Shown piece after piece: positions 1-64,000 of a DNA stretch of 64,000 nt. The notes below the pieces were generated by a model. The model was not told the DNA's origin, ran no database searches, and worked only from the letters and a program-made list of their open reading frames with translations. Each line of letters starts with the position of its first letter. Position 1 is the stretch's first letter. A program made the translations under genes and the position numbers. Source of the stretch: Ostreococcus lucimarinus (taxonomy: Eukaryota); assembly GCA_000092065.1 (NCBI GenBank), contig CP000582.1; one strand, written 5' to 3'.

Positions 1-2499
1 GAACACCGGACCGACACCGCGGAAACAATTGGCGATGTCGCCCAACACGCCCACCATGGACCGCGTGACGGTGGAGTCGCAGTTGGGGTCCTTGGAGACG
101 GCCTCGATGAAATCGACGACGAAGGGTACGTGCTCGCGAATACCGTTGAGCTTGGACGCGTCCATGGATTCCAGTTTTAAGCCTTGAAGAATACCCGCGT
201 ACGCTTCAAAAATACCGTTACGAAGCTCGTTGTTGTAGTCAACCATTTCCTCGTCGTCTGGGTTGGTGTTGGCTGATAATTGCATCGCGCTTTGCAACAT
301 GCCGACGACGTAACTGAGAAACTTTTCAAACGACGCGCCCGTCGCCAAGGCGAGGTCGCCGAAGCACGAAAGAATCGGCGGCTTGACGCTTCGGTGGAGC
401 TTCTCGCTTCCCAGATCGCGAAGGAGCAAGTACACGATGGGTTCGCAGTACGGCTCGATCTTGTCGTCCAACGCGCGGCAAATATCGCCGACTACGCCCA
501 CCGTCACCGCGCACACTTGGTGCTCTTCGTGGTTTTCTAATCCTAACTTGACGTACGGGATGAAGGCATCCATGTACTTGATGAAGTTTTCGCCGACAGC
601 GTAAGCTAACGCACCGACGGCGAGCATGGCCTCTTCATGCACCGTCGATGAACGGCAGCTAAACACGCTGAGGAACGCGTGCATCAAGCTGTCCGCGTGC
701 GCGAACAACGTCTGCTCCTTGGTTTCCTGCGAAGCCGCGCCCAACACCTGGATGATGACTTGTAAGGTACCGCACAACAGCGCCTGCGCGTCGGCTTGCT
801 TCTCGCGCATATCCGAACTCATCTGCTCTTGTCCAACCAACGTCGCACTGAGCTTCTGAAGCACGTGCGGGATGAGCTGTCCGACGGTGGGGTGATTCTC
901 CTCCGTGGACGAGCGCAAAATCTCATTCATTGACTCGTAACACTCCATCTTCAACCCGACCTCGGCGTCGGGGCGCTCGCTCGTGATTAACAACGTCTGG
1001 ATGATGCTCTGGAAGTACGGCACCAGCGCACGGCGACCGGCATCGCTTTGCGAGATGGCCGAAACGAGGTTTTGCACGGACCAGCACACCTTGCCCGCCA
1101 CGTGCGGCACGTCCTTCAGCGACTCCATCATCGCCTGTAACACTTGCGGAAACGTCTGCGCGTCCACCATCGGGTGCTCGTCCGTGTGCACGAACTCGAA
1201 CACGCGCCCGATAGTCCAAGCCGTCGTGTCCTTGACGTGCGTGCTATCGTCCTTGAGCGCCATCACGAGCACCGGCAGCGCCTCCTTCGCGATGCCCCCC
1301 AAGTTCGCCGGGTTCGGGCCTTCCAAAATAGCCCCGAACGCAAACGTCGCCGCCTCGCGCTGGCGCCACTCGCTCGATCGAATGTTCGCTTGAATGTAAG
1401 CCATGACTTGCTCCACCACCGGATCTCGCACGAGCTGCGCGACGAGACCGAGGCAAATGCCCCCCGCCATGGCGAGGTTCCACGCGTTTTCGTCCTCGTC
1501 TTGGTCGTCCTCCTGCTTCGTGAGCTGTTCGAGCAACATCGGCACCAGCGCGCCGAGCGCGGTGGCGATAAAGTTGAACATCTTCACGTCCGTTTCTCCG
1601 CACTCGATCGCGTCTTGACGACCGATCTCTTCCTCGCAAATCGTGCTCCAAAATTCAATCGCTTGCAAGCCGACTTCGCTTTGATCTTGCTTGGCCGCCT
1701 TCACCGTCAACTCGTACACCGCCTCGATGTACGCCGCCATGTACTCGTAGTAATTCTCCGCGATCCCAACCAACACCTCAAACGCCGCGACGCGCACGCG
1801 CGCGTCCTCGCACGTCGTCGCCTCGCACACGCACTGCATGATGAAGTCGCGCTCTTGCGCCTTTTCAAAATTCTCGTGCGCAAAGTACAACGCGTTATTC
1901 AGCGCTTGCGTCGCCGCCAACCGCACGCCGACGTCCGTTTCCCCGCGTCCCATCGCGCTCACCACCGCCGTGAGCACCCCGTTCACGTCCGCTTGTTCCA
2001 AATCGTCCGCGTCCACCTCCTCGCACACGTACCCCAGCGCCTCCAGGCTCGCCTGCTTCGCGCCCGCGTCGCCCCCTCCCTGCGCCCCTCGCTGCAGGCT
2101 CGGTATCAAATCCGGCCACGCCTTTCGCGGCACCTCCGCGCCCGCGATCTTCGCCACCACCTGCGCCGCGACGCTCCTCACCGGCGCCTCGCCGCACGCT
2201 AAACATCCCCACGCCGCGCGTTTGATCTCCTCTCGCGTCGCCGCGTCTCGCGTCATCCATCGCTCTCGCAGCTCGCGCCGCTTCGCCTCGTCCTTCGCGT
2301 CCAGCGTGTTCTTAAGGATCACGCCCGCGAGCTGTCGCGTCGCGAGCGGCGCGCTCGCGCACGCGAGCTCGTCGACGAGCGCCTTGGCGTACGCGCCGGC
2401 GTCGGACGCCTCGGCGTGTTTGAGCGCATCCTCGGCGGCGACGCGCGCGGCGACGTCGGGCGACTGCGTCGCGGCGAGGATGGGCGTGATCGAGGTCAT
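1..2499 (-). CDS. KPNB1: Importin subunit beta-1 (karyopherin beta). The N-terminal ~833 aa are present and the C-terminus runs past the window start.
   Basis: My own translation of the minus strand from the ATG at 2499 gives MTSITPILAATQSPDVAARVAAEDALKHAE...QLAGVILKNTLDAKD...LEALGYVCEEVD...MAGGICLGLVAQL. This is the canonical importin-beta N-terminal IBN domain followed by HEAT repeats. No stop occurs before position 1, which is why the ORF track omits it. Confidence 0.85.
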   Translation of the reverse strand, partial: MTSITPILAATQSPDVAARVAAEDALKHAEASDAGAYAKALVDELACASAPLATRQLAGVILKNTLDAKDEAKRRELRERWMTRDAATREEIKRAAWGCLACGEAPVRSVAAQVVAKIAGAEVPRKAWPDLIPSLQRGAQGGGDAGAKQASLEALGYVCEEVDADDLEQADVNGVLTAVVSAMGRGETDVGVRLAATQALNNALYFAHENFEKAQERDFIMQCVCEATTCEDARVRVAAFEVLVGIAENYYEYMAAYIEAVYELTVKAAKQDQSEVGLQAIEFWSTICEEEIGRQDAIECGETDVKMFNFIATALGALVPMLLEQLTKQEDDQDEDENAWNLAMAGGICLGLVAQLVRDPVVEQVMAYIQANIRSSEWRQREAATFAFGAILEGPNPANLGGIAKEALPVLVMALKDDSTHVKDTTAWTIGRVFEFVHTDEHPMVDAQTFPQVLQAMMESLKDVPHVAGKVCWSVQNLVSAISQSDAGRRALVPYFQSIIQTLLITSERPDAEVGLKMECYESMNEILRSSTEENHPTVGQLIPHVLQKLSATLVGQEQMSSDMREKQADAQALLCGTLQVIIQVLGAASQETKEQTLFAHADSLMHAFLSVFSCRSSTVHEEAMLAVGALAYAVGENFIKYMDAFIPYVKLGLENHEEHQVCAVTVGVVGDICRALDDKIEPYCEPIVYLLLRDLGSEKLHRSVKPPILSCFGDLALATGASFEKFLSYVVGMLQSAMQLSANTNPDDEEMVDYNNELRNGIFEAYAGILQGLKLESMDASKLNGIREHVPFVVDFIEAVSKDPNCDSTVTRSMVGVLGDIANCFRGVGPVF

Positions 2500-2544
2500 C
2501 GTCGGCGTCGGCGCGAACGCGCGAGGGCCGACCGCGCGCGACGG

Positions 2545-2760
2545 TGTGCGGCGCGCGCGATCGATGCGATTGCGCGCGAATCGAAAATCATCAGCGTGAG
2601 CTCAAGGGTTAGTATTACGGGCTAACAGACGCGGCGGGCGCGGAAGACGCGCGCGACGGCGCGCGGCGCGCGCGATCGATGCGATCGAACGCGAATTGAA
2701 AATGAATGATTTTCAGGGTTACACCACTGCGGGCTAACAGACGTGGCAGCCGCAGAAGAC
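2545..2760. repeat. Imperfect direct tandem duplication of ~107 bp in two copies (~2545-2650 and ~2651-2760).
   Basis: Both copies begin ggcgcgcgcgatcgatgcgat and end gggctaacagacg(c/t)gg...cgcagaagacgcgcgcga. Copy 2 contains the last codons and the TAG stop of the ADH gene. Copy 1 lies in the spacer upstream of the importin start. Confidence 0.7.
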
Positions 2761-3984
2761 GCGCGCGAGATCGCGGACGACGCCGCGCGGCCCGAACGCG
2801 TTGCGGTCGTCGAGAACGAGTCTGGGAGGACCGGACGTGCGAAGGGCGTCGACGCGCCCGGCGCGGACGTCGGCGGCGAAGGCGGCGATGTCTAAGACGT
2901 AACGCACGCCGGAGTCGTTTCCAGAGTCGAGCGCCTCGTAAATCTCCGTCAGACGCGACACGGGTAAAATTTCCAACTCGGGGACGATGCCGTGCGCGGC
3001 GCACAGATCCATCACCTCCTGCGTCGCGCGAATACCGCCGATCGCCGAGGCGACGATCGGGCTGTTTTCGCCTCGCACGCCGCGCGCCACCATGCCCGAG
3101 ACGAGTCCCGCGTGTAAACCGAGCACGACTTGTTTCGCGCGCGGGCGTCCGCGTTCGCGTTTTTTGAGCAACTTTTGAAATCGCAGGTAATCGTGCGCCA
3201 CGGGCACGGTGTTCAAAATTAAATCCAGCGTCCCTCGCGCGCGACGCATCGCGTCCGCGTCCTCCGAGCTCGCGAACGCCGTCGCCCCGCATCGACGCGC
3301 CAAACTCCTCTTCGTCTCGCTTCGACTGAAGACCACCACCTCCGACGCGCCCATCGCGCGCGCGATCTTCACCGCCATGACCCCTAACCCCCCCAATCCG
3401 ACCACGCCGACCGCGCTTCCCGCGCCGACGCCGTATCGCTTCATCGGATCGTACACCGTCACCCCCGCGCACATCACCGGTCCCGCGGCTTCCATCGGAT
3501 ACGCCTTCGGCACTCGAATCCCGAACCGTTCGTCCACGACGTGATGCGTCGCGTACCCTCCCATCGTGCGCCCTCCCACCGGCCACGTCCCCGCGCGTCC
3601 GTGCTTATCCTCGTCGCCGTACGTCCCGACCATCCCCCGCGCGCACCGATGCTCGTCGCCCGCGCCGCACGCCTCGCACGCCAGGCACGCGTCCACGACG
3701 CACCCCACGCCGATTCGATCGCCGATCGCGAACCGCGTGACGCCGTCGCCGATCGCGACGACCTCGCCCGCGAGCTCGTGGCCCGGCACCGCTGGATACT
3801 CGGTCGCGCCGAGCGCGCGCCGCAGGTGCCCGGCGGCGGCGTGCACGTCGCTGTGGCACACGCCGCAGTGCGTGAGCTCGAGCAGGACGTCGCGCGCGCC
3901 GAGCGGGCGACGGTAAGCGTCGATCGGTTCGAATCGACACTTCGCGTCGCGCGTCGCCATGCAGACGCACGGCGTCGGAGGCAT
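2734..3984 (-). CDS. Zn-dependent alcohol dehydrogenase, cinnamyl/mannitol dehydrogenase-like (MDR superfamily).
   Basis: 416-aa ORF with CGVCHSD (catalytic Zn), GHELAGEVVAIGDGV, a structural-Zn Cys cluster (CLACEACGAGDEHRC) and a GLGGLG Rossmann motif. ATG at 3984, alternative ATG at 3960. About 50 aa extend past the usual family C-terminus and end in CGCHVC. Confidence 0.85.
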   Translation of the reverse strand: MPPTPCVCMATRDAKCRFEPIDAYRRPLGARDVLLELTHCGVCHSDVHAAAGHLRRALGATEYPAVPGHELAGEVVAIGDGVTRFAIGDRIGVGCVVDACLACEACGAGDEHRCARGMVGTYGDEDKHGRAGTWPVGGRTMGGYATHHVVDERFGIRVPKAYPMEAAGPVMCAGVTVYDPMKRYGVGAGSAVGVVGLGGLGVMAVKIARAMGASEVVVFSRSETKRSLARRCGATAFASSEDADAMRRARGTLDLILNTVPVAHDYLRFQKLLKKRERGRPRAKQVVLGLHAGLVSGMVARGVRGENSPIVASAIGGIRATQEVMDLCAAHGIVPELEILPVSRLTEIYEALDSGNDSGVRYVLDIAAFAADVRAGRVDALRTSGPPRLVLDDRNAFGPRGVVRDLARVFCGCHVC

Positions 3985-4339
3985 CGCGACGGAACGATCG
4001 ACGCGCGGTGATGTGGCGCGACAGCGCGACGCGCGCGATGGGACGACGCGGACGAGGCGACGGGACGACGACGACGGCGCTCGCGGACGTCGTCGACGCG
4101 GTGCGCGAGCGCGAGCGAGGCGCGCGGAGGCGCGAAAGCGCGGCGAATGAATGGATTACGCGTAACGGTCGAACGAAGACTGACGACGACGCGACGACGC
4201 GACGACGCGGGCGCAGGTGGCGAGGAGCTACGCGAGGGATAGATCGCTGTGTGTGTCGTTCGCGGCGTGCGTGGGGGGCGTGGCGGCGTACGCGGCGCAT
4301 CAGACGGGGAAGGATGAGACGCGGGCGTTCGCGCGAGCG

Positions 4340-6331
4340 ATGCGCGCGGCGGCGGCGGCGGCGGCGCCGAGAGGACGCGAAAGAAGCGCGATGAAACGAG
4401 ACGAAGGCGCGACGTCGACGTCGACGGCTGATGAGGGTGGGACGGCGTCGAGCGCGTCGACGGCGGTGACGGCGACGGGGGGGTCGGGGGAGAAGAAGAA
4501 GAAGAAATCGACGCCGAGACGGAGATCCGCGGCGGCGGTGGACGCGACGTTCGCGAGGCGATTGAGGTTTTTGCTCGGGATCGTCGTGCCATCGTGGCGA
4601 AGCGAGGAGGCGTTTTTGTTGCTCACGCAGTCGTGCGCGCTCGTGTCGCGCTCGTTCATATCGTTGCGGATCGCGGAGAAGGGAGGGGACGGGATGCGCG
4701 CGGTGATGGAGCGCGATTGGCGCGAGGCGTCGTCGGTGCTGACGGACTTTTTCGTCTCGGGCGTCGCGGCGTCGGTGGTGAACTCGGCGCTCAAGTATTT
4801 GACCAATAGCATCACGACGTGCTTTCGCGAGCGGTTGACTCTGTACGTGCACGACGCGTATTTGTCGCATCGAGCGTATTACAAGGCGGCGGTGCTTCGA
4901 CACGGCGACTTGGACAACGCCGATCAACGCGTGGCGGAGGATTTGCACCAGTTCTGCGCCACGACGAGCGATTTATACGCGCGAACGTTCAAACCGCTTT
5001 TGGATGTGATTTTAAGCACGTCTCGAATGGCGCAGACGATGGGATACTCGGGGCTCTTCGTGTTGTACGCGTACTTTGGCCTCTCTGGCGCCGCGGTGCG
5101 AGCTTTTTCGCCGCCGTTCGGCGAGTACATCGCGCAGACGCAAAAGCGCGAAGGCGAGTTCCGCCGCGCGCACTCGAGGTTGATTCAACACGCCGAAGAA
5201 GTCGCCTTTCTCGACGGGAGCGCGCGCGAGAAGGAAATCTTAAACAAATCGTTGCACGAGGTGACGACGTGGAGTCACTTTTACTACTACTCTCAATTCA
5301 AGCAGGGCATCGTCGATCAATACGCGCTGAAATATTTTGCGTCAATGATCGGCTGGCCCGTGCTCGCGGTTCCGTTCATGTACTCTGACTTGAGCGCGAG
5401 CGAGATCGCGGCGAGGTACAAGGAGAACGACACCCTCATCAAGAGCGCGAGCGGCTCCATCGGAGATTTAATGTTGGTGTACAAAAAGCTCCAGCGTTTG
5501 GCTGGGTTCACCGCGCGAGTCACCGAGCTCATCGAGAGCGTAGACTCCGTGTCCGCCGAAGCGAGCACGGTTCAAGTCGCGGGCGAGGACGATGGAATCC
5601 ACTTCAAAGACGTCACCGTCTACGCGCCCGACGGCCGATTGCTGGTGAAGAATTTGAACTTGGACATCAATCCGGGCGAGAGCGTCTTCATCACCGGCGC
5701 GAACGGCGCGGGGAAGACATCAATCTTCCGCGTTCTCGCCGGCCTGTGGCGCGCGGCTTCCGGCAGCGTCGTTCGCCCGTCCCACGGTTTGGCCACGACG
5801 GCGGACGGCGACGCCGCCATCTTTTACGTCCCCCAGCGCCCGTACTTGGTCTCCGGTACGCTTCGAGACCAAGTGATGTACCCGCTGGCCGGCGATGACG
5901 AACGCGACGACGAAGTGCTGGAGTGTTTGCAGCTCGCAAACTTGATGAAAGTCGTGGATGCGAGCGAAGGCGGTTTGAGCAGAGTCGAGCACGATTGGAC
6001 CGACGTCTTGAGCGGCGGCGAAAAGCAACGCATCGGTTTGGCCAGGCTGTACTTCCATCGACCCACGTTTGCCATCCTGGACGAGGCCACGAGCGCGATC
6101 AATCCAGACGAAGAAGGTTTGCTCTACGCGCACATAGAAACTCTCGGCATCACCGCGTTCAGCATCGCCCATCGCTTGGAGCTCAAGCGCTTCCACGCCA
6201 TGCACTTGCACTTGGCCGCCGACGGTTCGGGGCGTTGGTCGCTCAAGAATCTCCGCCGCACGAGCTGGAACCTCGATTCGATGAACTCTCTCACCGACAA
6301 TCTCCGTCGGTCGATCTCGTTGCCCCAGTGA
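4340..6331 (+). CDS. ABCD: Peroxisomal ABC half-transporter, ABCD family (ALDP/PMP70/CTS-like).
   Basis: The track ORF 4217..6331 starts with GTG, and the first in-frame ATG is at 4340. The N-terminal membrane domain carries ABCD signatures (NADQR, EGEFR). The C-terminal NBD has Walker A GANGAGKTS, signature LSGGEKQR and Walker B ILDEATSA. Confidence 0.9.
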   Translation: MRAAAAAAAPRGRERSAMKRDEGATSTSTADEGGTASSASTAVTATGGSGEKKKKKSTPRRRSAAAVDATFARRLRFLLGIVVPSWRSEEAFLLLTQSCALVSRSFISLRIAEKGGDGMRAVMERDWREASSVLTDFFVSGVAASVVNSALKYLTNSITTCFRERLTLYVHDAYLSHRAYYKAAVLRHGDLDNADQRVAEDLHQFCATTSDLYARTFKPLLDVILSTSRMAQTMGYSGLFVLYAYFGLSGAAVRAFSPPFGEYIAQTQKREGEFRRAHSRLIQHAEEVAFLDGSAREKEILNKSLHEVTTWSHFYYYSQFKQGIVDQYALKYFASMIGWPVLAVPFMYSDLSASEIAARYKENDTLIKSASGSIGDLMLVYKKLQRLAGFTARVTELIESVDSVSAEASTVQVAGEDDGIHFKDVTVYAPDGRLLVKNLNLDINPGESVFITGANGAGKTSIFRVLAGLWRAASGSVVRPSHGLATTADGDAAIFYVPQRPYLVSGTLRDQVMYPLAGDDERDDEVLECLQLANLMKVVDASEGGLSRVEHDWTDVLSGGEKQRIGLARLYFHRPTFAILDEATSAINPDEEGLLYAHIETLGITAFSIAHRLELKRFHAMHLHLAADGSGRWSLKNLRRTSWNLDSMNSLTDNLRRSISLPQ

Positions 6332-6398
6332 AATATAATTGTAAAAATACAAAATCGATCCGCTACGCGTTTCGATCGCTACGTCGTCGCGTCGTCGT

Positions 6399-6887
6399 CT
6401 ATCCCTCGTCATCATCGCCCTCCACCAATTCAAAAGCCGCCAGCCCGTGCCCGTGCCCCGCGAACGTCTCTTTCTCCCCCTTCCCCGTTCGTTTCCGTTT
6501 CCGCGCCCCCGTTTCGGGCGTCTTCCCGTCTTCGTCGTCGTCCGCCGCGCGCGCCCTCGCGCCGTCGCGACACCCCGCGCACAAATCGAACGCGTCTCCC
6601 CTCAGCTCGCACACGACGCACGACCAGCGCGCGCGTCCCGGCAGTATGTACAGCCCGCATCCATCGCACGTGCGCGGGAGCTCCCAGACGTCGCCGCGAT
6701 CGACGCGCGCGTCGGCGACGCCGATGGTTCGTTCGAGCTCGGCGTCGAACGACACCGCGCGCGCGCGCCGCGGCGCCGCCGCGCGCGACGGCGCGGCGTC
6801 GAGCGCGCGCGCCGCCTTCGTCGCCGTCGTCGCCGCCGCGCGCGCGTCGCGCGTCGCGCGCGCGCGGACGACGCGCGTCGACGCCAT
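6399..6887 (-). CDS. Small ZZ-type zinc finger protein (~162 aa).
   Basis: CDGCGLYILPGRARWSCVVCELRGDAFDLCAGC matches the ZZ finger Cys spacing. The N-terminus is Ala/Arg-rich and the C-terminus acidic. The track start at 6911 is GTG, so I used the first ATG at 6887. It lies divergent from SUV3. Confidence 0.5.
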   Translation of the reverse strand: MASTRVVRARATRDARAAATTATKAARALDAAPSRAAAPRRARAVSFDAELERTIGVADARVDRGDVWELPRTCDGCGLYILPGRARWSCVVCELRGDAFDLCAGCRDGARARAADDDEDGKTPETGARKRKRTGKGEKETFAGHGHGLAAFELVEGDDDEG

Positions 6888-6982
6888 CGACGCGCCGCGC
6901 TCTGACGGCACTGCGCGTCGCGTCGCGCCGCGCGTCGTCGTCCGCGCGCGACGCGCGCGCGCGCGCGCGTCGGACGATCGAC

Positions 6983-9265
6983 ATGGCGCTCGCGCGCCGC
7001 GCGATGGCGCGCGCGATGGCGCGCGCGCGCGACGGCGTCGCGGCGACGATGGCGCGCGGAGGCGCGACGGCGACGACGACGGCGACGACGCGGTCGGACG
7101 ACGCGACGCGCGCGCGCGACGCGCGAACGATGGCGTCCGCGGCGTGCTCGACGTCGAGCGCGGCGTCGGCGGGACGCGCGCGCGCGGCGGCGGCGGGACG
7201 GTGGAACGCGGCGCGCGGCGACGGCGCGAACGCGCGCGGGGCGACGTTCGCGACGTCGAGCGCGGCGGCGCGCGCGAGGTCCGCGGGCGATGCGGGCGCG
7301 AAGGACGCGCGGGGTGGCGCGCGGAGAGCGCGAGCGTCGATGACGCCGGAGATTCAGCGGTTGTTGGACATGCGCGATCCGGCGGCGGCGTATCCGCTCG
7401 CGAGGTCGATGCGGCGAGAGATTACGCTGCACGTGGGGCCGACGAACAGTGGGAAGACGTACGCCGCGATGCAGCGGTTGAAGCGGGCGGGGAGTGGGGT
7501 GTATTGCGCGCCGTTGAGGTTGCTGGCGTGGGAGATTTCAGAGAATATGAATAGAGAGGGGGTGCCGTGCACGCTCGTCACGGGGCAGGAGCGGCGCGTG
7601 GCGCCGAACGCCTCGCACGATAGTTGCACGGTGGAGATGTCGGATCTGTCCAAGGTCATGGACTGCGCGGTGATTGATGAGATACAACTGCTGAGTGACC
7701 CACTTCGAGGGTACGCGTACACGCGCGCGTTGCTGGGGTTGCCCGCGTTGGAGCTGCACCTGTGCGGCGATCCTCGCGTGGTGCCGTTGGTGCGACGCAT
7801 CGTCAAGTCGACGGGGGATTTATTAGTGGTCAAAGAGTACGACAGATTGTCGCCGTTAGAAGTCTCGCGCGATATCGTCAAGAGTGTGAAGGACGTGCGC
7901 AAGGGTGACGCGTTCGTAGCTTTCAGCCGAAGCGCGGTGTACGATTTGAAGCGCGAGTTGGAACAGAAATCGCCGCACCGAGCGTGCGTCATTTATGGAG
8001 GTTTGCCGCCGGAGACGCGCTCGAGGCAAGCTGAGCTGTTTAACAAGCCCGATAGCGGCTACGACGTTCTCATCGCGTCCGATGCGATCGGGATGGGCTT
8101 GAATTTGAACATCAAGCGCGTGATTTTTACGACAATGTCCAAATTCGACGGAAGCGAGATGCGCAAACTGGCGGGGCCCGAGACGAGACAAATCGCCGGT
8201 CGTGCGGGACGATACGGTCTCAACTACGCGGACATGGGGATCGTGACGACGACGAAAAAGGCTGACTACGACTTGCTCGCGGCGGCCCTTGAAGGCGAGC
8301 TGGAGCCGTTGACTCAAGCCGGTCTCGCGCCGTCGCTCGAGCAAGTAGAAGAGTACTGCGAGCTTCGCCCGGAGGCGGGTCTCGTCGGCGCCTTGCAAGC
8401 GCTGAGCGACTCGGCCAAGTTGGCGCCGCACTTTCGCATGCGAGATATGGAAGAATCCATCGCCGTGGCGAAATTGTTGGAAAAGCTTCCGCTCACGCTG
8501 GCTGATCATTTCTTGTTTTCCATCGCGCCAGTCGACATTCGCGATTCCATGGTCGTGAACGCGATGATGAAGTTTGCGCGCGTGTTTTGCACGCACGGAC
8601 GCGCAGGCGTGCGTCTGATTTCGCTGCCTCCCGCGCGCACGCCCACGGCGCCGCATGAGTTACAAAAGCTTGAAAGCGCGCACAAGTGCCTCGACTTGTA
8701 CTTGTGGCTCGCCAGACGTCTGCCGAACGCATTTCCAGAAGAGAACCTGGCCGACGCTTACCGCACCGCCACGGCGACGGCGATCAGTGCAGGGCTGCAG
8801 TACCTGTCGTTGCTCTCGCAAAAGCGCTTAGCGCGCGCGAAGCAGCGACGTAGAGGTTTCTCCGCGACGACTGAGACTGCCGATTCGCTCGCGACGCCGG
8901 TCGTGGACGCCCTGCACCCCAGCGCAGTCCACGACGCTTTCACCGCAGTCCTCCGCGCCACGAAAGACGTCGAGGACGAGCGCGAGCGCGCCGGTCTCGC
9001 TCGCATTGACGCCGCCGAGCGCAAGGCCGCGTCCTCCGCCGAGTCCGCGTGGACACGCAACGCGCAGCGAAAGCCCGCGCAGCGAAAGCCCGGAAAAGTC
9101 CACATCCTTCGCGACACCAAGCCTTCGCCGAAAAAAACGACGAAACTGTCGACCACGAAATCCATCGCGCGGGACGCCTCGAGCGCCGAGCGCGCCGAGT
9201 CACCACCACCGTCGCCGTCGCCGCGTCGCGCCGCCGCGTCGCACCTCAAACCGAGCTGGTTGTAA
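6983..9265 (+). CDS. SUV3: ATP-dependent RNA helicase SUV3, mitochondrial-type.
   Basis: GPTNSGKTY (motif I), DEIQ (motif II), SDAIGMGLNL, QIAGRAGR, plus the SUV3-specific C-terminal region. The N-terminus is Ala/Arg/Ser-rich and presequence-like. ATG at 6983. Confidence 0.9.
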   Translation: MALARRAMARAMARARDGVAATMARGGATATTTATTRSDDATRARDARTMASAACSTSSAASAGRARAAAAGRWNAARGDGANARGATFATSSAAARARSAGDAGAKDARGGARRARASMTPEIQRLLDMRDPAAAYPLARSMRREITLHVGPTNSGKTYAAMQRLKRAGSGVYCAPLRLLAWEISENMNREGVPCTLVTGQERRVAPNASHDSCTVEMSDLSKVMDCAVIDEIQLLSDPLRGYAYTRALLGLPALELHLCGDPRVVPLVRRIVKSTGDLLVVKEYDRLSPLEVSRDIVKSVKDVRKGDAFVAFSRSAVYDLKRELEQKSPHRACVIYGGLPPETRSRQAELFNKPDSGYDVLIASDAIGMGLNLNIKRVIFTTMSKFDGSEMRKLAGPETRQIAGRAGRYGLNYADMGIVTTTKKADYDLLAAALEGELEPLTQAGLAPSLEQVEEYCELRPEAGLVGALQALSDSAKLAPHFRMRDMEESIAVAKLLEKLPLTLADHFLFSIAPVDIRDSMVVNAMMKFARVFCTHGRAGVRLISLPPARTPTAPHELQKLESAHKCLDLYLWLARRLPNAFPEENLADAYRTATATAISAGLQYLSLLSQKRLARAKQRRRGFSATTETADSLATPVVDALHPSAVHDAFTAVLRATKDVEDERERAGLARIDAAERKAASSAESAWTRNAQRKPAQRKPGKVHILRDTKPSPKKTTKLSTTKSIARDASSAERAESPPPSPSPRRAAASHLKPSWL

Positions 9266-9382
9266 CCGATAGACAGATAGGTAGATCGAACGCCCGTCGC
9301 GTCGCCGCGCGACGGGTGCGCGTTAACGAACGCGGTCGCGACGCTCCACCGCGTTCTCGGCGCCAATCGACGTCGCGCGGCG

Positions 9383-10471
9383 ATGCATTCGCGCGCGACG
9401 ACGTCGCACTTTTCCGCCGCCTCGCCGACGTTCGCCGCGTCGCGCGGCGTCTCGAGCGCACCCCAGCGCTCGAGACGCGGGCGCGAGACGTGGACGCGGG
9501 CGTTTGACTCACCGGGCGAGGCTCGGGAGCGTCGGCCGTGGGCGGTGTCGCTGGCGAGGGTGTTCGAGTGGGAGGACGTGCTCGAGGCGTCGAGCGGCGA
9601 CGGTTACGACGACGAGTCGACGAGCGATGACGATGAAACCGGCGAGAGAACGGGCAAGGCGAGCGCCCCGACGCGAGGTACTAGTGATGAGTTCGTCATC
9701 GTCGACGGCGCGAACGTCGCGTGGGGATTGGCGCAGAAATTGAAGAGTCGGTTTCAAGCGAAGACGCGCGTGCCGATGTCCGCAGCCGTGGTCATGGCGT
9801 TGGATTACGAGCCTTGGCTCAGGCGAGGATTGAAGACGCACGCGTTCATTCCGCGAGAGTACGTCGTCGGATACGTGAACTCGGTGTGCGATGGTGGCGG
9901 ATTAGGGACGGTGAACGCAGACGTGGTGGAGTATTTAGGTAAAGGCGTGTGGTGCAACCGACGACTGATGGACGAGGTGGAAAAGGGACGAATCACGCTC
10001 GTCTCGCGAGCGGGCGACGACGGGCGAGGGTCGCGCAAGGCGGATGATTTGACGATTCTGCGACGCGCGAAGGAGGCTGACGCGTGGATATGCAGTAACG
10101 ACAAGTTTCGCGATCATAGACGAGAGCGAGACATTGGATTTAGCGGCGGCAAGGCGATGAAGGAGTTCGCGCGACTGCGCAGAATAGATCACAACTTTGT
10201 CGTCGCGCCGGGCTTAGACGACGTCACCCTCGACGCGATGCTCGAAGCGAGCGAATGGAACCCACGCGTGGGTTCGCATCACTTCGATGCGTACGACGGA
10301 CCTCGCCGCGCGCCGCCGCGCGTCGGCGCCGACGCCGTCTCGCCGCCGTACCACGCGATGCCGCACGCCGTGCTTCCGATTTATTTCGAGCCGTTACCCA
10401 CGGATTCGATGAAAACCGCGCGTAAAACGTTTCTCGAGCGCAAGGACTGGGAACTACCGAGGATCAAGTGA
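9383..10471 (+). CDS. NYN/PIN-like ribonuclease domain protein (Zc3h12a/MCPIP-like RNase domain).
   Basis: FVIVDGANVAW ... ICSNDKFRDH parallels the MCPIP1 RNase core (VVIDGSNVAM ... VVSNDTYRD). Preceded by an acidic/Ser-rich N-terminal region. ATG at 9383. Confidence 0.6.
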   Translation: MHSRATTSHFSAASPTFAASRGVSSAPQRSRRGRETWTRAFDSPGEARERRPWAVSLARVFEWEDVLEASSGDGYDDESTSDDDETGERTGKASAPTRGTSDEFVIVDGANVAWGLAQKLKSRFQAKTRVPMSAAVVMALDYEPWLRRGLKTHAFIPREYVVGYVNSVCDGGGLGTVNADVVEYLGKGVWCNRRLMDEVEKGRITLVSRAGDDGRGSRKADDLTILRRAKEADAWICSNDKFRDHRRERDIGFSGGKAMKEFARLRRIDHNFVVAPGLDDVTLDAMLEASEWNPRVGSHHFDAYDGPRRAPPRVGADAVSPPYHAMPHAVLPIYFEPLPTDSMKTARKTFLERKDWELPRIK

Positions 10472-10703
10472 CCGTCGCGTCGCCGCCCGTCGCCGCGCGT
10501 CGGCGCGCGGAGACCAAGCGGCCGAAACATCATTCGCCTATAAATTCGCCTTAAATTACACGTTAGAAAATTCGTATAATATAGCTAAAAAAACCATGAA
10601 CGAACCACCGGTCGCACGCGCCGCCGCCGCCGCGGCCGCGCCGCCGCACTCGTCGCCGCGCGTCGGCGCTCGATCGCCGCCCGTCGCCGCGCGACGACGC
10701 GCG

Positions 10704-12698
10704 ATGCAGTACAACTTTAAGAAGATCGCGAGCGTGCCCGCGGCGAGCGATTTCATCGACGTCGTCCTGAGCCGCACGCAGCGACAGACGCCGACGGTCG
10801 TCCACGCGGGCTACGCCATCGCGCGCATTCGCCAGTTTTACATGCGCAAGGTGAAGTACACGCAGCAATCGTGGAACGAAAAGCTGTCGAGAATCCTCGA
10901 AGACTTCCCGAGAGTCGATGACGTGCACCCGTTCTACAGCGATCTGCTGAACGTGCTGTACGATAAGGACCACTACAAGCTGGCGCTAGGGCAGCTGAAC
11001 ACGGCGCGAGCGATGATTGATAAAATCGCGAAGGATTACGTGAAATTGCTCAAGTATGGGGATTCGTTGTACAGGTGTAAGCAGTTGAAAAGAGCGGCGC
11101 TGGGGCGGATGTGCACCATCATGAAAAAACACGCGGCGAGCTTGGCGTATTTGGAGCAGGTGCGACAACACATGTCGCGTCTGCCGAGCATCGATCCGAA
11201 CACGCGGTCTATTTTGGTGTGCGGGTATCCGAATGTGGGTAAATCGAGCTTTATGAACAAGGTGACGCGAGCGGATGTTGAGGTGCAGCCGTACGCGTTC
11301 ACGACGAAGTCGATTTACGTCGGTCACACGGATTACAAGTACTTGCGGTGGCAAGTTTTGGACACGCCGGGAATTTTGGATCGACCGTTGGACGAACGAA
11401 ACACGATTGAAATGCAGTCCATCACCGCCTTGGCGCATCTTCGAGCGGTCGTGCTGTACATAGTAGATATTAGTGAGCAGTGCGGATTCTCGATCGCGCA
11501 ACAGGCGGCTTTGTTTCACTCCATCAAACCGTTGTTCGCCAACAAGCCGCTGGTGGTGGCGATTAACAAAATCGACGTGCGCAAGCTCGAGGACTTGAGC
11601 GCCGAGGATCGGGCGCTGATTGACGGCATGCGCGACGCCATGCGTGGCCCGGCGGCGATGCAGCTCGGCGATGACGATGCTCTGCCGATCATGTCCACAC
11701 TCAGTGAAAACGGGGTCATGGAGGTGAAGAATAGATGTTGCGATTTGTTGCTCGCGCACCGGGTTGAGCAAAAGCTCGCCAGTCGTCGCGCGGGAGAGGT
11801 GATGAACCGCTTGCACGTCGCCACTCCGGTGCCGAGAGATTCGAAACAGCGTCCGGCGTTTATACCATCGACGCTCGAGGCGAGCCGCGCGCGAAAAGCC
11901 GCGGGTGAAAAGATTGTCACGGAGAAGGAGTTGCAAGAACAAAACGGCGGCGCCGGTGTGTACTCGGCGGATTTGCGCAAGCGCTACATGCTGGAGAACG
12001 ACGATTGGAAGTACGACATCGTTCCCGAGATTTACAACGGCAAGAATGTGGCGGACTTTATCGATCCCGAGATCGAGGCCAAGCTCGCCGAGCTCGAACG
12101 CGAGGAAGACGAGCTCGAGGCGAAGTGGGAAGCCGAGCGCATGGACCGCGAGCCGCAGGAGGCGGATTTAGACGAAGACGAGCGCGCGCTCCTCGGCGAG
12201 GTTCGCACGCGCCGCAACAAGCTCGTCGCCGAGCACAGACGAAAGAAAGCTGCCGGAAACAACAATCCAGTCGTCCCACGCAAGGTGGACCACGAACGCA
12301 AGCTCAACACGAAGAACATGAAGTCAAGCTTGGAGTCCATGGGCTTGGACGCCACCGCCGCCGTCGAGCGCGCGCGGTCGCGCTCTCGCGTCGTCAAGCG
12401 CGGGCGTTCCATGGGCGCCGACGCCTCCATGGGCGCCGACGACGCCAACGAAGACGGCAAGAAGATGCGCACATCCAAGTCTCGCTCAAAATCCGTCGCC
12501 AAGCGCGTCAAGGACGAAGTCGGCGGCGGCCTCAAGAGCGTCGACGCCACCCTCCGCGCGACGAAGATGGCGGACAAGGCGCAGCGCAAGCGCAACAAGT
12601 TGGCCAAATCCGGCGAGGGCGATCGCACCATCAACACCAAGCTGCCCAAGTGGTTAAACAGCGGCAAGCGCGGCAACGGCAAGACCGATCGCCGTTAG
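10704..12698 (+). CDS. NOG1: Nucleolar GTP-binding protein 1 (NOG1).
   Basis: MQYNFKKI... NOG1 N-terminal domain, GYPNVGKSSF (G1), DTPG (G3), NKID (G4) and a lysine-rich C-terminal tail. The track ORF starts upstream at 10596, but the conserved NOG1 start (MQYNF) is the ATG at 10704. An AT-rich TATA-like region (cctataaatt / tcgtataatata) lies just upstream at ~10545-10590. Confidence 0.9.
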   Translation: MQYNFKKIASVPAASDFIDVVLSRTQRQTPTVVHAGYAIARIRQFYMRKVKYTQQSWNEKLSRILEDFPRVDDVHPFYSDLLNVLYDKDHYKLALGQLNTARAMIDKIAKDYVKLLKYGDSLYRCKQLKRAALGRMCTIMKKHAASLAYLEQVRQHMSRLPSIDPNTRSILVCGYPNVGKSSFMNKVTRADVEVQPYAFTTKSIYVGHTDYKYLRWQVLDTPGILDRPLDERNTIEMQSITALAHLRAVVLYIVDISEQCGFSIAQQAALFHSIKPLFANKPLVVAINKIDVRKLEDLSAEDRALIDGMRDAMRGPAAMQLGDDDALPIMSTLSENGVMEVKNRCCDLLLAHRVEQKLASRRAGEVMNRLHVATPVPRDSKQRPAFIPSTLEASRARKAAGEKIVTEKELQEQNGGAGVYSADLRKRYMLENDDWKYDIVPEIYNGKNVADFIDPEIEAKLAELEREEDELEAKWEAERMDREPQEADLDEDERALLGEVRTRRNKLVAEHRRKKAAGNNNPVVPRKVDHERKLNTKNMKSSLESMGLDATAAVERARSRSRVVKRGRSMGADASMGADDANEDGKKMRTSKSRSKSVAKRVKDEVGGGLKSVDATLRATKMADKAQRKRNKLAKSGEGDRTINTKLPKWLNSGKRGNGKTDRR

Positions 12699-12821
12699 CG
12701 GGCATCCATTCATTCGTTGTAACATCGACATCGCGCCCCGGCGTTGACCGCGCCCGAAGCGCGCCTCGCGAACGACCCGAACCTCAGATCTCGCCATCGC
12801 GCCGCTCGCCTCTCGACGACG

Positions 12822-14099
12822 ATGCCGCGCGCGATGGAAACCGAGAGCGACGTCGCCACGGACGACGAGATCGCGTCGCTTCGCGCCGTCGTCTTCGCGA
12901 GCGACGCGGAGGGCGACGCGACGACGACGACGGAGAGTTCAACCGCGACCGCGATCAAAAACAAAGAACTCGCTATCGAACGACTTGGAAACGCGTACGC
13001 GTCGCGAGACGACGCGAACGCGTTCAAGACGCTGTTTAGCGAGCTGAGACCGATGCTGGCGAAGGCGCCAAAGGCGAAGACGGCGAAAATCGTGCGGGGA
13101 TTGATTGAAATCATGGGAAGGATTCGAGGACACGACGCGATGCAGGTGGAGCTGTGCAGAGAGCACGTCGAGTGGGCGCGAGCGGAACGACGGACGTTTT
13201 TGAGACATCGCGTTGAATTGCGATTGGCGACGTTGCATCTGACGATGCGGGATTATCCGGAGGCGTTGCGCGTCGTCGGCGCGCTCGCGCGCGAGGTGAA
13301 AAAGTTGGACGACAAGTTGTTGCTCGTAGACATTCACTTGCTCGAATCGAGGATACACTACGCGTTGCGTAACTTGCCGAAGAGTAAGGCGGCGCTGACG
13401 GCGGCGAGGACGAATGCGAACGCGATTTACGTGCCGCCGAGCGTGCAGTGTCAAATCGACGCGCAGAGCGGCATTTTACACGCCGACGAGAAGGATTACA
13501 AGACGGCGTACTCTTATTTTTTCGAAGCGTTCGAGCAGTTAAATTCGTTAGACGAGAAATCTTCCGCGGTGACGGCGCTCAAGTACATGCTGATGTGCAA
13601 GATTATGTGCGGCCAGGCGGAGGACGTGAGCACGCTCATCTCTAGCAAGGGCGGTTTGCAGCACCAAGGCGAAGCCTTGGACGCGATGAAGGCGGTGAGC
13701 GAGGCGTACAAGGCGCGCTCGTTGAAGGATTTACAGAACGTTTTGCGCGGATACAGTGCCCAACTTGGTGACGACCCCATCATAGCTGCGCACCTGGGCA
13801 GCTTGCAAGACTCCTTGATGGAGGAAAACTTGAAGCGTCTCATTGAGCCCTTCTCGCGAGTCGAAATCGCCCACGTCGCCGACTTGATCGAGCTTCCCAT
13901 CGCTGAAGTCGAGATGAAACTTTCGCAAATGATCTTAGACCGAAAATTCGAAGGCATTCTCGACCAAGGTACGGGTTGCCTCATCGTCTACGACGACCCG
14001 AGCGCCGAGACGATGTACAAAGCCGCCCTCGACGTCGTTCAAAACGTCGGCAAAGTCGTCGATTCACTCACTGTCAAGTCTTCCAAAATTGTCGCTTAG
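12822..14099 (+). CDS. RPN6: 26S proteasome regulatory subunit Rpn6 / PSMD11 (PCI domain).
   Basis: Colinear with Rpn6 throughout (AIERLGNAYASR..., LLLVDIHLLESRIHYALRNLPKSKAALTAARTNANAIYVPP, C-terminal PCI/winged-helix EGILDQGTGCLIVYDD). The track start at 12744 is TTG, and the first ATG is at 12822. That gives 425 aa. Confidence 0.85.
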   Translation: MPRAMETESDVATDDEIASLRAVVFASDAEGDATTTTESSTATAIKNKELAIERLGNAYASRDDANAFKTLFSELRPMLAKAPKAKTAKIVRGLIEIMGRIRGHDAMQVELCREHVEWARAERRTFLRHRVELRLATLHLTMRDYPEALRVVGALAREVKKLDDKLLLVDIHLLESRIHYALRNLPKSKAALTAARTNANAIYVPPSVQCQIDAQSGILHADEKDYKTAYSYFFEAFEQLNSLDEKSSAVTALKYMLMCKIMCGQAEDVSTLISSKGGLQHQGEALDAMKAVSEAYKARSLKDLQNVLRGYSAQLGDDPIIAAHLGSLQDSLMEENLKRLIEPFSRVEIAHVADLIELPIAEVEMKLSQMILDRKFEGILDQGTGCLIVYDDPSAETMYKAALDVVQNVGKVVDSLTVKSSKIVA

Positions 14100-14252
14100 G
14101 ACTTTGGAACGTTTTAATCAATCATTGACGTGTCATCGAGTCGTCTTTCCTCGCATGCGCCATCCAAACCGACGAACGCGCGCAAGAAATATTCCAACGA
14201 CCGCGGCGCAGGCGCAAGTTGTAGGCACAAGTATATCAACAAACAAAAATCG

Positions 14253-16725
14253 CTACGTGAATTTCCTAGATTTGACGACGCTCGTTTTAACACCCGTGAG
14301 CTCACCACCGTAGCCATCTGTCTTTTCTTTGACATCGCGAACGGAGCCTTTTCTTCGAGTGACGGCGCGGCCGAATTTGCCGCGAAGCCGAACACGCGGG
14401 TTTTTCGCCTCCTTGTTTCTGTGCGGAGTGAGACCTCTGTTCGACATAATGGTTTGTCCAATTTCGCGCTTGCCGTCGATATCCTCCTCCGGGGCGATAA
14501 CCAAGCCTGGTTCGCGCGTGTACTTTTCAGCCTTCGCGCGACGCTTGCTGTCACGCAAGTCGGCGGCGGCGATGTATTGCTCATCATCGTCAACGTGTGC
14601 GCCACGAGGCTCATCGTCTGCGTCCATTTGCATTTGTTGCTTGCGCTGTAAAGAGCGAGCAACACCGCGTTCGTACTTAGACCGGCGTTCCTACGAGTGA
14701 TAAAAAAGGGGGGTTCATGGTCAGTGTCGGCGACTCTACTCGACGAGGCAAAGAATATTCCAAACGCTTCGCGCGCTCGACGACAATAGCGTGTGTTGAC
14801 GAGCTTTGTGAAGCGTGCGGTGTTGAATGTGGCATCAATTTTGACCCCGGCCGATCATGGAGAGGAAAACACCCGAAGCTTCGATATGATGCGATGAAAC
14901 GCGCGAGAGAAAACGCAAAAATACTCACCCCGAGCGTATCGCGCAACGGCACATCTTGTTCTCCAGAAGTGATATCTTGACTGGGCTTTTTGTACCCTTC
15001 CGTGACGGTATCCACCAAACGACGTTTACGCGAAACTTTGTCGAGCTCTTCGGTGCGCTCGACGAGATCGGCGACGTCGTCGCCGAAGTCGCCGACGGCG
15101 GCGAGCGAGTTGACGTTTCTCGTCGAGGCTTTTTGTCTTCGTCGCTCTTGTTTGGAAAGCGGCACGCGCGTGAACAAATCTTCCTCCACTCGCGCGCGAG
15201 CTTCCATTCTTGCCATCTCGCGCTTCGCGAACGCGCTTTGGACCAAATCTTCGTCTCCCAAACCAACCTCCTCGGGAGCTTCGCCGACTTCGCGAGCGAG
15301 TTCCTGCGGGTGAGCGAAAACGAGTGCGAAAGACGAGTCAGTCGATATTCGCGGTCGACGCGAGCGCTGATAAATGTCCAACTCTTGATTGGATGTTCAC
15401 CGACGGCGAAGCGAGCGGCACCCTGCCCAAGATTTGGTACGTGTGATTTCCGCCAGTAGATAAGGAAGCCCCGGACTATCTCATGGAAGGAGACCCGGGG
15501 GGCAAACAGGCGTTTCGCGCCGCGACGAAAAGACAATCGAAGATGCGCTCGACGCGAGCGTATCCGCGCACGTACCTTGATGAGCTGTGATCGACCGGCG
15601 CGACGACGCTGCTCCTTGCTTCTTCGCAATTCTTTGGCGTCTTTACCTCCGACTTCGTAATCCATCGAAGTGGGTAACATCTTCGGCGGTCGATACACGC
15701 CGTCGCCGCCCTCTTCGTCTTCGCCCGTCTTGGAAACCAGAGCGTTGGGATTCGGGGCGAATCTGAGTGGATCTTCATCGTCGTTCGCAACGGTCGAACG
15801 CTCGGACGCGCTCGCGAGTTTCAACAATTTATCAATCTGCGTCGCGAAGAAAAAGTGTACCTCTGTCAGTTTGCGGCGCGACGAAGCGCGCGTAAAATCT
15901 TCGCGATGATGGTAAAGGTGGCTGAACGACGACGCGCGGCTCAGTCCCTTAGATGTTCTTAAAACCTTCAGTGAGTAGTCAGGCCAATGCTGTGAGCGTT
16001 TACATCACCGCCGAACGTCGTCGTCGCAGCCACCATCGCGGCGAAAAGGCGCGTCTTGTTCGTCGTCGAGAGCGCGGTCAGTCTTCGCACCTGGTACTGA
16101 AGCTTCTTATCGATCGGTCGCAGTTTTTCGAGGTACAGTCGAATCTCGACCAATCTCTCAATCACTGGATGGTCCTTCACGCTGCGACCTTCGGATTTGA
16201 GCAAGAGGTAGAACACGATGGACGAGCAATAACTCAGCATCAAAAGATACTTGGTGTCCAAGTACGAAATACCCTCCGCCGTCGCGAACGCGCCGTTGCG
16301 CGCGGCGTTCACCAAGGGTTCGACGCTCTCTTCGATCGCGCTCAAAGTCGACGTCAGCTCCTTCGTGAGGGCGACGAGTTCTGGGGCGTCGCTCGCCGCC
16401 GCCGCGTCGTCCTCCGCCGCGAGCCGCTCCTCGCGTTCCTCCGCCGTCAGCGTCTCAATCTCCACCGCCGACGCTTTCTTGGTCGACGACTTCTTACCAT
16501 CGCCCCGACGTAAGTTCGCAACCTTCGCCCCGAGCGTGTCCTCCGCCTCCTCCTCGCTCTCGACCCCGAAGTCCTCCGCTCGCATCTCCTCCGCCATGAG
16601 CTTGCGCATTCGTCGCGCCTCCTTCTCCTCCTCCATGCGATCCTCCTCATCGCTCAATCCCTCGTGATCGACGTCGTCGTCCCCGTAGAAATCAACCTTC
16701 CGCTTCCCTTTGATTCCGAACCCTC

Positions 16726-16772
<47 letters not shown>

Positions 16773-17170
16773 GCCACCGCGTCTCTCCGCACCCGTCCCT
16801 CCAGCCGTCTCCGCTGCGCCTTCATCGCCTTCGCCAGCGCCGCTTCCTCGCTGTCCGAGTACCCATCCTCCTCCTCATCATCATCCATTCCATCCCTCGC
16901 GTCCTCGTCCGTCTCCTCGTCGTCGTCGTCATCGCTCTCGCGCTCGCGCTCGTCTTCGTCGTCCGTCGAGTCGTCGTCGACGCCCATCGCGCCGTCCTCC
17001 TCCTCCCCGCGCCCGTCCTCGCTCTCGCTCGACGTCGCGCTCGTTCTTAGGCCGACGTAGTTCGCGTCCATCGCGCCGAATCGCGCGTCGCACGCGTCGT
17101 TCGCGTCGTCGACGTCGTCGCGCATCCATCGCGTCGACGCCGCGCCGCCGCCATCGCGTCGTCGACCCAT
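14253..17170 (-). CDS. UTP3: Sas10/Utp3-family nucleolar (SSU processome) protein, with 4 exons.
   Basis: Exon 1 runs 17170..16091 and holds an acidic region with a (D/E)n repeat and the Sas10/Utp3/C1D domain (GISYLDTKYLLMLSYCSSIVFYLLLKSEGRSVKDHPVIERLVEIRLYLEKLRPIDKKLQYQ). It is followed by a GTGCGA donor. Exon 2 runs 15836..15576 after a ctttttcttcgcgacgcag acceptor and ends IK|gtacgt. Exon 3 runs 15303..14929 after a cacccgcag acceptor and ends LG|gtgagt. Exon 4 runs 14645..14253 after a ctctttacag acceptor and holds the Sas10 C-terminal domain (NRGLTPHRNKEAKNPRVRLRGKF). All junctions are phase 0 and agree with the three ORF-track frames. Introns are 254, 272 and 283 bp. The start was placed at the ATG at 17170. 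Confidence 0.7.
16727..16771. repeat. (GTCCTC)n hexanucleotide microsatellite of ~7.5 units.
   Basis: gtcctcgtcctcgtcctcgtcctc... sits inside Sas10 exon 1 and encodes an (E/D)n acidic run on the minus strand. Confidence 0.8.
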
Positions 17171-17334
17171 GATTCGTCGTTCCGCGCGCGTCGTTCGCGT
17201 CCGCTCGAACCGCGAGCGCGCGTCGCGGTTCGAGCGTCGACCGCGCGGCGCTCTCGCGGCGCGTCGACCGACGCGCGAACCGGCGCGTCGACGAGAGCCG
17301 CGAATCGAGACGCGGCGACGCCGGCGGCGCGACC

Positions 17335-17395
17335 ATAAATACCCATAAATTCTAAACCCTCGTATATTGAGTATATATATACCCATATACCGTGA
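17335..17395. promoter_or_regulatory. AT-rich putative bidirectional promoter between Sas10/Utp3 (minus) and Tat-SF1 (plus).
   Basis: cataaatacccataaattctaaaccctcgtatattgagtatatatatacccatatacc stands out sharply against the GC-rich surroundings. It holds several TATA-like elements and lies between two divergent ATGs (17170 and 17479). Confidence 0.5.
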
Positions 17396-17478
17396 TTCGT
17401 CGCGCGCACGCCGCACTGCGTCGCGCGACGCCGACGCCGCGCGACGCCGACGCCGCGCTCGCGTCGAACGAAGCCTCG

Positions 17479-18720
17479 ATGGACGAGCCCGAAGGCGACC
17501 GCGACGCCCCGGGCGACCGCGCGTCGTTCACGGACGACGACGGGACGCGCTACGACTGGGACGACGCGCGCGAGCGATTCGTCGCGCGCGACGACGACGC
17601 GACGACGCGCGACGCCGACGCGATGACGTACGACGGCGCGAGCGACGCGGAGGAAATCGCGCGCGCGGTGAAGACGTTCGACGCGATCAACGCGCTGCGA
17701 CGAGCGACGGAGGAGGACGCGGGGGAGGGGGAGGACGCGAGACGCGCGAGAAAGCGCGCGGCGGCGCTGGAACGCGCGGCGGAGCGCGCGAAGCGCGCGA
17801 AGGCGAAGCGACAGGGCGAGGGATTCGATGGGAATAAAAATGTGAAGTCGACGGGGGCGTACGTGACGGGGCTGCCGTCGGACGCGACGGAGGAGGAGTT
17901 GGGGGAGGCGTTTAAAAAGTGCGGCGTGGTGAAGCTGGACGCGAAGACGGGACGAGCGAGGGTGAAGGTGTACAGGGATGCGGACGGGAAGGTGAAGGGA
18001 GATGGGTTGGTGGTGTTTTTGAAGGCGCCGAGCGTGGATTTAGCGATCGCGCTGTTGGATCAGACGGAGTTGAGGCTTGGGGACGCGACGACGAGGATGA
18101 CGGTGACGGCGGCCAAGTTTGAGGCCAAGGCGCGGGGGGACGACGAAGGTGGGGGGGCGAAAGTCGCGGCGAAAGCGAGCGGTGGCGGCGCGCGAATGAC
18201 GAAGGCCGATCGCAAACGCGCGGCCGCTCTTCTGAAAAGGCAAGAGGCGGAGGCGTTGGGATGGGCGGGTTTCGACGACGACGTCGACGCGAAGAAGCTC
18301 ATCGTCGTCTTGCGGCGGATGTTTACTTTAGAAGAGATGTACGCCGACGCAAATTTGCGTAAAGAGCTCGAAGAAGACGTTATGGAGGAAGCGCAGCGTA
18401 CGTGCGGGCCGGTGATGAGCGTGAAGACGTACACGACGTCGCAAGATGGAACGATGACGATTCGCTTCAAATCTCTCGAAGCCGTCGAAGCGTGCGTCAA
18501 GGCGTGGAACGGTCGCTGGTTTGACGGTAGACAAATAGAAGCCTCGATGTGGGACGGAAAGAGTAAGTTTGTGAGCCAACGTGACGAGAGCGAGGCGGCG
18601 CAACGTGCGCGGTTAGACGCGTACGCCGCCGAACTCGGCGGCGGCTCGGACGCCGAAGACGCCGAAGACGACGACGACGACGTCGACGACGACGACGAAC
18701 ATTCCGACGACGAACAATAG
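17479..18720 (+). CDS. TATSF1: HIV Tat-specific factor 1 / Cus2-like splicing factor (two RRM/UHM domains).
   Basis: N-terminal YDWDDARERF resembles the TAT-SF1 start. RRM1 is GAYVTGLPSDATEEELGEAFKKCGVV...KGDGLVVFLK. UHM-like RRM2 is KKLIVVLRRMFTLEEM...TIRFKSLEAVEACVKAWNGRWFDGRQIEA. The tail is acidic. The track start at 17392 is GTG, and the first ATG is at 17479. Confidence 0.75.
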   Translation: MDEPEGDRDAPGDRASFTDDDGTRYDWDDARERFVARDDDATTRDADAMTYDGASDAEEIARAVKTFDAINALRRATEEDAGEGEDARRARKRAAALERAAERAKRAKAKRQGEGFDGNKNVKSTGAYVTGLPSDATEEELGEAFKKCGVVKLDAKTGRARVKVYRDADGKVKGDGLVVFLKAPSVDLAIALLDQTELRLGDATTRMTVTAAKFEAKARGDDEGGGAKVAAKASGGGARMTKADRKRAAALLKRQEAEALGWAGFDDDVDAKKLIVVLRRMFTLEEMYADANLRKELEEDVMEEAQRTCGPVMSVKTYTTSQDGTMTIRFKSLEAVEACVKAWNGRWFDGRQIEASMWDGKSKFVSQRDESEAAQRARLDAYAAELGGGSDAEDAEDDDDDVDDDDEHSDDEQ

Positions 18721-18749
18721 AATATAAAAAAAAATAAACAAACTAGCCG

Positions 18750-19415
18750 CTAAAAGCACATCTTAATCCGCGCGTCGTAATCCTTGATCTCGCGTATCGT
18801 GTCGCTCACCTCCTTCGCCGAAAACACAAACATCGTGCACCATATCGACGAGTACTTTTTTCCGCGCGGCTTCACCTCCACCTCCACCTTCGCCTCCCCG
18901 GCCGCCCCCGCGATCTTTTCGACCAATCCAGAGACAAATCCCTCCTCGCTCGCCGTCTCCGTCGTCGTCACGACTTGATACGTGTACTTTGCCGGGAATT
19001 GTTGTATCGTCTCCATGATTTCGCCGTCGTCGCGCTCGCTCGTGTCATACGGCGCGTCGTACTCCCCTCGCAGCGCTCTGACGTACAGGTCGAATCGCGT
19101 GGCGCCGAATTCGTTCAGCGGTTCGCCGGTCTTCGCGTCGATCAAGTCGCCGCGCTCGTCGAGGACGAGATCTTTTGCCCAGTCCGGCGTCGCGGCGTCG
19201 TCACCTCCTTCCGGAACGGCGCGCGCGCGGGCGCGGCGTTCGCGGTGCGCGCGCGCGGGCGCGACGCGCGACGCGCGCGCGTGTGTGGTCGCGCACGACG
19301 CGGTGCGGTGCGAGCGCGCGCGGGCGGCGAGCATGGCGGCGCGATGTGACGCGGCGTCGACGGCGCCGAGCGAAGTCAAAGCGGTACGATTACACGTCGC
19401 GCGAGAGTGGCTCAT
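18750..19415 (-). CDS. DUF493/YbeD-like (UPF0250) domain protein with a transit-peptide-like N-terminus.
   Basis: C-terminal ~90 aa ([17 protein letters not shown]...[33 protein letters not shown]) fit the YbeD fold pattern of FP..F.VVG followed by a beta-rich tail. The N-terminal ~70 aa are Ala/Arg/Ser-rich. The ATG at 19415 overlaps the DapF stop as ATGA. Confidence 0.45.
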
Positions 19416-20635
19416 AAGAAATATTTACCGGCGAACACGGGCTCGGCGGGACCGGTCATGATGATTCTGCCGTCGCTCTCGCGCCATTCGATCTCGAGCG
19501 GGCCTCCCGGGAGCTCGACGGTGCACCGTCGATCGACGCGGCCCTCGAGGACGCCGGCGACGACGGTCGCGCAGGCACCGGTGCCGCACGCGAGCGTGGC
19601 GCCGGCGCCGCGTTCCCACACGTGCATCTTGACGTAGTTTCTGTTGACGACTTGGGTGAACTCGGTGTTCGTTCGCGCCGGGAAGCACGGATGCGACTCA
19701 AACTTGGGGCCGACGACGCTCAACGGGAATTCGTCCAACTTAAGACCCGGACCGTCAGCCTCGCCACCGGCGCGACCGAACGTGATGCAGTGCGGGTTAC
19801 CCATAGACACCGCGTTCACTAACCACTTCTCACCGTCCACGTCCATCTCCGCGCGCACAACCTTACCGTCTTGGGTCGCCGCGAGCGTCGTCGGGACTTC
19901 GCTCGGCTCAAAAATCGGCATCCCCATATCCACCGCCACCTGTCCATCCGCCCGCATCTCCGGTTGAATCAACCCCGCCAGCGTTCCAACCTTGTACTTT
20001 TTCGGCGGCATGGCGTCTAAATCGCTCACGAAACGCGCCAGGCATCGAATTCCGTTTCCGCACATCTCCGGTTCGCTACCGTCGCTGTTAAACATCCGCA
20101 TCGAGTAATCCTCCGACGCGTCGTTCGGCGGCATGGCGAATATCACCCCATCACCACCGATTCCAAAGTTACGATCGCACATCTTCGCCGCGGCTTCGCT
20201 CGACATCTTCACAGTCGCGCTGTCGCGGTTGTCGATTAATATAAAGTCGTTCCCGAGGCCCTGGTACTTGATGAAATCGATCGTCCGCGACGCCTCGGCG
20301 ACGACGCGCGCGCGTCCGACGCGCGTCGCGCGGGCGTGCGACGCGCGCGGCGTCGATCTGCGCGGCGAAAAACGCGCGCGCGGTGAGTCTGCGGTCGAGC
20401 GCGCGCGTCGACGCGTCGCGAGTGGATATGGACGTCGCGCGACCGAACGCGCGCGCGCGGCGGCGACGGGGCGCGCGAGACGAACGCGCGCGCGCACCTC
20501 GAGGCGAGCGAAACGGTGGCGCCGCGCGCGAGCATGGTGCGCGGTCGTCGGACGAGCGCGGGGCGCGAAGTGCGGCGGCGCGCGGCGGCTGGGCGGGTCG
20601 CGACGACGTTCGTCTCGAGGCGGTTCGGTGCACAT
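19412..20635 (-). CDS. dapF: Diaminopimelate epimerase (DapF), plastid-type with a long N-terminal extension.
   Basis: [52 protein letters not shown] and the second active-site Cys region ACGTGACA are all present. The ~125-aa Arg/Ala/Pro-rich N-terminus is consistent with a transit peptide. ATG at 20635. Confidence 0.9.
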
Positions 20636-20660
20636 TTCTCGGACTATCGCGACGTGCGCG

Positions 20661-21950
20661 TCATCTGATCAACTTTTTCGCGCGGTTTCGCCAGTCGTTG
20701 ACGCGCTGGACGAGGCTGAAGGCGACGTAGGCGGAGACGGCGACGGTGGCGTACGCCCGCAGGCTGTAGTCGCCGGTAGGATCTCTCGCGATTTCGCGAA
20801 CGACGTGCGTGACGCGCGACGCGAGCGCGTCGACGGTCGAAACTTTCTCCGCGTTCGTACCGTCGTCCTCGACTGGTTCCGGTGCCGCCGTCGGCGAGGA
20901 TTTTGTGATTTCCGTTTCGTTCTCTTCCGCCGGCGCGTCGTCGTCGCTGGCGTTCTCGTCCTCGCCGTCGTCGTCGACGCGTTGATTTTTGACCATCACG
21001 CGACCGGTGTGCTCGTCGTACGACACCGAGAATCGGTAGTTTTTGTTGATGTTCGCTTTTTGAATCCAACTCCTCGTCAACACGATGATTTGCTCGTCGA
21101 GCAAGTCCTCGCGTTTGTCGAGCCACGCGTGCGCGGCGTCTTCGTCCTCGCGCTGCGCCGCCAATATTTGACTCGCGTACAGCCACCCCAAGTTCCTCAA
21201 CGCGTCGCGCCACGCCACATTCAACTCTTCCGACATGCTTTCGTCGTTCAACACGTTTGCCGCGGCGGCGTCGTCGAAGAGCGCTAAAATCTCGCGTTCG
21301 ATCTCCGCCTCCTCCCGCGATCCCGCCGTCTTCCCCGCGCCCTCTTCCCACTTCAACTTGCACCACAGCATCCGCGCCGTCGGCCCCAACCGCGGCGGCG
21401 TCCCGACCCTAACCCCTCGTCGCAGCTCCGCGAAGTCCTCCGCCATCGTGCGCCCCAATCCATCCTTCGATTTAAACTTGCACTGCACCCACAGGCACGA
21501 CGTCACCCACGCCGCGTCTCTCTCGCGCAGATCCTCCACCGGCCACCGCACGCTCTCCGCGTCCCGCGCCAGCGCCCTTCGCTCCGCGTTCCTCTCCGAG
21601 CCCTCGTCTTCGTCTTCGCTGCACGAGCACTCGCCGTATATCTCATCCAGGTACCGCTCCGGCCGCCGCAACCGCCGCGCCGCCGCCGCGACCGCCGCGT
21701 CGATCCCCGAGTCCTCGCGCGCCGTCGCGCGCGCCCTCGCGCCCGACTCGCGCGCGTCGCTCGACGTCCCTCGCACCAGCGGTCGCGGCGCGCTCGGATC
21801 GTCGACGTACGCCGCGTACACGCGCTCGCACATCGCGCGACACTCGGCAAAGTGCGCGCACACGAACAGCCGCTCGCACTGCTCGAGCGACACCTCGTCG
21901 CCGAGCGCGCGCGCCGACGGCGCCGCCGGCAGCGTCGAGTCGTCGTCCAT
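20661..21950 (-). CDS. Hypothetical protein with a C-terminal transmembrane anchor (tail-anchored topology).
   Basis: 429-aa ORF from the first ATG (21950; the track start at 22082 is TTG). It has coherent non-repetitive composition, Trp-rich conserved-looking blocks ([20 protein letters not shown]) and a C-terminal hydrophobic helix [16 protein letters not shown] followed by a basic tail. I recognised no family. Confidence 0.4.
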
Positions 21951-22208
21951 CGCGTCGCCGACCGCGACGCGGCGACGCGCGCGCGTGTGCGGGCGACACT
22001 CGGCGACGCGAATCGAATCGGCGGATTCGCGATCGACGATGGGCGTCGCGGCGAAGCGACGCGCCAAGGCGCGCGCGGCCAAGGCGCGCGACAGGGCGAC
22101 GGTGCGTTCGCGCGCGCGACGCGCGCGAACGATCGAGCGCGCGCGCGACGCGAAGGCCGAAGGCGCGATCGGCGCCGGCGGCGGGATCGAACGAGACGAC
22201 GGCGCGCG

Positions 22209-23936
22209 ATGGCGCGCGCGACGCGAGCGACGCGCGACGACGCGCGAAGACGACGCGGACTGACCTCGAGTCGCGATCGGTGGCGCGACGACCGCGCGCA
22301 GGCGGAGGCGAAGACGGGAGACGACGCGACGGCGACGACGACGCGCGGCGAGACGAAGGCGCGAGGCGCGAGACGCGAAAAGAGCGGCGCGAACGCGGGC
22401 GATGAGGACGTCGAGATCGAGTACGTGGCGGCGCCGATCGAGTTAGAGCTAGAGGGGACGAGCGATGCGGACGGGGAGGACGGATTGGGGGAGTTTAAGG
22501 CGATTTTTGAGGCGTTTCGAGCGAGAGGGGCGAGAGGGGGCGAGGTCGGCACGAGCGCGGACGACGCGGGGGCGAAGAAGGGTGATGGGGGCGACGGCGC
22601 GGATGAAGACGACGGGGACGACGGGGACGATGACGGCGCGGGCGAGGAGCTTTCGAATAAAAAGAAGAAGGAACTGCGTCGGATGAAGGTGGCGGAGCTC
22701 AAGCAACACTGCGCGAAGCCAGAAGTCGTGGAGGTTTGGGACGCGAGCGCGAACGATCCGAGATTACTCGTCTTTCTCAAGGCGCACAGGAACACGGTCC
22801 CGGTGCCGAGACATTGGAGCCAAAAGCGGGCGTTTTTGCAAGGTAAGCGAGGGATCGAGAAGCCGCCGTGGGAGTTGCCGGATTTTATTCGCGCCACGGG
22901 AATTCAGAAGATTCGCGACCACTACGCGGAGAAGGAAGACGCCAAGTCGTTGAAACAGAAGGCAAAAGATACGAAAACGGCCAAGCTCGGGCGCATGGAT
23001 ATCGATTATCAAATTCTGCACGATGCGTTCTTCGTCTACCAATCCAAACCCAAGATGTCCAAACCCGGGGATTTGTACTTTGAGGGCAAGGAGTTTGAGG
23101 TTTCCATCGGACGCAAGCCCGGCAAGCTGAGCGAAGAACTCAAGGCTGCGCTCGGCATGACGGACGGCGGACCACCTCCGTGGTTGATCAACATGCAACG
23201 ATACGGTCCGCCGCCGAGCTATCCGCACCTGCGCGTGCCGGGGCTTTCCGCGCCGATTCCCGCGGGAGCGCAGTTCGGCTACCATCCGGGCGGTTGGGGC
23301 AAACCGCCCGTGGACGAGCTCGGCGTGCCCATCTACGGCGACGTGTTCGGAAGCACGAAGACAAAGGCGAGTGATAGCACGCCGTACGACGTAGCTGTCG
23401 ACAAGACGAAACGGTTCGGTGAGATCGACGAAGAGTTGGAGGAAGAGGAGAGCGAGGAAGAGGTGGAGGAGGAAGAAGTCGCCGCGGAGGAGGCCGAGGA
23501 GGAGGAGGCCGAGGAAGAAGAAGAGTCCGCGGAACTCCACGCGGGCGCCGAAACGCCAGACGTTTTGGATCTGCGCAAAAAGTCCGAAGGCCCGAAGTCA
23601 TTGTACACGGTGTTACCGTCGCAAGAAGCCTCCGTCGGCGCCGACCAAATCGTCGGCTCGGCGCACACGTACGCCATCCCTACCGACGGCGACGACAAGC
23701 CCAAGCGTCGCACCCGTGGCGCGGGCGTCGAAGTCACGCTCGACGCCGAGGCCCTCGGAGACGATGGCTTGCAAGATGAAGACGCGATCCGCGCCGCGTA
23801 CGAGGAAACCGTCGCGGCGAAGAAGGCCGCCGCCGCGCCAGAGGACTTTTCCGACATGGTCGCCGACCACGCCCGCGCTCAAAAACGAAAGGCCAAAGAC
23901 AAAAAAGATAGCGACGCAAAAAAGTTCAAATTTTAA
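22209..23936 (+). CDS. SF3B2: Splicing factor 3b subunit 2 (SF3B2/SAP145/Cus1).
   Basis: DUF382 region (KVAELKQHCAKPEVVEVWDASANDPRLLVFLKAHRNTVPVPRHWSQKR), PSP domain (GDLYFEGKEFE...GPPPWLINMQRYGPPPSYP), then an acidic E-rich tail. The track ORF starts at 21852 inside the neighbouring minus gene. The first ATG clear of it is 22209. Confidence 0.85.
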   Translation: MARATRATRDDARRRRGLTSSRDRWRDDRAQAEAKTGDDATATTTRGETKARGARREKSGANAGDEDVEIEYVAAPIELELEGTSDADGEDGLGEFKAIFEAFRARGARGGEVGTSADDAGAKKGDGGDGADEDDGDDGDDDGAGEELSNKKKKELRRMKVAELKQHCAKPEVVEVWDASANDPRLLVFLKAHRNTVPVPRHWSQKRAFLQGKRGIEKPPWELPDFIRATGIQKIRDHYAEKEDAKSLKQKAKDTKTAKLGRMDIDYQILHDAFFVYQSKPKMSKPGDLYFEGKEFEVSIGRKPGKLSEELKAALGMTDGGPPPWLINMQRYGPPPSYPHLRVPGLSAPIPAGAQFGYHPGGWGKPPVDELGVPIYGDVFGSTKTKASDSTPYDVAVDKTKRFGEIDEELEEEESEEEVEEEEVAAEEAEEEEAEEEEESAELHAGAETPDVLDLRKKSEGPKSLYTVLPSQEASVGADQIVGSAHTYAIPTDGDDKPKRRTRGAGVEVTLDAEALGDDGLQDEDAIRAAYEETVAAKKAAAAPEDFSDMVADHARAQKRKAKDKKDSDAKKFKF

Positions 23937-24056
23937 TAACCATCACGTTCGTCTAGAAGACAATCTTTCGAACGGCGCCGCCACCGTGGCGCTCGCGCGC
24001 GCTCGCGCCACAATGCGAAGGCGTCGCGAACGATCGTGCGTTCGCAATCGCACGGC

Positions 24057-24987
24057 ATGACCGCGTCGATGACGCATGCGATACCATCGCGCGCGGCGGG
24101 GCGACCCTCGCGCCCGTCGCGCGCGCGTGGCGGCGGCGGCGGCGCCGCGCGTTCGTTAAGCCGAAAACGAACTCGCCAGCGCGCCGCCGCGGACGACGAC
24201 GCGTACAACGCCGCGATGAAGGCGTACAGCGCGACGCCGTATGAGTACAAGCATGAACTCGGTTTATGTGCGTGTTCGCGGCGATGCGAGGCGATGCGCC
24301 GACGTTTGAACTAGACGAGCGCGCTCGCCGAGCGCGCTTCGACGCGCGACGACGGCGACGAACGACTGACGACGTCCGCGAGCGATCGCGACGATATCGA
24401 CGCGTGCAGACTATCACAGAATACGCCCGAATCTCATCGTCGGCACGCAACCGACGACGGCGGCGGATATCGATCGACTTCGCGACGTCGAGGGCGTGAC
24501 GTGCGTGTTCAACACGCAACAGGACAAGGATATGGAGTACTGGAAGGTGGATTTCGCGTCCGTGAAGCGGCAGATCGAGAAACGAGGTATGAAACTGGAG
24601 CGATACCCGTTCGTGGACTTTTCGGCGGACTCGTTGCGGGAGGGTTTGCCGGCGGCGGCGGCGGCGCTGGACGCAGCGGCGAGACGCGGGGAGACGGTGT
24701 ATTTGCACTGCACGGCTGGCATGGGACGGTCACCGGGACTAGCGATCGCGTACATGTACTGGTTTTTAGATGCACACGACAGCCTGGATGGCGCGTACGA
24801 GGCGTTGACGTCGATCCGGCCCTGCGGACCTAAGAAGGAGTCAATTCGAGCGGCGACGTGCGACATACTTGCGGCGCACTCGGATGAGTGGCCGATCAAA
24901 CTTTTGGAACGAGAACTGAACGAATACGAAGGCGCTCGATTGAGCTTTGGGGCTAAACGAATGATTCGTCGGAAGTTGCGGCGATAA
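24057..24987 (+). CDS. Plastid-type dual-specificity (phosphoglucan) phosphatase, SEX4/LSF2-like, with no CBM48 domain. 2 exons.
   Basis: Exon 1 runs 24057..24267. It has a Ser/Arg/Ala-rich transit-peptide-like N-terminus, then ...YEYKHELGL, and ends before a GTGCGT donor. Exon 2 runs 24410..24987 after a cgcgtgcag acceptor. The junction codon T|AC gives ...HELGLYYHRIRPNLIVGTQ..., which is colinear with plant SEX4 ([21 protein letters not shown]). Catalytic loop HCTAGMGRS (CX5R). The intron is 142 bp, phase 1. Confidence 0.7.
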
Positions 24988-25046
24988 AACCCCGGTGGCG
25001 TCGCCACCCAGCGGCAGAGCGCGACTCGACCTTGAGCGTCGACGTC

Positions 25047-26072
25047 ATGAAGCGTCGAGCGAACATATTGCGTGTCGGCGCGCTGTGTGCGCTAGTCGCG
25101 TGCGTGTCGGATGCACACTTTGTTGCAGCCGAACACGTCGACGTTGGTGCACCCAACTTCGGACTGTTCGACTTTGCGTCTCAATTCATCAGCACCGCCT
25201 CGAGCGGCGCGGAACAGACGCCACCCATTTTCACGGCGTTTCATTCTTCCGGAGGCAACTGGGACGGGTTTCTCGCGGCTGCTCGCGCCCTCGCGCGTGG
25301 TGACACTGGTCAAATGACCGCGTCGTTTATCGACGCCGCGCTGAGGGGTGAGTCGTCGCCGAATTCCACTGGTTTGTGGTTCCGAGATGCAACAGCAAAC
25401 GCAACGACGATGACGTCCTGGGTTAACAACACCGACGACGAGCTGGAGATGCAAAAACGCATGGCGTTTCGAGATATTTTTAACGACGTTTTGAATTCCA
25501 CGGCGTCGAGCATGTATAATGTCATCGACAGTCGAGATCCAACTGGTGAAAGCTGGCGCAACAAAATCATAGAGGGGGTCAGAGACGCCGAGATTTACGG
25601 CGACATGATCTTCAACGCCAGCACCGAATCCAATCGGCGCGCTGCCATAATGCTCTATGATCGGGTTGCTTCGCAGATGTTTCGGTCTAGAGCCATCTTA
25701 CGCTCGGCGGCGTCCGGCGACGTCACGGCGGCGAATGAACTGTTTTTTGGCGTCGCCGACGGACCATTCACGAACTCCAACTCGCAATGGACAATTACCT
25801 CCGCGACGACGCGCGACGGCGACGTCGAAGTCGAGAGCACAAATGATGATTCCTTGCGAGGTATCAAAGCGTACGTTCTCATCGCCGTGGGCATCGTTTG
25901 CGTACTTTCCGCGGCGGCGCTCTTCGCGCGGCGGTCGCGATCGAGCAAACGGCGCTCGCTCGTCGTCGACGCCGAGCCTTCGGCGACCACGGCGAAGCGC
26001 GACACGCGTAAGCAAATAGAAACGCTCGACGAACGCGACGAACGCATCGACGCCCTGAAGCATGTATTGTGA
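25047..26072 (+). CDS. Hypothetical type I membrane glycoprotein (signal peptide, N-glycosylated ectodomain, one TM, short basic tail).
   Basis: N-terminal MKRRANILRVGALCALVACVSDA signal peptide. There are many N-x-S/T sequons (NST, NAT, NNT, NST, NAS, NSN). C-terminal TM is AYVLIAVGIVCVLSAAALF, followed by RRSRSSKRR. The track start at 25032 is TTG, and the ATG is at 25047. No family recognised. Confidence 0.5.
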   Translation: MKRRANILRVGALCALVACVSDAHFVAAEHVDVGAPNFGLFDFASQFISTASSGAEQTPPIFTAFHSSGGNWDGFLAAARALARGDTGQMTASFIDAALRGESSPNSTGLWFRDATANATTMTSWVNNTDDELEMQKRMAFRDIFNDVLNSTASSMYNVIDSRDPTGESWRNKIIEGVRDAEIYGDMIFNASTESNRRAAIMLYDRVASQMFRSRAILRSAASGDVTAANELFFGVADGPFTNSNSQWTITSATTRDGDVEVESTNDDSLRGIKAYVLIAVGIVCVLSAAALFARRSRSSKRRSLVVDAEPSATTAKRDTRKQIETLDERDERIDALKHVL

Positions 26073-26117
26073 TCACATTCTATATTTTTTCGCAGCAGTG
26101 CGCGCCTCGCGCGCGCG

Positions 26118-27698
26118 ATGGCGTTCGCTTTCAGATCCGACGTCCTCCCCGACGTCGGCTCGGGCGCTCTCGCGGCCGTCGATATCACCGCATTGATCGA
26201 CGCGTTCGCGGGACTCGACGCCGAGGTCGTGCGCGACGTCGCGAGGCAATGCGAAGGCGTCAAAGATGCAATCGCTTTATTGCGCGGACTGTGTCCAGAA
26301 CGGCCTCCCGTCGCGCACGACGTCGCGCACGGGCACGCGTTCGGTGACGTTCTCCCCGACGACGTTCGCGATGTGATATTTAAGTCACTGAGCGCGAGGG
26401 ACGCCGCGGTGCTGGCGTGCACGTGCAAAGAGTTCAGAGCGCTCGTGGCGTCGTGGCGACGCGACGCGCGAAGAATCGCGCCGCCCGCGAATGCGCGCGC
26501 GCGAACGACGATTGAGACGTTCGCCTCGGATGTAGTTCGCCTGGGAGGGATGATTCGTGCGTATCCGAACGTTAGCGCTGTGAGCTTTCGAAAGATGGGC
26601 GAGACGCTGAAGCCACCGGCGGATAGCGCCGAAGACGACTGGGAACGTTTGTCGAATGTTTTGACCGCCGTCGCGGCAAATAACGCGTCACAGTCGATCG
26701 AGTCGATAGACTTCGAGGGATGCGGGGAGTGGTTGAGCGAGTACGGAGTGGTGGCGATCGCGGAGCGGTGTCGAGAGATTTTTCCCGCGTTAACGTCCAT
26801 CGCGTGGACTCGCGCTCGAGCGCTCAGATCGAGTGGTCTGTCTCGAGCTTTGGCACCTTATGGGGACACCCTTCGCGAACTCAAACTCGTGGGATGTGTG
26901 TCTCTGGACGAAGAAGCAATTTACGGCGCCCTGGATGTCGCGCGATGTTTGCGCGTGTTGGATGTGACGGGTTGTTCGGGCGTCAAACGACTCGTCCTCG
27001 GCGCACACGTCGCTACGCGACTCGAACGCCTGAAAGCGGTCAACTGTAAGTCAATGACGAATTTTTCAATTCGTCGGACCTCTGATTCGAGCGCGTTGAA
27101 CGCCGTAAACGTCGCCGACTGCGGCTCGTTGCGAGAGCTGCAAGTGCAATCCGGCTCCGTGGAGACGATAAGCGCGGCGGGATGCAAGGCGCTGGAGACC
27201 TTCAACGCGTACGCGCCAAAGTGTGAGACGTTGCTGATGAATAAATGTGCCAGTCTGCGAGCTGTGACGGAAGAGATGAACACCGTTCGTTCGAAGTTAC
27301 CCGCGGTCAAGACGCTCAAGCTCGATAGTTGTAAAGTGCTGACGTCGAGTGGCTTTGCCGACATCCTTAATATGTGCGGCGGCTCGCTTGTCGAGCTCAG
27401 CGCGGAGGGGTGCTTCAGCATCGAGCGTGCATTTATTTCGTCGCCACATCTTGTGCGATGTGCGCTGAGTGGGTGTCCCGCGCTGCAAGTCGCGCGTATC
27501 TCTAGCGCAAACTGCCGAGAGTTCGTGGCTCGAGCGTGCAAAACGCTCACGGAGGTGCGATTCGAGTCGGGAACGTACGATCTTGGGACTTTTGACGTGC
27601 GAAATTCCGGGACGTTGAAGCGAGTCGTTGGCGTCAGGCGGCATCGTGTTCGAAATTTGGACGTTGACGGGTGTGGGTCGTCGCTCGAGTTCATTTAG
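26118..27698 (+). CDS. F-box / leucine-rich-repeat protein (FBXL-like).
   Basis: The N-terminal F-box is LPDDVRDVIFKSLSARDAAVLACTCKEFRALV. It is followed by about 10 cysteine-containing LRRs (LKLVGCVSLD..., LDVTGCSGVKRL..., LKLDSCKVLTS...). Confidence 0.7.
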   Translation: MAFAFRSDVLPDVGSGALAAVDITALIDAFAGLDAEVVRDVARQCEGVKDAIALLRGLCPERPPVAHDVAHGHAFGDVLPDDVRDVIFKSLSARDAAVLACTCKEFRALVASWRRDARRIAPPANARARTTIETFASDVVRLGGMIRAYPNVSAVSFRKMGETLKPPADSAEDDWERLSNVLTAVAANNASQSIESIDFEGCGEWLSEYGVVAIAERCREIFPALTSIAWTRARALRSSGLSRALAPYGDTLRELKLVGCVSLDEEAIYGALDVARCLRVLDVTGCSGVKRLVLGAHVATRLERLKAVNCKSMTNFSIRRTSDSSALNAVNVADCGSLRELQVQSGSVETISAAGCKALETFNAYAPKCETLLMNKCASLRAVTEEMNTVRSKLPAVKTLKLDSCKVLTSSGFADILNMCGGSLVELSAEGCFSIERAFISSPHLVRCALSGCPALQVARISSANCREFVARACKTLTEVRFESGTYDLGTFDVRNSGTLKRVVGVRRHRVRNLDVDGCGSSLEFI

Positions 27699-27760
27699 GA
27701 GTTCAGAGGTCTCGTAGAAGTAGGTAGTTATCCATAGAAGAGTAGAACGAGTTGGCGTCA

Positions 27761-28726
27761 TCAACCGCTCGCTCGCGATCGCACCGCGGCTCGCGATCTT
27801 GCGCGTACGTTTGCGTTCGACTTTCCGAGCGACGGACAGCACCCACCGACATCACCACAGCAATCGCCGTAATCAAAGCATGTCGCGTCGCAACAACATG
27901 TCGGATTATCGCTCGTTGAATCTGGGTAGATGCAAAGCCCGCACGATTCCGAGCACGTATCGCCTACGCCCCCACACGCCGTCGTCGGTGGTGATGCAGG
28001 TGACGGTGACGGCGAGGGTGACGGCGTCGGGAAGTATATCGTCGATGGCGACGGCGACGGCGACGCCGAGAACGACGGTGACGTCGAAAACGACGGCGCC
28101 GCCGAGCTCGAGCTGGCTTCGCCGAGCGATGACATCACGGCGTTGTAAATCGTGCGCATCAGAAATATCGTCGTCTGCACGCGAACGAAGCTCTGCACGA
28201 GCGAAGCTGCGCCTGGATAAGACGTCGTCAACGCGCCGAGCATGGCGTTGAAGTTCACGGGATTCAACGCGCTCGTCGACCAGGACTCGCCAAATCGCGA
28301 GCCGAACCGCGCGCGAGAGTCGCACGCTTCCGCGCAGAACGCGCGCGCGATTCCGCGTCCACCTTGTGCGCACACCTCCGTCGCACACATGGGTGCGATG
28401 CACGAATCAAACGTTCGAGCGTCGATCGGCGTGTTCGGCGCGTCTCGCGCGCCGCACGCGAACCCGTCCGACCCTCGGCGCCGCAACGATTCGCACGAGA
28501 AAGCCAAAATGCTTTCGTCGCACGCTCCCGCGCTCCGTCCTCGAGGTGACGCATCTCCGGTGTCGATGCACGTGTCCAATCCCAGTGCGGACGCCCGCGC
28601 GCGAAAATCATCAACGTTTCCGTTCTTCGGCTCTACGCACCACGCCGCGGCCTCGTTCGCGCGAACGCCGGTGAGGCGAACGACGAACGCCGCCAACACC
28701 GCGAGCTCCAGCGCGCGCATCGCCAT
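27761..28726 (-). CDS. Secreted cysteine-rich protein with a Ser/Pro linker and a C-terminal somatomedin-B-like domain.
   Basis: Signal peptide MAMRALELAVLAAFVVRLTGVRA. The linker is SSSSAAPSFSTSPSFSASPSPSPSTIYFPTPSPSPSPSPASPP. The C-terminal CGLCIYPDSTSDNPTCCCDATCFDYGDCCGDVGGCC fits the SMB spacing (C..C.CD..C...GDCC.D). The track start is TTG at 28855, and the ATG is at 28726. Confidence 0.5.
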   Translation of the reverse strand: MAMRALELAVLAAFVVRLTGVRANEAAAWCVEPKNGNVDDFRARASALGLDTCIDTGDASPRGRSAGACDESILAFSCESLRRRGSDGFACGARDAPNTPIDARTFDSCIAPMCATEVCAQGGRGIARAFCAEACDSRARFGSRFGESWSTSALNPVNFNAMLGALTTSYPGAASLVQSFVRVQTTIFLMRTIYNAVMSSLGEASSSSAAPSFSTSPSFSASPSPSPSTIYFPTPSPSPSPSPASPPTTACGGVGDTCSESCGLCIYPDSTSDNPTCCCDATCFDYGDCCGDVGGCCPSLGKSNANVRARSRAAVRSRASG

Positions 28727-28972
28727 CAAACCACGAGCCACGAACCACGAGCACGACGCTATCGAGCGTGAAACGCGCGAGACGAAACGAACGAACGAGC
28801 GAAAGCGCGAGTCGAAGAGTGCGGTCGCCGTCGCGCCCGCGCTCGCGTTTCTCAAAGAATTTTCGTCTCATTACACCGACCTCAACGATCGATCGACCGT
28901 CATCCTAGCGCCGCGCCTCGCGCCCCTCGCGCGCCGCGCGCGATCTCGTCTCACCGCGCGGCCGACGCTCGC

Positions 28973-29359
28973 TCAATCGTAAATGTCCGCGATCCCCAAC
29001 ACGCTCACCGTCAGCTTGATTTGATCGATGAAATCCACCCCCGTCGCGAATTCCGTCAGCATCCCCACCAACAGCCCGAACATCGTCCACCGTCCGTTAT
29101 TAATCTCATTGCTCGGCGTGAATCCAAACACCTGCGCGTCCTCCACCGCCTGATCGTACTGTTTTTCCTTAAAGTACCGCACCATCATCTTCGCGCGCTC
29201 GCGCTGGTACTCCACCGTCGTCGGTTTCTTCGTCTCCGCGCTCGCCGCGACGGCGTTCGCCGCGCATCGTCGCGCGCCGCGCGTCGAGCGCTTTCCTCCG
29301 CGCGCGCTCGAGATCGCGGCGCCGCCCGCGGGCGCGCGCGTGGAGAGCGCGAGCATCAT
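28973..29359 (-). CDS. OHP: One-helix protein (OHP/HLIP-like LHC-superfamily protein), plastid-targeted.
   Basis: FGFTPSNEINNGRWTMFGLLVGMLTEFATG is the chlorophyll-binding CAB helix motif (E..NGR.AM.G......E). The N-terminal presequence is Ala/Arg/Ser-rich. The track start is GTG at 29557. I used the ATG pair at 29359/29356, downstream of a lower-GC promoter-like stretch. Confidence 0.7.
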   Translation of the reverse strand: MMLALSTRAPAGGAAISSARGGKRSTRGARRCAANAVAASAETKKPTTVEYQRERAKMMVRYFKEKQYDQAVEDAQVFGFTPSNEINNGRWTMFGLLVGMLTEFATGVDFIDQIKLTVSVLGIADIYD

Positions 29360-29568
29360 CGCGCGTCGACGTGTGCGGCGTCGCCGCGTTATCCGCGGTG
29401 ACGTCACCGCGACGTCGCGCATCGTGATGGTGCTTTCGATACCCAGTATGCGTGGTTTAAGTCGTACTCTGTGTAGTTTCATGCTATGTGCGCGTCGACC
29501 GAATGCGAGATTCCACGCGCGCACTGTTTGCGCTGTCCGCGTCGCGCGCGACGCCACGTCGCGGCGCG

Positions 29569-31029
29569 ATGGACGCGCGCGCGCCGCGCGCGAGCCCGCG
29601 CGGGTTCGCGTCGCGCGGCGCGGCGTCGACGTCGACGTCGACGCGCGACGACGTCGACGCGCGGCGCGGCGGCGCGCGCGCGACGACGCGCGATGCGGTG
29701 GGCGATGACGGATTCGGGCTTCGTCGCGCGCGCGGGAAGCGCGCGCGCGGGACGCGCGCGGCGCTCGCGGCGTGCGCGGCGTGCGGGATTTTGATCGCGA
29801 GGGCGCGCGCGCGACGGGCGAGGCGCGCGCGGGCGGTCGAGCGCGCGAGGCGGGCGGGACGGGCGTTCGCGGAGGCGGCGGCGCGCGTCGACGCGGGCGA
29901 CGCGGAGGCGTTCGCGAGCGTCGCGCGGAGATTCGCGCGAGCGCTGCGCGAGGGGGAGGGTGATGCGGGCGCGCGCGAGTCGGAGGCGGCGTTCGAGCGC
30001 GCGGCGAGCGCGCGATGGGCCGCGCTGGCGAGAGACGTCGACGCCGCGGCGACGTCGACGGGAGACGAGACGAGAGACGCGGACGACGCGATCGTCGCTC
30101 GAGATCGAGTCGCGAGGCGTCGGCGTTCGCTTCATTTAGCGGCGGAGGAGCCCGAGGTTTCGTCGTCGTCGGCCGCGGTGACCACGTCGATGTGCGACGA
30201 GGACAGGGCGCTGCTTCGCGAGGAGTTGGAGCTTAGGAAGGCAGAGGTCGGGCTCAAACTCGTGGCGATGATTCAAAAGCAGACCAGCAACGCGTTGAAA
30301 GCGGAAGGGAACAAGCTCGCGGCGGACGGCGCGGCGGAAACAAAGGCGGAGCGAGAGGAAAGGCGCGCGGCGCGGGCGACGGCGACGTTTCACGGCGCCA
30401 CGTGCGACGCGCTCGCCGTGGGACTCGTCACGACGTGCGCGATGATGCTCTCGCTCGGCAGACGCGAGGTGGTGTATCGTTTCGGCCAGCTCACGACGAT
30501 TTGCGGTGGTTCGATGACGTCGTCATCATCGTTCGTCGGCGTCGTCGTCGCGCCCTTCGAGACGTACGCCTACGTCAAGTGCGTCGCGAACGAGGGCGCG
30601 CGCGCCGCGATCGGTTTCTTCGCCATCGCGGCGGTCGCGCTCTTGCTCACCAAGCTCGAAGTATCGCGTCGCTTCGCCGCCGCACCGATGTTCGTGTTGG
30701 CCCTCGTTCTCGGCGTCGGCGTCGGCGCCGTCGGCGTCGCCGCCGTGCGCGCGCTCGGCGGCGACCCCACCCTCTGGCTTCTCGCCTGGCGCCTTTACCT
30801 CACCTCCATCGCCTGCGTCACCGTTTCCGCCCCCGCGTTCGCGCGTTCCATCGTCGATCGCGCCCCTCGCGTGTGGGCCTACTACGCCGTCTTCGGCGTC
30901 CTCCTCCCCGCGCTCGTCGCCGCGAGCGCCTTCGCCGCCGCCGACGCCGAGTCCCTCCGCGCCGTCCTCGCGCGCGCCCTCTTCGGCGCCTCGTCCCCGC
31001 GCGCCTCTTCGCCCGTGTATTTCGTGTGA
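29569..31029 (+). CDS. Hypothetical membrane protein with a coiled-coil region and multiple C-terminal TM helices.
   Basis: 486 aa from the ATG at 29569. A charged coiled-coil-like central region (EELELRKAEVGLKLVAMIQKQTSNALKAEGNKL) is followed by 4-5 hydrophobic helices (AIGFFAIAAVALLLT, MFVLALVLGVGVGAVGVAAV, LWLLAWRLYLTSIACVTV, YYAVFGVLLPALVAASAFAAA). No family recognised. Confidence 0.4.
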   Translation: MDARAPRASPRGFASRGAASTSTSTRDDVDARRGGARATTRDAVGDDGFGLRRARGKRARGTRAALAACAACGILIARARARRARRARAVERARRAGRAFAEAAARVDAGDAEAFASVARRFARALREGEGDAGARESEAAFERAASARWAALARDVDAAATSTGDETRDADDAIVARDRVARRRRSLHLAAEEPEVSSSSAAVTTSMCDEDRALLREELELRKAEVGLKLVAMIQKQTSNALKAEGNKLAADGAAETKAEREERRAARATATFHGATCDALAVGLVTTCAMMLSLGRREVVYRFGQLTTICGGSMTSSSSFVGVVVAPFETYAYVKCVANEGARAAIGFFAIAAVALLLTKLEVSRRFAAAPMFVLALVLGVGVGAVGVAAVRALGGDPTLWLLAWRLYLTSIACVTVSAPAFARSIVDRAPRVWAYYAVFGVLLPALVAASAFAAADAESLRAVLARALFGASSPRASSPVYFV

Positions 31030-31226
31030 TGTCCACGCGATCGCTCGCCGCCGCGTTATTTCTCAGCATTATCATCGCGCGATGATGTTCGTATTCACCT
31101 TAGAGAATTCATCACATTTTTAGAGAATTCAAAACGCGCGCGACAGGTGTCGTCTCTCGCGCGTCGATTCGCGCCTCGCCGCACATCCCACCGCGCGCGG
31201 ACGCGCGAGCGCACGAGCGCGAAGCC

Positions 31227-34200
31227 ATGCTCGCGCGCGATGCGCCGCGCGACGCGTCCGCGCGCGCGCTCGCCAACGCGCGACGCAAACTCTCGTCGAA
31301 CATTCGTGACGTTCGTAAACGCGCGCTTCGAGCGCTCGTTCTCGCCAACGTCGCCGGCGCGTGCGCGCCCGCGGCGACGGCGCGCGATCCAGAGGTGTTG
31401 AGAGCGGTCCTGGAGCTGTACGATCGCGTCGATGACGCGCACGACGAACGCGGGGCGGCGGCGCGCGCGGAGGCGCTGGACGCGAGCGCGGCGACGAGCT
31501 GCGCGGAGTGGTCGCCGGCGACGTTTCTGTCGTGGTTGTGCGCGAAGGAGCCCATGGCGAGAGTGTGGTTGAGAGAGATCGGGGCGGTGGAGTACATGGA
31601 GGCGGTGGTGCGGGAGAGCGGGAGGGATCAAAAGGCGCTCGCGCGGTTGCGCGCGGCGGTTGAAATTCCGAGCTCGAGCGCGGGCGAACTCGGGGAGGAG
31701 GATCAGGACGATTTCGGGAGGTACGACGCAGTACAAGATGCACGGGTTCGGCGCGCGCGAGAGAGCACTCATGGGGATGCTTCGACGTCGACGTCGACGT
31801 CGACGAAGGTGGGCTCGGCGGCGCGCGTTTCGTTCGCGGTGGACGCTCGCAACGTCGCGAGCGCCGAGGGCGACGCGGGATTTTCGTTACCGTACGTCAA
31901 CGTGAACGAGACTGATGCACAGTATTTGTACGTGTTGACAACACACCTGGACACGTGCACGCATCACGCGCTGGCGCTCGGTGGTCTTCGAGAACTAGGA
32001 CGCGCGTTGTCGGATTTGCCCGTCGAGGCGGTGGTGCAACATGCGTCGCGCGCGCTCGAACGCGTCTGCGAACTTCTCTCGGCGTCTGAGCCACGACTGT
32101 GCACTCTGGAGACTCGACGAGAGGCGTTGAGCGTCGTTAGGCAGTGCGCGCAGGCGCTGCACAGAGAGTTGATTGACGTTTCTCGAGAGTGCTTGCTGAC
32201 GGTGGATGGGACGCCCGTCAGAGCGACGGGAAAAGTGGCGCGCCCGCAGTCGCCGAACTCACCGATCGCCGAAAACTTTCCACCGAGCGAGCGAGGGCAC
32301 GGATATGGCGCGTCTCGAGGAGCACCGACGCGCGTACTTCCGATCGCGCACGCGTTTATGCTACACGTGATTCCCGCAGTGTGCGATCCTGCTCTTCGAG
32401 CGAGCGCTATCCGAGCGGTGCGCCTTCTGTTGCCGCTCGTTCAAATCGACCCTACGAACAAGGATGCTCAGCCACACGGCGATGCGTTGATGCGTCTCGG
32501 GCAGTATCTCGATTTGTGGGAGTCGTCGTTGGCGACGATTGAGTTTGAATCGGGCGCCGCAAGCGAGTATCTCACGTGCGTTCAAGTAAGCGCGGAAGTA
32601 GCTGCAGTGGCGAGCGGTGCACCGATCCGAGGTGCTGGTGCGGCGCACAAGAGACTGTCCTCACGCTGGTACGATGTCTGCGTCGACGAAGTCATCGCCG
32701 CGGCGAATCCGTTGGCTCGGCAATACTGTGCGCAAGCGCTCGTGCACATATGCCCAACGCTTTCTCTTGATATTTCACTCGTGCGAGACGCAGACCAGTG
32801 TCTGCGCATCGCGATGTCGGCGGCGGTTTCTGGTTTAGACGCTAAATCATTCGCACGTATCGTCAGCAAGGCGACACCGGCTTTGAGTATCATGGGCGCG
32901 ACTGATAATGTGACGCCGTTTTGCTCAAGCATGACCGCGAAGCTCGTCGCACTCGCCTCTACGAGCGAATCAGCAGACGATCTCGATGAGGTTGTCAGCG
33001 CGATGCTTGCATTACTGTCACATGGCATCGATGACGTTCGGACGTCTGCTTACGCCACACTCGCTACAGCAAGCTCGCCGCACACCGCGGCGAGAGCCAT
33101 TCTCGAGCACTCTACGATCATCGGAGAACTCATCGTCGGCGGTTTGAACCATTCGTCCACCGTTCGGAATGCGGCTTTGTGCTTGGAATCATTATGCAAT
33201 TCGACCTTGAATCGGCGCGCAGTCGCGACCCAGGTTTCGCTCTACTCCGCCTGGATTGAAGCTCTCATCGACGATGCAGACGCTGGACATGCGGCGAGAG
33301 AAGCGCAAAAGATGATTCAAGAAGCGAACGTAGGCGGACGATTAAGCAAACTTGCGCCTCTATTGCGCGGGTTGTTTCACGAAAGCGAGAAAGTTCGTGT
33401 GCGGAGTGCGACCGATTTAGCGTACGGTATAGCGCACGGACTCAGCTCGGCAGCGCAAGTTCTCCTGGCGTCTCACGACGATCCTTTCGATTCTGTCTTA
33501 CTCACGGATGACGAGTACGTGCGTCAAGAAGACGCGGACTCGCGCGTTGTGGCGTTCAAAGAGAGTCTGCGGTTGAGAACGTTTGACGATGTGCGCGCTT
33601 GTTTGAGACGTTTCATCTTCGATGACGCGAAACACCGTGACCAGCTCCTTGCCGAGCTAGAAATCATGATGAGAGACGAGAGACTCGCGACTGTTCTCGC
33701 CGACCCGAGTTTGCTCGAGTCATTGATAAAGTTAACGCTCGATCAGGGTTCGCATGTGAACGTCGTGGCCGGCGCGCTGCGAATTCTTGCTGCTGCGATC
33801 GGGGCATCGACTCTGGTTCGCGATATTTTGAGCCGCGAAGATGGGCGAGGTGGAAGAGTCACGCAATTGCTCGGACTCGTGTTCCATCCTCAGCGTCGGA
33901 TTCGGGAGGCGATGGCGTCGCTTCTCGCGTACTTTCTGTTTTCCCCTGTCTGTGAGACCGTCACGGCGCGCGTGGGTGCGGTAAAAACGCCCGATTTGAG
34001 CCTTCCAAAGCTTTTCCTGGAGACCTACAGGTTTCCTCAGTTCGTTCCCGAGCTCGAGAGCCCGCCGGCGGTTGGCGATACCGATCCATTGATGACGGAT
34101 GTTGTCGACCGAAATCGAGTTTTGTACATGTTTAAGCGTCGTCAAACACTCATGTACACGTACGACGCGGTCGACGACGATGAATCTGCGCTCCTCGCGT

Positions 34201-37200
34201 TTGCGCTGGATGAAGAGGCAGAAACAGAAAGTGGCGAGCTGCGCGTGATGCGCGACGCCGCTCGAATTTCTTGCGCGCCGGTCGTCATTGGAAATCTAGT
34301 CAGTGCCCTTGGTGAAGCTCAATCGTACGAAGAAGCGATGAGAATCGTCGACGCTTTGATGACAAACGTCCAATCCACTCGTTTAAACGCCATGGCTTTT
34401 TTAGCATCTCTAGGACGATGGGACGAAACGAGTGAGCGATTCATTCGGCGCCCGCCGCGGTCGACTACTGACATTTCATTATGGGTTGGGATGGCTGAAG
34501 TTCTTACATCGTGCTTAGAGTCATTCATGCGCGTGGAAGATAGTATTCTCCCTCCTTTGGCGATGAAAAAAATGATCGAAGTCGTCCATGACGTCATAGT
34601 TCCGCTCGCGAGTGCAGGCGCGGCGCTGAGCGTCAGCTGCGACGGTGATATGTTACGCGACCCACCAGTGCTTAGACATCCTATCGCGGCTGGTAAAGCA
34701 CTCGGTGACGATGGTGGCGCTTTTTGCGCGGCGCGCGCAGACGCTGTACGTGCGGCGATGAGCTTGCTTGCGAACGTGTACGAAGCAGCGAGGAGATTTA
34801 GAATTTATGCGGTACCCGACGTTGACGCGGAAGCCGTGGTGGCAGAACTTCTCGATATCGATTGCGTCGGCGTGGTGACAAACACGTTAGTCGGAGAGCC
34901 AAGTTGCGACTACACGGCTAGGTGTGTCGCCATCGATGCCGTGAATGCGGCGCTGCGTCTCGGAGGGGTTCCATCCGAAGACATCTTCAACCTGGTTCAG
35001 TCGATGTTAACGAGGGTGTATCCGTCATACTCGTCCTCGGATCATCGCGGCTCTGTACTCATGAACAAGGCGACGCGTGTTTTACTGCTCATTATGGACA
35101 GTTCTAGATCTGATAAATGGGCCGACGGTTTCTATGAAATCGACGACTTGGTTTGGTTGAGTGACATGCTTGTCGATGCGTCTTCTCGCGCACGTGAGAG
35201 GGCATGGCAAATCGTAGCGGCATCCGTAGGACCAAGCTCTCCAATCGCGGACGTTATCGCCGCCAAATTCCCTGACATCTTCGAGCGTGCAACGGCATGT
35301 GCACTTGACAAAGAAGAGGCGGCGGTGACGCGCGCCGCAGCGTTCCGATGCGTCGCCGCGCTCATCGCGGGAAGCTTTGCGCAGGAAGTTTCACTGGAAA
35401 TTCCAGACGACGGCTTCTATTCGGGGGAGAAGTCCTCCGTGCCGTTCCCATCGATCCCGATGCTCGCCGCAAAGGACGTGTGGCGAGACTTTGCCAGAGT
35501 ACTTATGGATGATGTGAGTGGTGACGATGAACGTGTTGCTGTTTTGCATCGCGGCGCCTCTTCAGCGCTGCTCGCCGCCGCGCGCGTCGACGCGCTCGGC
35601 ATCGCTGAAGCGTTTGACTTTAATCCCAGTCATGAGACGGATGGCACGATGTGGCACGGTACTTTCGCAGTCTTGCGAAGGACCAAGTTTGTCGGCTACG
35701 GTTCCACCGATGCGGCCGCGGCTGCATCGAATGTAGCCGCTCTGTTAGGCGTCATGGTCGTCGCCGGTGTGACGAGCTTTGACGTCAAACTCGCAGCGTC
35801 GGCGTTATACGATTGCCTGCGTAACGCTTCGCGCACCTTGCGCTCTGGCGGCGGTGGTGCAGCTGCCCGAGCGGCGTCCAGATGTGCCGAGGCGCTCGCA
35901 ACTGTATTACAAGCCCACTCGCACGGCGATGAAGACGTGTTCCCGTCTCACGGCGTCGCGGCGATGTGCGCAGAAATTCTCGCCAACGCGGTCGGGCCGA
36001 GTGCGAGTCCAGAATGCATCAAAGCTTCCGTTGGCGCGTGTCTGCTTACATCCACAGTATTCCGATCGAAATCGACCTCCGAGCGCGCCATCGATGGCGC
36101 TTTTGAACACGTTGGAGCGTCGATATTACAATCACTACTTGTCCTGTGGCACTTCCGCTTGCTCGGTAACTCAACGCAACAACGCTCGGTCCCGACAATG
36201 TCTATCATTATCAGCGCCACGCGGAACGTGCTCGCGCACGACGTCAGCGCAAAAGCCGCGGCTTGTGAGTGGGGTCTAGTAAGCAGTTTAGTTCAGACGA
36301 CCGTCGCGGCGGTGCGACGTTCAATGAGTCCGGATGGATCGTTCAAGAGCGTGCCCACCGCCATGGACGTCTACGTCGCTTCCTCGGCGATGAGGGCGAA
36401 TCGTAGGGATGCCCTCGCTGCCGCCATGGAATTCGGACTCGATGCCGATGGGAAAGAACTACCATCAACCGTCGCCCTCGGATCCCTCACGTGCTTGCGA
36501 CATATGATGTACTCTTTTCCGACGAGCACAAGCGACGACGCTTGGCTAGAGGAAATCGTCAACGAAATCCGCGAAAACGCCGTGGATTCGGGCATCGTGG
36601 ACATGTTCCGGACGACTTGGCCGTACGCAACGCTCGATCAGACGGTGATGTACGAGTTACTGTCCCTCGTGGTGAACTTTGTCGCCAAATGTCCGAACTC
36701 GAAACGGGCAATCACCGCCGTCGGCGCCGGCGAGGATGGCGAACAACCCAAATCCTTCGCGCAACGTTTGATGGATCACGCTTTTGACTCCAAGCACGCC
36801 CCTGGGTCTTCGAGTCTATGCTTGACGTTGAAGGCGTTGTCGTCGCTTGCCACGGTCGAAGGGCCGGCGCGTTATTGGCTCATCCGCTCGTCTTTCGTAG
36901 ACGACGTCGCGCTGACGCTCGCGCACGCGTTGACCAAGGTACGCGCATATGACAGCGACGCCAACGACGTCCCGCGCGCGCGCTGGATGACGACCGTGAC
37001 CGCGTGCGTCCGTGCACTGTGCAACGTAGCGTCGTTCGGCGATGGTCAGCGTGCTGTTTTGCGCGCTAACGCTGGAGCACACGTTTTCGAGCTTTGTCTG
37101 GAAGTCGTCGCCGCCGCCGCGGACCCTAACGACGACGCCCGTCGTGAGACGTTTCTGCTCATGCACAACCTCGCCTTCCACCCAGACGCAAAGTCGCATT

Positions 37201-37496
37201 ACGCCGCGAATGAAGTCGCCATCGATTGTCTAGTTCAAGGCGTGCGCGACGAAGATTTACAGTGCGCGTCTGCGTCCTGTGGCGCGCTCTTCGCGCTCAC
37301 GCGAAACGGACAGCGCGTCTGCGCCCTGCTCCGCGAGCGCGGTCGCGATCGCGCTTTGCGCGCTGCTTCCAAGTCTCACGCCGCGAAAACGCCGAACGAC
37401 CCGCGCTCCAAGCACTGGTCCCGATGTCTCCGAGGCATCTTGCTCGTGCTCAGCGCCAACGAAAAAGTCGACGCGTACGACGGCGCGCTTCGATAG
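31227..37496 (+). CDS. Very large (2089 aa) ARM/HEAT-type helical-repeat protein, possibly a rotatin (RTTN) homologue.
   Basis: A single uninterrupted ORF with ATG at 31227. The N-terminus (RRKLSSNIRDVRKRALRALV ... WLREIGAVEYMEAVV) parallels the rotatin N-terminal domain (KLGHPLVEIRERALKSIL ... VDVGAVEFL). The rest is leucine/alanine-rich helical repeats without catalytic motifs. Confidence 0.45.
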   Translation: MLARDAPRDASARALANARRKLSSNIRDVRKRALRALVLANVAGACAPAATARDPEVLRAVLELYDRVDDAHDERGAAARAEALDASAATSCAEWSPATFLSWLCAKEPMARVWLREIGAVEYMEAVVRESGRDQKALARLRAAVEIPSSSAGELGEEDQDDFGRYDAVQDARVRRARESTHGDASTSTSTSTKVGSAARVSFAVDARNVASAEGDAGFSLPYVNVNETDAQYLYVLTTHLDTCTHHALALGGLRELGRALSDLPVEAVVQHASRALERVCELLSASEPRLCTLETRREALSVVRQCAQALHRELIDVSRECLLTVDGTPVRATGKVARPQSPNSPIAENFPPSERGHGYGASRGAPTRVLPIAHAFMLHVIPAVCDPALRASAIRAVRLLLPLVQIDPTNKDAQPHGDALMRLGQYLDLWESSLATIEFESGAASEYLTCVQVSAEVAAVASGAPIRGAGAAHKRLSSRWYDVCVDEVIAAANPLARQYCAQALVHICPTLSLDISLVRDADQCLRIAMSAAVSGLDAKSFARIVSKATPALSIMGATDNVTPFCSSMTAKLVALASTSESADDLDEVVSAMLALLSHGIDDVRTSAYATLATASSPHTAARAILEHSTIIGELIVGGLNHSSTVRNAALCLESLCNSTLNRRAVATQVSLYSAWIEALIDDADAGHAAREAQKMIQEANVGGRLSKLAPLLRGLFHESEKVRVRSATDLAYGIAHGLSSAAQVLLASHDDPFDSVLLTDDEYVRQEDADSRVVAFKESLRLRTFDDVRACLRRFIFDDAKHRDQLLAELEIMMRDERLATVLADPSLLESLIKLTLDQGSHVNVVAGALRILAAAIGASTLVRDILSREDGRGGRVTQLLGLVFHPQRRIREAMASLLAYFLFSPVCETVTARVGAVKTPDLSLPKLFLETYRFPQFVPELESPPAVGDTDPLMTDVVDRNRVLYMFKRRQTLMYTYDAVDDDESALLAFALDEEAETESGELRVMRDAARISCAPVVIGNLVSALGEAQSYEEAMRIVDALMTNVQSTRLNAMAFLASLGRWDETSERFIRRPPRSTTDISLWVGMAEVLTSCLESFMRVEDSILPPLAMKKMIEVVHDVIVPLASAGAALSVSCDGDMLRDPPVLRHPIAAGKALGDDGGAFCAARADAVRAAMSLLANVYEAARRFRIYAVPDVDAEAVVAELLDIDCVGVVTNTLVGEPSCDYTARCVAIDAVNAALRLGGVPSEDIFNLVQSMLTRVYPSYSSSDHRGSVLMNKATRVLLLIMDSSRSDKWADGFYEIDDLVWLSDMLVDASSRARERAWQIVAASVGPSSPIADVIAAKFPDIFERATACALDKEEAAVTRAAAFRCVAALIAGSFAQEVSLEIPDDGFYSGEKSSVPFPSIPMLAAKDVWRDFARVLMDDVSGDDERVAVLHRGASSALLAAARVDALGIAEAFDFNPSHETDGTMWHGTFAVLRRTKFVGYGSTDAAAAASNVAALLGVMVVAGVTSFDVKLAASALYDCLRNASRTLRSGGGGAAARAASRCAEALATVLQAHSHGDEDVFPSHGVAAMCAEILANAVGPSASPECIKASVGACLLTSTVFRSKSTSERAIDGAFEHVGASILQSLLVLWHFRLLGNSTQQRSVPTMSIIISATRNVLAHDVSAKAAACEWGLVSSLVQTTVAAVRRSMSPDGSFKSVPTAMDVYVASSAMRANRRDALAAAMEFGLDADGKELPSTVALGSLTCLRHMMYSFPTSTSDDAWLEEIVNEIRENAVDSGIVDMFRTTWPYATLDQTVMYELLSLVVNFVAKCPNSKRAITAVGAGEDGEQPKSFAQRLMDHAFDSKHAPGSSSLCLTLKALSSLATVEGPARYWLIRSSFVDDVALTLAHALTKVRAYDSDANDVPRARWMTTVTACVRALCNVASFGDGQRAVLRANAGAHVFELCLEVVAAAADPNDDARRETFLLMHNLAFHPDAKSHYAANEVAIDCLVQGVRDEDLQCASASCGALFALTRNGQRVCALLRERGRDRALRAASKSHAAKTPNDPRSKHWSRCLRGILLVLSANEKVDAYDGALR

Positions 37497-37574
37497 GGTC
37501 GTCGACGACAAATTTCCCGTATCTATTATTAATTAACATCGCACCCCCTCCGCGCGCGAGCCCTCCCTTCGAAA

Positions 37575-38111
37575 CTACGACTCCGAGCTCCCTCCCCCGA
37601 ACACCTCCAAAAACGTCTTCCCCGTCGCCTCCCGACTCGTCCTCGCCGCGACCTCGCTCGCCGCGTCCGCCGGCCCTCGTCCCGTCGCCCGCACCGTCCT
37701 CCGCCCCATCGCCTCCCCCGGCATCGGTATCACGCTCCCGCTCGCCAGTCGCCCCCTCGACACCCGCACCTTCGTTCCGTCGTCCAAAAACATCCGCGTC
37801 ACTCGCACCGGGTGTCCATTCGCCGGATCCGCGAGCGCCACGCTCGAGTACCGCAGCGCCGCCTCCCTCGCGACGATCTGCCCCGGCGTCTCCCCGTCCC
37901 CCCTCGCGTGCTTCTTCACCAGATTCACCCCCGTGACGTACACCAACGACCTCTCTCGGTCCACCTCGCGCACGACGCCCGTCTGCCCCCGATCGCGCCC
38001 GCGCGTGACGACGACGCGATCGCCGCGGTAGATGTTCCACGACGAATCCGCGATCGCGTTTCTCGCCAGTCGCTTGAGCTTGTGCGCCGCCTTGCGGAAC
38101 GGTTGCGACAT
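37575..38111 (-). CDS. RPL24: Organellar (bacterial-type) ribosomal protein uL24 (KOW domain).
   Basis: WNIYRGDRVVVTRGRDRGQTGVVREVDRERSLVYVTGVNLVKKH is the uL24 KOW core. The C-terminal extension is Ala/Gly-rich. ATG at 38111. Confidence 0.8.
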   Translation of the reverse strand: MSQPFRKAAHKLKRLARNAIADSSWNIYRGDRVVVTRGRDRGQTGVVREVDRERSLVYVTGVNLVKKHARGDGETPGQIVAREAALRYSSVALADPANGHPVRVTRMFLDDGTKVRVSRGRLASGSVIPMPGEAMGRRTVRATGRGPADAASEVAARTSREATGKTFLEVFGGGSSES

Positions 38112-38239
38112 GGCGCGTTGGCGCCGCGCGTTCGCGGTCGCGACGGCGCGACGCGCGGCGTCGGCGACGATTCGCGCGCGCGATTGTGCGGCGCCGACGC
38201 GCGGCGTCGGGAATTCGCCAGAGCGCGACGCGTCGCGCG

Positions 38240-41143
38240 ATGGCGCGCGCGCGCGCGCGGTGGACGACGCGCGCGGCGCTCGCGCTGGCGCTGCTCGCGC
38301 TGTCGGCGCCGCGACGCGCGTCGAGCGCGGACGCGAGGGGGGAATCGACGAGACGCGTCGGAGATTCGCGCGCGCGCGGAAGACCGCTCGTCGTCGTGTC
38401 GCTGGACGGCGTCGTGCGCGCGCTGGACGCGGACACGGGCGATAACGTGTGGGCGTTCGACTCGGGAGGCGCGCTCGCGGGGGCGTCGTGGACGAGCGCG
38501 GGCGAGGACGCGCGGGCGCTGACGCCGCGGAGCGCGGCGAGCGGGACGCGAACGCGAAACGTGTTCCCGGGCGTCGACGGCGCGCTGTACGCGCATCACG
38601 TCGATCAGGACGCGAAACACGTCGTGCGGAGGTTGCCGGTGACGACGCGGGAGCTGGTGGAGGCGAGCCCGAGCGCGACGCGAGACGGGGCGCTGGTGGT
38701 GGGACGACGGTCGTCGACGATTTACGCGCTGCGCGCGAGCACGGGGGCGCTGGTGCGGAGCGTGGACGTCGATGGGACGATCACGAGCGTGATGGGAGGC
38801 GACGCGATGAACGGGGCGGACGAGGAGTTGATTTACGTCGGGCGCACGGAGTACGTGGTGCGGAGCGTGGACGCGGAGACGGGCGAGGAGCGATGGAACG
38901 TGACGCACGGCGAGTTGCGAAGTCTGAGTCGAGACTCGGACACGGGCGCGCTGCGCATAGGAACGGATCGCGCGAGCGATGCGGGATCGCTCGTGATCGG
39001 GCCAGGAAACGTGGTTCGAAGCGTGGACGAGGAAACGGGGGAGATTAAGTGGTCAAAGCGAATGGCGTCGTTGCCTTTGGGCGTGAGCGACGCGAGCGGG
39101 CGCGTCATCGTGGAGAACGCGGCGCAGATTCCAGCCGAAAGCGACGATAAAATTATTGTCGGCACGCACGAGAGAGGATTGTTCGCGCTTCCGTACACCG
39201 CCAGTGCGGGCGAAGGTTTACGAGACGGATCCGACAGCTCGAACGCCCTCGTCGCCGCGAGCGAAAGCGAAGACTTCGTTCGCGTCGATATAGGGAGCGA
39301 CGAGGACGATTGGTCGTGCATTCCTGAAGATTTGGTCAAGGCGACGCTCGATAAGACTTCGTCGAGGTTACCGGGTTCGAGAACGTCGCGACGAGCGCTC
39401 AACGTGCTGCTCGTCGGCGGCTTGTCCATCGTCTTCGTGTACTTGACGCAATTGAAGAGGCGAAATATAGAGGTCCACGACGTGAACGCACCGTCGAGCG
39501 TGGTGACAGGAGTAGAGGATGCAGAACAAGAGCATCAACGCACCGCTGCGGCGAAAAAACGAGCGAAAAAGCGGGCGAAACAAGCCGAAGCGCGAGCCGC
39601 TGAGGCGGAGCTCGCGGCGAAGATTCAGGAAGTCATGGAAGAAAAGACGCGCGAGGAAACGCGAGTCGGGCGCTTGCGCATTAAACCATCCGTGCTGGGA
39701 TACGGCTCGTGCGGTACGATCGTGTTCGAAGGCGAGCTGGATGGACGGCGCGTCGCGGTGAAGCGCTTGCTGGCGCAGTTTCACGAACTTGCGCGCAAGG
39801 AGCTTCAGGCTCTCATCGCCTCAGACGAGCACCCGAATATTTTGAGATGCTTTGCGCTCGAGGAAGACTCGAACTTCGTGTATATGGCGCTTGAGCTCTG
39901 CGCGTCGTCACTCGCTCGCGTCGTCGATCCTGTCGGGGCGGCGAACGAGAGCGAATCGTCCGCGGCGGAGACGAACGCGAAAGCGTTAAACATCAAATGC
40001 ATCGACGAGGCGACAAAGTATCCGACGGCAGAGTGCTTAAGAATTCTACACGACGTCGTCGCGGGTTTGGCCGCACTCCACGGGCAAGGCATCATTCATC
40101 GCGATTTGAAACCACAAAACGTCTTGATAACGTCGTCTGGACGAGGGAAAATCGCCGACATGGGACTCGCCAAGCGCGTGAACGTGTCCGAGGGAACGTC
40201 TTTTTACACGCACACGAACGGAAATTTGAACGTCAACGACGCGGCGGGCACGTCGGGTTGGCAAGCCCCCGAGCGATTGACGCAGGGGCGTCAATCGCGC
40301 TCTGTCGACGTCTTCAGTCTCGGTTGCTTGATGTACTACTGTCTCACGGGTGGTGCTCACCCGTTCGGTGAGAGGCTCCAGCGCGACGCCAATGTCGTCG
40401 CAAACAGCTACGACGTGTCCAAGCTGAAGTATTTCCCCGAAGCCGAGGCTTTGGTGAAGGCGTGCATCGACGCCGATCCATCCAAACGACCGTCGGCGAC
40501 GGAAATCTTGGCGCACCCGATGTGGTGGGACGCCGAGAAGAAGCTTCAGTTCCTTATCGATGCCTCGGACCGAGTCGAACTAGAAGATCGCATGAGCGAT
40601 CGATCGTTGCTGCGCGCGTTCGAGACGCGCGCGAAGTCCTCGATCGCGTGCGATGACTGGACCAAAAAGCTCGACGCCGCGTTGCTCGAAAATCTTGGGC
40701 GATACCGCGAGTACGACGGAACTTCTCTGCGCGACTTGCTTCGAGTCATACGCAACAAGGCGAATCACTACCGTGAGCTTCCTCCCAAGCTCCAACGCAC
40801 GCTTGGGTCGTATCCAGACGGCTTGTGGCGATACGTTTCCATCCGATTCCCCGCCCTGCTCCTCGGCGTGCGCGATTTCTTCGCCCCCTCGGCGGCGCGA
40901 GAACCCACCCTCGCGAAGTATTTCCTCAGCATCGATGCCGCGTCGAAAGCTTCATTCGCTCCACCGCTGGCGCGCGCCGAGTCCATCCCCGACAAGCCCT
41001 TAATAGCCCCCCAAGTCTTCCCGAGCCGTCCCGGCCGCGAGCCGTGCGAATTCTACATGAAAACTGGCCGCTGCAAGTTCGGCGCCACGTGCAAGTTCGA
41101 TCATCCTCAAGGCGTGCACTGGGACGTTCACAACGAACGATGA
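38240..41143 (+). CDS. IRE1: IRE1-type ER stress sensor kinase/endoribonuclease, with an extra C-terminal CCCH zinc finger.
   Basis: A signal peptide is followed by PQQ-like luminal beta-propeller repeats (VVVSLDGVVRALDADTGDNVWAF...). Then comes a TM segment, a kinase domain (VAVKRLL, HRDLKPQNVLI, DMGLAK) and a KEN RNase domain (DAEKKLQFLIDASDRVE...LRDLLRVIRNKANHYRELP). The last ~30 aa add CEFYMKTGRCKFGATCKFDH (C-x8-C-x5-C-x3-H). The track start is GTG at 38186, and the ATG is at 38240. Confidence 0.85.
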   Translation: MARARARWTTRAALALALLALSAPRRASSADARGESTRRVGDSRARGRPLVVVSLDGVVRALDADTGDNVWAFDSGGALAGASWTSAGEDARALTPRSAASGTRTRNVFPGVDGALYAHHVDQDAKHVVRRLPVTTRELVEASPSATRDGALVVGRRSSTIYALRASTGALVRSVDVDGTITSVMGGDAMNGADEELIYVGRTEYVVRSVDAETGEERWNVTHGELRSLSRDSDTGALRIGTDRASDAGSLVIGPGNVVRSVDEETGEIKWSKRMASLPLGVSDASGRVIVENAAQIPAESDDKIIVGTHERGLFALPYTASAGEGLRDGSDSSNALVAASESEDFVRVDIGSDEDDWSCIPEDLVKATLDKTSSRLPGSRTSRRALNVLLVGGLSIVFVYLTQLKRRNIEVHDVNAPSSVVTGVEDAEQEHQRTAAAKKRAKKRAKQAEARAAEAELAAKIQEVMEEKTREETRVGRLRIKPSVLGYGSCGTIVFEGELDGRRVAVKRLLAQFHELARKELQALIASDEHPNILRCFALEEDSNFVYMALELCASSLARVVDPVGAANESESSAAETNAKALNIKCIDEATKYPTAECLRILHDVVAGLAALHGQGIIHRDLKPQNVLITSSGRGKIADMGLAKRVNVSEGTSFYTHTNGNLNVNDAAGTSGWQAPERLTQGRQSRSVDVFSLGCLMYYCLTGGAHPFGERLQRDANVVANSYDVSKLKYFPEAEALVKACIDADPSKRPSATEILAHPMWWDAEKKLQFLIDASDRVELEDRMSDRSLLRAFETRAKSSIACDDWTKKLDAALLENLGRYREYDGTSLRDLLRVIRNKANHYRELPPKLQRTLGSYPDGLWRYVSIRFPALLLGVRDFFAPSAAREPTLAKYFLSIDAASKASFAPPLARAESIPDKPLIAPQVFPSRPGREPCEFYMKTGRCKFGATCKFDHPQGVHWDVHNER

Positions 41144-41215
41144 CACGACGACCGATCCATTTATTTCCACGCGCTCAGCTCGCCGTGCGCGCGCTGTGTA
41201 ACTTCAGACCACTTC

Positions 41216-41252
41216 TCAAACCAAATCAAACCAAACCAAACCACACCAAACC
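41216..41252. repeat. Short (AAACC)n-like microsatellite in the IRE1-MinD spacer.
   Basis: caaaccaaatcaaaccaaaccaaaccacaccaaacc. Confidence 0.7.
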
Positions 41253-41480
41253 GCCAGGGCGCGCCGAGGATCGGGCCGAGCCGAACCCATCGCGCCGCAC
41301 ACCACGACGCTCGCGAACGCACGTCTCGCGGAAACTCGCCGATCGCGACGCACGAACGCGCTCGATCGTACGAACGCTCGACGCACCGCGCACGTCCTCG
41401 CGAGGCGCCGCGAACCGCGACGATCGCGAGTCGTTATTTCAAACCGAGATCGACAGATACCGAAAGCTTGATCGCCACGA

Positions 41481-42467
41481 ATGATGTCGCAAACAGCCGT
41501 GCGCGCCGCGCACACGAGCGGTGTTCGCGCGAGAAACGTGCGTAAGACGTCTGGGTGCGCGGCCGCGACGCGAGGGACGGTGAAGCGCGCGGAAAGTGGA
41601 CGCAGAGGGGCGACGGCGCGACGAGCGAGCGGCGCGAGCGAGACGCCGACTGGGGACGGCGATGCGCAAGTCGTCGTCGTGACCTCCGGGAAGGGTGGCG
41701 TCGGGAAAACGACGTCGAGTGCGAATCTTGGGATGAGCATGGCGCGTTTGGGGTATCGCGTGGCGCTCATCGATGCGGATATCGGATTGCGTAATCTCGA
41801 CTTGTTGCTCGGGTTGGAAAATCGAGTGATGTACACGGCGATGGAGGTGCTGGAGGGTGAGTGCCGGATGGAACAGGCATTGATTCGCGACAAACGGTGG
41901 CGCACGTTGGCGTTGTTGCCGATTTCGAAGAACCGAGCGAGGTATAACGTGACGAAGAACAACATGCAGACGCTCATCAAGGTGTTGAAGGAGATGGAGT
42001 TTCAATACATCATCATCGATTGCCCGGCTGGGATCGATGTGGGTTTCATCAACGCCATCGCGTGTGCGGACAGCGCTGTTATTGTGACGACGCCGGAAAT
42101 CACGGCCATTCGTGATGCCGATCGCGTGGCTGGGTTGTTGGAGGCTAACGGCGTGTACGACGTCAAGCTCTTGGTAAATCGCGTGCGAGCGGATATGATC
42201 AAAAAGAACGACATGATGAGCGTGAAGGACGTGCAGGAGATGCTCGGCGTGCCGCTTCTTGGCGCGATTCCGGAAGACACGGAAGTCATCGTGAGCACGA
42301 ACAGAGGGGAGCCGCTTGTGTTGAAGAAGAAGCTCACCTTGGCGGGCATCGCGTACGAAAACGCCGCGAGACGCATCTCTGGCAAGAGTGATTTCCTCAT
42401 CGATCTCGACAAGCCGAAGAAGGGCTTATTCCAACGCGTGGGCGAGTTCTTCGCGGGCGACGAATAA
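41481..42467 (+). CDS. minD: Plastid division protein MinD (ParA/MinD ATPase), nuclear-encoded with a transit peptide.
   Basis: VVTSGKGGVGKTTSSANLG (deviant Walker A), IDADIGLRNLDLLLG, IIIDCPAGI. The ~50-aa N-terminal extension is rich in Ser/Ala/Arg/Thr. Confidence 0.9.
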   Translation: MMSQTAVRAAHTSGVRARNVRKTSGCAAATRGTVKRAESGRRGATARRASGASETPTGDGDAQVVVVTSGKGGVGKTTSSANLGMSMARLGYRVALIDADIGLRNLDLLLGLENRVMYTAMEVLEGECRMEQALIRDKRWRTLALLPISKNRARYNVTKNNMQTLIKVLKEMEFQYIIIDCPAGIDVGFINAIACADSAVIVTTPEITAIRDADRVAGLLEANGVYDVKLLVNRVRADMIKKNDMMSVKDVQEMLGVPLLGAIPEDTEVIVSTNRGEPLVLKKKLTLAGIAYENAARRISGKSDFLIDLDKPKKGLFQRVGEFFAGDE

Positions 42468-42547
42468 TTAGTATACTATCATTTCATCGCACGTTTTAAC
42501 GTACAAGCCTACCATTTGCTACCTTTGATTATAAATCGCTCTCGCAC

Positions 42548-43687
42548 TCAGCGCCCGACGTCAAACTTACACACGCAGTCGTAAAGCTCACCGTCTAAAA
42601 GCTCCGCGACTTCCAAGTGCTTCACCATACCGAGCTTCAAGGCGTCTATTTTTACGAACTTGGCCCATAAATTCGTCTCGATGCCGCGTCCCATGCCCTC
42701 GAGCACGAGCAAATCGCAAGTCTCAGCTTCGGCGCACGCCTCGGCGGACAAGTACCTCAGGTCGATCACCGGCATGTCGCTCCCCGACGACACGACACGC
42801 ATGCGCTTTCCCACGATCGCATCGCGCAGTACGCTATCGCCCATCTCGAGCAAAGCTGGAATTATTTGTTCACGCATCTCGAGAGCGGTGACGTCGTTGA
42901 TCGAAGGCGTCTCGTTCGCCGCGACGACGACTTCGGTGCCTCGTCGAAGCAGTTCGCGAATGAACGGAATCATCCCCAAGCACACGTCTGCACCAGCGTT
43001 GTCGACGAACACGATCGCCTTCGCGTGCGTCTTCGTCGCGAATCGCGCTCGCAGCGCGTCGAAATCGTCGACGCACCACGGTCGCGGCTTCAATCCGTTC
43101 ACCGTCGACGCAAAGTCCACGCCGTCGGTGTCGTATAAATCCGCGCTCGACGCCGCGCCCAAATCAAATATATTTCCCGCGAACACTCCTCGCACGAGCG
43201 CCAAAAGCCGTTCGCCGTCGTCCTCGATCCCGTCCGTCGCCGCCAGCGCGCCCGCCAGCGCTCGCAGCGCCGTCGCGTTCTCCGCCGCCTTCACGCCGCG
43301 AAAGCAATCCGCGAATCCGCATCGCCGTAAAATCCCATCGCGCGCGCGGCACATCTCCAAGCAATTCACCCCCTCCCACGGCGCCCACCACGCGCCGCCG
43401 CTCGCCTCGCCTCGACACGCCTCGCGCGCGTCCTCGTCCCCCGCCTCGCACCGCGCGCACGCCGCCTCGAACGCCCGCGCGAACGCCCGCGCGCGCGCCG
43501 TCGCGCCGTCGCCCGACGCCTCGTCCAGCGCCGCTCGGCGCTCGAACGACGCCGCGGACGCGCGAAAGACGCCGACCCACGCGCGGCGCTGCGCGTCCGT
43601 CGTCCACGGCGCGAACGTCACGGGCGCGTACGTCGCGTCGAGCCACGGGAACGCGACGGGCGCGCCGGAAGACTCGCGCGCGGGCAT
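42548..43687 (-). CDS. DUF89 family metal-dependent phosphatase (ARMT1 / At2g17340 / pantothenate-kinase-4 C-terminal-like damage-control phosphatase).
   Basis: FVDNAGADVCLGMIPFIRELLRRGTEVVVAANETPSINDVTALE is the DUF89 core (DNAG...P..NDVT..E). The track ORF reaches 44047 through Arg-rich junk. I used the ATG at 43687 (MPARESSGAPVAFPW...). Confidence 0.7.
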   Translation of the reverse strand: MPARESSGAPVAFPWLDATYAPVTFAPWTTDAQRRAWVGVFRASAASFERRAALDEASGDGATARARAFARAFEAACARCEAGDEDAREACRGEASGGAWWAPWEGVNCLEMCRARDGILRRCGFADCFRGVKAAENATALRALAGALAATDGIEDDGERLLALVRGVFAGNIFDLGAASSADLYDTDGVDFASTVNGLKPRPWCVDDFDALRARFATKTHAKAIVFVDNAGADVCLGMIPFIRELLRRGTEVVVAANETPSINDVTALEMREQIIPALLEMGDSVLRDAIVGKRMRVVSSGSDMPVIDLRYLSAEACAEAETCDLLVLEGMGRGIETNLWAKFVKIDALKLGMVKHLEVAELLDGELYDCVCKFDVGR

Positions 43688-43991
43688 CGCCGCGCGCGCC
43701 CGCGCGCGTCGGCGAGCGCGGGCGCGCGCGCGCGGGCGCCGCGCGCCGGTCGCGACCGTGGCGACCGACCGCGTGTCCCGCGTGGGGTAAACAGTACCAC
43801 GTGATGTATGGTGACCGAATGTCCGAACATGTACACGTTCACACTGTCTGCGCATACAAAATAAATAAACCGACCCCCCCGATCCGCGCGTACGCGACGC
43901 CGATCGCGCGCCATGAAATCGAACGCGACCCGATCCGTGGACGCCCGTCGTCGCCCGCGCGCGCGTCCGCACACAAGCACGCACGCGCACG

Positions 43992-44789
43992 ATGTTCGCG
44001 ATGTCCACGATGCAAACCGCCGCGGCGCGCGCCGTTTTCGTCTCCAAGTGCGTCGCGATCTCGCGCGAGCGCGCGCGTCGGAAAACGCGACGCGACGCGA
44101 AGACCGCGCGCGATGGATCGTTCGCGTCGCGATCGCGGCGCGATGCGACGACGTTCGACGCGATGCCGCGCGCGCGGCGACGCGACGACGGCGAGCGGTG
44201 ACTGACGAACGCGCGCGATCATTTCGCTTCTTCGAACCCGCAGGCCGACGGCGACGAAGCGCCGCACGACGATCGTCCGCGCGGAGGGCGACGCCGCGGT
44301 GCGTCTCGAGATACGCGAGCGTATCGTGGATGCGACGCGTCGCGGTGATTCGACGTCTCGCGAGGCCGATCGCGACGCGCGCGACGAAGACGCGCGACTG
44401 ACGATGAAGAAAAATGTTTGGGACGACGCAGGAACCCGCGAAGGCGGCGCCGCCGGCGATCGGACCGCCGAGAGGCTCGAAGGTGCGCGCGGGGAGACTT
44501 ATCGCGACGACGCGCGCGCGGTATCGCGGACGACGGCGACCGATCGGGACGGGAGAGGCGCGTTGGCGAGCGAAGGACTGTGACTGACGATGTGTGCGCG
44601 CGGTGTGCGGTTTGCGAATGGACGTAGGTTAAGATTTTGCGCCCGGAATCGTACTGGTTCAACGACTACGGCAAGGTCATCTCCGTCGATCAATCCGGCG
44701 TGCGGTACCCGGTTGTCGTTCGTTTCGAAAAGGTCAACTACGCGGGTGTTTCCACGAACAACTACGCGCTCGATGAGATCGAGTACTAA
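43992..44789 (+). CDS. psaE: Photosystem I subunit IV (PsaE) precursor, 3 exons. The ORF track misses it.
   Basis: Exon 1 runs 43992..44047 ([19 protein letters not shown]) with a GTGCGT donor. Exon 2 runs 44410..44482 ([24 protein letters not shown]) with a GTGCGC donor. Exon 3 runs 44628..44789 after a tag acceptor. It reads [53 protein letters not shown], which is near-identical to green-algal PsaE. The total is 97 aa, the same length as the Chlamydomonas precursor. The exon 1/2 junction is less certain than exon 3. Confidence 0.8.
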
Positions 44790-45096
44790 GTGGGCACCTC
44801 GTGGGTGAAACCGAGAACGGCTGGCGCGAGCGATCGTCGCGGCGAGCGCGCCTCGCAAGGCGCGCTCGGCGGCGCGACTTCGTTCGCGGGCGCGCCGTTC
44901 GAGGCGCAATAGACAAATAGCACACGCAACAATTCGAGAGATCGAGGTTTATAATGACGCATCTCACGATATAACGACGCATCGATCGATCACGCGCCGT
45001 CTGCTCGCTCGCGCGCGATCCGCGTCGTCTCCGCGCCGCGCCGAACACCCGTCCCTCTCGCGCGCGCGACTTCCGCACTCGCGCGCGCGACGCGCG

Positions 45097-47832
45097 ATGT
45101 CGCGCGCGTCGGCGAGCGAACGCGCGAGTCTTCTCGCGTCGTCGTCGACGTCGATCGACGTCGAGCGCGGGCGCGACGCACCGTCATCGTCGTCGGCGCG
45201 CGTGGGTGTTAACACCCACGATGACGCTCGAGCGCCGTCACCGTCGACGCGGACGCGTTCGCGGGCGTGCGCGGTCGCCGCAGCGTGCGTGATCGCGTGC
45301 GCGATCGCCGCGGCGTGCGCGGGCGACGCACGGGCGAGATCGCGCGCGCGGCTCGGGCTCGAGATCGGGCGCGAGTCCGACGCGAACGCGACGATGGAGG
45401 CGGGCCGAGAGACGGCGGCGATGGGAGCGTCGAAGCGCGACAACGTGGACGATAGGGCGATGCGGGATGAATTTTTAGAGTCGCAGGCGGCGAGCGTGAC
45501 GAAGGCGCACGAGGCGAAGGCGAAGGCGTTCTCGACGGAGCTGGCGAAGGAGTGGCGACGGTTCGAGGAGCGCTCGCGGCGAACCGAGGATTCGGACGGC
45601 GACGTCATATGGATGGTGCGAACGGCAGAGTACGCCAATGTAGCGATGGATAAGAGAGGGTGGTGGCGACCGCGGACGTTGACGCAGCGAGATAAAGGGG
45701 ATTGGATGATGAGTTCGGTGGGGGCGCGCACGGACCCAGCGGCGACGGCAGCCTTGAGCTTGCAAGAGCGCTTGGCGCACTCGCAAGCGCATCGTGAGGC
45801 GATGATTTTTAACTCGTGTCCGAGTTTAGTGTACTTGGGTGCGGAATACGCGAGTCATACGTGGCCTTCGACCGTGCGCCAGCTCGGTTTCGCGCACGGT
45901 TTGCGCGGGACGACGACCGGGACGATGGATACGCTCAAGAGCGTTCGCATGAACCCTAAGGGTCCTAACTTTGTTTTGGGTGCGAGCGACGGCCTGAGTT
46001 ACGAAGGTTTATCCGCGATGCTCGGCACGATGAGCGCTCGCGACAACGGACGTTTAGACGAATCCAAATCGCTCTTTCTCATCGCAGGCGTGCGCGACCC
46101 GCTCAAGCGAGCCATCGAGGCTTACATGCAATACGGCGTTGCTCGTCGAGGCTGGGAGCCGACGGTGGAGAGCTTTGAAAATTTCGTGTTCGGGCGCTAC
46201 GGGCGGCTGGCGCACGTGGGGAACATACAGTTTAAGATGCTCGCTCCGGAGGAGTTGGTGAAAAAGGCGCTCGAGCGTGAAGCTCTTCAAGCAAAAGCAC
46301 CTCCGATCAAGGATGCGGAGATCATGCGTGTATTGAACACGTATGATCTCGTCGTGACGCCAGAGCACGACCTTTTGGCCCGTCTGCTTGTGAAGCAGAT
46401 GCTGTACCGCGTCGTTTCCGTAAGACAAATTTTAACGCCACCAGATGTCGGATACGCGAGGCTCGATCGCTTCGGGTTTAAGAGGTACGACGTCGAGGAT
46501 AAGGAAAACGTTTTACCGAAACCTTTGTTGGAGTATGTCAACAGTCGGGCGTTCAAAGTGAGGTTCAACAGGCTTAACTTGCTGGATCAAAAGCTGTACG
46601 ACGCCGCAAACGCGCGGCTGCTAAGAATGTGGAAGGAGCATCACGTGGTCGAAAGTTACTTGGCGTGGCGAGAATCTGTGCACGATTACGTCATGCCGAA
46701 ATTGATGAACACTCAGAGCCTAAAGGCGGCGAGAGAGTTATCGCAAAGCAGCCCTCGAGTGGCAAAAGTGTGCCCGTCAGGGCACGAGGATGACTGCTCT
46801 ACCGTATTCGAAGAGCACGCTGACGAGTTCCTCGCCGAAGAGAAGCGCCGACACGCCAGCGAGCAGTGCATGTTTGAGAACTACGGTTGTTTCAGTCGTC
46901 AATTGGTAAATCTCGGGCTTTTGCACTACAAAAGGACTCGAACCGCCGAACTGGCGAGTTTTTTCAAACAGCAAGAGACGCCAGAGTCGTATGGTACCGC
47001 CAAGGCGGCCTCGTGCGCCGGGGTGGCAATGGTTTCGGAGATTCGATTTTGCGCCGATAACGCGACTTTAGGCGACGGTGTCGTCGGTAAAGCCATGACG
47101 GGCCTAGCGGATTCGATTTATCTTCTCTGTGCCCGACACGCATGCGAAAACTTGTGCGTGCCGAAGAGTTGGGAAACCAAGGTTCGCGTTGTCGACGGCG
47201 CCAAGATTGACCGATGCTTCGGTATACAAGCAACCGAGAACCATTTCCGCCGCGCCACGCTCTCGCATGGAGCGATCGTCGCACACGCCAGGCAGGAAAA
47301 GTTTCGGAACGTCGCGGTCGTGGAGGTAGACGTCAACTTTGTCGACCCGGATCCATCCAACTATCCCGACTACGACGCCGCGAAGTCGGTTCAGTCAATC
47401 GCAAAACACATCGATGGTAACACGGCCGCAGATTCTGACGATCCATTCACCATCATTCGTCTCGGCTATCGCGCGTGGGAGTTTGAGCGCGGCGTCGTGG
47501 CGTGCCCTCACGGCTGCGGTTGTCGCCGCGGCGCCGACGGCGCCGACGACTCCTACTGCGTCGTCACCCGAGCGCAGTGCGACCTCCGCGGCTCCCACGC
47601 CTACATTCTCTCCGGAGACTCCTTCAACCTCTTCCTCGAGCCCGTGCTGAGCAAAAAGCGCACGCAAACCAAGGTGATCGACTTCAACGTCTTTCAACGA
47701 TTTCCCCAGCAGCTCGTGCTCGAGCCCATGCTCGCCGCGCAAGCCGGTTACTCCAACGACGCCGACGTTATCGGCGTCGACCAGCAATTCCACGACGCTC
47801 GTCGCTTCGCGCAATCGTGCGTCGTTCGTTAG
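45097..47832 (+). CDS. Large (911 aa) type II membrane protein, possibly a Golgi sulfotransferase-like domain joined to an unknown C-terminal domain.
   Basis: N-terminal cytoplasmic tail, then a TM anchor CAVAAACVIACAIAAACA. The luminal region carries candidate PAPS-binding elements (GLRGTTTGTMDTL as 5'-PSB-like, FLIAGVRDPLKRAIEAY as 3'-PB RDP-like) and many conserved-looking Cys. The family call is weak. Confidence 0.45.
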   Translation: MSRASASERASLLASSSTSIDVERGRDAPSSSSARVGVNTHDDARAPSPSTRTRSRACAVAAACVIACAIAAACAGDARARSRARLGLEIGRESDANATMEAGRETAAMGASKRDNVDDRAMRDEFLESQAASVTKAHEAKAKAFSTELAKEWRRFEERSRRTEDSDGDVIWMVRTAEYANVAMDKRGWWRPRTLTQRDKGDWMMSSVGARTDPAATAALSLQERLAHSQAHREAMIFNSCPSLVYLGAEYASHTWPSTVRQLGFAHGLRGTTTGTMDTLKSVRMNPKGPNFVLGASDGLSYEGLSAMLGTMSARDNGRLDESKSLFLIAGVRDPLKRAIEAYMQYGVARRGWEPTVESFENFVFGRYGRLAHVGNIQFKMLAPEELVKKALEREALQAKAPPIKDAEIMRVLNTYDLVVTPEHDLLARLLVKQMLYRVVSVRQILTPPDVGYARLDRFGFKRYDVEDKENVLPKPLLEYVNSRAFKVRFNRLNLLDQKLYDAANARLLRMWKEHHVVESYLAWRESVHDYVMPKLMNTQSLKAARELSQSSPRVAKVCPSGHEDDCSTVFEEHADEFLAEEKRRHASEQCMFENYGCFSRQLVNLGLLHYKRTRTAELASFFKQQETPESYGTAKAASCAGVAMVSEIRFCADNATLGDGVVGKAMTGLADSIYLLCARHACENLCVPKSWETKVRVVDGAKIDRCFGIQATENHFRRATLSHGAIVAHARQEKFRNVAVVEVDVNFVDPDPSNYPDYDAAKSVQSIAKHIDGNTAADSDDPFTIIRLGYRAWEFERGVVACPHGCGCRRGADGADDSYCVVTRAQCDLRGSHAYILSGDSFNLFLEPVLSKKRTQTKVIDFNVFQRFPQQLVLEPMLAAQAGYSNDADVIGVDQQFHDARRFAQSCVVR

Positions 47833-48165
47833 CACACCATCATAGCTTAGCCCTTCAACAGCGACGTCACGACGTCCTCGCGCGCCGAATTCCTTCGCGT
47901 CGCGCTCGGCGGTTGAAACGCGCGCCCGACGCCAACCCTCGGTCAAGCTGTAGGATCGCTTTTCGGCGACGTCAAACGCGCGCGCGCCGCGAGGAAGCGC
48001 GCGTCTCGCGCCCATCGACGCGAAACCCTCCATTGTCGCCATCACCGCGCGCGCGCGTTCTCGCGGCGCGTCGTCGACGCGCGCGCGCCGTCCGAGTCGC
48101 CGAAAAGCGATCGCCGCCGCCGGTGCAGACGCGCGCGGTCGCGCCTAAAACGCGCGTCGAACGCC

Positions 48166-51100
48166 ATGCCGACGTTCCGGGACGACATGGCGGGGTCATC
48201 GCACGACACCGCGGCGATTGATTTCACGAAGACGCCGTTCGCGCCGGCGTCGACGCCGAGAAAGATTAGCGCGGTGCGGTTTTCGCTGATGAGCTCGAGC
48301 GAAATCGGACGCGCGGGGGTGTTTCACGTGTTCGAACGGAATTTGTATCAGATGCCGCAGCGAACGCCGATGCCGAACGGGATATTAGATCCGAGAATGG
48401 GGACGACGGATAAGCGCGGTGGGGAGTGCGCGACGTGTCGAGGGAACATGGTGGATTGCGCGGGGCACTTTGGGTACATCAAGCTGGAGCTGCCGGTGTT
48501 TCACATCGGATACTTTAAAAACATCATCAGCGTGTTGCAGTGCGTGTGCAAGAATTGCTCGCGGATTTTACTGAACGAGGATGATCAAGATATGTTTTTG
48601 AAGCGCTATCGGAATCCAAGACTTGAGATTACGCAGAGGCGTCTGCTGTACAAAAAGTTGACGGAAAAGTGCAAACGATGCCGAACGTGTCCGCATTGCG
48701 GAGATTACAACGGCGTGACCAAGCGTGCGGGGCAGACTTTGAAGATCGTTCACGAAAAGTATAGTAAAAACCCAGCGTTGTTGGAGGAGTTTATGAAGGA
48801 GTTTGAAACAGCTTTGAAGTACAACGAGCAGCTTCGAGCGTCACTGCCAAAGGTGCAAGACGATTTGAATCCCATTCGTGTGTTGGGCATATTACAGCGC
48901 GTCACTTCGGCCGATTGCGAATTACTAGACATCGCAGATCGACCGGAACACTTGCTCTTGACGCACCTGCCCGTTCCGCCGTGTTGCATCAGGCCTTCGG
49001 TGGAGATGGACGGCGTGTCAGGGTCAAACGAAGACGATATCACGATGAAGCTCATACAAATCATCGAAGTCAACAATGTTTTGCGGCAAGGCTTAGAGAA
49101 AGGGCTCGCTGTTAACAATATGATGGAGAATTGGGATTTTTTACAGATTCAATGCGCCATGTACATCAACAGCGAGCTTCCCGGTTTATCTCTGCAGTAC
49201 CAGGGCCCTGGTAAGCCGCTGCGCGGCTTTGTGCAAAGACTCAAGGGTAAGCAAGGGCGCTTCCGCGGTAACCTCAGCGGTAAGCGCGTAGACTTCAGTG
49301 CGCGCACTGTGATCTCACCAGATCCGAATCTTCGGATCGACGAGGTTGGTGTACCAATACATATAGCGAAGACAATGACATACCCAGAAGTCGTCAACAA
49401 ACACAACATGGTGATGCTGAGAGAGCGCGTGCGCAATGGTATGGCGAAGCATCCTGGAGCGAACTTTGTCAAGTTTGCGTCTGGTGGTATGCAGTACTTG
49501 AAGTACGGCGATCGTCGCAAGATTGCCAGCGAGTTGAAATTCGGAGACATTGTTGAGCGACATTTGCACGACGGCGACATTCTGTTGTTCAATCGTCAGC
49601 CGAGTTTACACAAGATGTCAATCATGGCGCACAAGGCACGTATCATGGAGTGCCGAACTCTACGTTTTAACGAGTGCGTGTGTACGCCGTACAACGCCGA
49701 TTTCGACGGTGACGAGATGAATATTCATTGCCCTCAAACGGAAGAAGCGCGCGCCGAAGCGATGCAACTTATGGGAGTGCAACACAACCTGTGCACACCG
49801 AAAAACGGCGAGATTCTCATCGCAGCGACGCAGGACTTCCTAACTGCAGCGTTTCTTCTCACCATTAAGGATGCGTTTTTTGATCGCTCTCAGTTTGGCT
49901 CGCTCGTCGCGTACATGGGTGATGCGCTCCTTTCCGTGGATCTTCCGACGCCAGCAATCTTGAAACCCATTGAGCTGTGGACTGGAAAGCAAGTGTTCAG
50001 CGTTCTCATTCGACCGAAAGCGTCCGATCACATATATGTTAATCTTGAAGTCGCTGAAAAGCTGTACAACAAGAAGGACAAAACAATGTGTCCCGACGAC
50101 GGGTACGTGTGCATTCAGAATAGTGAAATAATCTCAGGGCAACTCGGCAAGGCGACACTCGGTAGTGGAAATAAAAGTGGACTATTCTACGTGCTCAACA
50201 TAGAATACGGCGCCGAAGCCGCCGCAAATGCGATGAATAGACTCGCCAAGCTGAGCGCTCGATGGCTGGGTACGCGCGGGTTTAGCATTGGCATCGACGA
50301 CGTCTCACCGGCCGCGGAGTTGTCAGCCGAAAAGGGCCGACGTATCGAGGACGGCTACAGAACTTGCGACGAACGAATCGCTTCGTATGAGAAAGGTACT
50401 TTACCTCTTCAAGCGGGCTGCAACGCGGAGGAAACGTTGGAGGCTGAAGTTCTCGGGGTCTTGTCTGCGGTGCGCGAAGCCGCGGGGAACGCGTGTTTAA
50501 AGGCGCTGCCGCGTCGCAACGCACCACTTATCATGGCTCTTTGCGGCAGTAAGGGTAGCACGATCAACATTTCTCAGATGATCGCGTGTGTTGGTCAACA
50601 AGCTGTGGGAGGCTCGCGACCTCCTGACGGTTTCGCCGAGCGATCGCTCCCGCATTTCAGGCGCGGAGAAAAGACACCCGCCGCAAAGGGCTTTGTCGCC
50701 AACTCTTTCTTTTCTGGCATGCGACCGACGGAATTCTTCTTCCATACCATGGCTGGTCGTGAAGGTCTCGTCGATACTGCCGTAAAGACTGCAGAGACTG
50801 GATACATGTCTCGTCGTCTCATGAAGGCGCTAGAGGACCTATCGCTTCAGTACGACGGCACTGTGCGCAACTCGATGGGTGGCATTGTGCAGCTGCGCTA
50901 CGGCGACGACGGCATGGAACCGACTATGATGGAGAGTGAAGACGCCCAACCGATCGAGTTTAAGCGGTGTTTGATGAATGTGCGAGGTCTGAACTCGGCA
51001 CGAGGCGAACCGCCAGCGACTCGCTCGGCGTTAGATGCGGCGCTGGACCAGTTCAAGCGAAACAACAGAATTATCAATGTCGACGAAGAAGGCGAAAGCG

Positions 51101-52446
51101 CCGAGACGCGCGAACTCGTGTACAGCGCTGGTATCTCGCAATTATTCTACGAAAACATGAGAACATTCATCATCAACGAAGTGGAGTCGCCTTCGGATGG
51201 CGTATACATGTCGGATCGACAGATGAAGGCATTTTTGGACGCGTGCGCGCGAAAATACACTGAAAAACGAATTGAGCCCGGCACCGCAGTTGGCGCCATT
51301 GGCGCACAATCCATCGGCGAGCCAGGCACACAAATGACGCTGAAGACGTTCCATTTCGCCGGTGTGGCGTCGATGAACATCACCCTCGGCGTTCCTCGAA
51401 TTAAGGAAATCATCAACGCGTCCAAGAATATCAGTACGCCAATCATCACGGCGTCGCTCATGAGCGACAGGGACGTCAAGGCGGCGCGCGTGGTGAAGGG
51501 TAGAGTGGAGAAGACGACGTTGGGCGAAATCTGTTCCGAAATCAATATTGTCGTTCGTCCGCACGATCTTTACCTCGAGCTTATGTTAGATATGGAGGCG
51601 ATCAATCAACTTCAGTTGGACGTCACCATTCACTCCGTGCGCCTGGCTGTGCTCGGGGCGCCAAAGCTCAAGCTCAAGCCTCAACACGTGCTCATCGCCG
51701 GCGAGAATATCTTGCATGTCTTACCCTCGGAAGAAGCACTGATAGAAAAACGCGCGTTGTTCACTCTGCAGCACATGCGACTGGCCATTCCCGCCGTCAT
51801 CGTGCAAGGCATCCCATCCGTCGGTCGAGCCGTCATCAACGACAAGGGCGACGGAACGTACAACCTCATCGTGGAAGGCGTGAACTTGCAGTCCGTCATG
51901 GGTATCGAGGGCATCAAGGGAACAGAGACACGAACAAACCATGTCATGGAGTGTGAACGCACGCTAGGCATCGAAGCGGCGCGCGCGTGCATCATTGAAG
52001 AGATTGACAGCACGATGGGCGCTCACGGCATGTCAATCGACAACCGACACTCGATGTTGCTCGCCGACGTCATGACGTACAAGGGCGAGGTTCTCGGGAT
52101 CACGCGTTTCGGCATGGCAAAGATGAAAGACTCTGTACTCATGTTGGCTTCGTTCGAGAAAACTACGGATCATCTGTTCGACGCAGCGCTGCACGGGCGC
52201 ACGGATTACATCGACGGCGTCTCCGAGTGCATCATCATGGGCATTCCAATGCCCATCGGCACGGGGATGTTCCGCTTGCAGCACCGCGCGATGAAACTCG
52301 AAGTTGACATCAACTTGGTAGAAGAAGACGGAAGAGAAACGTTGATGACGACTGTCACCCCCGAACAACGCGAAGAATTGCCGAAAAGACCGCCCTTGCT
52401 CTTGCAAGGCGGATACTGCAAACCATGCAGACCTATCGAAGCTTAA
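48166..52446 (+). CDS. RPC1: DNA-directed RNA polymerase III largest subunit (RPC1).
   Basis: 1426 aa with no CTD heptads. It has the zinc ribbon (CATCRGNMVDCAGHFGYIKLELPVFHIGYF), NADFDGDEMN (the active-site aspartate triad), the bridge helix and trigger loop, and the C-terminal cleft domains. Its length and N-terminal similarity to RPC1 separate it from Pol I and Pol II. Confidence 0.9.
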   Translation: MPTFRDDMAGSSHDTAAIDFTKTPFAPASTPRKISAVRFSLMSSSEIGRAGVFHVFERNLYQMPQRTPMPNGILDPRMGTTDKRGGECATCRGNMVDCAGHFGYIKLELPVFHIGYFKNIISVLQCVCKNCSRILLNEDDQDMFLKRYRNPRLEITQRRLLYKKLTEKCKRCRTCPHCGDYNGVTKRAGQTLKIVHEKYSKNPALLEEFMKEFETALKYNEQLRASLPKVQDDLNPIRVLGILQRVTSADCELLDIADRPEHLLLTHLPVPPCCIRPSVEMDGVSGSNEDDITMKLIQIIEVNNVLRQGLEKGLAVNNMMENWDFLQIQCAMYINSELPGLSLQYQGPGKPLRGFVQRLKGKQGRFRGNLSGKRVDFSARTVISPDPNLRIDEVGVPIHIAKTMTYPEVVNKHNMVMLRERVRNGMAKHPGANFVKFASGGMQYLKYGDRRKIASELKFGDIVERHLHDGDILLFNRQPSLHKMSIMAHKARIMECRTLRFNECVCTPYNADFDGDEMNIHCPQTEEARAEAMQLMGVQHNLCTPKNGEILIAATQDFLTAAFLLTIKDAFFDRSQFGSLVAYMGDALLSVDLPTPAILKPIELWTGKQVFSVLIRPKASDHIYVNLEVAEKLYNKKDKTMCPDDGYVCIQNSEIISGQLGKATLGSGNKSGLFYVLNIEYGAEAAANAMNRLAKLSARWLGTRGFSIGIDDVSPAAELSAEKGRRIEDGYRTCDERIASYEKGTLPLQAGCNAEETLEAEVLGVLSAVREAAGNACLKALPRRNAPLIMALCGSKGSTINISQMIACVGQQAVGGSRPPDGFAERSLPHFRRGEKTPAAKGFVANSFFSGMRPTEFFFHTMAGREGLVDTAVKTAETGYMSRRLMKALEDLSLQYDGTVRNSMGGIVQLRYGDDGMEPTMMESEDAQPIEFKRCLMNVRGLNSARGEPPATRSALDAALDQFKRNNRIINVDEEGESAETRELVYSAGISQLFYENMRTFIINEVESPSDGVYMSDRQMKAFLDACARKYTEKRIEPGTAVGAIGAQSIGEPGTQMTLKTFHFAGVASMNITLGVPRIKEIINASKNISTPIITASLMSDRDVKAARVVKGRVEKTTLGEICSEINIVVRPHDLYLELMLDMEAINQLQLDVTIHSVRLAVLGAPKLKLKPQHVLIAGENILHVLPSEEALIEKRALFTLQHMRLAIPAVIVQGIPSVGRAVINDKGDGTYNLIVEGVNLQSVMGIEGIKGTETRTNHVMECERTLGIEAARACIIEEIDSTMGAHGMSIDNRHSMLLADVMTYKGEVLGITRFGMAKMKDSVLMLASFEKTTDHLFDAALHGRTDYIDGVSECIIMGIPMPIGTGMFRLQHRAMKLEVDINLVEEDGRETLMTTVTPEQREELPKRPPLLLQGGYCKPCRPIEA

Positions 52447-52519
52447 TACGTTGCGGTCCGCTCGAAATTTTAGAAATTTTAGTAGAATAGACGGATTTTT
52501 ACAATTCAATTCGAGGGCG

Positions 52520-53953
52520 TTAGCCAAATGTCGCGATCGTGCGAGCGATGATCTTCGCTGCATCCTTCATATCGCTCAAGCTACAGTATTCATCATCCGC
52601 GTGGTACGTACTCATCAAACCGAAACCGATGAGTTGGATGTCGAAACCGTTCTGTTGCATTTCCGCGACGAGAGGAAGCGAACCGGTCAAACTGTACGGC
52701 TCAGCTTGACCTTTGACTTCTTGGATAACGTCGCAAAGTGTCTTGAGAGCCGGGCTCGATAAGTCGCACGCGATTCCTGTAAGTAAGTGCTCGCCCCATT
52801 CAAGTTCGAGCGAACCGCGAAGCGTGCCGCCTTTGCCGTCCGGAATGACAAATTTGCTGTAGTCTCCCTTGGTCGGAAGCGATTCAACATCGGCGTTAAT
52901 CGCCGCTACTTCGGCTTCGATGCATGCCTTGACATTATCCACTGGGTAGAAAGGCGTCAAACGAATGTCACCTGAAATCGTGGCTTCCGGCGGGATCTGA
53001 TTCAAACCGCCCGGGGCGCACGAGATTTGCGTCGGCTTCATCGTGCTCGAGGTGATGAATTTGTAGTCCCGTTCTTGCTCACACGCGGGAAACGTCGCGT
53101 AAAACTTTTCTTGCACGCGTTCAATGGCAGCCATACCGAGTTCGATCGCGTTGATACCCTTGTGTGGTAATCCAGAATGAAACCGATGTCCTTTCGCCTT
53201 GAGCGCCCACGTAATCGCCCCCGCCGTGCCTATGCACGGTTGACTATCCGCGCAGTCCACCCAAATCACCGGCCCCGGTTTACAGTGATCCAATTTTCCA
53301 TCCGCGACGAGTCCATCGACGCCGATCCCCGGTCCATTCGCCTCCTCGCTCGCGATGAACACGCACGTCAACGACGTATCCAACTCTGGCTTCAGCTCCC
53401 CGAGCTGCGCGAAAATCGTCGTCATCAACGCCACGTGTCCCAAGCAATCCGTCGTCCCTCTGCCGTACAATTTATCCCCATCCATCGTCAATTTAAACGG
53501 ATCCACGCTCCACGCTTCGGGATTCGCCGGCACGACGTCCATGTGACTCCCCGCGAACGTCAATTGTTTCTCCTTCGCCGCGTTCGCGCCGCGTCCCGGG
53601 TACCGAATCACCACGTTGCCCCGTCCTTCGGCGTACGTCACGTGTTCGACCTCGAGCACGCCCCCGTTTTCGACGCGGTACGGCTTCAGGGTCTCGAGGA
53701 CGTGTTTTACCGCCAGATCTTCGCGCGGGACGTGCGCCGTGCCGACGCCGGTGTTTTGAAGGTGTCGCGACTCGCCGATGAGTCGGGACAAGAGGTTGAG
53801 AAAGACGTCTTCGTCGAGTTCTAGCGCGCGCAAGGCGTCCGCGGCGGCGGTGGACATGGCGCGCGGTCGGGGACGCGCGCGGTGCGAGCGCGTGAAGCGA
53901 CGGTGGCGCGCGAGGACGGAGTGCGGCGCGATGGAACGAGCCGCGGCGGGCAT
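52520..53953 (-). CDS. argE: Acetylornithine deacetylase-like M20 metallopeptidase (ArgE family).
   Basis: SHMDVVPA, GRGTTDCLGHVA, EEANGPGIG and the dimerisation domain are colinear with plant and Dictyostelium ArgE-like M20 enzymes. ATG at 53953. An alternative internal ATG (MSTAAAD) lies ~96 nt downstream. Confidence 0.8.
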   Translation of the reverse strand: MPAAARSIAPHSVLARHRRFTRSHRARPRPRAMSTAAADALRALELDEDVFLNLLSRLIGESRHLQNTGVGTAHVPREDLAVKHVLETLKPYRVENGGVLEVEHVTYAEGRGNVVIRYPGRGANAAKEKQLTFAGSHMDVVPANPEAWSVDPFKLTMDGDKLYGRGTTDCLGHVALMTTIFAQLGELKPELDTSLTCVFIASEEANGPGIGVDGLVADGKLDHCKPGPVIWVDCADSQPCIGTAGAITWALKAKGHRFHSGLPHKGINAIELGMAAIERVQEKFYATFPACEQERDYKFITSSTMKPTQISCAPGGLNQIPPEATISGDIRLTPFYPVDNVKACIEAEVAAINADVESLPTKGDYSKFVIPDGKGGTLRGSLELEWGEHLLTGIACDLSSPALKTLCDVIQEVKGQAEPYSLTGSLPLVAEMQQNGFDIQLIGFGLMSTYHADDEYCSLSDMKDAAKIIARTIATFG

Positions 53954-54016
53954 AGTTGTGAAGTCGCGGCGTCGAGCCGCGGCGAGCGCGAGAGTTACAA
54001 ACTCGGGGAAAAGTCG

Positions 54017-56017
54017 CTAATCGACGGCGTAAATGGATTCTTTTCGCGCAACTGCACGCTTGTCGTGTTCCTTGACGGCGCGTTCGTATCGAGTGCCCAT
54101 GGAGAAGAGTTTGGTGCGGAGTTCGCCGAGCGACCGGCGGTTCGATTTCGACACCTTGCGCGAGAGGAAACGGGTGAAGAGCTGGAGACCGCCCTCTGGG
54201 TCGTTTTCCTCGGCATCGACGACGCGACCGCCGTTCAGAGTGACGTCAACGAGATCCATGCACACGATGACGGACCAGACCTCTTTCGCCGGGGTGTCTT
54301 GTCGGACGACGACGTCGGACAAATGTTCCATCGCGGCTCGTCGACGAGCAATAACTGACTGCGCGTCGTCGCGAGCAAGCTTCGGGATGATCTTCATCAG
54401 CTCCGCGGGTGTGATCCTTTTTGGCTTCTTACCTACGCTGGCGGTGGATTTGGCAAATGGTAGGAGGTGTCGAATCGAGACGGCGGACGCCGCCGCGAGC
54501 GCGTCTCGCAAATCTCTGTCGCGGCTCGTGAGGTTCGGCAACCATTGCACGACGCGCGCGTACACACCGACGTTCGCATACTCGTCCTCCTCCGTTGCGT
54601 TTGAGTCTATGTTGGAACTGATCTCGAGCAGGTAACGGATCGCCTTGGATTTGAACGTGTCCCACGATTTTTGCGGAACGCTCGCGAGGAGCGCCGCCGC
54701 GGCGTCTTGGAGAACCCATCCCAAAGCCTGCGCGCGATAGTCGATCGCGATGGACACAAACATTTGCAGCATCCTAGCGCATCCATCGACATTATCGAAC
54801 GCTTCGACGTTCCGCGCGAAGGCGTTGTCGCAAACTGCAGTCACCATCTCCGCCACGACGAAGAGTTCTGGGCGCAAACAAAGCGCGTCGTCCTCGTTCG
54901 CAGGGGTCGCCGGTGCGGATAGTGATGAACGCTGCGAGTTCACGTAGTCTCGCGCACCGAAAGTGCGCAATGTATCGCACACGGTGCTCGCGCAAAGTAT
55001 CCAAGCCGGAGGCGGACACTGCGATCTCCCATCCGCGGGCGCGCCGAGTCTGTAGTCGTACCTCTGCTCTCGAGCGTCGTACAGCGAACCCCACTTACAA
55101 TCGAAACCGAGCGCGGCCAAAAACGAGTCACGCGCCGCCAATCGAACGTCGTGACGCGAGCACGTCGTAGCTACGTCCCATAACCACTCCATGGTGTGCT
55201 CGTCGCACGCGCGCTTCGCCGACGCCCAACGCATCGGCAGCCACCGCTCGAGCAAGAGCACGCGCCACAAGTCTTCTTCGCGCGCGCTCGACACGCTCTC
55301 AAGTCCGCGTTTCACGACTGCGCGCAACGCTTTCGACGCGCACTGCCCGAGAACCTTCGCGTCACTTTCCGAAGAAGTCGTCGCGGCCGAGCTTCGCGAC
55401 GACGCGAACGCGTTCGCTCCCAACGTCTCCGCGTCGTACCTCAACTCGAACGCCTCCCCGTGCGCGTCCAAGAACTCCTCGTGACTATCCAACGCTTTCA
55501 ACGCCGCCGCCTCTTCCATCTCCGCCTCTCGCTTCATCGCCGCCGCCTCCTCGAGCCGTCTCGCCTCCAAATTCTCGTCGTCCAACCGCCGCCGTTCCCG
55601 CGTCTCCGCGTCCCGCTTCACGCCCGCCTCCAATTCCGCCTTCTCCGCGAGGAGATATTCGAACGAGCCCGCGCTCGTCTTCCGTCCTCCGCTCGTCGTC
55701 GCCAGCCCGCGCGCGCGCATCGCGTTCTTCAACCAGTCTTCGCTGTCGCTCCCGTCGCCCTCCGTCGCGGGCTTCGCGCGCTTCGCGTCCGCCGACGCCG
55801 CCTCGCGCCCTCGTCCCGCGCGCTTCCGCGCGCTCGGCGTCGCGCGCGCGCCGCCTCGTCGTCCCGTTCCCGTCGACGTCGCCGCGTTCGCATCCGTCTT
55901 CGCCCGCGCGCCGTCGCGCGCGCCGTCGCCCCCGCGCGCGAGCGGCGACAGCGACGCGTCGTCCTCGAGCGCGTCCGCGCGCGCGTCGTCGTCGTCGTCG
56001 TCGGAATCGCTCGGCAT
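54017..56017 (-). CDS. Hypothetical 666-aa protein with an acidic/basic N-terminus and a globular Trp/Cys-containing C-terminal region.
   Basis: Uninterrupted ORF with ATG at 56017. N-terminal DDDDDD plus an Arg/Ala-rich region, then a coiled-coil stretch (EKAELEAGVKRDAETRERRRLDDENLEARRLEEAAAMKREAEMEEAAALK). The C-terminal half has conserved-looking W/C residues. No family recognised. Confidence 0.45.
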   Translation of the reverse strand: MPSDSDDDDDDARADALEDDASLSPLARGGDGARDGARAKTDANAATSTGTGRRGGARATPSARKRAGRGREAASADAKRAKPATEGDGSDSEDWLKNAMRARGLATTSGGRKTSAGSFEYLLAEKAELEAGVKRDAETRERRRLDDENLEARRLEEAAAMKREAEMEEAAALKALDSHEEFLDAHGEAFELRYDAETLGANAFASSRSSAATTSSESDAKVLGQCASKALRAVVKRGLESVSSAREEDLWRVLLLERWLPMRWASAKRACDEHTMEWLWDVATTCSRHDVRLAARDSFLAALGFDCKWGSLYDAREQRYDYRLGAPADGRSQCPPPAWILCASTVCDTLRTFGARDYVNSQRSSLSAPATPANEDDALCLRPELFVVAEMVTAVCDNAFARNVEAFDNVDGCARMLQMFVSIAIDYRAQALGWVLQDAAAALLASVPQKSWDTFKSKAIRYLLEISSNIDSNATEEDEYANVGVYARVVQWLPNLTSRDRDLRDALAAASAVSIRHLLPFAKSTASVGKKPKRITPAELMKIIPKLARDDAQSVIARRRAAMEHLSDVVVRQDTPAKEVWSVIVCMDLVDVTLNGGRVVDAEENDPEGGLQLFTRFLSRKVSKSNRRSLGELRTKLFSMGTRYERAVKEHDKRAVARKESIYAVD

Positions 56018-56072
56018 GCGCGACGATGTGTCGCGATGGGCCGACGGTTCGCGACGTCACTTCGCGCCCGTC

Positions 56073-56946
56073 ATGCGCGCCGCCGCCGCGCTCGCGTCTC
56101 GCGCGTCGCGATTCGCGCGATCGAACGCCCGAGCGCCCGGCGCGCGCGCGCGAGGGCGCGCGCGATCGACGGTGGCGCGAGAGACGCGCGCGAACGGGAA
56201 AGCGGCTGAGCTCGCGCCGCTGGAACAGCGCGTCGACCTGCGCGTGGGGAGAGTGCTGAGCGCGAAGCGACACGAGGACGCGGAGAAATTGGTGCGTGGG
56301 GTCGATCGCGGCGCGCGCGCGGGCGCGGACGCGGAGGCGGGGATGGGAGGACGGCGGGACTGACGACGACGACGCTTTATCCGTTCGCGCGCCGCAGTAC
56401 ATCGAGGAGATCGATCTGGGCGAGCCCGAGGGGCCGAGGACGATTTTGAGCGGACTGGTGCCGTACATGTCGGCGGAGGACATCGAGGGGAAGAGCGTGA
56501 TCGTGTTTGCGAATCTGAAGGTGCGAGGACGCGAACGACGCGCGGCGAGCGAAGCGCGACGCGAACGCGAGACAAAGTTTGACGTTGATCGAACGCGCGA
56601 TGACTGACGAGACGCGAATGCGAACGCGACGCAGGCGCGTAAGCTGGCGGGCATTCCCTCGCACGGGATGATTCTCGCGGCGTCGGACGCTTCGCACGAA
56701 AATGTTGAGTTGCTCGTCGCGCCGGAGGGCGCCGTCGTCGGCGAACGCGTTCGATTCGGCGAATCCGACGAGCCGCAAGCCGAGCCGCAAACTCCGAACC
56801 AGATTCAAAAGAAGAAGACGTGGGAGGAACTCCAACCGCTTTTGGTGACGAATCAAGATTGCGTGGCGACGTACGAAGGCGCGCCGATGATGACGTCCGC
56901 CGGTCCGGTGAAGTGCGCCACCATGAAGGGCGCCACCATCGGGTAA
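56073..56946 (+). CDS. tRNA-binding domain protein (Arc1p / EMAP-II / Trbp111-type OB fold), 3 exons.
   Basis: Exon A runs 56073..56291 (presequence-like N-terminus, then LAPLEQRVDLRVGRVLSAKRHEDAEKL) with a GTGCGT donor. Exon B runs 56398..56520 (YIEEIDLGEPEGPRTILSGLVPYMSAEDIEGKSVIVFANLK) with a GTGCGA donor. Exon C runs 56635..56946 (ARKLAGIPSHGMILAASD...KKKTWEELQPLLVTNQDCVATYEGAPMMT...). It is colinear with EMAP-II/Trbp111 ([29 protein letters not shown]...CNLKPAKMRG...). Introns are 106 and 114 bp, phase 0. Confidence 0.7.
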
Positions 56947-57097
56947 TCTCGCGCGCGCCCCGTCGCGCGCGCTCGACGCGCACGATTCATCCGTTAATAT
57001 TTATTCACGCCATTTATTAACGCGCGCTCGACACACCGCGTCGCGCTCGACCGACCCCGCGGCGTCGGTTGCGTCGCTTTACTTCGCGCCTCGCGCG

Positions 57098-57727
57098 ATG
57101 TCTCGCGCCGACGCCGACGACGCCGTCACGCGCCCGTTTCTCGGCGTGAAAGAGCGTCGACGAAGTTCGTTCGCCAAGCGCGCGCTCGGGGACGATCTCG
57201 GCGTCGCCAAGGATGCGCTCGGCGCGAAGGCTTTGGAAAAGTACGGCGCCACGCGCGTCGTCTTCAGCGCGCGCGCGCTCAAGCTGAACCATCGAGACGA
57301 GCTCAAGGCCCGCATTCTCGTCGTCACGGACGTCGGCGTCATGCTGCTGGACGAACAAACCAAACGCGTGCGACGGAGGTTTAGTTGGAAGGATTTGGCG
57401 GAGGTGCGCGTGAGCGTGTACGCCGACGACTTTTTCGCGTTGGTGTCGCCGGACGAGTACGACACGCTGTGCGCGTGTAATCGCAAGACGGAAGCAATCG
57501 TCGCGATGCGGGAGATGTGGAAGCGCGATCGGGCGATGCGACGCGCGAGGGATGGGACGGCGCTCGACGCGTTCGAGGAGTTACCCGTGACGGCGAGCGA
57601 GCGCTTCACGTACAGAGCGAGCGCGACGCGCGAACGCGCGGTGAATTTCGTGCGCGTGGACGACGGTGACGTAGACATAGATGTCATCGACGTCGACGAC
57701 GAGAACGAGGACGAGAACGAGACGTAG
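57098..57727 (+). CDS. Stand-alone myosin-I tail-homology-1 (TH1)-like domain protein (209 aa).
   Basis: ILVVTDVGVMLLDEQTKRVRRRFSWKDLAEVRVSVYADDFFALVSPDEYDTLCACNRKTEAIVAM parallels the TH1 core (LVLTD.alYL......KRRIPL..I..VSVS...DDFFVLHV..EYD.LLES..KTE.V). There is no motor domain or IQ motif in cis. The C-terminus is acidic. Confidence 0.4.
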   Translation: MSRADADDAVTRPFLGVKERRRSSFAKRALGDDLGVAKDALGAKALEKYGATRVVFSARALKLNHRDELKARILVVTDVGVMLLDEQTKRVRRRFSWKDLAEVRVSVYADDFFALVSPDEYDTLCACNRKTEAIVAMREMWKRDRAMRRARDGTALDAFEELPVTASERFTYRASATRERAVNFVRVDDGDVDIDVIDVDDENEDENET

Positions 57728-57804
57728 ACTCGACGCGCGCGGCGACTCTGAGCGCGTAATTCGCGGTGTAACAACAAAACTTCTAGACGACGCGCGTTCG
57801 TCCC

Positions 57805-58226
57805 TCACCCCGGTCCAACCTTGGGAATATCGTGATGCTCGCTCAGCTTGCTCAGCTTCTCGTTGAACTCCCGCACCTTATCCTTGTGCGATTTACTCGC
57901 CATCTCCTTGATCATCTGCGCCTCTCTCGCGCGTTTATAGTGCGCCTCGTACGCCAGCTCCGCCTTGGTTCGCGTCTCCTCCTTCGCCGTCGCCTTCCCG
58001 CTCGCCGACCGCTCCCGATCGCCCTGTCCGTTCGCGCGCGAGTCGACGTCGTCAGTCACTCGTCGCGCGCCGCGCGCCCCGCGTCCGCGCGTCGCTCGTC
58101 GCGCGCCGCGCGCACCTTTTCCCGCTTGTCCTTTTTCGTCTTTTTCGCCTTCTTCGCGGTCGTCGTCGTCGCCTTGAGCGCCAACCGGCCGCGAACGACG
58201 TGGTCGTACGCGCCGTCCTTCGTCAT
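57805..58226 (-). CDS. FAM32A: FAM32A-like (DUF1754) small nuclear protein, 2 exons.
   Basis: Exon 1 runs 58226..58116 (MTKDGAYDHVVRGRLALKATTTTAKKAKKTKKDKREK) with a GTGCGC donor. Exon 2 runs 58023..57805 after a gaacggacag acceptor (GDRERSASGKATAKEETRTKAELAYEAHYKRAREAQMIKEMASKSHKDKVREFNEKLSKLSEHHDIPKVGPG*). It is colinear with human FAM32A (…RTPAQAAFEKMQEKRQMERILKKASKTHKQRVEDFNRHLDTLTEHYDIPKVSWTK). About 109 aa. The exon 2 acceptor choice is approximate. Confidence 0.7.
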
Positions 58227-58698
58227 CGCGCTCGCTCGCTCGCGGTCGATCGTGCGGCGCCGCGCGCGCTCGGCATCGCGTCGCGGAGTGTCGCGCGCGT
58301 CGCCCCGCGGTGTCTTTGTCAGCGCGAACCGCGATCGGCGACGCGATCGCGATACGCCGACGCGCGCGACGTCGCTCTCGACGCACGAACGCGCGGAAAC
58401 GGTCGATAAATATCGCGCGCGCGAGAATCGCGCGCGCGAGCGGACGTCGGCGACGCGCGAGAGGCGCGAGAGGCGTGAAACGCGCGGCGCGCGCGGAACG
58501 ATCTCCGCGCGCGCGTGGTGATTGCGAGCGCTGGACGCGCGCGCGAGCGCGCGAGGGCGTCGAGCGCGCGCTCGGTACGGACGGAAACGTTCGGTGGGTC
58601 GGTCGCGCGCGACGCGAGGGACGTAGGACGGCGCGAGGGCGACGCGAGGGCGCGCGAGGGAAAGGTTGGAGACCGAGGGTATCCTCGCGGCGCGCGCG

Positions 58699-59892
58699 AT
58701 GGCGTCGCAGAGCGGTTTAGAGCTGCGCGTGGGGAATAAGTACAGGCTCGGACGGAAGATTGGATCGGGGTCGTTCGGAGACATTTATCTCGGCACGCAC
58801 ATCAAGACGAATGAAGAGGTGGGGATCAAGCTGGAGAGCTGCAAGACGAAGCATCCGCAGTTGCTGTACGAGTCGAGGTTGTACAAGATTTTACAAGGCG
58901 GCACGGGCGTGCCGAACGTGCGATGGTACGGCGTGGAGGGTGATTATAACATCATGGTGATGGATCTGCTCGGACCGAGCTTGGAGGATCTGTTCAACTT
59001 TTGTAACCGAAAGTTGAGCCTGAAGACGGTGTTGATGCTGGCGGATCAGCTCGTGTCGAGGATCGAGTACGTGCATAGTAAAAGTTTCATCCATCGCGAT
59101 ATAAAGCCGGATAACTTTTTGATGGGACTCGGAAAACGAGCGAATCAGGTCAACATCATCGACTTCGGGCTGGCGAAGAAGTATAGAGATCCAAAGACGC
59201 ACTTACACATTCCGTATCGAGAGAATAAAAACTTGACGGGAACGGCGAGATACGCGAGTATCAACACGCACGTTGGGATCGAGCAATCGCGACGGGACGA
59301 CTTGGAGTCGCTCGGGTACGTTTTGATTTACTTCTTGCGCGGATCTTTGCCCTGGCAAGGCTTGAAAGCGGCGACGAAGAAACAAAAATATGAAAAGATT
59401 AGCGAAAAGAAGATGACGACGCCCATCGAGGTGTTGTGCAAAGGCTATCCGCCAGAGTTTGTGACGTACTTCCAAGTCGTGCGCTCGCTGCGGTTCTCGG
59501 ACAAGCCGGATTACTCGTACCTTCGCAAGCTGTTCCGCGATTTGTTTATTCGCGAAGGCTATCAGTACGATTACGTATTCGACTGGACGATTTTAAAGTA
59601 CCAGCAGACGCAGGCGTTGACGCGTCCCAGCGCGAGCGCGGCGCAAGCGCAGGCGGGTGTCGGCACGAGCGGTGACGCCACCGACCCCAGCGCCGCGCTC
59701 CGACGTCAATCAACTTTAGATCGCAACGCAAGCGTTTCGCGACCGAGCGGGACGAGACTAGTCGAGAAGGAAGTCGCGAGCGCAGATCGGACCACATCCT
59801 TCGCGCGCAACTACGATCGCCAGCGCTCGAGCTCGCGACCTCTCGCCAGTAGAAAGGAAGAGGATTACGACGGCGGTCGTGCGTACCAATAA
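58699..59892 (+). CDS. CK1: Casein kinase I (CK1 delta/epsilon-like).
   Basis: [48 protein letters not shown] and [21 protein letters not shown] are near-invariant CK1 signatures. The track start is TTG at 58666, and the ATG is at 58699. Confidence 0.95.
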
Positions 59893-59955
59893 TCTTGTAT
59901 TCTATAGGAACAGCAAACCAACGAGCAAGCGTTTCATCCGCACAGCGCGGCGGCG

Positions 59956-59962
59956 TATATAA
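59956..59962 (+). promoter_or_regulatory. TATA box (TATATAA) ~20 bp upstream of the SNF2_N-like gene ATG.
   Basis: ggcggcgtatataaccgccgcg is embedded in GC-rich sequence. It lies 64 nt after the CK1 stop and 20 nt before the ATG at 59982. Confidence 0.5.
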
Positions 59963-59981
59963 CCGCCGCGCCGTCGAGGCC

Positions 59982-61277
59982 ATGCCTCCCGAGCGCGCTT
60001 CCTTCGCCTCGCGCCTGCTCGACTCCCAGTCCGCGTCCCTCGATGCGAACGACGAAGACACGTTCGTGAACGCGCTCGCGACGCAGCCGACGGCGCCGCA
60101 CGCGACGCAAAGTCTCGCAAAGTCAAAGTGCTCTTTCGCATCGCGCGCGTTCGAATGCTCCGCCGACGCTGACGCCAAGCGCCGCGTGGACCACCTAGAC
60201 GCCGAGTCGATCGGAATAAAACGCGCCTTGGTGGTCCCGCGCGCGCCGAGCGCTGGATCTGTCGTGCTTTGGCCTCCCGAGGGCGCCTGCAGAGCGACGA
60301 CGGCGATGACGCTGCCGGCGACGCACGCGACGCGAATGACGCCGAGACAGATTGAAGTCGTGCGCGCGCTCCACGAGAGGTTCACCAAACATCACATTAA
60401 CTCTGGCTGCGTGGTGCGCGATGCGGATGAGCTGGAACCGATCGTGGGGGTGTGCGCGTTCGCGTCGGCGATGTTGGCGGCGCGGGGCGACGCCGACAAA
60501 GAGGCGTCTTTGCTAGTCTTGTGCGCGCCGAACGCGATTTTGGCGTGGGTGCAGACTCTGCAGACGTATGGTGTCAGTGGATTAGAGTCCGCGCGAGGCG
60601 TGACGCAGAGCGAAAGGGCGTTGACTCGAGTCAAGAGCGGCGCCGCGTGCGCCCTGGTGATGTCGCACGACACGTATAGAAACGCGGTGCATGACGTGAT
60701 CCAGGTGCCTTGGGCGATGTGCGTCTACGATGAAGTCCACCGTTTGAAGTCAGACAAGAGTAAAGCGTACGAAGCGGCGCATCTGCTTCACAAGAAGGTT
60801 TTCCGTGTCGGGTTGTCCGACCAACTTTTCACGAACTGCAACGCATCGGAGCTTTGGAGCGTGATGAACTGGATAGTGCCTTGGCGACTCGGCGATCGCA
60901 ACCTGTACGACTCTTACTTCGTCAAGCCGATCAACGATGGGCATAGAAATGTCCACACGGATGTCGCGCAACAACGTACGCGCGAATTGCACGTGCATCT
61001 GTCCGCGGCGATGACGCCGGGCATCGGCGAAGCGCAACTGTTTAGACAGTACGCACCAGACGTCGAAGGCACCGACGGTTCCGCTACGACAGCCCACAAA
61101 GCGCTCGAGGCGCTGGCGAGCTTTGAGAATTTGCCGGTCGCCGAAATGGCGGCCAAACTACTCGCGATGGACAAGCGCGGGCGCGACGCGCTGCGCTGTC
61201 GAGTCATCGCGAGCGAACTCGGCACGTTCGCCACCGTTCTCGAGCAATGGCAGAAAGAAAACGACGACGTGAAGTGA
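59982..61277 (+). CDS. SNF2 N-terminal (DEAH-box ATPase lobe 1)-like protein lacking a Walker A motif and any helicase-C lobe.
   Basis: YDEVHRLKSDKSKAYEAAHLL (DExH motif II), VGLSDQLFTNCNASELWSVMNWIVP (motif III region). Where GxGKT is expected the sequence is RDADELEPIVGVCAFASAMLA. The ORF ends ~170 aa after motif III, and the next gene is on the opposite strand. The track start is TTG at 59895, and the ATG is at 59982. Confidence 0.6.
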   Translation: MPPERASFASRLLDSQSASLDANDEDTFVNALATQPTAPHATQSLAKSKCSFASRAFECSADADAKRRVDHLDAESIGIKRALVVPRAPSAGSVVLWPPEGACRATTAMTLPATHATRMTPRQIEVVRALHERFTKHHINSGCVVRDADELEPIVGVCAFASAMLAARGDADKEASLLVLCAPNAILAWVQTLQTYGVSGLESARGVTQSERALTRVKSGAACALVMSHDTYRNAVHDVIQVPWAMCVYDEVHRLKSDKSKAYEAAHLLHKKVFRVGLSDQLFTNCNASELWSVMNWIVPWRLGDRNLYDSYFVKPINDGHRNVHTDVAQQRTRELHVHLSAAMTPGIGEAQLFRQYAPDVEGTDGSATTAHKALEALASFENLPVAEMAAKLLAMDKRGRDALRCRVIASELGTFATVLEQWQKENDDVK

Positions 61278-61334
61278 ACACGATGACTAGCTATACCTAG
61301 CGATTAGCAATTACAATTCAATTCAATTTGAACA

Positions 61335-61957
61335 TCAGACGAACTCGTTCAACAGACGCTCTACGGTTTGCGCGTCGAGACCCATGACGCCGTCCATCGA
61401 CCCTTCGATGCGCTTTAGATACGGCTGAAGCAGCGGATGCTCGACCATGAGACCTCCGGCGCAAAACATGCACTCGCCCTCGTCCACGATGGCGTTCACG
61501 ACGTCATCGGGAATTTCGTCGAAGACGACGGTGTTCACGTCCACCGCCGACGCCGACTTTCCGCTCGATAAATCCGTCACCATCGTCGACCCGACCGTGG
61601 ACGGCGGGTCCAAGCCGTACCCGCGTATGAACTCTCGCGCCTCGCTCGCGCTCGTCGGTTTCTCGCGGATGATTCCTCGATGCACCACGACTTGGTCGCA
61701 CGTGATCAACAATCTCCGCGCTCCCTCACCGCGCTCCGCGAGCTTTTCGCGCACCGCCGTCGCCTTCGCGCTCGCCAGCGCGCGCACCAAAACTTCGGGA
61801 TCATCAAACCGTATCGCCTTCTCGTCGATATCCGGCTTCTCGATGACGTACTCGATGTTCATCCCCGACAAGATGGCGCGTCGCGTCGCCGAGCCCGAGC
61901 CCAAGATCACCGCCGTCGACGTCTCCTTCAATCTTTCCGCGACCGTTTTCGCGTTCA
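61335..61957 (-). CDS. maf: Maf-like nucleoside triphosphate pyrophosphatase (Maf/ASMTL family).
   Basis: AVILGSGSATRRAILSGMNIEYVIEKPDIDE ... LITCDQVVVHRG ... GKSA..D and the C-terminal GLMVEHPLLQPYLKRIEGSMDGVMGL match Maf. The track ORF extends to 62513 through Arg-rich junk. I used the ATG of MNAKTVAERLKE (~61957, possibly 1 nt off), giving 207 aa. Confidence 0.8.
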
Positions 61958-62728
61958 TCGCGCGCGCGATCGCTTCGTTCCGCCCACACGCGCGCGTCCG
62001 AACGATCCACGCGCACCGACGCGTCCAGGTCGTCGTCGCGCGCATCCGCCGCGTTTTGCGGCGCGCGTCCTCGTCCCTCCGCGGCGCCTTCACCCCGTCC
62101 CGCCTCCGAACGTCGACGTCTCCCGCTCGCTCGCTCGCCCGTTCGCCAGCGTCTCTCGCTCGGCGTCGCGCAGCTCGCGTTCGCTCGGCACGTTCGCGCC
62201 GAACAGCTTCCGCCACGCGCGTCCCGCGCGCTCGGCGTCCTCGCGCGTCAGCGGCGACGTCCCATTCGCGTCTCCCTCGCCCGTCTCCGCGCGCGCGCGC
62301 GCCGCCCGTCGCTCGGGCGCGGGTAATCCCTCGCGCTGCGCGCGCTTCACCGCGAAGCACTCCCACAGGTCGCTCCATTTCTCGTCGCACGCGTCGAGCT
62401 CGCCGTGTCTGTAGTACCGACTCAACTGAAACATCGGATCTGCGTCGCGTCGCGCGCGTCGTCAGTCTCGCGCCGCGCGATTCGGCGCGGTCGTTCGAGG
62501 CGCACCGTAGCACGTCCAGACGCGCTCGACGGCCTCGGCGACGGTCTCGGGCGGGAGATCCGCGCGCGTCATGGCGAGGCTCGGAGTGCCGCGCGCCGTC
62601 ACAGCGCGACGCGTCGACGGCGAATCGCGCGCGGCGATCGACGCCGTGCGCGCGGTGAGAGACGCGCGGGCGACGCGGCGATGCGCGTCGACGCGGCGCG
62701 CGCGCGCGCGGCGACGCGCGCGGACGCG

Positions 62729-64000
62729 ATGGCGTCGAGGTGCCGACTCGGACGACGCCCGGAGGGTTCGCGCGGTGCGACGACGCGCGCGCGGCGCGCG
62801 CGGCGCGCGAGATGGGTCGAGTGCGCGGTGACGGACCCGCCGGTGACGCGCGAGGCGGTCAGGACGTCGGACGTGGAGCTGTTCGAGGGGAAGAAGCGAT
62901 TGCAGACGCAGGCGACGGCGCTCGGCGAGGGCACCACGCTGATACGGTCGCTCGATTGGGATCGCGATCGGTTCGACATCGAGTTTGGGTTGGAAAAAGG
63001 GACGACGTATAACTCGTACATCATTCGCGGCGCGCCCGGGACGGCGGCGCTGATCGACGCGAGTCACGAAAAGTTTCGGGAGTTGTACATGAAGACGCTG
63101 ACTGGAGAAATCGACCCGCTGGAGATCAAGTACGTGGTGTGCTCGCACACCGAACCCGATCACTCGGGATTGATCGGAGACGTGCTGAAGATTGCGCCGA
63201 ATGCGACGGTGCTCGGGAGTAAGGTGTGCTTGGCGTTCTTGGAGAATTTGATTCACGAGCCGTTCGAGTCGAGGGTGGTCAAGGGGGGCGACGTCGTGGA
63301 TTTGGGCGACGGACACGAGCTGAAGTTTATCATGGCGCCCAACTTGCATTGGCCGGATACGATGTTCACATACGATCCGAAGTCACGATTGATGTACACG
63401 TGCGACGCGTTCGGGTCGCATTATTGCAGTGAGGACCCGTTCGACGGGGACTTGAGCGCGTTGATGCCGCACTATCGTTTCTACTACGAGTGTTTGATGA
63501 AACCGAACGCTCGATCGGTGCTCACGGCGCTTCGCAAGTGCGAGTCCGAAGGCGCAGATTTTGTGGGCATTTGTAACGGCCACGGACCGTTGCTGCGGTA
63601 CAACGTGGACGAACTCGTGGGGGATTACAAGAAATGGAGCGAGAGCGCGTTGGCCAAGGCCAAGGCAAACGTGGCGGTATTTTACACCGCCGAGTACGGT
63701 TTCAGCGATCGACTTTCGCAGTCCATCGCGCGCGGGTTGACGAAGACCGAAACAGAGGTTGTCATGATGGATTTATTGTCCGCAGATTCTCAAGAACTCG
63801 TCGAAACGACGAAGCACGCGGCTGGCATCGTCTTGCTTTCGCCGCCGCGCGCCGGTCCAGCCAACGAGCAGCTCGCCAACATCATCGGCGCCGTGGACGC
63901 CAAGCAAAAGTTCTTCATCGCGGAATCGTATGGTGGTGAAGACGAGCCCGTGGACTTGTTGGCGAAGAAACTCGCCGAGCTCGGCGTTACCGAGGCTTTT
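62729..64000 (+). CDS. FLV: Flavodiiron protein (metallo-beta-lactamase-like and flavodoxin-like domains), plastid-type. The 3' end runs past the window end.
   Basis: My translation of the frame ≡2 mod 3 gives MASRCRLGRRPEGSRG...(transit-peptide-like)...TTYNSYIIRGAPGTAALIDASHE...VVCSHTEPDHSG (di-iron HxExDH motif)...GDGHELKFIMAPNLHWPDTMFTYD...CNGHGP (MBL-like domain). The flavodoxin-like domain follows (VAVFYTAEYGFSDRLSQSIARGL...IVLLSPP). There is no stop before 64000, so the track omits it. Confidence 0.85.
   Translation, partial: MASRCRLGRRPEGSRGATTRARRARRARWVECAVTDPPVTREAVRTSDVELFEGKKRLQTQATALGEGTTLIRSLDWDRDRFDIEFGLEKGTTYNSYIIRGAPGTAALIDASHEKFRELYMKTLTGEIDPLEIKYVVCSHTEPDHSGLIGDVLKIAPNATVLGSKVCLAFLENLIHEPFESRVVKGGDVVDLGDGHELKFIMAPNLHWPDTMFTYDPKSRLMYTCDAFGSHYCSEDPFDGDLSALMPHYRFYYECLMKPNARSVLTALRKCESEGADFVGICNGHGPLLRYNVDELVGDYKKWSESALAKAKANVAVFYTAEYGFSDRLSQSIARGLTKTETEVVMMDLLSADSQELVETTKHAAGIVLLSPPRAGPANEQLANIIGAVDAKQKFFIAESYGGEDEPVDLLAKKLAELGVTEAF

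Follow-up and report, generated by a model that had tools for sequence, protein, structure and literature searches.

The canonical IRE1 proteins, such as yeast Ire1p, human IRE1alpha/ERN1 and Arabidopsis IRE1a/b, are laid out as a luminal domain, a transmembrane (TM) helix, a kinase and a KEN endoribonuclease, and terminate shortly past KEN. In the passages that a 2024 NAR paper devotes to green algae (PMC11077094, citing Yamaoka 2018), the green-algal IRE1 including CrIRE1 has the same luminal sensor, TM, kinase and KEN followed by a cytosolic C-terminal tail of at least one CCCH finger, which is missing in land-plant IRE1. The same passages state that CrIRE1 splices the CrbZIP1 mRNA and suggest mRNA recruitment to the ER as the role of the finger (PMC11077094). 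The HEPN paper of Anantharaman et al. 2013 (PMC3710099) mentions KEN fused to "CCCH in some" in its text, and its supplement gives no taxa for this phrase. Our literature search found nothing more on IRE1 in Ostreococcus or Micromonas, no further description of the finger and no experimental test of it.

In the window, the whole 64,000-nucleotide stretch of Ostreococcus lucimarinus DNA analysed here, an open reading frame (ORF) spans 38186..41143 on the + strand and opens with GTG. Its first ATG at 38240 gives a protein of 967 aa, the same length as the orthologue P0077. The gene is almost certainly an intact IRE1, the kinase and endoribonuclease that senses unfolded proteins in the ER, from a marine green alga of the Mamiellophyceae. 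It has the chlorophyte form with at least one CCCH finger after KEN, an architecture already known. The exact protein was recovered on 2 further contigs from independent assemblies or other samples. An Rfam scan over the whole window gave no match. The features are as follows.

38240..41143, + strand: entire IRE1 coding sequence in one exon, 967 aa followed by the stop (ORF list, Pfam architecture, identical proteins, 22 orthologue clusters).
38240..38329, + strand: probable signal peptide, about aa 1-30, MARARARWTTRAALALALLALSAP... (hydrophobic helix 3-21 in the AF2 model).
38405..39115, + strand: luminal sensor, PQQ-like beta-propeller, aa 56-292 by Pfam (PQQ_2 1.8e-11, PQQ 6e-7).
39392..39457, + strand: transmembrane helix, aa 385-406, ...ALNVLLVGGLSIVFVYLTQL... 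(hydrophobic stretch of the translation; AF2 helix 385-406).
39692..40522, + strand: Ser/Thr protein kinase, aa 485-761 (Pkinase 1.4e-41).
40541..40924, + strand: KEN / Ribonuc_2-5A endoribonuclease, aa 768-895 (PF06479 1.2e-35).
40925..41014, + strand: variable linker, predicted disordered, aa 896-925 (low pLDDT, variation among homologues).
41015..41119, + strand: CCCH finger module, aa 926-960, with the lead-in FPSRPGREP, the finger and then HPQGVH (zf-CCCH match, conservation, dN/dS).

The first-pass annotation had read the full IRE1 architecture here, from luminal PQQ propeller through TM and kinase to KEN, and both Pfam and the AF2 model bear it out. A luminal sensor is followed by a single TM helix in the PQQ matches and in the model, where the all-beta luminal segment covers 49-350 and its strands run to about 350, past the Pfam end. 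The model helix 3-21 fits a probable signal peptide. The full-length AF2 model scores low overall (pLDDT 63.6, pTM 0.46), so we took from it only which parts of the chain are ordered or disordered, and no placement of the finger against KEN.

The catalytic half is complete. The kinase has its Lys K508 (VAVKR), the HRD Asp D622 (HRDLKPQN) and the DxG Asp in D640-M-G, all invariant in 22 aligned sequences. KEN follows directly, and its Y825, R838, N839 and H843, invariant in the 22-sequence alignment A1, sit opposite Y1043, R1056, N1057 and H1061 of yeast Ire1 in the alignment to 3fbv/2rio. The yeast numbering fits the mutant chain 3sdj, in which this H is changed to N. The canonical IRE1s share the kinase K, D and DxG and the RNase Y/R/N/H with the window protein. 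The kinase-KEN part aligns to the solved yeast and human IRE1 with a best E of 8e-91 (3fbv/2rio), while none of the solved IRE1 chains aligns past query residue ~885, leaving the CCCH tail uncovered. RNase L, after which PF06479 is named, likewise has a KEN RNase after a (pseudo)kinase but is soluble with N-terminal ankyrin repeats. The window protein instead has the luminal propeller and the TM helix and no Ank match in Pfam, so it is not RNase L.

Where the canonical proteins end, the window protein continues into its tail. The KEN-to-finger stretch stays in the same frame throughout with 0 stop codons, one uninterrupted ORF just as the annotation had it, and the first Cys of the finger comes 40 aa after the KEN end. 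The annotation had placed a C-x8-C-x5-C-x3-H finger at ~41045-41104, and these coordinates prove exact: the finger CEFYMKTGRCKFGATCKFDH is residues 936-955 or nucleotides 41045-41104, spaced as C936-x8-C945-x5-C951-x3-H955. An HMM domain search of the ORF, a check that it had proposed, returned Ribonuc_2-5A as listed above and zf-CCCH (PF00642) at 931-957 with E=1e-10 and 41.7 bits, where the cutoff is 20.5. Chance is far from explaining a match that scores so high and is kept in all orthologues.

The residues that define the finger are held firmly. In 22 sequences, P928, R930, P931, G932, C936, F938, K941-K946, G948, C951, F953, H955, P956 and H960 are invariant. They include the four ligands C936, C945, C951 and H955 along with G943, G948 and F953, and F947 is nearly invariant, so the aromatics after the second (F947) and third (F953) Cys are both conserved. 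The pLDDT is only 51-59 over the finger, which AF2 modelled without zinc. The finger is tethered by a variable linker of ~35-40 residues that is disordered by prediction, as pLDDT is ~28-30 over 898-933 in the AF2 model. The linker spreads widely in length and sequence across homologues, and its identity to the sister lineage is 48% versus 84% for KEN.

The tail is conserved clade-wide. The 22 full-length orthologue clusters, of which most of the metagenomic ones carry no taxon label, are 42-99% identical to the window protein and all have kinase, KEN and zf-CCCH; 12 shorter fragments show the same combination, some with two fingers. The sister Mamiellophyceae, where the annotation had suggested looking, share the tail too. 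The cluster labelled Micromonas pusilla, 45-52% identical to the window protein, is among the 22, and 2 transcript-derived proteins of this species have KEN and finger in one ORF (UniRef A0A7S0IMS1; MMETSP transcript). The syntenic gene of a sister lineage, a 72% relative recovered in marine metagenomes of Tara Oceans, ends in the same tail. Against this sister lineage, the finger module has a dN/dS of 0.10, close to the 0.105 of the kinase and the 0.118 of KEN. By this measure the finger is under purifying selection as strong as the catalytic domains, and it is translated in the IRE1 frame, since the value of 0.10 is obtained in that frame.

We also searched a set of 1.84 billion proteins exhaustively and examined the best 150 clusters, the rows of which carry no taxonomy. 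Among these, 41 of the 45 KEN-bearing clusters at 50% identity have CCCH after KEN, with a single finger in 14, two in 26 and three in 1. The two-finger forms, with a 41-aa spacing, are thus commoner than the single ones, and in the distant relatives, which are GC-rich and alanine-rich algal-type sequences, the tail is often a tandem pair. P0100 (54% identity, KEN without finger) looked like a finger-less orthologue. However, this protein stops inside the linker after 708 aa and was probably cut by the end of its contig of 2,263 bp, so it was left out of the finger-less count.

Yamaoka et al. (Plant J 94:91, 2018) reportedly described a tandem pair of fingers in CrIRE1, against the single one of the window protein. 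The window protein also has the shortest linker seen, with 101 residues between the RNK motif and the first Cys. The yeast and human IRE1 structures and the land-plant KEN fragments (such as P0018 of Olea), in contrast, end ~63-66 residues past the same motif with no finger, and these could make the finger look like a lineage-specific novelty, an unrecognised variant of IRE1. The annotation, to which the fusion was not familiar from canonical IRE1s, likewise suggested that it is unusual or new. That claim fails because the tail is common among IRE1 orthologues, the very outcome that it had named against itself. The tail occurs throughout the clade and in many distant algal-type sequences and has been reported in two papers (PMC3710099; PMC11077094), so that the homologue survey and the literature together refute a lineage-specific novelty, to which we give next to no credence. 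It is the "canonical" IRE1s of yeast, animals and land plants alone that lack the finger. The KEN-CCCH architecture is already known, and the window adds one more member to it, a single-finger form from a marine picoalga.

The fusion could also be an artefact. A separate small CCCH gene or 3' sequence would then have been joined to IRE1, either by a frameshift from sequencing or assembly or because an intron or a transcript end was overlooked. A metagenome protein with 96% identity, P0002, would fit this, as it runs out of frame after 'RFPALLLG' and lacks the finger. Yet its contig L003 is an error-prone assembly, because its alignment to the window opens 11 gaps within 2.9 kb and its IRE1 is chopped into at least 4 ORFs, and the finger-coding DNA is still found downstream on it. 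P0002 was therefore dismissed as evidence against the fusion. The tail is moreover in frame in a 152-member cluster, as it is in the 2 exact copies, the 22 orthologue clusters and the transcript-derived Micromonas ORFs, and the low dN/dS in the finger frame argues the same way. The artefact is effectively refuted and its chance is negligible.

As to what the finger resembles, the nearest solved one is that of tristetraprolin (1m9o, E=2.6e-6), and the fingers of U2AF23 and CPSF4 are also among its nearest solved relatives. The TTP/TIS11 fingers (1m9o, 1rgo) share the C-x8-C-x5-C-x3-H spacing and the aromatics two positions after the second and third Cys, and they bind single-stranded RNA. They come as a tandem pair with an 18-residue spacer and an (R/K)YKTEL lead-in, whereas the window has a single finger with an FPxRPGxxx lead-in on an enzyme. 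With its one finger and its own lead-in FPSRPGREP, it resembles the TTP/TIS11 TZF family without being a member.

Likeness is also found in multi-finger CCCH proteins, which have no kinase and no KEN. The best 150 clusters contain 105 proteins with 4-15 fingers, every repeat of which is ~50-60% identical to the finger and lead-in of the window protein, and they share with the IRE1 tail the repeat unit [FY]PxRPGxxxCx[FY][YF]xKTGxCKFGxxCKFxHP. P0061 and P0073 are proteins of this kind, which may be akin to the plant ZFN/HUA1 type. Such likeness of the repeat unit suggests that the IRE1 tail was captured from the multi-finger family.

The best explanation overall, and one that we hold with good confidence, is a finger-tailed IRE1 orthologue of the chlorophyte type together with the working proposed for it here. 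Going by what is established for IRE1, oligomerisation of the luminal domains would be set off by unfolded proteins in the lumen of the ER, the kinases would trans-autophosphorylate and the KEN domains would assemble the active RNase. A bZIP mRNA, such as plant bZIP60 or CrbZIP1 of Chlamydomonas, would be cut by this RNase at its twin stem-loops, and ER-bound mRNAs may be further targets (RIDD). With even chances, as we judge, the finger would act in this scheme as a flexibly tethered module for binding single-stranded RNA that captures or holds the substrate mRNA at the ER membrane beside the RNase, raising the local substrate concentration or adding sequence selectivity. Since one CCCH finger as a rule contacts only 3-4 nucleotides, and with low affinity, the IRE1 oligomers would have to supply avidity. 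The aromatics equivalent to F947 and F953 presumably stack on bases as in the TIS11d-RNA structure. The part of the annotation that read the CCCH tail as a probable RNA-binding add-on to IRE1 stands in each detail that was examined, while the part that took the fusion for unusual or new falls.

Instead of binding substrate RNA, the finger may serve regulation or protein interaction. It could promote or restrain IRE1 clustering, or its partner could be the RNA ligase, part of the ribosome or translocon, or a scaffold RNA that has nothing to do with the cleavage substrate. Some CCCH fingers do mediate protein contacts, a lone finger has little RNA sequence specificity and the long disordered tether of the AF2 model suits partner recruitment; in addition, the single-finger clade has an extra invariant His, H960 (HPxGxH), which the standard CCCH fold leaves unaccounted for. 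However, the closest solved relatives (TTP, U2AF23 and CPSF4) bind RNA, the base-stacking aromatic positions are kept, the multi-finger CCCH proteins of the same search contain 4-15 copies of this finger type, and the finger is fused straight onto an RNase. Weighing these, we consider a module of this kind unlikely.

The tethered finger may even be the chlorophyte IRE1's device for finding the mRNA substrate at the ER in place of other routes, a proposal that we make tentatively and consider somewhat less likely than not. The routes so replaced would be the nascent-chain or ribosome-stalling one of XBP1u and land-plant bZIP60u and the 3'-UTR element of yeast HAC1. In the passages on green-algal bZIP1 substrates (PMC11077094), degenerate CxGxxG loops are tolerated and there is no ribosome stalling. 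If the proposal is true, a substrate-finding finger could explain both this loop degeneracy and the lack of stalling, and the single-finger, short-linker form of the Mamiellophyceae would be its minimal version, in an intron-poor and genetically tractable alga.

The practical gain is for annotation, as the gene model holds up and its CCCH tail should be kept rather than trimmed off. The compact and intron-free Mamiellophyceae IRE1 is a candidate for studying the finger function. How IRE1 and its mRNA encounter each other differs among yeast, animals and plants, and a built-in RNA-binding finger would be a plausible third solution.

One open frame on the + strand of the window runs from a GTG at 38186 to the stop at 41141–41143, and its earliest ATG, at 38240, gives a 967-aa product. 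The domains of this predicted IRE1 are as follows, by Pfam except for the last, which is by translation.

aa 56–292, +, PQQ_2/PQQ in the N-terminal part
aa 485–761, +, Pkinase (E=1.4e-41)
aa 768–895, +, Ribonuc_2-5A, the KEN RNase domain (E=1.2e-35)
aa 931–957, +, zf-CCCH (E=1e-10; 41.7 bits vs the gathering score of 20.5)
aa 936–955, nt 41045–41104, +, the CCCH finger CEFYMKTGRCKFGATCKFDH

The gap between KEN and the finger is 40 residues with neither a stop nor a frame change. The first-pass annotation had described an IRE1 ORF with such a finger, and Pfam, the coordinates and the uninterrupted frame agree with it to the base.

The kinase–KEN region matches crystal structures of IRE1 from yeast (3fbv, 2rio) and human with E down to 8e-91. 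The kinase residues K508, HRD Asp D622 and D640-M-G and the RNase residues Y825, R838, N839 and H843 are all unchanged in the 22-sequence alignment. We take the latter four to correspond to yeast Y1043, R1056, N1057 and H1061, in agreement with the H-to-N mutant chain 3sdj among the structure matches. RNase L, which has ankyrin repeats, is ruled out as the identity of the window protein, which has none and is membrane-anchored.

In IRE1, unfolded protein is sensed in the lumen, oligomerisation and kinase trans-autophosphorylation follow, and back-to-back kinase–KEN dimers activate the RNase to cut a bZIP mRNA at twin stem-loops. Judged from its sequence, the window protein has all the sequence features that this established mechanism calls for and is an IRE1 of the green-algal CCCH-tailed form.

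Four genes flank IRE1.

31227–37496, +, 2089-aa ORF, upstream
37575–38111, −, organellar-type ribosomal protein L24 (KOW + ribosomal_L24 by Pfam), head-to-head with IRE1
41481–42467, +, MinD/ParA-type ATPase, downstream
42548–44047, −, ARMT1-like damage-control phosphatase, downstream

Just 128 bp separate the L24 and IRE1 start codons (spacer 38112–38239, within a stretch of 71–76% GC), and this head-to-head arrangement suggests a shared bidirectional promoter region. No Pfam family matches the 2089-aa ORF at E≤0.01. The sister lineage has it in the same place and at a similar length (2102 aa), and it is a large conserved protein with no assigned function. The MinD/ParA-type ATPase carries ~60 extra N-terminal aa that may be a plastid transit peptide. 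The 3′ flank of IRE1 contains a CAAAC/CAAAT-type short repeat run, caaaccaaatcaaaccaaaccaaaccacaccaaacc (41216–41250), with a 1-base indel vs the related contig L003 (ENA contig_22081). Scanning the entire window against Rfam gave no matches.

That the KEN–finger fusion is an artefact is effectively excluded. The sole contrary item is P0002, a 96%-identical fragment that departs from the frame after KEN. It stems from L003, a 97.6% identical strain contig with 11 gap openings in 2.9 kb vs the window and with IRE1 broken into at least four called ORFs. L003 looks like an uncorrected long-read assembly, and P0002 was rejected as its misleading product, not biology.

Against the artefact, two unrelated assemblies have gene calls for exactly this 967-aa protein, with matching neighbours. 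The full-protein search gave 22 full-length single-ORF clusters of 42–99% identity, and kinase, KEN and zf-CCCH are present in 22/22. The Micromonas pusilla UniRef protein A0A7S0IMS1 belongs to one of them and an MMETSP transcript ORF to another. In both, the domain scan places zf-CCCH in frame with KEN, and these ORFs are transcript-level evidence for the fusion in relatives.

The sister lineage, known from a 72%-identical Tara Oceans metagenome orthologue, also keeps the gene order (~2100-aa gene, L24, IRE1, MinD and ARMT1-like). Codon comparison with this orthologue gave dN/dS of 0.10 for the finger module, 0.105 for the kinase, 0.118 for KEN and 0.95 for the last seven residues, all being rough figures with high dS and a short finger segment. 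Even so, the finger frame is clearly translated and constrained.

An exhaustive phmmer search with KEN plus tail as the query covered 1.84 billion cluster representatives, and the best 150 matches were analysed. The KEN RNK motif is present in 45 of these 150, and CCCH fingers follow KEN in 41 of the 45.

Finger content among the best 150 matches (representatives)
One finger after KEN: 14
Two fingers after KEN, spaced 41 residues: 26
Three fingers after KEN: 1
Without KEN: 105

The KEN-less representatives are almost all 4–15-finger CCCH proteins with the same repeat unit as the IRE1 finger, ~50–60% identical to it including the FPxRPG lead-in (P0189–P0192 and ~100 others). By this resemblance, the very large multi-finger family is the probable source of the captured IRE1 finger. 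The land-plant-type KEN fragments (e.g. Olea europaea P0018) end 63–66 residues past the RNK motif and have no finger. The 101 residues from the RNK motif to the finger in the window protein are the shortest KEN-to-finger distance among the matches listed. Five other proteins (P0318 of 1120 aa, P0017, P0315, P0070 and P0076) have KEN and a long C-terminal tail with no CCCH finger; such tails may be of a different type or may come from gene calls that ran on too far.

For Chlamydomonas reinhardtii IRE1 (CrIRE1), the abstract of Yamaoka 2018 reportedly describes tandem C-terminal zinc fingers. Anantharaman et al. 2013 list KEN fused to CCCH in some proteins (PMC3710099), and a 2024 paper gives green-algal IRE1 at least one CCCH finger and land-plant IRE1 none, citing Yamaoka, proposes that mRNA is thereby recruited to the ER, and has the CrbZIP1 mRNA spliced by CrIRE1 (PMC11077094). 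A view of the fusion as unusual or new finds no support here, and a private novelty of the window organism is effectively excluded by the published architecture and the 41/45 count. Our literature search found no paper on function tests of the IRE1 CCCH finger or on IRE1 of Ostreococcus or Micromonas.

In the tail alignment KEN is conserved, the linker varies from ~30 to >150 residues without sequence conservation, and the finger module [FY]PxRPGxxxCxF[YFW]xKTGRCKFGxxCxFxHP is nearly invariant. No solved IRE1 covers the tail; the structure alignments end where KEN ends. The alignment-based AF2 model has low overall confidence (pLDDT 63.6), with good values of 70–92 in kinase and KEN, ~28–30 at 898–933 and 51–59 in the finger. 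These values agree with a finger that is small and folded and hangs on a disordered tether. Searched by itself, the finger finds its best match in finger 1 of tristetraprolin (1m9o, E=2.6e-6) and its next ones in other RNA-binding CCCH fingers. It is similar to the TTP-type fingers, yet the window protein is not in the TZF family because it has a single finger and a different lead-in. Just past the finger, P956 and an extra His, H960 (HPQGVH, aa 956–960, 41108–41119), are invariant in 22/22 single-finger orthologues, absent from the two-finger forms and unexplained by the standard CCCH fold.

The finger could be a regulatory or protein-binding module, which we consider unlikely. The best-supported reading, with about an even chance of being right, is a flexibly tethered module binding single-stranded RNA that would catch substrate mRNA at the ER membrane or hold it there, with IRE1 clustering supplying avidity. 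Indirect support for this reading comes from the type of the finger and the solved structures closest to it: its aromatic positions are conserved, its purifying selection equals that on the catalytic domains, its tether is disordered and it is fused directly to the RNase. In a variant of the RNA-binding reading, the finger would serve specifically in choosing RIDD targets.

In summary, the architecture is already known, and the window locus adds another member, with the single finger that typifies its clade. Its residual interest is the role of the finger.
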